Virus record (IMG/VR): IMGVR_UViG_3300048855_000197
Coordinates: 1 to 33,465 of that record
DNA: 33,465 nucleotides
Source: a virus
Taxonomy: Duplodnaviria > Caudoviricetes
Direction: 5' to 3' (one strand)
This document shows positions 1 to 33,465 of this stretch, one piece after another. The position numbers and the translations under genes were made by a program. A model generated the notes under the pieces. That model was not told where the DNA came from and made no database searches. It saw only the letters and a list, made by a program, of their open reading frames with translations. The first letter of the stretch is position 1. Each line of letters begins with the position of its first letter.

Positions 1-771
1 TTAACGCTTAAGGATGTCGCTCATCCCCATCCTCGCGGCAAGCGCGTCACGGTGCGCGTTCACTCGCCGGTCTAGCCTATGTAATTCGTCAACCGCACTA
101 TTGTTCAACGTGAATCCGCCGTGCGTGTCTGATACCTTCCTTATCACTTCCACGACTAGAACGAGGAGCCGAGCCAGGCTCATAAGATGAAGACGAGAAA
201 CGTCTTCTTCAATGTTGTCGAAGAATGACCCCCGGAAGACTTCTCTGTCGTAACCGCCGATTTTCCAATCGAACGTAAAGTGGGTCAGGTAGATACTGGC
301 ATGGGCGGTCGTATCATTGATTTGCCCCTTCATCTCCTTGAGCAGCGCGGAGAGATGTCCGTGCTGCTTATCGAGCCACCTGTATGCCTTTCCACTCACC
401 GCCTTGGGTGGCTGGAGCCCAGCTGCGGAGTTCTCCGGCCCTTTGGTGATGTCTTCCTCGGGATGCGCGAGCATGTATGCCGTGAGCGCGGTAAACTCGA
501 TCGTTTGCCGCATGTTGAATTCGGCTTGCGCGACGTGTCCGCGGATATACGACAGGAAGGACAGAGTGGCAGCCTTCTGCACTGCAAACATCAACGCCGC
601 CGCCATAAAGTGATCAGGGTCAATCGTCGCCACACAGGTGTTCAGGAGTTCAATACCTTCCTGAACAAGAGGCACAAACGTGCCGAGCCGATCGCGCGCC
701 CCTGCCACTCGCACCTGCTCCTCGTCGACAAGAGCCTGTAACGTCGTCGTCAGCGATGTCTCGTTACTCAT
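1..771 (-). CDS. hypothetical alpha-helical protein, possibly HEPN-related (DUF5677-like); ORF can extend to 819
   Basis: Long ORF in AT-richer DNA; ATG at 771 (MSNETSL); motifs MRQTIE and INDTTAHAS resemble the RxxxE ... SxxxH pattern of HEPN-like families. Confidence 0.6.
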   Translation of the reverse strand: MSNETSLTTTLQALVDEEQVRVAGARDRLGTFVPLVQEGIELLNTCVATIDPDHFMAAALMFAVQKAATLSFLSYIRGHVAQAEFNMRQTIEFTALTAYMLAHPEEDITKGPENSAAGLQPPKAVSGKAYRWLDKQHGHLSALLKEMKGQINDTTAHASIYLTHFTFDWKIGGYDREVFRGSFFDNIEEDVSRLHLMSLARLLVLVVEVIRKVSDTHGGFTLNNSAVDELHRLDRRVNAHRDALAARMGMSDILKR

Positions 772-824
772 ATACCGGTAGTCGCATCCCGCCGCCTTAA
801 GCTCTCTGCATATCCCCACCTCAA

Positions 825-1262
825 CTATATGAACCGGACTAGATCCCCTAACTTTGGAGATACGAACTCTGCATCGACTGTTACCGTCTCAAGCTCCCTT
901 GGCATTCCGGCGGCGGCCAGTAGTCCGCTAATTGGCTTAGGCCGAAACTCAGATTTCCTTCTTGTACTCTGGATCACAGCCATACGGCGTTGCACACTGG
1001 TGACCTTTCCCTCGCCACGCACAAGCTCGAAGTGCCCCAAGCTCTCGCCAGTGTCGGGATCTTGGACTTCAGGTCCCAAGGCAAAAACGAGGACACGCTC
1101 GCCCACCTTGACGTCGTGATCCTCGCCAGCGTTGATCAACAGCTTGAACTGGTTCTCAGCCGGGGTCTTTGTCATCTCTCCATTTGGAGACACATACCCG
1201 ATTACTTTCGCGTAATACGGGTTCAGGTCCTCAGGGGTATTGCTTTCAATATCGTTCGCCAT
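825..1262 (-). CDS. FlgT C-terminal-like beta-barrel protein
   Basis: AKV...LLINAGEDHDVKVGERVLVF...QDPDTGESLG...GKVTSVQ matches the INxGxxxGVxxG..DPxTGExLG pattern of FlgT_C-like domains; no signal peptide. Confidence 0.7.
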   Translation of the reverse strand: MANDIESNTPEDLNPYYAKVIGYVSPNGEMTKTPAENQFKLLINAGEDHDVKVGERVLVFALGPEVQDPDTGESLGHFELVRGEGKVTSVQRRMAVIQSTRRKSEFRPKPISGLLAAAGMPRELETVTVDAEFVSPKLGDLVRFI

Positions 1263-1929
1263 GATCAGCGGATCTCCGCAAGGAAGCTAACACAAGCTGG
1301 ATGATCCGATCTTCATCCGGATGCACACCAGTAATTTCGGTCGTGGGAGCTGGTCGCACCAGTAGTCGCGCCAAACGTGAGGCGTCCTGCCCTGAAATAT
1401 GGCGCCTTAGCTCATCTTGTGCAGGTACCCAGCTCGTTACACCGATTTGGATTTTGCCGTTGGTTTGCACATTTGCGACCCTCCCGGCTGCCACGAGCTG
1501 CTCGAACCCTCTCTCGTCTTCATAGTAAATAGAGACCAACATAGACTGCCCAAAAAGGCGATTAGGTTCGAGCAGGAGAATCAGCTCGTTTTCTCCCGTT
1601 GGGTTGGACGTAGCGTACACCACCTTCGGCGCATGGGGCTGCGCCTCCGCTTCAAGTCGCGAGATCTCACGCTGTGATGCTGAGAGCTTCGAAAGCGCGT
1701 GACGAAGTGCACTAACGGTCCACGTGGTAGTCACGATGGCGATTACGGCTACTGTGACTGTCCACTGGCCAGGCAACTTCCAATCTTCGATAACGAAGAT
1801 CGGCACCAAGCTCAGAGCCATTCCAGCGAGCCCAAGCCCGACTCCCCCAGGCTTAGCGACCTCTCGCCAAACCGCCTGCCCCGCTGTTGTCGATGCTTCA
1901 CTCACAAGGATCAGCCTACCGCGACGCAC
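1246..1929 (-). CDS. membrane protein with 2 TM helices, short coiled coil and C-terminal beta domain
   Basis: Hydrophobic segments GVGLGLAGMALSLVPIFVI and WTVTVAVIAIVTTTWTVSAL, then LSKLSASQREISRLEAE; overlaps the next gene by 17 nt. Confidence 0.7.
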   Translation of the reverse strand: MRRGRLILVSEASTTAGQAVWREVAKPGGVGLGLAGMALSLVPIFVIEDWKLPGQWTVTVAVIAIVTTTWTVSALRHALSKLSASQREISRLEAEAQPHAPKVVYATSNPTGENELILLLEPNRLFGQSMLVSIYYEDERGFEQLVAAGRVANVQTNGKIQIGVTSWVPAQDELRRHISGQDASRLARLLVRPAPTTEITGVHPDEDRIIQLVLASLRRSADHGERY

Positions 1930-2147
1930 GTGCTCGACAAGGAAAATCGCGGACGCGGCGGACAGGCCCTCCGCCGTGGTCTGACAGACACCGCAGAGAA
2001 CCTGGCTTTAAGAGCTTCTACCGCCGGAGCGATACCCCGGCGGTACCCCCGAATGGCAGAGGCAGGAAACCGCCAAAGTTAGACGTAGCAGATGCCCGCG
2101 GTGACAAGCGCGGCGACGATCAGCACCCCAATCGCCGCCGCTCGATC

Positions 2148-2987
2148 TCAGTTGTTGTTGGCCGCCTCACGCGGCAAGCATAGCCGGGTCGCGTCGAAGT
2201 TTGCCACCACCAGCTCGCTGACCTGCTTCGCCGCCCCTGCCCCGACCGTATAGGTCACCGGCAGCTGCACCTGGTGGAACCGCCCGAACACCTCGCGCGC
2301 GCCGGGCGTGTCGTTGATCGACAGCAGGAACTTGCCCTTGATGCCGGCGAGCTGTTCGGCCAGCGCCGCGAAGTCGGCCCGGCCGAACACGTCCTGCCCA
2401 TAGTCGTCTTCGCATCCCCAGTACGGCGGATCGAGGTAGAACAGCATGCCGGCGCGGTCATAGCGGCGGATGAACTCGGCATAGCCGAGCTGCTCGATCA
2501 CGACGCCGGCCAGGCGCTCATGAATATCCGCCAGCATTGGCTCCAGCTTGGTGACGTTGAAGCGCGCACCCTGCGTCCGATCGACGCCGAAGTGCCGGCC
2601 GTTCACCTTGCCACCGAACGCCAGGCGCTGAAGGTAGAGGAACCGCGCCGCCCGCTCCAGGTCGGTCAGGGTCTCGGGCGCCTGCGCTTTCAGCCGCTCG
2701 AACTCGTTCCGGCTCGCCACGCGGAAGCGCAGCATGTCGAGGAAGTAGGCATAGTGCCGCTGCAGCACGCGGAAGAACGTGGCGACATCACCCGACACGT
2801 CGTTGATCACCTCGACGCGCGGCCGCGATCGGCGGCGCAGGAAGATGCCGCCCATGCCGACGAACGGCTCGGCATAGCCGTCATGCTCGACCTGGGCGAT
2901 GATCGCGGTCAGCCGGGACGCAAGATTGCGCTTGCCGCCGATGTAGCCGGCAGCAGGCGCGACGGGACGTACGTTTGTTGGATACAC
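2148..2987 (-). CDS. DNA adenine methyltransferase (D12/Dam class); start probably GTG 2987, ORF open to 3098
   Basis: YIGGKRNL, EPFVGMGGIF (SAM binding), INDV and LFYLDPPY (catalytic DPPY). Confidence 0.92.
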   Translation of the reverse strand: MYPTNVRPVAPAAGYIGGKRNLASRLTAIIAQVEHDGYAEPFVGMGGIFLRRRSRPRVEVINDVSGDVATFFRVLQRHYAYFLDMLRFRVASRNEFERLKAQAPETLTDLERAARFLYLQRLAFGGKVNGRHFGVDRTQGARFNVTKLEPMLADIHERLAGVVIEQLGYAEFIRRYDRAGMLFYLDPPYWGCEDDYGQDVFGRADFAALAEQLAGIKGKFLLSINDTPGAREVFGRFHQVQLPVTYTVGAGAAKQVSELVVANFDATRLCLPREAANNN

Positions 2988-3102
2988 GGGTAAAAAGCTC
3001 GCCTTATGGGGTTCGCGCCCGGCGACATGCCGGGTGCGGGACGGCCGATGGCCGCTGGTCGTGGCGAGCTGGATCTCGTCGGTTTGCCGGACTGCCATCC
3101 GG

Positions 3103-3134
3103 AAAACCCCCGCCAGGCCACAACCCGGCGGGGT
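3103..3134 (-). terminator. intrinsic terminator after the portal gene
   Basis: Minus strand reads CCCCGCCGGG-ttgtgg-CCTGGCGGGG-G-TTTT, a 10-bp stem with one GU pair, a few nt after the portal stop. Confidence 0.75.
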
Positions 3135-3140
3135 AGCTGG

Positions 3141-4202
3141 TCACGCGGCCTGGGCCGCCTCTTCCTCTTCGAACGCGACGGCGGGCACGCCCAGCTCGTC
3201 GTTCAGATCGAGGAACGCCGCCATCAGCGGCTTGATCTCGTTGCGCCGGAACATCGCCGTCGCATCGGTGGGGTTGCCGAACGCGGAGCCTTGCGCCGGC
3301 ACGATCCCGAGCAGCTGGGGCGGCACGCGATGCGCCGCCATGACGTCGGCCTGCGTCGCGCTCTTGATGCCCAGAAACTCGTCCTTGGCCGCGGCTTCCG
3401 CGATCGAGATGATCTTGATGCTGTTCTCTTTGCCGTTGGGCGCATGCACGAACATCGACCGGAAGTTGCCAGGGCCCTTCGCGCCCCGCATTGCTTCCTT
3501 CAGCTTGTCGGTGTCGTTCGCATCGATGTCGCCGGTCGCGTACATGATATAGCCGGCATGGGCACCGTTCAGATAGTAGCGGCGGCGAAACAGCGTTGCC
3601 GCTTCGTTCAGCAGCGCCGCCTGCAATGCCGAGATATACTCCGGCACGCCATAGATCTCCTGGTTCACGTCGGGCTGCATCAGCTGCACCACGCTACCCG
3701 GATCGAACGCGCTCTCCGGCTGCGCGCCCGGCACATAGAAGAACCGCCCCGCCTCGATCCCGCGGCGGGTGTATTTCGCCGGCGAGTAGTCGATCCGCAG
3801 CGTGGCACCTGAAAGGCTGCGCACCTTCACGCCGTAGCAGTCGCCGAACACGAGATAGTCCTGCACCAGTTTGGCGAACACGGTGCGGCTCAACCATTGC
3901 GACGGGATAAACGACCCCACCAGCTGGTTGCGCTTGAAGATGATCGCCGAGCTATGGTGCGGCGACACCCGGAACGACCGGGCGAGCCCGTCGCGCGAGA
4001 TCGGCGGCTCGTACCAGCGGTTGTTGTGCGGGCATTCCAGGAGGTCGAGCAGCTGGCGCCGGTCAAGCACCGCCTCCGGTTCGCCGAAGCTGAACGCCTC
4101 CACGCCGCTGCTGCGCTCGGCCGCCTGCGGCTCGATCGCGCCGGCCGATGCGAGCTGCCCCTCGTACCGGCCCATGCGCCGCACCTTGCTACGCTTGCTC
4201 AC
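3141..4202 (-). CDS. phage portal protein, PBSX/P2 gpQ family
   Basis: EAFSFGEPEAV, WYEPPIS, HHSSAI, QEIYGVPEY, LLNEAATLFRRRYYLNGAHAG, AHRVPPQLLG. Confidence 0.96.
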   Translation of the reverse strand: MSKRSKVRRMGRYEGQLASAGAIEPQAAERSSGVEAFSFGEPEAVLDRRQLLDLLECPHNNRWYEPPISRDGLARSFRVSPHHSSAIIFKRNQLVGSFIPSQWLSRTVFAKLVQDYLVFGDCYGVKVRSLSGATLRIDYSPAKYTRRGIEAGRFFYVPGAQPESAFDPGSVVQLMQPDVNQEIYGVPEYISALQAALLNEAATLFRRRYYLNGAHAGYIMYATGDIDANDTDKLKEAMRGAKGPGNFRSMFVHAPNGKENSIKIISIAEAAAKDEFLGIKSATQADVMAAHRVPPQLLGIVPAQGSAFGNPTDATAMFRRNEIKPLMAAFLDLNDELGVPAVAFEEEEAAQAA

Positions 4203-6028
4203 TCGATAATCTCCATGGAGCCCTTGGGCTTTTCCTTGCCGTCGAGCGGCTCGTTGATGAGGACGTGCATGATCGCCCAGGCGATGTCGGCATGGCCGTC
4301 GTCGCCGCCGCGCCCCGCTTTGAAGGTGACGTTGCGCCCGCTGGTGGTCAGCGTTTTCTTGATCGAGATGAACGACGACACGATGTCGAGGTAGGAGCTG
4401 TCGAACGCCATCCGCCCACGGCGCACGACGTTCTGCGCCTTCATGACCATCTGCGCCTTCACCTCGAGCGAATACTCGATCTTGGTGACGCCGCGGATCC
4501 CGGTCTCGGGCTTGGCGAGCAGCTGGTGGACGCCAGCGCCGACGCCGGTCGCGTCGATGCCGAGGTAGGTCACGTTAAAGCGCGACAGCACCGACTGGAT
4601 GAACGCGGCCTGCTGTTCGAAGTCGAGCCCGCGCAGCTGGTGGCGTTCGAGGATCCGGAAGGCCCCGCCCGGCACGGCCGGCGGCGCCATGATCGCCAGC
4701 GCGGCATTGTCGCCGTTCTCGCTGTTCTGCGGATCATAGCCGGCCCACACCGGACGATTGCCATAGGGTCGCGCCGCCTCCGGATCGAAGTCGCCCCAGT
4801 CGACCAGGCTGTCGCAACCCAGCTTGACCAGGTCGTTGAACCGGAACGCCGACAGGCTGTCATCGACGAACACGCACCCGAACAGGTTGGCGAACTCGTC
4901 CTCGGCATACTCGTCCTGCAGCTCGTCCAGGTCGACCAGGTCGAAGCCCTTGTCGATCGCGTCCTGGACGGTGACGATCTGGCGCCAGACGGAGTCTTCA
5001 CACAGCCGGCCATCCTTCAGCGCGGCGTGGCCGACATCGATCTCGATCCGGTCTTCCTTCTTCCGCCGCCGGTTGCGGCGCTCGCCGGTCCAGTACGGAT
5101 AGGCCGGATGCGCGACTGTCGACGGCGTCGAGAAATAGGTCTTCCGCCAGTGCTTGTGGGTCGCCATGCCCGAGGCGACCTTGTTCAGCTCCTCGAACCC
5201 GTGGACCCAGAAGAACTCATCGAAATAGAAGTTGCCGCTGCGGCCCTGGGCGGTGCGGAAGTTGGTGCCCAGGAAGTGGAGCTCGGCCGCCGCCTCGCCC
5301 TCGTCGCGTAGCGCGCTGGTGATCAGCATCGGGTCGCCCTTCAGGTCGACGCCGACCAGCTGGGCAAAGCCGATGATGTAGTTGCGGAACTGGTGCGCCT
5401 GTGCCTTCGACGCCGACAGGAAGATCTGGTTACGGCCGCTCTCGATCGCGTCGATCAGCGCCTCGAACGCGAAATAATAGGTCGCGCCGATCTGGCGCGA
5501 CTTCAGGATCATCCGTGTGCGGCGGGAGAGGTTCTCCCACCACGTCTCCTGGTATCCGAACAGCTGTCTGAGGAAGATCTCCTTCAGCTGCTCCGCCTGC
5601 TCGACGGTGAAGCGGTTGGGCTTGGCCTTGGGCTTGCGCTCGCCCTTGTTCCGGTTGGCGACCCGCTCGTTCAGGTCGCCTTCGTGCCCGCCCGGTTCCT
5701 CATAGCGGCGGACCTTGGCTAGCGCCGCGACCTGGCGACCGAGCAGGTCGATCTCTTTGAAGTCGCCGGGCGTCTTCTTGTCCTTGGCGATCAGCACCAT
5801 CCAGCGCGCTTCGAGGCAGTCCTCCAGGCGGCGGATGCTGGGCACGCCGTCCCATTTGCTGCGGTCCTTCCACGACTGCACAGTGGTGCGCGCCACCTGC
5901 AGCTCCTCCGCAATCTGGCTCACCTCCCACCCGCGCCAGTACAGGCTGCGCGCCGCGCGCCGGCGGTCCTCGACCGGAAGCGTCAGCGGGTCGGCATGCA
6001 GGGCAAGCGGATTGGCGAGGATCGACAT
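4199..6028 (-). CDS. terminase ATPase (large) subunit, P2 gpP
   Basis: N-terminal ARSLYWRGW HTH, Walker A LKSRQIGAT, Walker B FYFDEFFW, STPS, C-terminal GHADIAWA. Confidence 0.96.
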   Translation of the reverse strand: MSILANPLALHADPLTLPVEDRRRAARSLYWRGWEVSQIAEELQVARTTVQSWKDRSKWDGVPSIRRLEDCLEARWMVLIAKDKKTPGDFKEIDLLGRQVAALAKVRRYEEPGGHEGDLNERVANRNKGERKPKAKPNRFTVEQAEQLKEIFLRQLFGYQETWWENLSRRTRMILKSRQIGATYYFAFEALIDAIESGRNQIFLSASKAQAHQFRNYIIGFAQLVGVDLKGDPMLITSALRDEGEAAAELHFLGTNFRTAQGRSGNFYFDEFFWVHGFEELNKVASGMATHKHWRKTYFSTPSTVAHPAYPYWTGERRNRRRKKEDRIEIDVGHAALKDGRLCEDSVWRQIVTVQDAIDKGFDLVDLDELQDEYAEDEFANLFGCVFVDDSLSAFRFNDLVKLGCDSLVDWGDFDPEAARPYGNRPVWAGYDPQNSENGDNAALAIMAPPAVPGGAFRILERHQLRGLDFEQQAAFIQSVLSRFNVTYLGIDATGVGAGVHQLLAKPETGIRGVTKIEYSLEVKAQMVMKAQNVVRRGRMAFDSSYLDIVSSFISIKKTLTTSGRNVTFKAGRGGDDGHADIAWAIMHVLINEPLDGKEKPKGSMEIIE

Positions 6029-6073
6029 GGCGGCGCGAGCCTAGCCACGCCGCCGCGCCCAAACGGAGCGACG

Positions 6074-6102
6074 GCAATCGTAGAGACCGTCTCTACGATT
6101 GC
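6074..6102. promoter_or_regulatory. 29-bp palindrome copy 1, probable late-promoter activator (Ogr-like) site between divergent P and O
   Basis: GCAATCGTAGAG-accgt-CTCTACGATTGC, perfect 12-bp arms; same arms at 14251 and 19163. Confidence 0.75.
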
Positions 6103-6200
6103 GCACGCTTGAGAAGCGGCCCGCCTTCGGTCCCTGTTCGGCTTCGCAAATGGCCGGCGATGTCCCGGCAGCATCGAACCGACCCGAGGACCGCACCGCC

Positions 6201-7067
6201 ATGGCCACCAAGAGCAAGTTCTTCCGCATCGCCGTCGAGGGCGGCACCACCGATGGCCGCGTGATCGAGCGCGACTGGATCGAGCAGATGGCGACCGGCT
6301 ATAACCCGACGACCTACACCGCCTGCATCAACTGCGAGCACCTGCGCGGCTACAGCCCCGAGCCCCCGTTCAACAACTATGGCACCGTTTCCGCCCTCAA
6401 GACGGAAGAGATCGAGCTGTCGATCGCGGGCAAGAGCGAAAAGCGCCTGGCGCTGCTCGCCCAGCTCGAACCCAACGACCAGCTGCTGTCCGTCAACCGC
6501 GCGAAGCAGAAGCTGTTCACCAGCTGCGAGATCTCGCCGAACTTCGGCGGCAGCGGCAAGGCCGGCTTGGTGGGTCTGGCGGTCACCGACAACCCCGCCA
6601 GCCTCGGCACCGAGATGCTCCAGTTCGCGGCCGGCAAGGGCGACGCCAACCCGTTTGCCGCGCGCAAGCAGGACAAGGCGAACCTGTTCACCGCCGCCGA
6701 GGAGGCCTCGATCGAACTGGACGATGCGGCCGACCCGACCGGCCTGGTGTCGTCGCTGAAGGGCATGTTCGACAGCTTCGCCGCCAAGTTCGCCAAGCCC
6801 GACGACAAGCAGGCTGAGACCCCGACCACGCCTGCCGAACCGCCGAAGCCCGCCAACGACAACGACCTGCAGGCGTTCGCAACCGCGATGGGCGAGACGA
6901 TGTCGCAGGCGCTCACCGCAGCGCTGGCGCCGGTCAATACCACCATCGCGAGCATCCAGACCGAGCTGTCCACGGTGAAGGGCAAGCTGGAGACGACCGA
7001 AGCACCGCAGAAGTTCTCGCGCCAGCCTGCGACCGGCGGTGGCGCGCAGATCCTCACCGACTTCTGA
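6201..7067 (+). CDS. capsid scaffolding protein, P2 gpO
   Basis: MATKSKFFRIAVEGGTTDGRVIER, CEH, LVGLAVTDNPASLGTEML, C-terminal RQPATGG...LTDF. Confidence 0.95.
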   Translation: MATKSKFFRIAVEGGTTDGRVIERDWIEQMATGYNPTTYTACINCEHLRGYSPEPPFNNYGTVSALKTEEIELSIAGKSEKRLALLAQLEPNDQLLSVNRAKQKLFTSCEISPNFGGSGKAGLVGLAVTDNPASLGTEMLQFAAGKGDANPFAARKQDKANLFTAAEEASIELDDAADPTGLVSSLKGMFDSFAAKFAKPDDKQAETPTTPAEPPKPANDNDLQAFATAMGETMSQALTAALAPVNTTIASIQTELSTVKGKLETTEAPQKFSRQPATGGGAQILTDF

Positions 7068-7126
7068 TCGCCGGCTCACCCGCCCTTTCCCGCCCCACCC
7101 GCCTGCGCCTTTCCCGGAGCCACCCC

Positions 7127-8224
7127 ATGCACAACCAGACCCGCCCGCTGTTCAACGGCCTGCTCGCCCAGGTGGCGAAGCTGAACGGCGTCACCGACAC
7201 CACCGTCAAGTTCTCGGTCGCCCCCGTGATCGAACAGAAGCTGGAAGAGGTCATCCAGCTCTCCAGCGAGTTCCTGCAGAAGATCAACGTCGTGCCCGTC
7301 CTTGCCCAGGAGGGCGAGAAGGTGGGCGTGGGCGTCACCCGCCCGATCGCGAGCCGCACCCGTACCGATCCGAAGACCGGCAAGCGCCGCATCGCCACCG
7401 ACCCGACCGACACCAGCGACCGCGGCAAGTATCGCTGCGAGATCACGCACAGCGACGTCGCGATCCGCTACGCCAAGCTCGACCAGTGGCGCCACAAGCC
7501 CGAGTTTCAGAAGCTGGTCGGCGACGTCATCGTCAAGCAGCACGGTCGCGACCGCATCATGATCGGTTGGAACGGCGTCGCGTGCGCCGAGAATACCGAC
7601 GTCGACAAGTTCCCGCTGCTGCAGGACGTCAACTATGGCTGGCTCTACAAGATCCGCACCTTCGCGCCGGAGCGCGTGCTGGACACCGGCGAGCTGGCAG
7701 CGGCTGACGCCAAGGCGATCTACGTCGCGGCCGGTGAGGACGTCGAGCTGGTCAACTCCGATGCCAGCAACGCCGACACCGCCACCGCCGACTTCGCCAA
7801 CCTCGACGCGCTGGTATTCACCGCGACCGAGTTGCTCGACGAATGGAACCGGGACGATACCGACCTGGTCGTGATCGTCGGCCGCGACCTGGTGCACGGC
7901 CACTTCTCGAACTTCATCAACACCGCCGGCAACACGCCGACCGAGGTGGAGGCGCGCAACCGCATCCTCACCCTGCCCAAGCAGCTGGGCGGCAAGACGG
8001 CGGTCATGGTGCCGTTCTTCCCGGCGGACGCGCTGCTGGTCACCCGCCTCGATAACCTGTCGATCTACGTGCAGGAGGGCACCCGCCGACGCCAGCTGCG
8101 CGACGAGCCCGATTACGAGCAGATCGCCGACTACCAGTCGGTGAACGAAAGCTACGTGGTCGAGGATTACGGCATCGCCGCGCTCGTCGAGAACATCGTC
8201 CTGGGCAAGAAGCCGGCCGCCTGA
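7127..8224 (+). CDS. major capsid protein, P2 family gpN
   Basis: KFSVAPVIEQKLE, SSEFLQKIN, DRIMIGWNG, PLLQDVNYGWL, LDNLSIYVQ, SVNESYVVEDY. Confidence 0.97.
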   Translation: MHNQTRPLFNGLLAQVAKLNGVTDTTVKFSVAPVIEQKLEEVIQLSSEFLQKINVVPVLAQEGEKVGVGVTRPIASRTRTDPKTGKRRIATDPTDTSDRGKYRCEITHSDVAIRYAKLDQWRHKPEFQKLVGDVIVKQHGRDRIMIGWNGVACAENTDVDKFPLLQDVNYGWLYKIRTFAPERVLDTGELAAADAKAIYVAAGEDVELVNSDASNADTATADFANLDALVFTATELLDEWNRDDTDLVVIVGRDLVHGHFSNFINTAGNTPTEVEARNRILTLPKQLGGKTAVMVPFFPADALLVTRLDNLSIYVQEGTRRRQLRDEPDYEQIADYQSVNESYVVEDYGIAALVENIVLGKKPAA

Positions 8225-8231
8225 TCGGGCA

Positions 8232-8256
8232 CCCGTCGAAGTAGCACTTCGACGGG
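8232..8256. other. perfect 11-bp stem-loop after the capsid gene (mRNA stabiliser or weak terminator)
   Basis: CCCGTCGAAGT-agc-ACTTCGACGGG; no U-tract. Confidence 0.6.
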
Positions 8257-8311
8257 AACCCTGACCGGCCGCTTCGCCCGCACCTGATCCGCCCCCATTC
8301 GGAAAGTCGCA

Positions 8312-9082
8312 ATGAGCCTCGCTCGACGCCACCAGGCACGCATCCTGGCCGCACAAGCCGCGACCCTTCCGCATGGGGGCGGTACCGCCACCGCCGCATT
8401 GCCGGCGGTGGCGCCCCCTTCCCTCAACCGCGCGGCGTCTACCGCCGCCGCGCAGATCGCCATGCGCCTGGCGCACGACCTGCGCCGGCTAAAGACGATC
8501 AAAGCGATTTCGCTCAAGATCGCGGCCAAGCGCGAGATGCTGCCGGAATACGCCCCCTGGGTCGAAGGGCTGATGTCCGGTGCTGCCCAGGCTGGTGCCG
8601 GCGCATCCGGCGACGTGCTGCCGACCATCATGGTGTGGAAGATCGACGTGGGCGACTATGCTGGCGCGCTGCCGCTCGCCGAGCATGTCCTGCGTCATAA
8701 CATCGCTCTGCCGCAGCGCTATGAACGCGACGCCCCCACCATCGTTGCCGAGCTGATCGCGGAGGCCGCCATCAAGGCGCAGACCGCCGGCGAGCTGTTC
8801 GACCTGGCCGTGCTGGAACGGGTCGAGGCGCTGGTCGACGGCATCGACATGCACGACCAGGTGCGCGCCAAGCTCATGAAGGCGATCGGTTCCGAGCTCG
8901 ATCGCGCCGCCCGCGCCGCCGAGGAGTCGGGCGGCGATGCCCTGCCGCTGCTGTGCCGCTCGGTGCTGGCGCTGAAGGAAGCGCAGGCGCTGCACGATCG
9001 GGTGGGCGTCAAATCCATTCTCCGCGGCGTCGAAAAGCGCCTTGCCGCCGCGCAACCGCAACCCGCCGACACGTCCGGTTAA
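8312..9082 (+). CDS. terminase small (endonuclease) subunit, P2 gpM
   Basis: MSLARRH, DLRRLKTIKAI..KIAAKREMLPEYAPWVEG, MVWKIDVGDY, DMHDQVRAKLMKAIG, RVGVK. Confidence 0.93.
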   Translation: MSLARRHQARILAAQAATLPHGGGTATAALPAVAPPSLNRAASTAAAQIAMRLAHDLRRLKTIKAISLKIAAKREMLPEYAPWVEGLMSGAAQAGAGASGDVLPTIMVWKIDVGDYAGALPLAEHVLRHNIALPQRYERDAPTIVAELIAEAAIKAQTAGELFDLAVLERVEALVDGIDMHDQVRAKLMKAIGSELDRAARAAEESGGDALPLLCRSVLALKEAQALHDRVGVKSILRGVEKRLAAAQPQPADTSG

Positions 9083-9088
9083 CCAGCT

Positions 9089-9176
9089 GCCCCCCCGGCG
9101 CGGGGGCGGATCGCAAGACGCGGGAGGGCCTTCGGGCTGAGGGCCGCGATCCTCCGATCCCCACCCCCGTTTCTTT
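9089..9176 (+). other. long structured intergenic RNA element between M and L
   Basis: CGGGGGCGGATCG (9101-9113) pairs with CGATCC..CCCCCG (9155-9169); inner CGCGG/CCGCG; apical GGCC-TTCG-GGCT; followed by TTTCTTT. Confidence 0.55.
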
Positions 9177-9226
9177 CGAGGATTCACGATGCTGCTCATC
9201 TCTACCGTCTGCGCCCGGCTGCTCGA

Positions 9227-9712
9227 ATGAACGGCTTCGGCTGCATCGGCTCGGTCGTTCCGGACGCCGTCGACACGGTCGAGGGGATCATCGCCGATGA
9301 TTGGTACCCGTCCATCGATCCCGCCCAGCTGCGCCGCGAACACCGCCTGGGCGACGTGGCGAAGGTCACGCCCGATCGGCTGCGCGCCGCCATCCTTGAA
9401 GCGCTGATCTCCGTCGACAACCAGCTCGGCGTCTGGGCGATGCGGCAGACCGCTGCAGGCTATGCAACGCTTGCCGAAGTGCCCGCGCGCAAGTTCGACG
9501 GGGAAAGCCGCCTGGTCATCTCCTTCCGCCGTGCGATCGGGGCGCTGACCAAGCTCGAACTGATCGAGCGGCTTCGGGATCTCGACACCACCGCTGCTGG
9601 CGACCGCGATGCGACCGCGCTGGATCCGTCGATCGGCGAGCTGCGCCGCGATGCGGTGCACGCGATCCGGGACATTCTCGGCACCACCCGCACCACCGTC
9701 GAGCTGATCTGA
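9227..9712 (+). CDS. head completion/stabilisation protein, P2 gpL
   Basis: DWYPSID..LR...RL...VTPDRLR, RDLDTTAAG, LRRDAVHAIRDILGTTRTTVELI. Confidence 0.92.
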   Translation: MNGFGCIGSVVPDAVDTVEGIIADDWYPSIDPAQLRREHRLGDVAKVTPDRLRAAILEALISVDNQLGVWAMRQTAAGYATLAEVPARKFDGESRLVISFRRAIGALTKLELIERLRDLDTTAAGDRDATALDPSIGELRRDAVHAIRDILGTTRTTVELI

Positions 9713-9927
9713 TGCCCGACGTCGTTCACGCGCGCCAGGGCGACACCCTCGACCAGCTGCTGCACCGCGAACGGGCGCTGGGGCCGGAAGCACTCGGCAC
9801 CGTCCTCGATGCCAACCCCGGCATCGCCCAGCTGGGCGCCGTCCTGCCGACCGGCACCGCCGTCACCGTCCCGCCCGCCGCGCAGGCCGCGCCGGTCGAG
9901 CGCCAGCTCCTCGATTTCTGGGACTGA
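9712..9927 (+). CDS. tail protein X (LysM-like)
   Basis: ARQGDTLDQL...VLDANPGIAQLGAVLPTGTAVTVP...LLDFWD. Confidence 0.93.
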   Translation: MPDVVHARQGDTLDQLLHRERALGPEALGTVLDANPGIAQLGAVLPTGTAVTVPPAAQAAPVERQLLDFWD

Positions 9928-9929
9928 CC

Positions 9930-10274
9930 ATGTCCAAGCTTCCTGACATCCTCGACTCGTTCCTGACCTTCCTGGCTGGCCTGTCGCCCGGCGCGCTCGG
10001 CGCCGCGGTCAGCCTTGCGCATGAGAAGGGCCTGACCTGGTCGGAGCGCTGTATCCAGTTCGCCGCCGGCACCACCGTCAGCTGGTTCGCCCAGCGCGGC
10101 ATCGGCGCGCTCTACGCCTTCGACCCCTTCGTGCTGCAGGGCATCGGCTTCAGCGCCGGCATGGTCGCCTTCAAATCCACGCCGCGATTCATCGCCAGCG
10201 CCGCCGACGTCATCGCCAGCATCCCTGGCCTGATCCGCGACCGCTATCTCCCCGCTCGAAAGGACAAGCCGTGA
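9930..10274 (+). CDS. putative holin
   Basis: 114-aa hydrophobic protein with several TM-like segments and a basic C-terminus, immediately before the endolysin. Confidence 0.7.
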   Translation: MSKLPDILDSFLTFLAGLSPGALGAAVSLAHEKGLTWSERCIQFAAGTTVSWFAQRGIGALYAFDPFVLQGIGFSAGMVAFKSTPRFIASAADVIASIPGLIRDRYLPARKDKP

Positions 10275-10855
10275 CCGACACGCGCACCCCCGCCCCGGCG
10301 CTCAAGCGGCGCACCCTCGCCGGCGTGATCGGCACGACGCTCGGCGCGCTGGCGCTTTTCACCGTGACCCCTGCCTTCGAAAGCGGGCGCACCGTGGAAG
10401 CGAGCGTCACGCCAACCGGCGACGTGCAGATCCGCCACGTCGCGGGTCGCCAGTACCTCGACGCCTATCTCGACATCGTCCGCGTGCCCACCGCCTGCGA
10501 CGGCATCACCAAGGGCATCCGGATCGGCCAGCGCTATACCGAGGCGCAGTGCACCGCGATGCTGGAGCGCGAGCTGATCGCGCATGCCGAGGAAGTCATC
10601 GCCTGCGTGCCCCAGCTCTACGGCCGCGAGCGCGAGGCACCTGCCGCCGTGTCGCTCGCCTACAACATCGGCGGGCCGAAGTTCTGCACGTCGACCGCAG
10701 CCCGCCACTTCCGCGCCAAGCGCTGGACGGAGGGCTGCAACGCGCTGGTCATTTGGAACAAGGCCGGCGGCCGTGTCGTGCAGGGCCTGGTCAACCGCCG
10801 CGAGCGCGAACGGGCCATCTGCCTGCGCGGCCTCACCCCCCGAAAGGACCCGTGA
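10271..10855 (+). CDS. endolysin, GH24 lysozyme with N-terminal hydrophobic (SAR-like) segment
   Basis: FESG...AYLDIVRVPTACDGIT, YTEAQC, SLAYNIG..FCTST, WNKAGGRVVQGLVNRRERERAIC. Confidence 0.92.
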   Translation: MTDTRTPAPALKRRTLAGVIGTTLGALALFTVTPAFESGRTVEASVTPTGDVQIRHVAGRQYLDAYLDIVRVPTACDGITKGIRIGQRYTEAQCTAMLERELIAHAEEVIACVPQLYGREREAPAAVSLAYNIGGPKFCTSTAARHFRAKRWTEGCNALVIWNKAGGRVVQGLVNRRERERAICLRGLTPRKDP

Positions 10856-11373
10856 TGATCGCTGCTGCTCTCGCCACGCTCGCCCGTGCCCGCGAATGGC
10901 TGACCCTGCTGGCGCTGGGTGCCGCCGCCGCCTGGATCTACGTCCAGTGGGCCGAGGCCGACCAGGCGCGCGACCGCTATGCGCGCTGGGTTGAGGTGAC
11001 CTGTGCCGGGGCCGGCGCACCCTACGCTGGGGGGGCCGAGCAGCGCACCGACACGTCGAGCAAGCCGGTGACCGTCACCTTCGACGATGGCCAGCGCTGC
11101 CGCACCGCCATCAACCTTGCCGTCGCCTTCAAGGGCGAGACCGACCGCGCCACTGCCGAGCGCCTGGCGCGCGCCATGCTCGAACACGACGGCAAGCTGC
11201 TGGCCGATGCCCGCCTCGCCCGTGTCGCGGCCGAGGCCGCCAAGGCCGCCACCGAACGAATGGAGATCGCAAATGCTGAAGTCGAAGCACAGCCGGATGG
11301 TACGGGTCGCGTCGGTCGCGATTGGTTCGCTGCTCTTAACGACGTTGCCGGGCTGCGCACGCCGAGCCGTTGA
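10855..11373 (+). CDS. putative inner-membrane spanin (Rz/LysB-like)
   Basis: ATG overlaps the endolysin stop; N-terminal TM (WLTLLALGAAAAWIYVQW) and Ala-rich coiled coil; overlaps a lipoprotein gene. Confidence 0.7.
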   Translation: MIAAALATLARAREWLTLLALGAAAAWIYVQWAEADQARDRYARWVEVTCAGAGAPYAGGAEQRTDTSSKPVTVTFDDGQRCRTAINLAVAFKGETDRATAERLARAMLEHDGKLLADARLARVAAEAAKAATERMEIANAEVEAQPDGTGRVGRDWFAALNDVAGLRTPSR

Positions 11374-11599
11374 AGTGCCCGTACCGCAGCCGGTGCCGGT
11401 CGCCCTCGAGATTCGCGACACGCCGCCGGCCGAACTGCTGCGCTGTCCCGAACAGCCCGCCGGCTTCCCCACCGACGCCCAGGCAACCATGCCGGCCGGC
11501 GTTCGCTCGGCCGCGATCCGCATGGCGCGCGCCCTGCGCGAGCGGGGCGACCAGCTCGTGCGCCTGATCCGCTGGCACGACCCGGAGGCATGCCGGTGA
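11273..11599 (+). CDS. putative outer-membrane spanin lipoprotein (Rz1/LysC-like); start 11273 or 11297
   Basis: Signal peptide with lipobox LPGC, Pro-rich VPVPQPVP and TPPAELLRCPEQP; overlaps the i-spanin 3' end in another frame. Confidence 0.75.
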   Translation: MLKSKHSRMVRVASVAIGSLLLTTLPGCARRAVEVPVPQPVPVALEIRDTPPAELLRCPEQPAGFPTDAQATMPAGVRSAAIRMARALRERGDQLVRLIRWHDPEACR

Positions 11600-12060
11600 A
11601 GAAACCGGAAGGCCTGCGGCGCCTGCTGCTCGCCACCGCGCTGAAGGATCAGCCCGAGAAGCTGCAGCTGTTCATCGATCGGGGCGGCGTCATCTGCCGC
11701 CGTGGGCGCAACCTCGCCTTCACCTACGGCTACACGCTGAACGTCGTGGTCGAGGGCTACACCGGCGAGGTGGATGCGCTGATGGTGCCAGTCCTCGCCT
11801 GGGTTGCTGAGCAGCAGCCCGACTTGCTCGATAAGCCGCCCTACCGGCCGTTCGAGTTCGAATCGGAGTTGCTCGACGCCAACAGCGCCGACGTGTCGAT
11901 CAACATCGAGCTGACCGAAAACGTCCTGGTCGACCGCACGGGCAAGTCGACCTGGTCGGCGCGGCACCTGAACGAGCCGGTCCTCGCCGACGCCTTTACC
12001 GGCGTATGCGGGGTGTCGCTGGTCGCCGGCATGATCGACGCTGCCAACAGCGCGCCATGA
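11590..12060 (+). CDS. tail completion protein R (P2 gpR)
   Basis: KKPEGLR, PEKLQLFIDRG, LAFTYGYTLN, VPVLAWVAEQQPDLL, DVSINIELTENVLV, HLNEP. Confidence 0.92.
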   Translation: MPVKKPEGLRRLLLATALKDQPEKLQLFIDRGGVICRRGRNLAFTYGYTLNVVVEGYTGEVDALMVPVLAWVAEQQPDLLDKPPYRPFEFESELLDANSADVSINIELTENVLVDRTGKSTWSARHLNEPVLADAFTGVCGVSLVAGMIDAANSAP

Positions 12061-12725
12061 GCGACGACCTGATCGAGATCGAGAACCTGGCGGGCGCCCT
12101 GCTGCGCAACGTCGACGCGAACGCGCGCCGCCGCCTGCTGCGATCCGTGGCGAAGAAGGTACAGGCGAGCCAGCGGGCGCGCATCGGCCGCCAGCAAGAT
12201 CCGGACGGCGCCCCGTTCGCCCCGCGCCGGAAGCGTCCGGAACCCACGCGCGGCGCCTACACGGTGCGCTTCCTCTATCCCAAGGGCGACCCGATCCCGC
12301 GCGAAGTCCTCATGAAGAGCTGGGTCTGGGATGGTCCGCTGATGACCGGCTTTGACATCGAGGCGGGCGGCATCCGATCCTTCCACCGCGATAAGGTCGA
12401 TCGCTACCTGCCGCTGGAGCCGGGGATGCAGAACGCCAGCGCCGGCAAGCTGCGCCGCAAGGGGCACATCCGTCGCGCGGCGATGTTCCGCAAGCTTGCG
12501 TCAGCCCGCTACCTGCGCGCAGACGCGACCGACACCGAGGCATGGGTCGGCTTCACCGGCCAGGCCGCGCGCGTCGCCGGCATCCACCAGCACGGCCTGG
12601 TCGATAAACCGTCTCAGAAGGCCAAGCCAGTACGTTACGCGCGCCGCACGCTGCTGGGGTTCAGCGAGGCCGACCGCATGATGGTGCTGGACGCGCTTCT
12701 TGCGTCGTTGGTCGATGGAATGTGA
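12057..12725 (+). CDS. virion morphogenesis/tail completion protein S (P2 gpS) with an internal insertion
   Basis: SQRARIGRQQDPDGAPFAPRR ... MFRKL...YL ... ARVAGIHQHGL..YARRTLLGFS; extra ~60 aa between the two halves. Confidence 0.9.
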   Translation: MSDDLIEIENLAGALLRNVDANARRRLLRSVAKKVQASQRARIGRQQDPDGAPFAPRRKRPEPTRGAYTVRFLYPKGDPIPREVLMKSWVWDGPLMTGFDIEAGGIRSFHRDKVDRYLPLEPGMQNASAGKLRRKGHIRRAAMFRKLASARYLRADATDTEAWVGFTGQAARVAGIHQHGLVDKPSQKAKPVRYARRTLLGFSEADRMMVLDALLASLVDGM

Positions 12726-12900
12726 CATTACGAAGCGATACCGGGAGTGATATCGCCACCCCTTCCAATGATACCTTTGATGCACAAAGGTTCGTCGATG
12801 TAGAGGTTGCGTACCGACCTACCCGTAACTGCATTGGCTGGACAGCAACAACCTGAATTGGCAGGATGCCATCTGTGGATTTCAGGAGGAGGCGCCGCTG

Positions 12901-13368
12901 TTGTTCTGCCGGACCAAATCGACCGCGCTGTCGGCCCTCCTGTTGACGTCTGCAGCTTGTGCTCAGTCGCCGTCGGCATCCTCGATCCAAGCGGCGCTGG
13001 AGCGCGGCATGGCGGTAGCCGTAGATGGGACATCATCGGTCCGCTGCACGCCAGAACGCGAGAAGCTGGCCTTCAGCTGTATCGAGCAATTCGACTCAGA
13101 TCACTTCACCTCGGTTGAGGTCCTCGCGGAGCCCGTCGCGCCAAACGAACGCCGACCGGGGCACCGGCCGAGTCAGGCGAGCGACCCGATCTTCGGACCG
13201 GGCGGCGGCGGCGGACGGTACAGTGTCACCACCACCGATGGGGCTTATGCGATCCACGCGACCGAGTTCCAGCGACTGGTTCGCGGCGCGGAACCTAAGC
13301 TGCCGTCCGCCACCCGCCTGCTAGAGGTGATTGCGACACAGTACGACGGCCGACCCGCTAACCGCTAG
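12901..13368 (+). CDS. hypothetical lipoprotein (moron)
   Basis: RBS AGGAGGAGG before TTG; signal peptide with lipobox LLLTSAAC. Confidence 0.7.
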   Translation: MFCRTKSTALSALLLTSAACAQSPSASSIQAALERGMAVAVDGTSSVRCTPEREKLAFSCIEQFDSDHFTSVEVLAEPVAPNERRPGHRPSQASDPIFGPGGGGGRYSVTTTDGAYAIHATEFQRLVRGAEPKLPSATRLLEVIATQYDGRPANR

Positions 13369-13379
13369 GAGCCACGCCC

Positions 13380-14165
13380 ATGGCCGACTACCTCGCCAGT
13401 CTGCCCGTCGATCGAGTTGCCGCGTGGTACCGCCGCCTGGCCAACGCCACCGGGCAACGCCGTGTGGAAGGGCAAGAGCCTTACTCCGCGATGCTGCTCC
13501 GCCATTGGCTCGACAATCGCGACCCCAAGAGCACGTTCCGCTTGCCCGCGCGAAGGTATCTTCAAACGAACGATAAGGTACGAGAAGCGCTCCGTTATCA
13601 CCGGGCTGTCTTTCTGACGGAGCAGGAGGCGCGGGTCGGTAAAGGGTCGCTGTTCGGCTCCAACACGCGGCGCGGGGGCGTCGTACCACGCATTCAAGGA
13701 GCGCCGGGGTTTCAGCGATGGGATCTGACCGGCAAGCTTCAGCTCGATTATCAGTCGCTAGTCGAGATCGGCAGCGGTCCGCTCGACATCTTGCGAATTC
13801 AGAGCCGTGGCAGCCAGGAGGAACAGGACCTGTTCACATCGTTGCGAGGGTTCCAGCTTCACAGCCGGGCGCTGGTGTCCGGCCAGCGTCAGGGCAGTCA
13901 AGTAGCGATCCGGTTCGAAAGTTGGCTGTGCGAAGCCAAGGATCGATACGACTGGAATTACAGCGAATATCTCACCGTTCCCAATCCGGATTATGGCAGC
14001 AAGGCGCAAGACGCGGTGCGCCCGACCGACATGAAGCTAACGGTCTATCACAGCAATGCCAAGCGTCTGGAGGATGCTAAACTTGCCGCGCCGTACGACA
14101 TCCGAACTCAAGCGTGGCGCGTATCAGATCCCACAATCGTTGGGCCTGCAACCGTGCGGGCCTGA
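13380..14165 (+). CDS. hypothetical protein (moron), possible toxin with a colicin-M-like motif pattern
   Basis: RBS AGGAG; 261-aa ORF; LLRHWL...DLFTSLRGF...KDRYDWN...LAAPYDI. Confidence 0.7.
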   Translation: MADYLASLPVDRVAAWYRRLANATGQRRVEGQEPYSAMLLRHWLDNRDPKSTFRLPARRYLQTNDKVREALRYHRAVFLTEQEARVGKGSLFGSNTRRGGVVPRIQGAPGFQRWDLTGKLQLDYQSLVEIGSGPLDILRIQSRGSQEEQDLFTSLRGFQLHSRALVSGQRQGSQVAIRFESWLCEAKDRYDWNYSEYLTVPNPDYGSKAQDAVRPTDMKLTVYHSNAKRLEDAKLAAPYDIRTQAWRVSDPTIVGPATVRA

Positions 14166-14250
14166 CGCTCCGCGATCGTTCTATGGCTGAACGTCTGCCG
14201 GTGACGGAAGGGTATCGCCGAAACGTCCGCTGCAGCAAAGCGCATTCCTC

Positions 14251-14279
14251 GCAATCGTAGAGTCCGTCTCTACGATTGC
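14251..14279. promoter_or_regulatory. 29-bp palindrome copy 2, upstream of baseplate J
   Basis: GCAATCGTAGAG-tccgt-CTCTACGATTGC. Confidence 0.75.
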
Positions 14280-14323
14280 CGCCCCCTAGCCGCTGCCGCC
14301 ACCGCCCGCCGACATGGCCGACG

Positions 14324-15193
14324 ATGCCCAACGTCGCCGCCTCCAGCTCAAACGCCATCGACCTGTCGCGCCTGCCGGCGCCGACGATCGTCGAGCAGCT
14401 GACGTTCGAGCAGATCCTCGCAGAGTTGATCGCCACCCTGCAGCAACTGCTGCCCGGCTTCGACGCGCTGGTCGAAAGCGACCCGGTGATGAAGCTGCTG
14501 CAGGTGGTCGCCTATCGCGAGCTGCTGCTACGCCAGGGCTTCAACGACGCCGCCCGGCAGCTGATGTTGGCATACGCCACCGGGACTAACCTAGATCAAC
14601 TCGCCGCCTTGGTCGGTGTCGCTCGTCTGACCGAGCACGAAGACGACGATACTCTGCGGCAGCGTGCGGTGCTTGGACCTGAAGGCTTCTCAGTTGCCGG
14701 TCCCGAACTGGCCTATGTCTTCCACGCGAAGTCGGCCGCTGCCGGCGTGCTCGATGCCAGCGCGGTCTCGCCGGCGCCTGGCGAGGTCCGGGTCACAATT
14801 CTGGCGCGTGAGGGCGACGGCACCGCCCCGCCCGCCCTGCTCGATGCCGTGCGCGAGCGCGTGAACGCGCGTGAGGTGCGCCCGCTCGGCGACTTGGTGA
14901 CCGTCGCAAGCGCTGAGATCCGCAACTTCGTAGTCGACGCGACGCTCTACACCTTCGCCGGTCCCGACTGCTCTCTGGTGTTGACTGCCGCTCGCGGCCA
15001 GCTCGACGGTTACCTCGCCGAATGCCGGCTGCTCGGCCGTGATGTCACCATGTCGGGCCTCTACGCGGCGCTCACCGTCCCCGGCGTGCAGCGCGTCGTG
15101 CTTGGGTCGCCACTCGCCGATGTCGTCTGCGACGCCACCCAGGCGGCCTGGTGCACCGGCATCACCATCGCGCATGGCGGCTATGACGCATAG
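14324..15193 (+). CDS. baseplate assembly protein J
   Basis: IDLSRLPAPTIVEQLTFEQIL, ESDPVMKLLQ..AYRELLLR, GFSVAGPELAYVFHA, SPAPGEV, VRPLGDLVTV. Confidence 0.95.
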   Translation: MPNVAASSSNAIDLSRLPAPTIVEQLTFEQILAELIATLQQLLPGFDALVESDPVMKLLQVVAYRELLLRQGFNDAARQLMLAYATGTNLDQLAALVGVARLTEHEDDDTLRQRAVLGPEGFSVAGPELAYVFHAKSAAAGVLDASAVSPAPGEVRVTILAREGDGTAPPALLDAVRERVNAREVRPLGDLVTVASAEIRNFVVDATLYTFAGPDCSLVLTAARGQLDGYLAECRLLGRDVTMSGLYAALTVPGVQRVVLGSPLADVVCDATQAAWCTGITIAHGGYDA

Positions 15194-15833
15194 CCTGCTG
15201 CCTCCCAACGCTTCCCGGCTCGAACGCGCGGTTGAATCAGCGACCGCGCGCATCGGTGACGTGCCGTACCCGATCGGAACGCTGTTGGATCCGCAGCGCA
15301 TCCCGGCGCGATGGCTGCCGTGGCTCGCCTGGGGGCTGTCGGTCGACAGCTGGGATGCGGAGTGGACCGAAGCTGAGAAGCGCGCGGCGGTTGCCGGCTC
15401 GATCGAGCTGCACCGGATCAAGGGAACCCGCGCCTCGGTTGAAACCGTACTGGCCCGCTTCGATCAGCTCCTCGAACTGACGGAGTGGCACCAGGCGACA
15501 CCGCGCGCGGATTCGCACACCTTCGAGGTTCGCCTTCCCATCGCCGGCAACGGCGTGGCTCCCGGCGGACGCCGCGCCACCGCCGCCTTTGCCGAGGCCA
15601 TCATTCGCGAAGTGTCGCGGGTGAAGCCCGCGCGCGAACACTTCCGCCTAGTGCAGAGCCTCGAACTCGACGGCGCGATCGGCATCCAGGGCGTGGCCCG
15701 GCTCGCCGGCGCCACCCGTGCCGACATGGCCGCTAACATCGACACCTCGCCGGCCTGGGCCGCCTACCTTCAGACCGAAGATGGTGAGCCGCTGCAGGAT
15801 GACGCCGGCGTTTTTCTGGACACCGCCCCATGA
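15183..15833 (+). CDS. tail protein I (P2 gpI)
   Basis: SLLPPNASRLERA, WLPWLAWGLSVDSWD, HRIKGT, KPAREHF. Confidence 0.93.
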   Translation: MTHSLLPPNASRLERAVESATARIGDVPYPIGTLLDPQRIPARWLPWLAWGLSVDSWDAEWTEAEKRAAVAGSIELHRIKGTRASVETVLARFDQLLELTEWHQATPRADSHTFEVRLPIAGNGVAPGGRRATAAFAEAIIREVSRVKPAREHFRLVQSLELDGAIGIQGVARLAGATRADMAANIDTSPAWAAYLQTEDGEPLQDDAGVFLDTAP

Positions 15834-17005
15834 GCAAGCTCGCCCTTACCATCACCCAGGCGGGCCATGCCCGGTTCACCGCCGCCCAGGTCGACCAGGA
15901 CATCGACCTGTCCATCAGCGCGGTCGGGCTGACGAACACCGTGTTCGTGGCGGCGCCGACGCTCACCGGGCTCCCGGGCGAGTTCCGCCGCGTGTCGACC
16001 ATTTCGGGCGAGGCGATTGGCGACAACGTCGTGCACATGGTCGTGCGGGATAGCGAGCCGAACGCCTACCAGGTGCGCGGCTTCGGCCTGTTCCTCGCCG
16101 ATGGCACGCTGTTCGCCTCCTATGCGCAGGCAGAGCCGCTGTTCGAGAAGTCGGCGCTGTCCGACATGCACCTCGCGATCGACATCGCCTTCCCGACCGG
16201 CAACGTCGAGCAGCTGACGTTCGGCAACACCAACTTCCTCAACCCGCCGGCGACGACCGCCACCCGCGGTGTCGCCGAGCTCGCAACGCAGGAAGAGGTC
16301 GATGCCGGCATCGATGCCGAGCGCATCGTCACGCCCAGGACGCTGGGCCAGCGCCTGCTCTGGCTGCTGTCCGGCCGCAAGATCCTGGGCGCCGGCCTCG
16401 CCACCGGCGGCGGCGATCTGTCCGCCGATCGCACCATCACCGTTCCTGCAGCTTCGGCTGCCGAAGCCGATGCCGGCACGCTCACCAACAAGGCGCTGAC
16501 GCCGGCGAGCATCGCCAACCTCATTTCGTCAATCCTTGACCGTGTGCCGCTCACCCGTCGGGTCAACACCGATGGGCTGGCGCTCGGCGGCAATGCGCTG
16601 ACCACGGACATGACGATCTCGGTGCCGCCGGCCACGCCCGAGCAGCTGCTCAACGCCATGGCCGCCAATGTGGCAGTCACGCCGGCATCGTTCGGCGGGC
16701 TTGCCAGCCTGTTCGGCACCTCGGGCTATTACACGCTGCCGGGCGGCCTCATCGTCCAGTGGGTGACCTATCGCGCGCTCCTGGCCGACGAACCGGCCGT
16801 GAGCGTCAACTACCCGGTCCCGTTTCCCAGCGAGTGCCTGTTCGCGCTGACCTGCCCCTACATCTCGGCCGCCAGCCAGGCGCGGGACGGATGGACCCAG
16901 ATCGTCGGCAACCCCGGTGCTGCCTCCTGTCTCGTCCAGGTGCAGGCCGACGACCAGAACGACCGCCGCATCGACGGCATCAACCTCCTCGTAATCGGAC
17001 GCTGA
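15830..17005 (+). CDS. tail fibre protein (gpH position)
   Basis: Follows gpI; LTITQAG N-terminus, repeated ATxxExxAG..VTP and GLxxGGxLxxDxTI motifs, C-terminal GYYTLPGGLIVQW..YPVPFP. Confidence 0.85.
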   Translation: MSKLALTITQAGHARFTAAQVDQDIDLSISAVGLTNTVFVAAPTLTGLPGEFRRVSTISGEAIGDNVVHMVVRDSEPNAYQVRGFGLFLADGTLFASYAQAEPLFEKSALSDMHLAIDIAFPTGNVEQLTFGNTNFLNPPATTATRGVAELATQEEVDAGIDAERIVTPRTLGQRLLWLLSGRKILGAGLATGGGDLSADRTITVPAASAAEADAGTLTNKALTPASIANLISSILDRVPLTRRVNTDGLALGGNALTTDMTISVPPATPEQLLNAMAANVAVTPASFGGLASLFGTSGYYTLPGGLIVQWVTYRALLADEPAVSVNYPVPFPSECLFALTCPYISAASQARDGWTQIVGNPGAASCLVQVQADDQNDRRIDGINLLVIGR

Positions 17006-17008
17006 GCG

Positions 17009-19138
17009 ATGGCCAAGATTTCCGCACTGCCCGAGATCGTAGCGCCTACCGGCACCGAAACCGTGCCGGTCATCGTCGACGGCACGACGAAGCGCGCGCG
17101 CCTCAAGCCGCTCGTCGATGCTGCCGCAGAAGCGTCCGTCAAAGAGGTCAGCCGTGTTGCCCGGGGGCCGTCGTATCAGGATACCAACCCGAACTTCTTC
17201 ACGCGCCGCGAACTGGCCTTCGCTGATCTGACCCGCCAAGTGCTCGCGACCGGCTTTTCGGTGACCGAGGCGAGCGGCGCGCCCGCTGGCAAGCTGAGGG
17301 TCGTTGGTGGCAGCGGGACGAACGCACGTTGCGTCTATCGCTTCCCGGCCGGTTTGTTGAAGGGCGCCGCCACGTTAGCGGCATCCGTCGAAATCGCCGC
17401 ACTGGGTGGGAACGCCAGCGGCGGCTCGGTAAACTTCACCGTCAGCCAGAAAAGGGCTGATGGCAGCCTTATCACTGAGCAAGTGGTATCCATGCTGGGC
17501 GCAGCAGGGCTCGCTTCAAGTCAGACCTTCGGCGCGGGACCGATCACCCGCGAGCCAGCGTGTGCATTCATTGATGTCGACATAACGGCCAGTTCGTTTT
17601 CGAGTGGCACGCGCGAGCTTCTGTTCCGTTCGATGCTGCTGGCATCCGGGGGTGAATACGGGTTTCGCCAACCGCCTATCGATCCTGCCAGCCCAGCGGA
17701 CACCGCAGCAGGAACGGATGAGATCAAGTATGTAACGCCCGCCGGACTGCGGCAGACGGCAGCCACGATGATCGACAACAGGCTGGTCGAGGCCGGGCTG
17801 ACGCCGGACATCGTCGATTTCATCATTCAGAAGTCGGCATTTGACATCCCGGCAGCGCTGAAGTGGCCTGCGCGCTGGCCCAAGACGGTGATTGGCCCGC
17901 TTCTGTCGGGAGGCTTCGACTTCTACAGAGCGCGGGCTTTGGCGCGTTCAGTTGTGCCACCCGAAACCTGGACGGTGCCGGCAATCCATATCGATCCCGA
18001 TGGCGGGAACAACGCCAACACCGGCGCAACGATGGCGGCAGCGTTCAAGACGGTTCCTGCTGCCGTCGCTGCTGGCATTGCCAGGGGCGGGCCAATCCAT
18101 CTGGTCCTCAAGGCTGGCGCGGTCATGCCGCGTGCAAGCGGGTTTACCAATGTAGCTTGGGGCTCCCTGGCCGTGCCGCTGGCTTGCACGGTGGAGGGTG
18201 GAGGCCGGGCGGTATCGAGCAACCACGACGTGCTGACGTGGGCTGTCGATCCGACCTATCCCAATCTTTGGTCTGCTACCCGATCCAGCGCCGGTAAGGT
18301 TTTCGATCCATCCAACGCCGATGCGGATGGCGTTTACGCGCGCTACACGCCCTACGCTACGCCTGCCGCGCTCAATGCCGCGGGCGCGGTGACGGGGTAC
18401 GCGTCGGACGCGACCAAGGTTTATGCGCGTCGGGCGGACGGGTCGGCTGTTACGAACGCCAATTGCCGAGTGTACCTGGTGGTCGTGAACTTCGAGATGA
18501 CCAACGCCAAGGCGTCGGTCTACCTTGAAGGCATCCGATTTGAAGGTAGCTCCACTGGACCCGTCCATTTCGAGTCCACGGCAGATGTAAATTTCGCGGC
18601 TGTGGATTGCTTTGCGGGCTACACGACCCGTGCGGGCGGCTCGGAGCGCGATGGCTTCCGCATCCGCAACATCGGCGGCCTGACGCTCCTGGTCAATTGC
18701 ATCGCAGCGGAGATCGACAAGGACGGCTTCAACCAGCACGTCGACATCGGCACCTCCCTCATGCCCGGTGTCTACGTCAACCCGAAGGCGCGCCGCATCG
18801 GCACGACGGAGGGCGGGTCCAAGAACGCTTTCACGCTGCACGAGACAGCACGCGCGATCGTCATCAACCCCGACTTCCCTGCGACCATCAACGGTTCGAC
18901 GATCGCCAACGTCGGAGACAGCAAGTGCATCGTCTTCGGGGGATCTGTTCGCGCCGGTCCCGACACTGGCGCTCTCAATGGCGCGGTTGCACTCACCGAC
19001 AACGCTGAGATTTGGTTCGTGGGGACCGAGATCGTCGGCGACATTGTCGTGGCCGACAACACCACGGTTTACCTGCGGGACGTGCGCCACACTGGTAGCG
19101 TCAAAGCGAGCGGAGCCGGTAGGGTCGTGGCGTTCTGA
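17009..19138 (+). CDS. tailspike / second receptor-binding protein with probable beta-helix (depolymerase-like) domain
   Basis: MAKISALP N-terminus, VTPAGL fibre repeat, HIDPDGGNNANTG..AAFKTV, repeated DGFRIRN/DGFNQH/NAFTLH beta-helix-like turns. Confidence 0.72.
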   Translation: MAKISALPEIVAPTGTETVPVIVDGTTKRARLKPLVDAAAEASVKEVSRVARGPSYQDTNPNFFTRRELAFADLTRQVLATGFSVTEASGAPAGKLRVVGGSGTNARCVYRFPAGLLKGAATLAASVEIAALGGNASGGSVNFTVSQKRADGSLITEQVVSMLGAAGLASSQTFGAGPITREPACAFIDVDITASSFSSGTRELLFRSMLLASGGEYGFRQPPIDPASPADTAAGTDEIKYVTPAGLRQTAATMIDNRLVEAGLTPDIVDFIIQKSAFDIPAALKWPARWPKTVIGPLLSGGFDFYRARALARSVVPPETWTVPAIHIDPDGGNNANTGATMAAAFKTVPAAVAAGIARGGPIHLVLKAGAVMPRASGFTNVAWGSLAVPLACTVEGGGRAVSSNHDVLTWAVDPTYPNLWSATRSSAGKVFDPSNADADGVYARYTPYATPAALNAAGAVTGYASDATKVYARRADGSAVTNANCRVYLVVVNFEMTNAKASVYLEGIRFEGSSTGPVHFESTADVNFAAVDCFAGYTTRAGGSERDGFRIRNIGGLTLLVNCIAAEIDKDGFNQHVDIGTSLMPGVYVNPKARRIGTTEGGSKNAFTLHETARAIVINPDFPATINGSTIANVGDSKCIVFGGSVRAGPDTGALNGAVALTDNAEIWFVGTEIVGDIVVADNTTVYLRDVRHTGSVKASGAGRVVAF

Positions 19139-19162
19139 TGATCGCCACCGACTAGCGAACTG

Positions 19163-19191
19163 GCAATCGTAGAGTGCGTCTCTACGATTGC
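19163..19191. promoter_or_regulatory. 29-bp palindrome copy 3, upstream of baseplate V
   Basis: GCAATCGTAGAG-tgcgt-CTCTACGATTGC. Confidence 0.75.
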
Positions 19192-19232
19192 GGACCCCGT
19201 GACGCCGCTGCCGGGCCGCGCATGGTCGCTGC

Positions 19233-19772
19233 GTGGCCGAACCTGTCGACACCCCCCGCCTGATTGGCGACCTGCTGCGCGAAGGCGTTGTGATCGAACG
19301 CGTCGGCGCAACGTGCCGCGTCGCCATCGGCGATCTCGAAAGCGGCCCCCTGCCTTGGCTCGCCGGACGTGCTGGCGATGCAACGATCTGGTCGCCGCCC
19401 AGCGCCGGCGAACAGGTGCTGGTACTGACGCCGGAAGGCGACATCGAGCGCGCTATCGTCCTGCCCGGCCTCTACTCCGACGCGAACGCCGCCCCGGCCG
19501 ACGATGGCTCGACCATGTTGCGCTTCGCCGATGGCACGACCATCCACTATGATCCCGCCGAACGTCACCTCAACGCCAGCGTGCCCGGCGGATCCGCGAC
19601 GATCGAAGCCGACGACATCCTACTGCTCGGCTCGGTCACGATCATGGGCGACGTGGAGATTGGCGGCAAGCTCACCGCCAGCGGCGACGTAGTCGGCGCG
19701 GGCAAAAGCCTGAAGGATCACGTTCACACCCGCGTGCAGGCCGGCGGCGCCATCTCGGGGCCGCCGCAATGA
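19233..19772 (+). CDS. baseplate spike protein V
   Basis: LPWLAGRAG...WSPPSAGEQVLVLTPEGD, LPGLYSD, FADGTTIHYD, SLKDHVHTRVQAG (HxH iron site). Confidence 0.95.
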   Translation: MAEPVDTPRLIGDLLREGVVIERVGATCRVAIGDLESGPLPWLAGRAGDATIWSPPSAGEQVLVLTPEGDIERAIVLPGLYSDANAAPADDGSTMLRFADGTTIHYDPAERHLNASVPGGSATIEADDILLLGSVTIMGDVEIGGKLTASGDVVGAGKSLKDHVHTRVQAGGAISGPPQ

Positions 19773-20131
19773 TCGGCATGAACGCCGCCACCGGCAAGCT
19801 GCTAGAAGGCATCGAGCATCTGCGCCAGTCGGTGCAGGACATCCTCGGCACGCCGCTCGGCACCCGTGTCGGCCGGCGCTGGTACGGCTCGCACATCCCC
19901 GAGCTGCTCGATCAGCCGCTGAACGACCGCACGCGCCTGGCGCTGGTCGCCGCCGGCGCGCTCGCCCTGATGCGCCAGGAGCCGCGGATCCGCGCGACCC
20001 GCATCACGGTGGAGGCCGGCGACGTCGTCGGCGCCGCGGTGCTGCGCATCGTGGGCAAGCGCCTCGACGGTCCCCGCCCCGGCGCCCCGCTCACCCTCGC
20101 CATCCCCGTTCTCGCCGCCAGCGCATCCTGA
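19769..20131 (+). CDS. baseplate protein W (GPW/gp25 family)
   Basis: GMNAATGKLLEGIEHLRQSVQDILGTPLGTRVGRRWYGS..LLDQPLN, EPRIR. Confidence 0.95.
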   Translation: MIGMNAATGKLLEGIEHLRQSVQDILGTPLGTRVGRRWYGSHIPELLDQPLNDRTRLALVAAGALALMRQEPRIRATRITVEAGDVVGAAVLRIVGKRLDGPRPGAPLTLAIPVLAASAS

Positions 20132-20142
20132 AAGGACCACCC

Positions 20143-20916
20143 ATGGCCGACCGTTACCACCACGGCATTTCCCTGACCGAAGTCTCCAACGCCACCCGCA
20201 CGATCGCGACCGTTGCCACGGCCGTGATTGGCCTGGTCGCGACTGCGCCCGCTGCCGCCGCCGACGCCTTCCCGCTCGACCGGCCGGTGCTGGTCCGCGA
20301 CCTCGACAGCGCAATCGTAGCGGCCGGCGCCGATGGTACGCTTGCCCAGGCCCTTGCCGCCATTGCGGCCACCGTCCGCGCTCCCGTCGTCGTCGTGCGC
20401 GTCGCACCTGGCGCGGATGCGGCGGCGACGCAGTCCGCGATCATCGGCGCCGACGCGAACGGCCTGCGCACCGGCCTGCAGGCGCTGCTCGGCGCCGAGG
20501 CCGCAACCGGCGTCAAGCCGCGGATCCTCGCCACGCCGGGCCTGGAGAACGAGGACGTCACCACCGCGCTGGCCGAGGTGGCCGAGAAGCTGCGCGCCAT
20601 GGCCTATGCCAAGGCGCTGGGCGAGGACGTTGCCGCTGTCGACGCCTATGCCGCCGGCTTCACCTCGCGCGCGCTGATGCTGCTGTGGCCCGACGTCACG
20701 GTGCGCCGGGCGGACGGCACCACCGTGCCGAGCTTCGCCGCCGCTCATGCCGTCGCGATGCGCGCGCGGATCGACCAGGAGCAGGGCTGGCACAAGACGC
20801 TGTCGAACGTGCCCCTGCCCGGCATCACCGCCGGCACCGGCGTGGTCGGCATCACGCGCGATGTCACTTTCGACATTCAGGATCCCGACTGCGACGCCAA
20901 CGTGCTGAACGCCGCG
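20143..20916 (+). pseudogene. tail sheath protein FI, C-terminally truncated
   Basis: YHHGISLTE..TAVIGLVATA..FPLDRPVL..GVKPRIL..GWHKTLSNV..DANVLNAA, after which similarity stops; the usual GFRFWG C-terminal part is absent. Confidence 0.85.
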
Positions 20917-21016
20917 CGGCCAGCCCGACCTCCAGGCGATGTCCGCCATGTCGCTTGCCGAACTGATGGACTGGCACCGCCTGGCTGCCGAGCGCGCACC
21001 CAAGAAGGAAAAGTAA
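20917..21016 (+). pseudogene. 3' remnant of tail assembly chaperone extension gpE'
   Basis: Frame with stop at 21014-21016 reads GQPDLQAMSAMSLAELMDWHRLAAERAPKKEK, matching the MsLxELMxW..A..R motif of P2 GpE'. Confidence 0.8.
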
Positions 21017-21017
21017 C

Positions 21018-23615
21018 GTGGCCGATCGCGACCTGCGGATCCGCATGCTGCTCGCCGCCAGCGACCGGGTGACCCGCCCGCTGCGCGACATCGCCGGCGG
21101 GTCGCGCGCGGCGACCGAGGCGCTGCGGGGCACCCGCGAACGCCTGCGGGAACTCGATCGCCAGCAGGCGCAGATCCAGGGCTTTCGCACCCTCAAGCTG
21201 GGCATGCGCGAAACCGAGCAGCAGATGCGCTCGGCACAGGCTCGGGTGACCGCGCTAGGCCGCGAGATCGCCCAGACGGCAAATCCGACGCGGGCGATGA
21301 CCCGAGAGTTCGAGAAGGCGCAGCGCGAGGCCGCCCAGCTCGAACGCCAGCACCAAAGCGAATCCACTCAGCTTCGCGAGCTGCGCACCCGCTTGCGCGA
21401 GGCCGGGATCGAGACCCGCGACCTTGCCCGCCACGAGCGGGAGCTGCGCGATCGTGCCCGTGACACCAATCGCGAGCTGTCCGAGCAGGAACGCCACCTG
21501 GAGCGGGTCGCCAACCGCGAGCAGCGCATGGGCGCCGCAAGGGATCGGTTCAGCCGCACCATGGGCACCGCTGGCAACGTGGCGGGCGCCGGCATGGGCA
21601 TGCTCGCGACCGCTGGCGCGATGTCGCTGCCGATCGTTGCCGGTGTGCAGGCGGCGCAGGAATACGAATCCAAGATGACCGACATCGGTCAGAAGGCGAA
21701 CCTCACCCGTGCCGCGACCGCGCACATGGGCGAGGATCTGCTGCGCGCCGCGCGCGCTGCCAACCAGCTGCCCGAGGCGATGCAGGGCGGTGTCGACACG
21801 CTGGCCGGCTTCGGCCTCGATCCACGCCAGGCAACCGCGATGATGCAGCCGATCGGCCGCGCCGCCACCGCCTACAAGGCCGAGATCTCCGACCTCGCTG
21901 CCGCCAGCTTTGCCGCGCACGACAACCTCAAGGTCGCGCTCGACGACACCGGCCGCATGATCGACGCGATGGCCGCCGCGGGCAAGGCGGGCGCGTTCGA
22001 AGTGAAGGACATGGCGCAGTATTTCCCGGCGCTGTCGGCCGTCTACCAGGGGCTGGGACAGACTGGCGTCGCTGCCGGTTCCGACCTCGCCGCGGCGCTC
22101 CAGATCACCCGCAAAGGCGCCGGCGACAGCGCGAGCGCCGCGACCAACCTGGGCAACATCCTTCAGAAGATCACCTCGCCGGCGACCGTGCGCGCGTTCG
22201 CGAAGATGGGCGTGGATCTGCCCAAGGCGCTCAAACGCATGTACGCCGAGGGCAAGACGCCCATCGAGGCGATCTCGGAGCTGACGAACAAGACGTTGGA
22301 GGGCGACCTGTCGCGCCTGGGCTATCTGTTCGAGGATGCCCAGGTGCAGCAGGGCCTGCGCCCGCTCATCCAGAACATGGAGGAATATCGGCGGATCCGC
22401 GGCGAGGCGATGAACGCCAGCGGCACCACCGATACCGACTTCGCCGAGCGCATGCGCGACAGCGCCGAGCAGACCAAGCAGCTCACCGTCAACGCGGCGA
22501 CGCTCGGGATCCAGCTCGGTACCGTCCTGCTGCCGACCGCCAACGATCTGCTCGGCAAGGCGTCCGCCATGGCTGCGCGCCTGGGCGACTGGTCACAGCG
22601 CCATCCGGCGCTGACCAAGGCGATCGTCGTCGGCACTGTGGCGATTACCGCCATGATGGGCGCCGCCGCGCTCCTGACGCTTGCCTATGCCGCGATGATG
22701 GGGCCGATGGCGCTCTTTGGCGCCCTGTCGACCGCGACCGGCATTGCAATGCTGCCGATGATCGGCATCGTCCTGGCCGTCGTCGCGGCCGTCGCCCTGC
22801 TCGCCTATGGCGCGTACCAGGTCTACAACAACTGGGGCGCGATCACCGGATTCTTTGGCGGCATTTGGGAGCGCATCCGCTCGACCTTCACATCGAACTG
22901 GACGTTCATCCGCAACCTGCTGCTGGGCGCCTTGGTCATCTTCATGCCGGTGGTTGCCGCGCTGATGCTGGTCACGAAGGCAGTCTACGACAATTGGGGG
23001 GCGATCCGCTCCGGGTTCATGGCCGGCGTGGCGTTCATCGCAGCCATGGTTCGCCCAATCGTACAGCCGTTGCTGAACGTCCTGGGGTTCCTGGGCGGGC
23101 TCTACCTGCGCTTTTCGCAGATGGGTCTGCACCTGATCCAAGGACTGGGTCGCGGAATCCTCTCCGGCGTCGGTTGGGTGCTGAAGCTCATCACGAACGT
23201 CGCCACGACGCTGGGCGGAGCCTTTGCCAAGGCGATGGGCATTCACTCCCCCTCGCGCGTGTTCATGGCCTACGGCGGCCACCTCATGGCCGGGCTGCAC
23301 AACGGCATCGACAACGACGCCGACGCGCCGGTCGGGCGGATGACGCGCCTGTCGCGCGATCTGACGCAAGCGCTGGCGGTCACCGCCGCGACGCCGGCGC
23401 TGGCGGTTGCCGGCGTCACGCCCGGTACCGGCAGCGCGCCGACGATGGCACGCGCCGCAGCGGCGCCGATGACCGTCACGATCCACATCAACGGCGCGAA
23501 CCGCGACCCGCAGGACATCGCCGCCGCCGTCGAGCAGGCGCTCGCCCGCATTGAGGCCGGACGCCGCGCCGATAGCTATTCGGCCTTTGCCGACCCGCCG
23601 GACTGGAGCGTCTGA
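21018..23615 (+). CDS. tail tape measure protein
   Basis: LRIRMLLAASDRVTRPL N-terminus, coiled coil, AGKAGAFEVKDMAQYFP core, NWGAI repeats, MGIHSPSRVFM. Confidence 0.95.
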   Translation: MADRDLRIRMLLAASDRVTRPLRDIAGGSRAATEALRGTRERLRELDRQQAQIQGFRTLKLGMRETEQQMRSAQARVTALGREIAQTANPTRAMTREFEKAQREAAQLERQHQSESTQLRELRTRLREAGIETRDLARHERELRDRARDTNRELSEQERHLERVANREQRMGAARDRFSRTMGTAGNVAGAGMGMLATAGAMSLPIVAGVQAAQEYESKMTDIGQKANLTRAATAHMGEDLLRAARAANQLPEAMQGGVDTLAGFGLDPRQATAMMQPIGRAATAYKAEISDLAAASFAAHDNLKVALDDTGRMIDAMAAAGKAGAFEVKDMAQYFPALSAVYQGLGQTGVAAGSDLAAALQITRKGAGDSASAATNLGNILQKITSPATVRAFAKMGVDLPKALKRMYAEGKTPIEAISELTNKTLEGDLSRLGYLFEDAQVQQGLRPLIQNMEEYRRIRGEAMNASGTTDTDFAERMRDSAEQTKQLTVNAATLGIQLGTVLLPTANDLLGKASAMAARLGDWSQRHPALTKAIVVGTVAITAMMGAAALLTLAYAAMMGPMALFGALSTATGIAMLPMIGIVLAVVAAVALLAYGAYQVYNNWGAITGFFGGIWERIRSTFTSNWTFIRNLLLGALVIFMPVVAALMLVTKAVYDNWGAIRSGFMAGVAFIAAMVRPIVQPLLNVLGFLGGLYLRFSQMGLHLIQGLGRGILSGVGWVLKLITNVATTLGGAFAKAMGIHSPSRVFMAYGGHLMAGLHNGIDNDADAPVGRMTRLSRDLTQALAVTAATPALAVAGVTPGTGSAPTMARAAAAPMTVTIHINGANRDPQDIAAAVEQALARIEAGRRADSYSAFADPPDWSV

Positions 23616-24004
23616 TGCTGATGTCGCTGGGGATGTTCCCCTTCTCGCTCGACACCCTCGCGCACGAGGATCTGTCGCGCCGCACCGCCTGGCGCCATGC
23701 GACGTCACAGCGCATCGGCCAGCGCGATGCTACGCAATATGTCGGCCCTGGCGAGGAAACGGTCTCGATCGCCGGCACCGCCTATGCCGCGTTGAGCGAT
23801 GGCCGCCTAAGCCTCGACCAGCTGCGCACGATGGCGGACAGCGGCGACGCCTGGCCGCTGGTCGACGGCGCCGGCATGATCTTCGGCGCCTTCGTCATCC
23901 AAACGCTGGACGAACGGCACAAGGCGCTGTTCGCCGATGGCACCCCGCGCGCGATCGACTTCCAGATCGAGCTGCTGCGCGTCGACAGCGAGCAGCCGGC
24001 ATGA
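23615..24004 (+). CDS. tail protein U (P2 gpU)
   Basis: MLMSLGMFPFSL..WRHA..RIG.R..QYVGPGEET..AWPLVDGAG..FADGTPRAIDFQIEL. Confidence 0.95.
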   Translation: MLMSLGMFPFSLDTLAHEDLSRRTAWRHATSQRIGQRDATQYVGPGEETVSIAGTAYAALSDGRLSLDQLRTMADSGDAWPLVDGAGMIFGAFVIQTLDERHKALFADGTPRAIDFQIELLRVDSEQPA

Positions 24005-25023
24005 TCGCCAACATCCCTGACTATCGCGTCGAGGTGGACGGCATCGACGTCACCCCGCGCCTGCGCGACCGCGTGCCGGGCAACGGCAATCGCCCGCGCC
24101 TCATCTCGCTTGGCATCACCGACAAGCGCGGCAGCGAATCCGACCAGCTCGACCTGGTGCTCGATGACAGCGACGGAGCCTTCAACCTGCCGCGCACCGG
24201 CGCGAAGATTCGCGTGCAGCTCGGGTGGAAGCAGGGCAGCGATGTAACGGTCGGCCTGGTCGACAAGGGCACTTTCATCGCGGACGAGGTGTCGCACACC
24301 GGCCCGCCGGACGTGATCACCGTCCGCGCTCGCGCCGCCGACTTCACCGGCGCCATGCGCGTGCGCCGGGAGCGCAGCTGGCGCGGCACCACGCTGGGCG
24401 CGATCGTCGCCGAGGTGGCGCGCGCGCATGGCCTCACGCCCCGCTGCGCGCCCGCCCTGGCGTCGATTGCGGTCACGACCAAGGCACAGAGCCGGGAGAG
24501 CGACCTCGCCTTCCTGCGCCGCCTGGGACGCGACCACGATGCCGCCGCGACCATCAAGCGCGGCAACCTGGTGCTGGCGCCGCTCGGCAAGGCGGCGACG
24601 ATCTCCGGCGTCAACCTGCCGGCGCTGACCATCCACCGCCGCGACGGCGATCGGCACGACTACCAGCTGCAGAAGCAGGAAGAGGTGATCGGCGTCACTG
24701 CCAGCTGGCACGATCGCGGGGCCGCGAAGAAAAAGACGGTGACGGTCGGCAAGACGGATGGCGCGCGCAGGCTGTCCCGCACCTATGCCAACGAAGCCGA
24801 CGCGAGGGCGGCCGCGGCGGCCGAGAGCAGCCGCGCCGCCCGTCAGCCCCGGACGCTGGGGCTGAACCTCGCCTTAGGCCGCGCGGACATCAAGCCGGAA
24901 CAGCCGGTAACCGTCACCGGGTTCAAGCCGGTGATCGACGCCCAGGGCTGGGTAGTCGCCGAGGTGTCCCATACGCTGGGGGATCGAGGATTTCAGACCC
25001 AAGTGATGCTGGAGGCAAGCTGA
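24001..25023 (+). CDS. baseplate hub / late control protein D
   Basis: RLISLGITDKRGSESDQLDLVLDD, LVDKGTFIADEVSHTGPPD, QSRESDLAFLRRLG, GFKPVIDAQGW..V.H. Confidence 0.95.
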   Translation: MIANIPDYRVEVDGIDVTPRLRDRVPGNGNRPRLISLGITDKRGSESDQLDLVLDDSDGAFNLPRTGAKIRVQLGWKQGSDVTVGLVDKGTFIADEVSHTGPPDVITVRARAADFTGAMRVRRERSWRGTTLGAIVAEVARAHGLTPRCAPALASIAVTTKAQSRESDLAFLRRLGRDHDAAATIKRGNLVLAPLGKAATISGVNLPALTIHRRDGDRHDYQLQKQEEVIGVTASWHDRGAAKKKTVTVGKTDGARRLSRTYANEADARAAAAAESSRAARQPRTLGLNLALGRADIKPEQPVTVTGFKPVIDAQGWVVAEVSHTLGDRGFQTQVMLEAS

Positions 25024-25074
25024 CGCAAATGCTCGACGCGGTGACACACCTGAGCCGTCCAAGTTGTCCGCGCA

Positions 25075-25434
25075 TCATGGTGCTTTGGTGAATTTCGTTC
25101 CGCCGATCATACCACCGCCGGAAACCGACACCCAATACTCACGTCCCGGCTGCAGGCGAGGCGCGACGCCGCTCGTCTCGTATCCTGGCACCGCTTCGCC
25201 GTAAGAAAAGGTTGAGCGGCATGGTGCATCGCCTGCCCTCCCTAAAGACCAGATCGGGTCGATCGCTTCCGCCGACGCGTAAACACCAATCTCTCGAACG
25301 CAGGCATCTTCATCGCTCCGTTGCACCGTGAAGGAGATGCGCTCGCCTTGCTGTGCGACGCTAATCTCCGCTTCCTGCTGGCACCCTGTACTCACGATGC
25401 AGGTCAGCAATGCCAAAAGAGCTTTATAGCCCAT
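25075..25434 (-). CDS. hypothetical lipoprotein (candidate immunity protein)
   Basis: MGYKALLALLTCIVSTGC lipobox; overlaps the upstream peptidase gene by 11 nt. Confidence 0.72.
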   Translation of the reverse strand: MGYKALLALLTCIVSTGCQQEAEISVAQQGERISFTVQRSDEDACVREIGVYASAEAIDPIWSLGRAGDAPCRSTFSYGEAVPGYETSGVAPRLQPGREYWVSVSGGGMIGGTKFTKAP

Positions 25435-26155
25435 ACACGCCGCTCCCTTTCAGCCGCTTACGAAGCTCCGCTGCGTTCGCGCGGCCTCTTGCGTCCGATC
25501 TTCGCCGAGCTACCGCATAGTCTCCAACCATTGCAGCCTGACCCTCAAGGGTCTCAGCGTCATAACTTTGAGACCGCTCATCATAATCGTACAGCTTGTC
25601 GTCATCCCACCCCGCCTTCTCTAGTTCTCTGCCATAGCGACCGTAGAAGGGTCCGAAACCAAGTCGGTGATACTGCATGACGTGTGCGTACTCGTGCAGC
25701 ATCATGTTCATACCTTGCGGGGTTCGTGAAAGATCTGAATAGTCGATCTTCTTCAACCACCAACGCAGGTAGATCGTGTTCCCTACCGTAATCGCCGGAT
25801 TCCCGTTGAAGAAGGCACCCAGTGCTACGAAGGAGAGGCCAGGCCCAGGCACGATGCGCACGCGTGACGGATCCGGATTGGCTCCGTACGCTTCGATCAC
25901 CAGACGCCTCTCACCAGGCGTGAGTGGCCTGGCGTGTGGCCCCCGATCCTTATCGGCTACCTTGTTTGCCTCCTCGTGAAGCAGCTTGCCGAGCATCGAC
26001 ATGGTATCCGCAGCTGCCTGCCGAATGTTGGACACCTTTCTTACGGTGGTGCGAACAAGGGCTGCCCCGGTCATCTCCAACGCACGATTCAGTAGGATCC
26101 ACTCCGCTTCCGACAGGATGCGCCCTAACCGCTTGAGCCTCGTAGGCGAGAACAT
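25424..26155 (-). CDS. zinc metallopeptidase-like protein (DUF4157/eCIS-core-like)
   Basis: RPLTPGERRL....RVRI...AITVGNTIY...MMLHEYAHVMQY (HExxH)...LEGQA. Confidence 0.8.
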   Translation of the reverse strand: MFSPTRLKRLGRILSEAEWILLNRALEMTGAALVRTTVRKVSNIRQAAADTMSMLGKLLHEEANKVADKDRGPHARPLTPGERRLVIEAYGANPDPSRVRIVPGPGLSFVALGAFFNGNPAITVGNTIYLRWWLKKIDYSDLSRTPQGMNMMLHEYAHVMQYHRLGFGPFYGRYGRELEKAGWDDDKLYDYDERSQSYDAETLEGQAAMVGDYAVARRRSDARGRANAAELRKRLKGSGVYGL

Positions 26156-26317
26156 CAGTTAGTCTCCGGCAACTGGCCTTTGCCAACTTTCGAAGCCTAA
26201 GCGCGGATCCAGAGAAAGCAAAAAGAAGCGCGACAGTGCCAGAATGCACTACGTTACTCGCCCACCAGGCACGTTTTCCGGATCGTCAGAGCTGGTCCGA
26301 TCAACGCAAGCCGCTAC

Positions 26318-26599
26318 CTACTCGTATTTTCCTTCTGCAACTTCGATGCAGGCAGTGACCTTGGCATCGAAATAGGCGAGAGCAGCGGCTCTTTTGTCGG
26401 CGGGCAGCATCGGAAGCGCGAATGGCGCGGTTCTCCCCAACGCGAGGGCGGCGCCACAAGCGGTGTCCTCCTCTGCTTGTCGCGAACAAGCGTAGATGGC
26501 ATCCTCAAGCCGCGCGCTGTGCACCGCCGCTGAACAGGACCGAACGCCGTCGGCCAGGCTCGGTTCGGCCAGACCCGCTGCCAGGATCGTTAGAAACAT
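26318..26599 (-). CDS. small hypothetical exported protein
   Basis: Signal-peptide-like N-terminus (MFLTILAAGLAEPSLA), four Cys; start uncertain (26599 or 26608). Confidence 0.5.
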   Translation of the reverse strand: MFLTILAAGLAEPSLADGVRSCSAAVHSARLEDAIYACSRQAEEDTACGAALALGRTAPFALPMLPADKRAAALAYFDAKVTACIEVAEGKYE

Positions 26600-26688
26600 C
26601 GCGCGCACCAGAACAAGCCAAAGCTGAAGACGATTCGAGTCACATACTCCCGATCTGACCGGCTACGACGAGCGAAAGTAGTAGCAGT

Positions 26689-27120
26689 CTATTCTTCGTC
26701 AGCTTCTTGGCCACGGACGAGCAACCGTCCAATAAGATATTCTTGATCATCCACGATCGCAACCACGGTGAACTCGCAATCCTCTTCCACTTCAAGACCT
26801 TCAACGCCTGCGCTTGTTTGAAGAGACGCGAATGGATGTCCGCCTCGAAGTGCGCTGTCCACTAGGCCATCCATAAATTCGGAGGGCGCCGGATGGTCAA
26901 AAAGCTCTTCACCATCCAGCAGAAGCTTGAAGTCAAACTTCTTGGGCGCGGTTTCGAAGTTGAAATGGCCCAACACTGAAACAAGAAGCTTTGGAAAAGT
27001 GTGAGGAAGCTGAACCCGAAACACCTGGGTATAGATCCCCACCATTGTCTTGAATCCGCCCTCCTCCCTGCGGATATCACTGCAGAACGTGGCGGTTAGA
27101 CTTGCAGGAAGAACGTTCAT
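26689..27120 (-). CDS. DUF6941-like beta-sandwich protein
   Basis: FCSDIRREEGGFKTMVGIY..F...P..FPKLLV pattern; ATGA overlap with the HTH gene. Confidence 0.7.
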   Translation of the reverse strand: MNVLPASLTATFCSDIRREEGGFKTMVGIYTQVFRVQLPHTFPKLLVSVLGHFNFETAPKKFDFKLLLDGEELFDHPAPSEFMDGLVDSALRGGHPFASLQTSAGVEGLEVEEDCEFTVVAIVDDQEYLIGRLLVRGQEADEE

Positions 27121-27545
27121 GCCGCTTCGTACTCACCAGCAGCTACTTTGCGTTTCCCGCCTGTGGAAAACACCGTCGATTCCAGCTCAATCCAGGAACG
27201 AGCCATTTCACTTGGATGAGCAACATTAGCACAGCGCGTCACCGTACAACGCGGCTGTAGGTTTATTTCGATATCTGCATCTAGTCCCTCCGCTAGAAGA
27301 CCAAAGCCGCGGAAGCTAAGCTTGTACGGGCTGCTTATCCAGCGATGCACTTCTGCTCGTGATTTGCCTATCCGATTACCGAGCTGCTCAAGGGTCAGGT
27401 TTTCGCGAGCCTTACGTTCTTCGAACAGACAAACAAGAGCCGACCAAGCGCGATCTTTGGGGCGGAAGTCGGCGTCATCCAATTCATCCTCGTCAAGTTG
27501 ACCAAGGTCTTTTAGGTTTCGCCAATTTGCGATCTGCTTAAGCAT
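27117..27545 (-). CDS. XRE-family HTH protein, probable antitoxin
   Basis: LTLEQLGNRIGKSRAEVHRWISSPYKLSF...LAEGLDADIEINL; overlaps the upstream toxin-like gene. Confidence 0.78.
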   Translation of the reverse strand: MLKQIANWRNLKDLGQLDEDELDDADFRPKDRAWSALVCLFEERKARENLTLEQLGNRIGKSRAEVHRWISSPYKLSFRGFGLLAEGLDADIEINLQPRCTVTRCANVAHPSEMARSWIELESTVFSTGGKRKVAAGEYEAA

Positions 27546-28146
27546 GATCCGCGTCTCCGTTAAGGTATTCAGCCAGATGGTCCTGCGTGAGAACTGGCCA
27601 CGGGTCTGTCATGAATGGCTCGTCAGGGAAAAGATTTGCCCACCGATCCTGGCTGTCCACCATGGCCTGTCGCCAGCGCGTGTTCCCCGGCTCGTCATCG
27701 TCAGCCTCAAGCTCACCCCGCGCTTTGAACAAGGTTGCGACGAAGGCCCCAGGTAAAGCGAAATGACCCAACAGGCGCGTCTGCTCCACAGGCGGGCCAG
27801 ATCGGAATTCGAAAAACCCTTGCATGGCCGCATTGATCGACCCCGAACCGAGCTCCTTTATGTCATAGTTCAGATTCAAGGACTTACCGAGAAGGAAGCG
27901 TTCAAGCACCTGCCGCATCGCCGGACGTCTTGCCTTAGCAACATGAGGAGACATGCTCATCGTCGAGGGCCAAGGACGCTTTACGTAGGCGTCATAAATT
28001 TCCGGGATCATATAAAGGCATCTACACCCCGATCCTTTCACTAGATTCCTCGGCCACCACTCAATGAGAGTGCCTGCGTTGCGATGGCGTTCAAGGTCGT
28101 TCCATGTCAACATATTTGTAGACGAGCCGTACGTTTCAAGGGGCAT
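27538..28146 (-). CDS. putative RelE/HigB-superfamily toxin with extensions
   Basis: DIKELG....GFFEFRSGPPVEQTRLLGHF...FVATLFKAR resembles the RelE core (L..WEfR...RvfgxF). Confidence 0.6.
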   Translation of the reverse strand: MPLETYGSSTNMLTWNDLERHRNAGTLIEWWPRNLVKGSGCRCLYMIPEIYDAYVKRPWPSTMSMSPHVAKARRPAMRQVLERFLLGKSLNLNYDIKELGSGSINAAMQGFFEFRSGPPVEQTRLLGHFALPGAFVATLFKARGELEADDDEPGNTRWRQAMVDSQDRWANLFPDEPFMTDPWPVLTQDHLAEYLNGDADHA

Positions 28147-28210
28147 GAGCGTTCCACGAGTTCCGTGTCTCGGTCGCCGAGTGCGGTCTCACTCGCCATC
28201 CTCGGCCCGC

Positions 28211-29011
28211 TTATCGTGCCGCGCGACGCGCCGCCGCCTCAGCGGCAACTGCCTCCTCCATGCACTCAGCATAGCAAGCGGCCCACCGGTGCTCGTCCTC
28301 ACAGATCACGCCATCGGCGGCGATCACCCGCTGCACGTACTGCGACAGGACCGCCCGAGAGGTGCTGCTATGGGCGTATTGCCGGATGGAGCTTTCAAAC
28401 ACCTCGCCGTCGGGCGCGAGCCGCCGGGCGTGCGCGACAATGCGGTCGAGCGGCGGTGATCCTTCCCACTCTTTCCGCAGCCACAGCGAACAGATGAAAT
28501 CCTCGATCGTCTGGGTCTCCAGCGGATGCCATTGGCCGTCGCAGCGCGCCATGAACGCGAGCACGTTCAAGCCAGCGACGATCAGCGACTTACGCGGCGA
28601 TGTGGTGTCCCACATGTCCGCCAGCGGCTTGGCTGCGCTGACCGTGAAGCGCTCGAAATAGGTGCCATCGCCCAGCGACGCTCCCGTCTCCGCATCGCGA
28701 ACCTCCATGATCCGGTCGCAGCGGAAGAGCTTGTACCGCCTGGAGTTGCCGCAGATCGCGCCGACGGACGCGTTGCCGCCGATCGTTAGGTAGCGACGGC
28801 AGGTTATCAGACGCTCGGTGACCGCACCGTCTTTATCCGCATACTCGATGACGCACATGAACCCGGCAATCGCCTGCGGTTCGTCTGAACCTGCCGGCGC
28901 GTCGGGAAGTGTGTCGACGTCGTCGCAGTCCAGTAAGGCCGTGAGGCCCGGCGGCAGAACCGCCTCCTTAACAGCGAACTCCTGAAGTGCCCCCATGCTC
29001 CCCCCTATCAT
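28211..29011 (-). CDS. WYL-domain + TerB-like domain protein (start 29011 or 28996)
   Basis: IEYADKDGAVTERLI...GAICGNSRRYKLFRCDRIMEV (WYL); LAFMARCDGQWHPLE and VIAADGVICEDE (paired TerB DG..E motifs). Confidence 0.8.
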   Translation of the reverse strand: MIGGSMGALQEFAVKEAVLPPGLTALLDCDDVDTLPDAPAGSDEPQAIAGFMCVIEYADKDGAVTERLITCRRYLTIGGNASVGAICGNSRRYKLFRCDRIMEVRDAETGASLGDGTYFERFTVSAAKPLADMWDTTSPRKSLIVAGLNVLAFMARCDGQWHPLETQTIEDFICSLWLRKEWEGSPPLDRIVAHARRLAPDGEVFESSIRQYAHSSTSRAVLSQYVQRVIAADGVICEDEHRWAACYAECMEEAVAAEAAARRAAR

Positions 29012-29115
29012 CGTCCCTTGAAGCCCCCTGCTTCACCCCAGGACGTGTTCGAATATCAAACCGTGAGCAGCCAGTTCGCCGCCGCTTTCCTACATGCCCG
29101 CGCATGGCCATACGC

Positions 29116-29130
29116 GAACAGAACAGGAAC
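29116..29130. promoter_or_regulatory. alphaproteobacterial LexA (SOS) box
   Basis: GAAC-agaacag-GAAC = GAAC-N7-GAAC, in the non-coding gap between the cI 3' end and the WYL-TerB gene. Confidence 0.7.
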
Positions 29131-29146
29131 ATTCATCGAGTCTCTT

Positions 29147-29437
29147 TTGAACGAACCCGTCTTCCGAACCGCTCCGGGCTGCGAGCTTGCCTGCCCACGC
29201 TGCGAGGTCATGTGTGCGATCCTCGCTGGGACGCGGGATGATCTGTGGCGAGAGGTGGAGGCGCTACATCGGGAGCGCTCGCTAGCGCCGTCGCCTCGGG
29301 CGGAAGCGCGGTTGCAAGTCGCGCTAGGCCATTTGGAAGCCGCTGAGCGAGAATTCGCGCGAGTTCGTCCACGGGGGCCGTTCGATCGAGCGGCCGAAGC
29401 AGCCCTTCGAACATGCGCGCCAAAGCAGCCTCACTAG
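29147..29437 (+). CDS. putative SOS-controlled small Cys-rich protein (candidate antirepressor), antisense to the cI 3' end
   Basis: TTG 16 nt after the LexA box; CELACPRCEVMC then amphipathic helices (DLWREVEALHRE, ARLQVALGHLEAAEREF). Confidence 0.45.
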   Translation: MNEPVFRTAPGCELACPRCEVMCAILAGTRDDLWREVEALHRERSLAPSPRAEARLQVALGHLEAAEREFARVRPRGPFDRAAEAALRTCAPKQPH

Positions 29438-29708
29438 GCATGGCAACCTGCATGGTCACGTGCTGGATTGTGGGTGCAGGGGGCGGCGCAAGCGCACCCT
29501 CCTCCGGGTCGTCGATCTCGCCGAGTAGGTACTCCGGCGACGTGCGCAGCTCCCGTGCAAGCCGCATGAGGTGCGCCGTATTACGTGAGGTGCCCTTTAC
29601 GAGCTTGCCAACAGCTTGCTGTGAGATGCCCAATGCACGGCCAAGCGCAGCTTGGCTGATGCCCAGCGCCTGAATGCGCGCAGCGATGCGGTCTCCCTTT
29701 AGCACCAC
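29208..29708 (-). CDS. cI: prophage repressor, XRE HTH, lacking an S24 peptidase domain
   Basis: GDRIAARIQALGISQAALGRALGISQQAVGKLVKG...LARELRTSPEYLLGE; divergent from a cro-like gene. Confidence 0.85.
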   Translation of the reverse strand: MVLKGDRIAARIQALGISQAALGRALGISQQAVGKLVKGTSRNTAHLMRLARELRTSPEYLLGEIDDPEEGALAPPPAPTIQHVTMQVAMPSEAALARMFEGLLRPLDRTAPVDELARILAQRLPNGLARLATALPPEATALASAPDVAPPPLATDHPASQRGSHT

Positions 29709-29716
29709 TCCACCCT

Positions 29717-29777
29717 AAAACTGTGGTTGTTAGCGAAAAGGGAAATGTGGTTGTTGACCCGGCACAACTCTGGTTGT
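29717..29777. promoter_or_regulatory. three 14-bp operator sites of the cI/cro switch with divergent promoters
   Basis: AAAACTGTGGTTGT (29717-29730), GGAAATGTGGTTGT (29741-29754), ACAACTCTGGTTGT (29764-29777); TTGACC -35-like at 29754. Confidence 0.72.
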
Positions 29778-29789
29778 ACTTGCTGTGGT

Positions 29790-30092
29790 ATGGACGCGGA
29801 ACAGACACCAGCCCAAGCCTTGAGGGCCTCGGTCAGCAGCGCTGGCTCGCAATCCGCCCTCGCGCGGATCTGCGGCGTCACCCAAGCAGCCGTTTGGAAG
29901 TGGCTCGACGGCGGTAAGCATCTACCCGCTGAGCATGTCCTCAAGGTTGAGCAGCACACCGGCGTCTCACGCTACCTGCTTCGTCCCGACATCTATCCTG
30001 CGCCCGCTGTCACCGTGAGTAGTGACCTATCCGCTGAAGTGGCGTCCGTCGCATCGAATACGAGCGACGCTTTCGATCGGGACCGCGCGTGA
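29790..30092 (+). CDS. cro: Cro-like (YdaS-family) regulator
   Basis: AGSQSALARICGVTQAAVWKWL...LPAEHVLKVEQHTGVSRYLLRPDIYP. Confidence 0.9.
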   Translation: MDAEQTPAQALRASVSSAGSQSALARICGVTQAAVWKWLDGGKHLPAEHVLKVEQHTGVSRYLLRPDIYPAPAVTVSSDLSAEVASVASNTSDAFDRDRA

Positions 30093-30583
30093 CGTTGCCC
30101 CGCATCCCCGACACGGCCGCAGACGCCGTGCTGCAGATCGCTGGCCGCATCGGCTATCCGGCGGCGGCGGCGGTCGCTGGCCGCTCGGTAGCGTGCATCC
30201 GCGATTGGACGAACGAGGCGACGACCTCCTGCCCCAGCTTCGTCCAGGCGGTTGCCCTCGACGGCGCGTACCTCGCGGCCGGCGGCGAGAACGCGCCGCT
30301 GCACGACGCCTATGCGGCCCAGCTCAAGATCACGGTCGAGGATCGCACCGCATGCGCTCGCGCCCTCTCCAGCGAGGTGGCCACCGCCGCCCGCGAATGC
30401 GGCGACCTGATCGCTGCCAGTTTGTCGGTCTGCCAGGCCGGTCACAGCCCCAACGATGTGCAGCGCGCATTGCTCGAAGCCGACGAGGCCGAGACTGCCG
30501 TCGCAGCCATCAAGCGCCGGCTGTTCAGTTTCCTTAGGACCGGCGCGGGGCCGGTCGGGAAAGCCGGGGGTTCCCACCAATGA
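30089..30583 (+). CDS. CII-like phage regulatory protein
   Basis: Position after cro; N-terminal HTH-like AAAVAGRSVACIRDW and helical C-terminus ARECGDLIAA...EADEAE. Confidence 0.65.
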   Translation: MTLPRIPDTAADAVLQIAGRIGYPAAAAVAGRSVACIRDWTNEATTSCPSFVQAVALDGAYLAAGGENAPLHDAYAAQLKITVEDRTACARALSSEVATAARECGDLIAASLSVCQAGHSPNDVQRALLEADEAETAVAAIKRRLFSFLRTGAGPVGKAGGSHQ

Positions 30584-30915
30584 GTCGTACCGCGCGTCCG
30601 CGCCAGCCTTCCTTCGATTGCCCACACTGCCGATCACGCGCGATCGTGCGCAGCAGCGCGCAGGTTACCGCCCTCGTGCGCGAGCTGGACTATGCCTGCA
30701 CCAACCACTGCTGCGGCCACACCTTCGTCGCTCAGCTGGAGGCGGTTCGCACCATCGTGCCCAGCGCGATGCCGAGTGCGGCCATCCACCTGCCCTTCGG
30801 CAACCGCAACCTGGGGCCGAAACGGCTGCCGGTGCCCGCCAACGACGACACCCGTGTTCCGGCGAATGAGGACGGCCCCAGCGCCGCCCAGGCGCCCGAT
30901 CCCATGAGCGGCTGA
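30580..30915 (+). CDS. ogr: Ogr/Delta-like zinc-finger late activator
   Basis: CPHCRSRAIVRSS...RELDYACTNHCCGHTFVAQLEAVRTIVPS. Confidence 0.9.
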   Translation: MSRTARPRQPSFDCPHCRSRAIVRSSAQVTALVRELDYACTNHCCGHTFVAQLEAVRTIVPSAMPSAAIHLPFGNRNLGPKRLPVPANDDTRVPANEDGPSAAQAPDPMSG

Positions 30916-31028
30916 CCCGACGCGGCACCCGCCGCGCCCACGCTTCTCCCCGACTGCCCTGATCACCCGGCTTTGCACCCCGCTGCCGGCATCGCCCCCG
31001 CTTTGCCCTGTTCCCGAAAGGATGCCCC

Positions 31029-31490
31029 ATGCTGCACCGTCACGCCTTCGCCACGCCGCCGCGCAAGCGGTTCCTTCCCCGCATCCCCGACGCGCGGCCG
31101 CTGAGCCCCGAGGGTTATCTGCGCCTGCGCCGCAAGGCCGCCGGTCTGGAGATCCGCGACCTCGCCGCCCGCCTGAGCGACCTGCGCACCGCGTTGGTTG
31201 AGGCCGGCGAACTGCCCGCCGGCATGCTGACCGAGGGTGGTGACGTCGTCTCGATCCTGATCATGCTTGAGGCGCCGGGAGTCCGCGCCCGCATGCGGGA
31301 AACGCTGGACGCAATCGCCGCGGTGATGCCGTTCGATGCCGACGTCTATCAGCAGCTCGCCGGCGCGGACCCGCGCCGCCATCCGCGCGTCTGCCGGAGC
31401 TGCGGCACCTCGGCTCACGATCATGACATGACCAGCTGGGCGACGGCGACCAGCTGCACCCGCTGCGATCCCGCTGGGGAAGGCCTGTGA
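31029..31490 (+). CDS. XRE-like HTH protein with C-terminal Cys4 zinc motif
   Basis: YLRLRRKAAGLEIRDLAARL; CRSC...W....CTRC; RBS AAAGGA. Confidence 0.75.
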   Translation: MLHRHAFATPPRKRFLPRIPDARPLSPEGYLRLRRKAAGLEIRDLAARLSDLRTALVEAGELPAGMLTEGGDVVSILIMLEAPGVRARMRETLDAIAAVMPFDADVYQQLAGADPRRHPRVCRSCGTSAHDHDMTSWATATSCTRCDPAGEGL

Positions 31491-31633
31491 CCGCCCGCCG
31501 CGTCCTCAAGCGGCGGGAGATTACCCGCCGCACCCTGCGCGTCCTGGTCATCGCAGGCGGCATCGTCGTCGCGGTGCTCTGCATCCCGGCGCTGATCGTG
31601 AAGACCTTCGCCGATGCCAAGGGCCAGCGGTGA
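31487..31633 (+). CDS. small single-TM early protein (48 aa, not in the ORF track)
   Basis: GTGA overlap with the upstream stop; Arg-rich N-terminus then VLVIAGGIVVAVLCIPALIV. Confidence 0.6.
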   Translation: MTARRVLKRREITRRTLRVLVIAGGIVVAVLCIPALIVKTFADAKGQR

Positions 31634-31835
31634 TGCGAGCGCGCGCAAACCGACCAGCGCCGTTGCCAGCGGCGACCGCGCGGTCTTCCTCGGCCTCGGA
31701 CCAAACGGCGCACACTGCGACGTGCTCGCGGTACGCGGCCGGTTCGCCACCATGCGCGTTGACGGGCAGCGGCCCTTCCTCGCCCGCATCAGCGACTGCC
31801 ACCCGATCCCCCGCCGCCCCCCGCCCATGTGGTAA
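31614..31835 (+). CDS. small hypothetical early protein (SH3-like beta pattern)
   Basis: Frame with GC-rich third positions; GDRAVF...CDVLAVRGRFATMRVDG. Confidence 0.5.
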   Translation: MPRASGDASARKPTSAVASGDRAVFLGLGPNGAHCDVLAVRGRFATMRVDGQRPFLARISDCHPIPRRPPPMW

Positions 31836-31851
31836 AGCGAACGGAGGAACA

Positions 31852-32124
31852 CTGGCCGAGCCTAAAAACAGGCTCAGCATGGGCGAGCGCGCCCGCCGGA
31901 TCACGCTGCTGCGCGAAGCTGCCGAACTGTGCGGCACCGCCCGCGCTGCCGCTGCACTCGGCATCGAGCGCCGCTCGTTCCGCGCCAAGCTCGAAGCGTC
32001 CCGCGGCGTCGCGGTCGGCGACCTGCACGCAATAGCGGAAGCACTCGACCGGCACGCGGCCGCTGCCGCCGCGCACGCCGCCGCGATCCGCAACAACCTG
32101 TCAGAGAGAAAGTACGCCGCATGA
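31852..32124 (+). CDS. small HTH protein (start CTG 31852 or ATG 31879)
   Basis: GGAGGA upstream; LLREAAELCGTARAAAALGIERRSFRAKL; ATGA overlap with xis. Confidence 0.65.
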   Translation: MAEPKNRLSMGERARRITLLREAAELCGTARAAAALGIERRSFRAKLEASRGVAVGDLHAIAEALDRHAAAAAAHAAAIRNNLSERKYAA

Positions 32125-32375
32125 GCGCGGAATTCGACCCGCAGGCCCGCCTGCAGAGCAAGGCCAGCATCTGCGCCTATCTCGGCCACATCAGCACCGC
32201 GACCTACGACATCTGGGCGCAGAAGGGCCTGGTGCCCGGCCCCGTGCGCGGCACCAACCGCTACGACGTCCGCGCACACGACCAGCTGCTCGACCGGCAC
32301 GCGCGCCTGGACGCCGCGCCGTCCACACTCTCGCCGCTCGAGCAGTGGGAGGCGGAACATGCGCGTGCCGCTTAA
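32121..32375 (+). CDS. probable excisionase (winged HTH)
   Basis: SKASICAYLGHISTATYDIWAQKGLVPGPVRGTNRYD; overlaps the integrase start. Confidence 0.75.
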   Translation: MSAEFDPQARLQSKASICAYLGHISTATYDIWAQKGLVPGPVRGTNRYDVRAHDQLLDRHARLDAAPSTLSPLEQWEAEHARAA

Positions 32376-33465
32376 GGGGGTCTACGCCAGCAAGAAGAAA
32401 CTCGCCGATGGAACCCGCAGGACCTACTACTTCCTGCGCGGGTTCGGCGCCATCAAGCCACAGGAGGGCGACGAGGCCGAAGAGTTTGCGCCCGGCACCC
32501 CTGCGTTCATGCGGGCGTTCCACGCTGCGATCCAGGCGCCCCGCATCGCCCGGACCCACGGCACGCTGCAGGCGATCATCGATGGCTATCAGCGCTCGCC
32601 GCAGTACCTGAAGCTCGCCCCTCGCACGAAGCGCGACTACGATGGCGCGCTGCTCCGCATCGGTGAGCGGTTCGGCAACTACCCGCTGGCGGTGATCGAA
32701 GATCCGAAAATCCGGGTGCGCTTCCTCCAGTGGCGAGACGATCGCGCTAAGACCTCCGCGCGACAGGCGGACGCCGTGCTGGGCGTGCTGCGCATCATCC
32801 TCGAATGGGGGCGCGATCGTGGCCTGCTGATGCACAACCACGCGACACGGCCGAAAAAGGTCTACAAGGCCGATCGCGCGGACAAGCTCTGGCTCCCGCC
32901 CGACATCGCGGCGCTACAGGAAGCGGCCGAGCCTGAAATTAGGCTCGCCTTCGAACTGGCGCTGGGTACCGGCCAGCGCAAGGGCGACCTCCTGGCATTG
33001 CCGTGGACGGCCTATGACGGCCAACGCATCCGCCTGCGCCAGGCCAAGCGCAACCGCATGATCGACATGCCGGTCACTCAGTCGCTGAAGGCGCTGCTGG
33101 ACGCACAGCCGCGCGCCGCCAGGACGATCCTGACCCGCAACGGGAAGCCGTGGGGCAAGGTCAACTTCGACCACCGCTGGCGCGAGACGGTCGTCCGGGC
33201 AGGTCGCGACGGGCTCCACTTCCACGACCTGCGCGGCACCGCCTGCACGATCCTAGCGCAGGCCGGCGCAACGCCGTCCGAGATCGCCGCGATGCTTGGT
33301 TGGACCGTCTCGACGGTCGCCCGGATGCTCGATCTCTACCAGGCCATGACCGCGTCGCTGAGCGATTCTGCGGTCGCAAAACTCGAAGCGCGCAACGCGC
33401 AGTTGCGGAACGAGGTGCGGAACGCGCCCGAAGCGCACACCGAAAAAGGGGAAGAAAGTGAATAA
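32359..33465 (+). CDS. int: tyrosine recombinase / phage integrase
   Basis: TGQRKGDLL (R), RQAK (K), HFHDLRGT (HxxR), LGW, LDLY (Y). Confidence 0.96.
   Translation: MRVPLKGVYASKKKLADGTRRTYYFLRGFGAIKPQEGDEAEEFAPGTPAFMRAFHAAIQAPRIARTHGTLQAIIDGYQRSPQYLKLAPRTKRDYDGALLRIGERFGNYPLAVIEDPKIRVRFLQWRDDRAKTSARQADAVLGVLRIILEWGRDRGLLMHNHATRPKKVYKADRADKLWLPPDIAALQEAAEPEIRLAFELALGTGQRKGDLLALPWTAYDGQRIRLRQAKRNRMIDMPVTQSLKALLDAQPRAARTILTRNGKPWGKVNFDHRWRETVVRAGRDGLHFHDLRGTACTILAQAGATPSEIAAMLGWTVSTVARMLDLYQAMTASLSDSAVAKLEARNAQLRNEVRNAPEAHTEKGEESE
33404..33424 (+). repeat. 9-bp direct repeat, probable integrase arm-type sites
   Basis: TGCGGAACG at 33404-33412 and 33416-33424, in the non-conserved integrase tail. 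Confidence 0.45.

Follow-up and report, generated by a model that had tools for sequence, protein, structure and literature searches.

The window, that is, the whole stretch of 33,465 nt analysed here, is a whole virus record in which the portal and large terminase genes lie on the minus strand, and those for scaffold, capsid, small terminase, lysis, baseplate, sheath and tape measure on the plus strand (PHROG and Pfam matches). After the tape measure come an accessory block, cI, cro, a CII-like gene, Ogr/Delta and an integrase, also from PHROG and Pfam matches. Portal and large terminase are divergent from the scaffold-capsid-small terminase set, and a contractile tail, Ogr/Delta and an integrase are present, as in a P2-like temperate phage; we take the gene order of the window to be P2-like, coliphage 186 being a P2-like phage as well. 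The phage host was probably a Sphingomonas, since 10/10 genome matches of the repressor alignment are Sphingomonas or Sphingomonadaceae; the closest copies of the module described below (98% identity in the repressor C-terminal domain, CTD) were also found in S. molluscorum (JCM 14122) and S. desiccabilis (CP1D). The features around the repressor gene are collected in Table 1.

Table 1. Features around the repressor gene, in window coordinates.
Feature	Position	Strand	Basis
WYL-TerB-like gene, downstream of cI	28211..28996	-	weak Pfam matches
Conserved TTCCTACA element, 29 nt before the box	29087..29094	+	single exact copy in window
Possible weak -10 hexamer CATACG, 17 nt after TTTCCT, 1 nt before the box	29109..29114	+	spacing in box-anchored alignment
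LexA operator-type direct repeat GAAC-N7-GAAC, GAACAGAACAGGAAC	29116..29130	+	motif match and conservation
Antisense gene, 96 aa, TTG start, N-terminal CxxxCxxCxxxC then predicted helical hairpin; candidate antirepressor	29147..29437	+	
Non-overlapped 5' part of antisense gene, codons 1-20, with C12, C16, C19	29147..29207	+	
Dual-coding stretch, 230 nt: repressor CTD and tail on -, antisense residues 21-96 on +	29208..29437	.	
cI-like repressor, 166 aa: HTH (~5-61), linker, helical CTD (~93-134), Pro/Ala-rich tail; no S24	29208..29708	-	
Palindrome ACAAC-N4-GTTGT between cI and cro	29764..29777	.	read from sequence
Cro-like gene, divergent from cI, then CII-like and Ogr/Delta	29790..30092	+	YdaS/P22_Cro, Phage_CP76 (weak), Ogr_Delta matches

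Other parts of the window hold genes of a more accessory character. A low-GC (54-56%) block on the minus strand (26689-28146) comprises an unknown gene of 202 aa together with HTH and DUF6941 genes; the three seem to form an operon, whose layout resembles that of toxin-antitoxin or defence systems. On the same strand, at 25075-26155, a 243-aa gene with an HEXXH motif and a weak eCIS_core match is followed by a lipoprotein-like gene of 119 aa, a pair that looks effector-immunity-like. The WYL and TerB-like fusion is near-identical in three close phages, and a homologue with 30% identity occupies the same slot downstream of cI in another locus (L053); we regard this gene as accessory and outside the putative antirepressor module.

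The cI protein matches the HTH_3 domain of Pfam and has no S24 match, in keeping with the sequence-only reading of this DNA, which had described it as lacking the S24 self-cleavage domain. Its family comprises 96 proteins, mostly labelled as Sphingomonas, and Peptidase_S24 was found in 0/65 aligned relatives, the 19 Pfam families matched being all of the HTH type. The AlphaFold model of cI consists of the HTH, the linker, CTD helices at residues 93-104 and 113-134, and a tail of low confidence. The palindrome between cI and cro is a likely candidate for the CI operator, and similar palindromes occur also in L001, whose HTH is 63% identical to that of the window.

On the opposite strand, an ORF of 96 aa with a CxxxCxxCxxxC motif had been proposed to start 16 nt after the box and to cover the last ~230 nt of cI. 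Both points were borne out, the overlap being of exactly 230 nt and the motif reading C12-x3-C16-x2-C19-x3-C23. Related loci were gathered via the repressor and not via the ORF, thereby avoiding circularity, and amounted to 10 from genomes and 32 viral (42, duplicates included); the antisense Cys ORF was present in 42/42, 40 of them parsed and the other two (L058, L059) read by eye. Pooling of all loci gave 43 distinct copies and 36 non-redundant ones (below 90% nucleotide identity). Outside these sets remained the loci that failed the parser (L021, L058, L059, L069, L074, L077, L079 and L080), two dropped rows (L006, an HTH-only match, and L134, spurious with 2 stops) and the CTD matches dropped as not being HTH-CTD proteins (G039, G138, G199, G371 and L139).

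Selection acts on the antisense ORF as a protein-coding gene. Its frame relative to cI is identical in 43/43 distinct copies and, in the 36 non-redundant ones, contains no stop in 2644 overlapped codons; over the 80 codons that precede the overlap in these cI genes, that frame has 80 stops in 2844 codons and is open in 1/36, and synonymous recoding of the cI residues gives an expectation of ~46 stops and ~9/36 open frames, all of these being counts that do not represent independent trials because the copies share ancestry. Identities to the ORF of the window fall to about 30%. In codons 2-20, which overlap nothing, nucleotide entropies of 0.85/0.84/1.57 were obtained for the three codon positions, and the non-overlapped part has a pS of 0.76 (saturated) against a pN of 0.32. 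C12, C16, C19 and C23 are invariant in the 36 non-redundant copies, with both TGC and TGT in use, and R7, P10 and G11 are written with many synonymous codons. Moreover, in 42/43 copies the first Cys is preceded, at a distance of exactly 11 codons, by a start codon (ATG, GTG or TTG), as assigned by a script that took the start nearest to that position; the TTG of the window has a weak ribosome-binding site. Two 151-nt contigs came from one small-share run and are silent on strand and expression.

As follows from the layout of the cI model, the overlap spans both the conserved helical CTD and the Pro/Ala tail. The overlapped part of cI had been read as a low-complexity tail, which holds for its last ~30 aa, the only Pro/Ala-rich ones (P+A of 39% vs 22% in the CTD core, with low pLDDT), but not for the other ~45 overlapped residues, which make up the most conserved, helical part of the repressor. 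In the repressor, the top residue has a frequency of 0.45 in the part facing ORF codons 21-45 and of 0.64-0.67 in the part facing codons 46-96, and in the ORF this frequency drops from 0.64 to 0.51 along its length, the conservation of the two proteins being partly reciprocal. In one locus (L054) the repressor CTD is tandemly duplicated, and the antisense ORF overlaps the distal copy only.

The structural model of the antisense protein contains helices at residues 20-46, 50-73 and 78-89, the first two forming a confident hairpin with pLDDT > 90 at about residues 31-70, and an N-terminus with the Cys region of low confidence. Gene callers, as had been anticipated, almost wholly miss this protein: its profile matches one database protein among 4843 candidates (a word-index-limited search), compared with 96 among 249 for the repressor CTD. 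A single-sequence protein search accepted none of 35 candidates, 42 family members gave no PHROG match, NCBIfam gave none, and neither the ORF nor the CTD had a usable match in the ESM Atlas. Against PDB sequences the best E values were 0.35 and 0.4, with none < 0.3, and a Foldseek search of the PDB with the model returned generic helical hairpins only, none at E <= 0.001. Assignments to TPR_19, Molybdop_Fe4S4 or DUF6510 were rejected as sub-threshold (Pfam E 0.014-0.025), and so was the notion that the ORF mimics the CTD in sequence, since the profiles of the two show no similarity.

Just past the 3' end of cI, GAACAGAACAGGAAC is indeed a perfect GAAC-N7-GAAC. No other occurs on the two strands of the window, for which chance predicts 0.86, so that the box is not significant from the window alone. 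When the 75 nt before the ORF were shuffled, a plus-strand box arose in 175 of 200,000 cases. GTTC-N7-GTTC is the published LexA motif of alphaproteobacteria (PMC8565304), and the phage box is a match to this direct repeat. The motif is present upstream of lexA (4/4) and recA (4/4) in the Sphingomonas genomes checked, in agreement with the earlier assignment of the box to this type of site, and the phage box, as a match to the Sphingomonas LexA consensus, is a candidate operator.

Conservation in related prophages, on which the initial proposal depended, holds fully for the Cys motif (36/36) and in part for the box, a perfect version of which occurs in 20/36 non-redundant copies, at -28 to -36 from the ORF start and with 18 different spacers, and which is absent in one clade. 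A perfect box, 77-95 nt beyond the cI stop, is present in 24 of the 42 repressor-selected loci and a box with one mismatch in another; two carry GTAC-N7-GTAC and the remaining 15 no box. LexA control is not universal, since these 15 loci, mostly of one clade, keep an intact ORF. In this well-supported clade the box is missing from 13/15 rows (L024, L025, L027, L040-L044, L048-L050, L054 and L060) and the Cys ORF is intact, often preceded by a clear GGAG-type ribosome-binding site (GGGAG), and several members share an upstream TTGTTGA...TAG motif. Because the clade keeps the protein, other signals must exist.

A plausible plus-strand promoter had been placed at about 29086-29115. A conserved element is found there, TTCCTA lying 28-30 nt before the box in 14/20 non-redundant box-bearing copies, but a consensus scan found no sigma-70 promoter and did not pick up CATACG either, so that the promoter position is putative. 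The TTCCTACA element is a probable -35 region or regulator half-site. A search of viral contigs for the promoter only, by DNA alone and with the pattern TTCCTACA-N18-23-box, yielded at least 119 loci, with the Cys ORF directly downstream in 37 of the 119 matches listed and, for loci with GC >= 55%, in 33/46 of those listed. For 24 of the Cys ORFs selected by promoter among the matches listed, 900 nt of flank was available, and 21/24 showed overlap, in the same frame, with an ORF on the minus strand. The idea that CI autoregulates the antisense promoter was also considered and rejected, as no convincing shared word of >=9 nt was found between the region upstream of the ORF and the cI-cro region (4/36 copies had GC-rich, chance-like words).

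The CTD, the ORF and the box stay together while the DNA-binding domain is exchanged. For three copies (L003-L005), identity to the window reaches 98% over the CTD and 93-94% over the ORF but only 16-20% over the N-terminal part, and many other copies have unrelated HTH regions too. Co-inheritance of ORF and CTD is partly forced because the genes overlap. In this regard, two variants are informative: in L191 the ORF and the repressor stand tail to tail with no overlap, and in L113 a third gene lies between them and the antisense frame of the repressor is broken, the box, the ORF and a CTD-type repressor being still together. Such adjacency without overlap argues for a functional partnership beyond forced linkage. 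As a minor observation, the CTD repressor beside the ORF and box has an acidic tail in the de-overlapped loci (L113/L138 and L191). A similar ORF in L272 has too little flank to tell, and L221 has the promoter and the repressor with no intact Cys motif.

A different situation is encountered in four genomes of 1.9-2.1 Mb (G036, G140, G220 and G284; loci L144-L147 and L160-L165), possibly Zymomonas-like by size and GC and with about 40% GC in the two loci measured, where HTH-CTD proteins occur without the Pro/Ala tail, an open antisense frame or the box. Two of these non-prophage loci have a transporter-like and a peptidase-like gene, or tandem HTH-CTD copies, with neither cro nor phage-like neighbours, and the proteins apparently represent a domesticated repressor family. 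The loss of the frame in them indicates that it is not a by-product of the CTD, and since the tail-less copies are also those without the frame, the Pro/Ala tail seems to exist because of the overlap.

At the family level, 401 genomes contained the ORF in 22 cases and a CTD match in 23, with both in 15 and four of the CTD matches spurious; two genomes (G207, G315) had no CTD match at all. Overlap with a minus-strand ORF in the same frame was seen in 22/25 family-level ORF matches, some CTDs being too divergent for the CTD profile, and 20/25 carried the box, twice in reversed orientation (L105, L116). The ORF was found in 10/401 genomes at the order level and in 1/401, the centre genome, at the class level, and not outside Sphingomonadales in these two samples. 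One unannotated phage record was matched (MT836451.1). Homologues without a box comprise two shortened ORFs with no CTD match (L114, L115) and two ORFs with no CTD opposite (L079, L080); all four are free-standing and have the Cys motif, that of L115 lying just upstream of baseplate-like genes.

The closest known layout is that of AimX-AimC-AimL in the Bacillus phi106 family. There, a 29-aa AimX ORF lies just downstream of a LexA site and overlaps the end of aimC by 30 bp in antisense, and AimX binds AimC directly and has been modelled on its C-terminal oligomerisation domain, many members having no LexA site (10.1101/2025.11.23.689978). The present repressor resembles AimC in being a short non-cleavable HTH protein with a small helical C-terminal domain (for oligomerisation in AimC) and a divergent cro-like gene, and the antisense gene resembles aimX in being a small ORF downstream of a LexA-type site, convergent on and overlapping the repressor 3' end, with some members lacking the site. 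On the other hand, AimX proteins of 29-80 aa are described there as also under arbitrium control (10.1101/2025.11.23.689978), unlike the present one, which has 96 aa, an invariant Cys4, a 230-nt overlap over a conserved CTD and an alphaproteobacterial host. No aimRP is found upstream of the ORF, the neighbour being the minus-strand WYL-TerB-like gene, itself absent from most relatives. No homology to AimX emerged from the database searches above.

Small, poorly annotated proteins of Vibrio and other prophage modules reportedly inactivate the cognate repressor. These small-ORF modules are reported to work irrespective of the DNA-damage cue (Silpe et al. 2023, PMC10432266), unlike the present one, where a LexA-type box fronts the gene and the gene overlaps cI. 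The regulatory logic is that of 186 Tum, N15 AntC and Gifsy GfoA/GftA. As outlined in sections of Lemire et al. 2011 (PMC3121763), these are small genes kept off by host LexA, and their products disable repressors that RecA does not cleave; a LexA-controlled antirepressor of a non-cleavable repressor is what they would share with the present module. The same sections place the Gifsy antirepressor unit outside and distant from the immunity region and linked to dinI, present Tum as partly DinI-like, and contain no description of overprinting on the repressor for Tum, AntC or Gifsy (PMC3121763). The antisense protein showed no homology to the Tum/DinI-linked or any other described antirepressor family in PHROG, NCBIfam, PDB and Foldseek searches. 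The module would thus work like the LexA-controlled antirepressor systems without being a member of them by sequence. Neither this protein family nor a 230-nt dual coding of a CTD was found described in the open-access literature searched, nor was an alphaproteobacterial LexA-antirepressor switch. The switch logic is already known, and the antisense protein most probably represents a new antirepressor family.

We consider it probable that positions 29087-29437 constitute a LexA-controlled antirepressor gene, read in antisense through the C-terminal half of a non-cleavable prophage repressor. In the lysogen, LexA bound over the ORF start region would keep the gene off, and upon DNA damage its RecA-stimulated cleavage would turn the gene on, so that the 96-aa protein is made. 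The Cys4 site may bind a metal (Zn or Fe-S) around which the protein would fold, and the helical hairpin would bind the helical CTD of the repressor and break its oligomer, as AimX does with AimC. Loss of the oligomer would then free the cro promoter and lead to lytic growth. Convergent transcription through cI may help, a contribution that is probably secondary; antisense RNA mattered little in the closest studied system (Kabel et al. 2025). A broader proposal, which we put forward tentatively and regard as rather doubtful, is that ~230 bp form a cassette in which a repressor oligomerisation domain and its own metal-binding inhibitor share opposite strands, recombining and being inherited as a unit while the DNA-binding heads shuffle, with the Cys4 and alternative promoters wiring different clades to SOS or to another signal.

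Other explanations deserve consideration. Many LexA-controlled phage genes are not antirepressors, and the protein might be a real SOS-induced phage product with another target, either a host factor (LexA, RecA, division or defence proteins) or a phage function such as excision. The dinI homologue within the LexA-controlled unit of Gifsy (PMC3121763) would be a precedent, shortened free-standing homologues exist with no CTD repressor nearby (L114, L115, L079), and nothing in the fold and family searches suggests CI binding. We nevertheless deem such a target unlikely, as the repressor family has no S24 domain, the sole perfect box of the prophage fronts this ORF, the gene adjoins a CTD repressor even when de-overlapped (L113, L191) and it is lost in repressor copies outside the prophage context. 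It is less probable again that the switch operates mainly through RNA, with cI silenced by convergent transcription or by an antisense RNA upon SOS induction and the protein being secondary. The promoter faces head-on into the last 230 nt of cI, and the aimX/aimC layout, which is similar, was initially supposed to work by antisense control, although in phi106 and phiW23 the effect was carried by the protein and not the RNA (10.1101/2025.11.23.689978). A silencing of this kind would neither account for the strong selection at the protein level, with its four invariant Cys, nor for the retention of the protein in de-overlapped copies, and a block of synthesis would presumably not remove an existing stable repressor quickly.

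A co-repressor or stabiliser of CI, or a metal or redox sensor tuning CI, expressed in the lysogen, would suit the clade that keeps the gene without a box, often with its own ribosome-binding site and TTGTTGA-like upstream motif, yet in the box-bearing majority LexA would silence the gene precisely during lysogeny, which is the wrong sign and makes this role quite improbable. In the last alternative, the target of the box is WYL-TerB, the divergent gene, and the ORF arises as a shadow of the repressor codons; this is already largely refuted and barely credible. In its favour, the box lies ~120 nt upstream of WYL-TerB in the window and is of a kind expected there by chance. However, WYL-TerB is found upstream of the ORF in 5/43 distinct copies vs 27/43 for the box, which travels with the ORF and not with that gene; regulation of WYL-TerB by the box, suggested at the outset, is accordingly disfavoured. 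Moreover, stops abound in the frame where it faces the HTH part, as they do across from the CTD in non-prophage copies, and the Cys motif lies mostly outside the overlap.

If the antirepressor reading is true, it would explain the induction of widespread Sphingomonadaceae prophages with non-cleavable repressors, the gene being carried by 22/401 family genomes, and would amount to an alphaproteobacterial LexA-antirepressor switch. It would add a protein family almost wholly missed by annotation and a natural example, cleaner than is usual, of two proteins that likely interact and are encoded in antisense to each other over a long stretch. Natural controls are at hand in the de-overlapped, the non-prophage frame-lost and the HTH-swapped copies and in the box-less clade, which make the co-evolution of the overlap and the specificity of the antirepressor testable.

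Some further observations concern the promoter. A reading of TTCCTA as a Caulobacter RogA site was rejected: the RogA operator has the spacing GGAA-N4-TTCC (PMC9632790), and the complete palindrome here reads TAGGA-N4-TCCTA, that is, GGAA-N2-(T/A)TCC, with a different spacing, the window having a half-site only. TAGGA-N4-TCCTA followed by a LexA box ~20 nt later was seen in L125-L128 (host chromosomes G243, G002, G001 and G003) and in L099, L100, L102, L106, L107 and L118. In these loci the arrangement forms the divergent promoter of a chromosomal HTH and S24-like gene of 206-240 aa and a small gene, and one of the encoded proteins has 213 aa, as Caulobacter RogA, with a site spacing that differs from that of RogA. 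The phage module keeps a full or half copy of the palindrome at the chromosomal spacing, which makes a host XRE/S24 repressor a possible second input, or the chromosomal locus a possible source of the promoter. Finally, in L202 a promoter composed of TTCCTACA and a LexA box drives a different, Cys-less helical ORF antisense to the C-terminus of another HTH repressor, L274 looks similar, and these ORFs possibly represent a second antirepressor family in the same slot.
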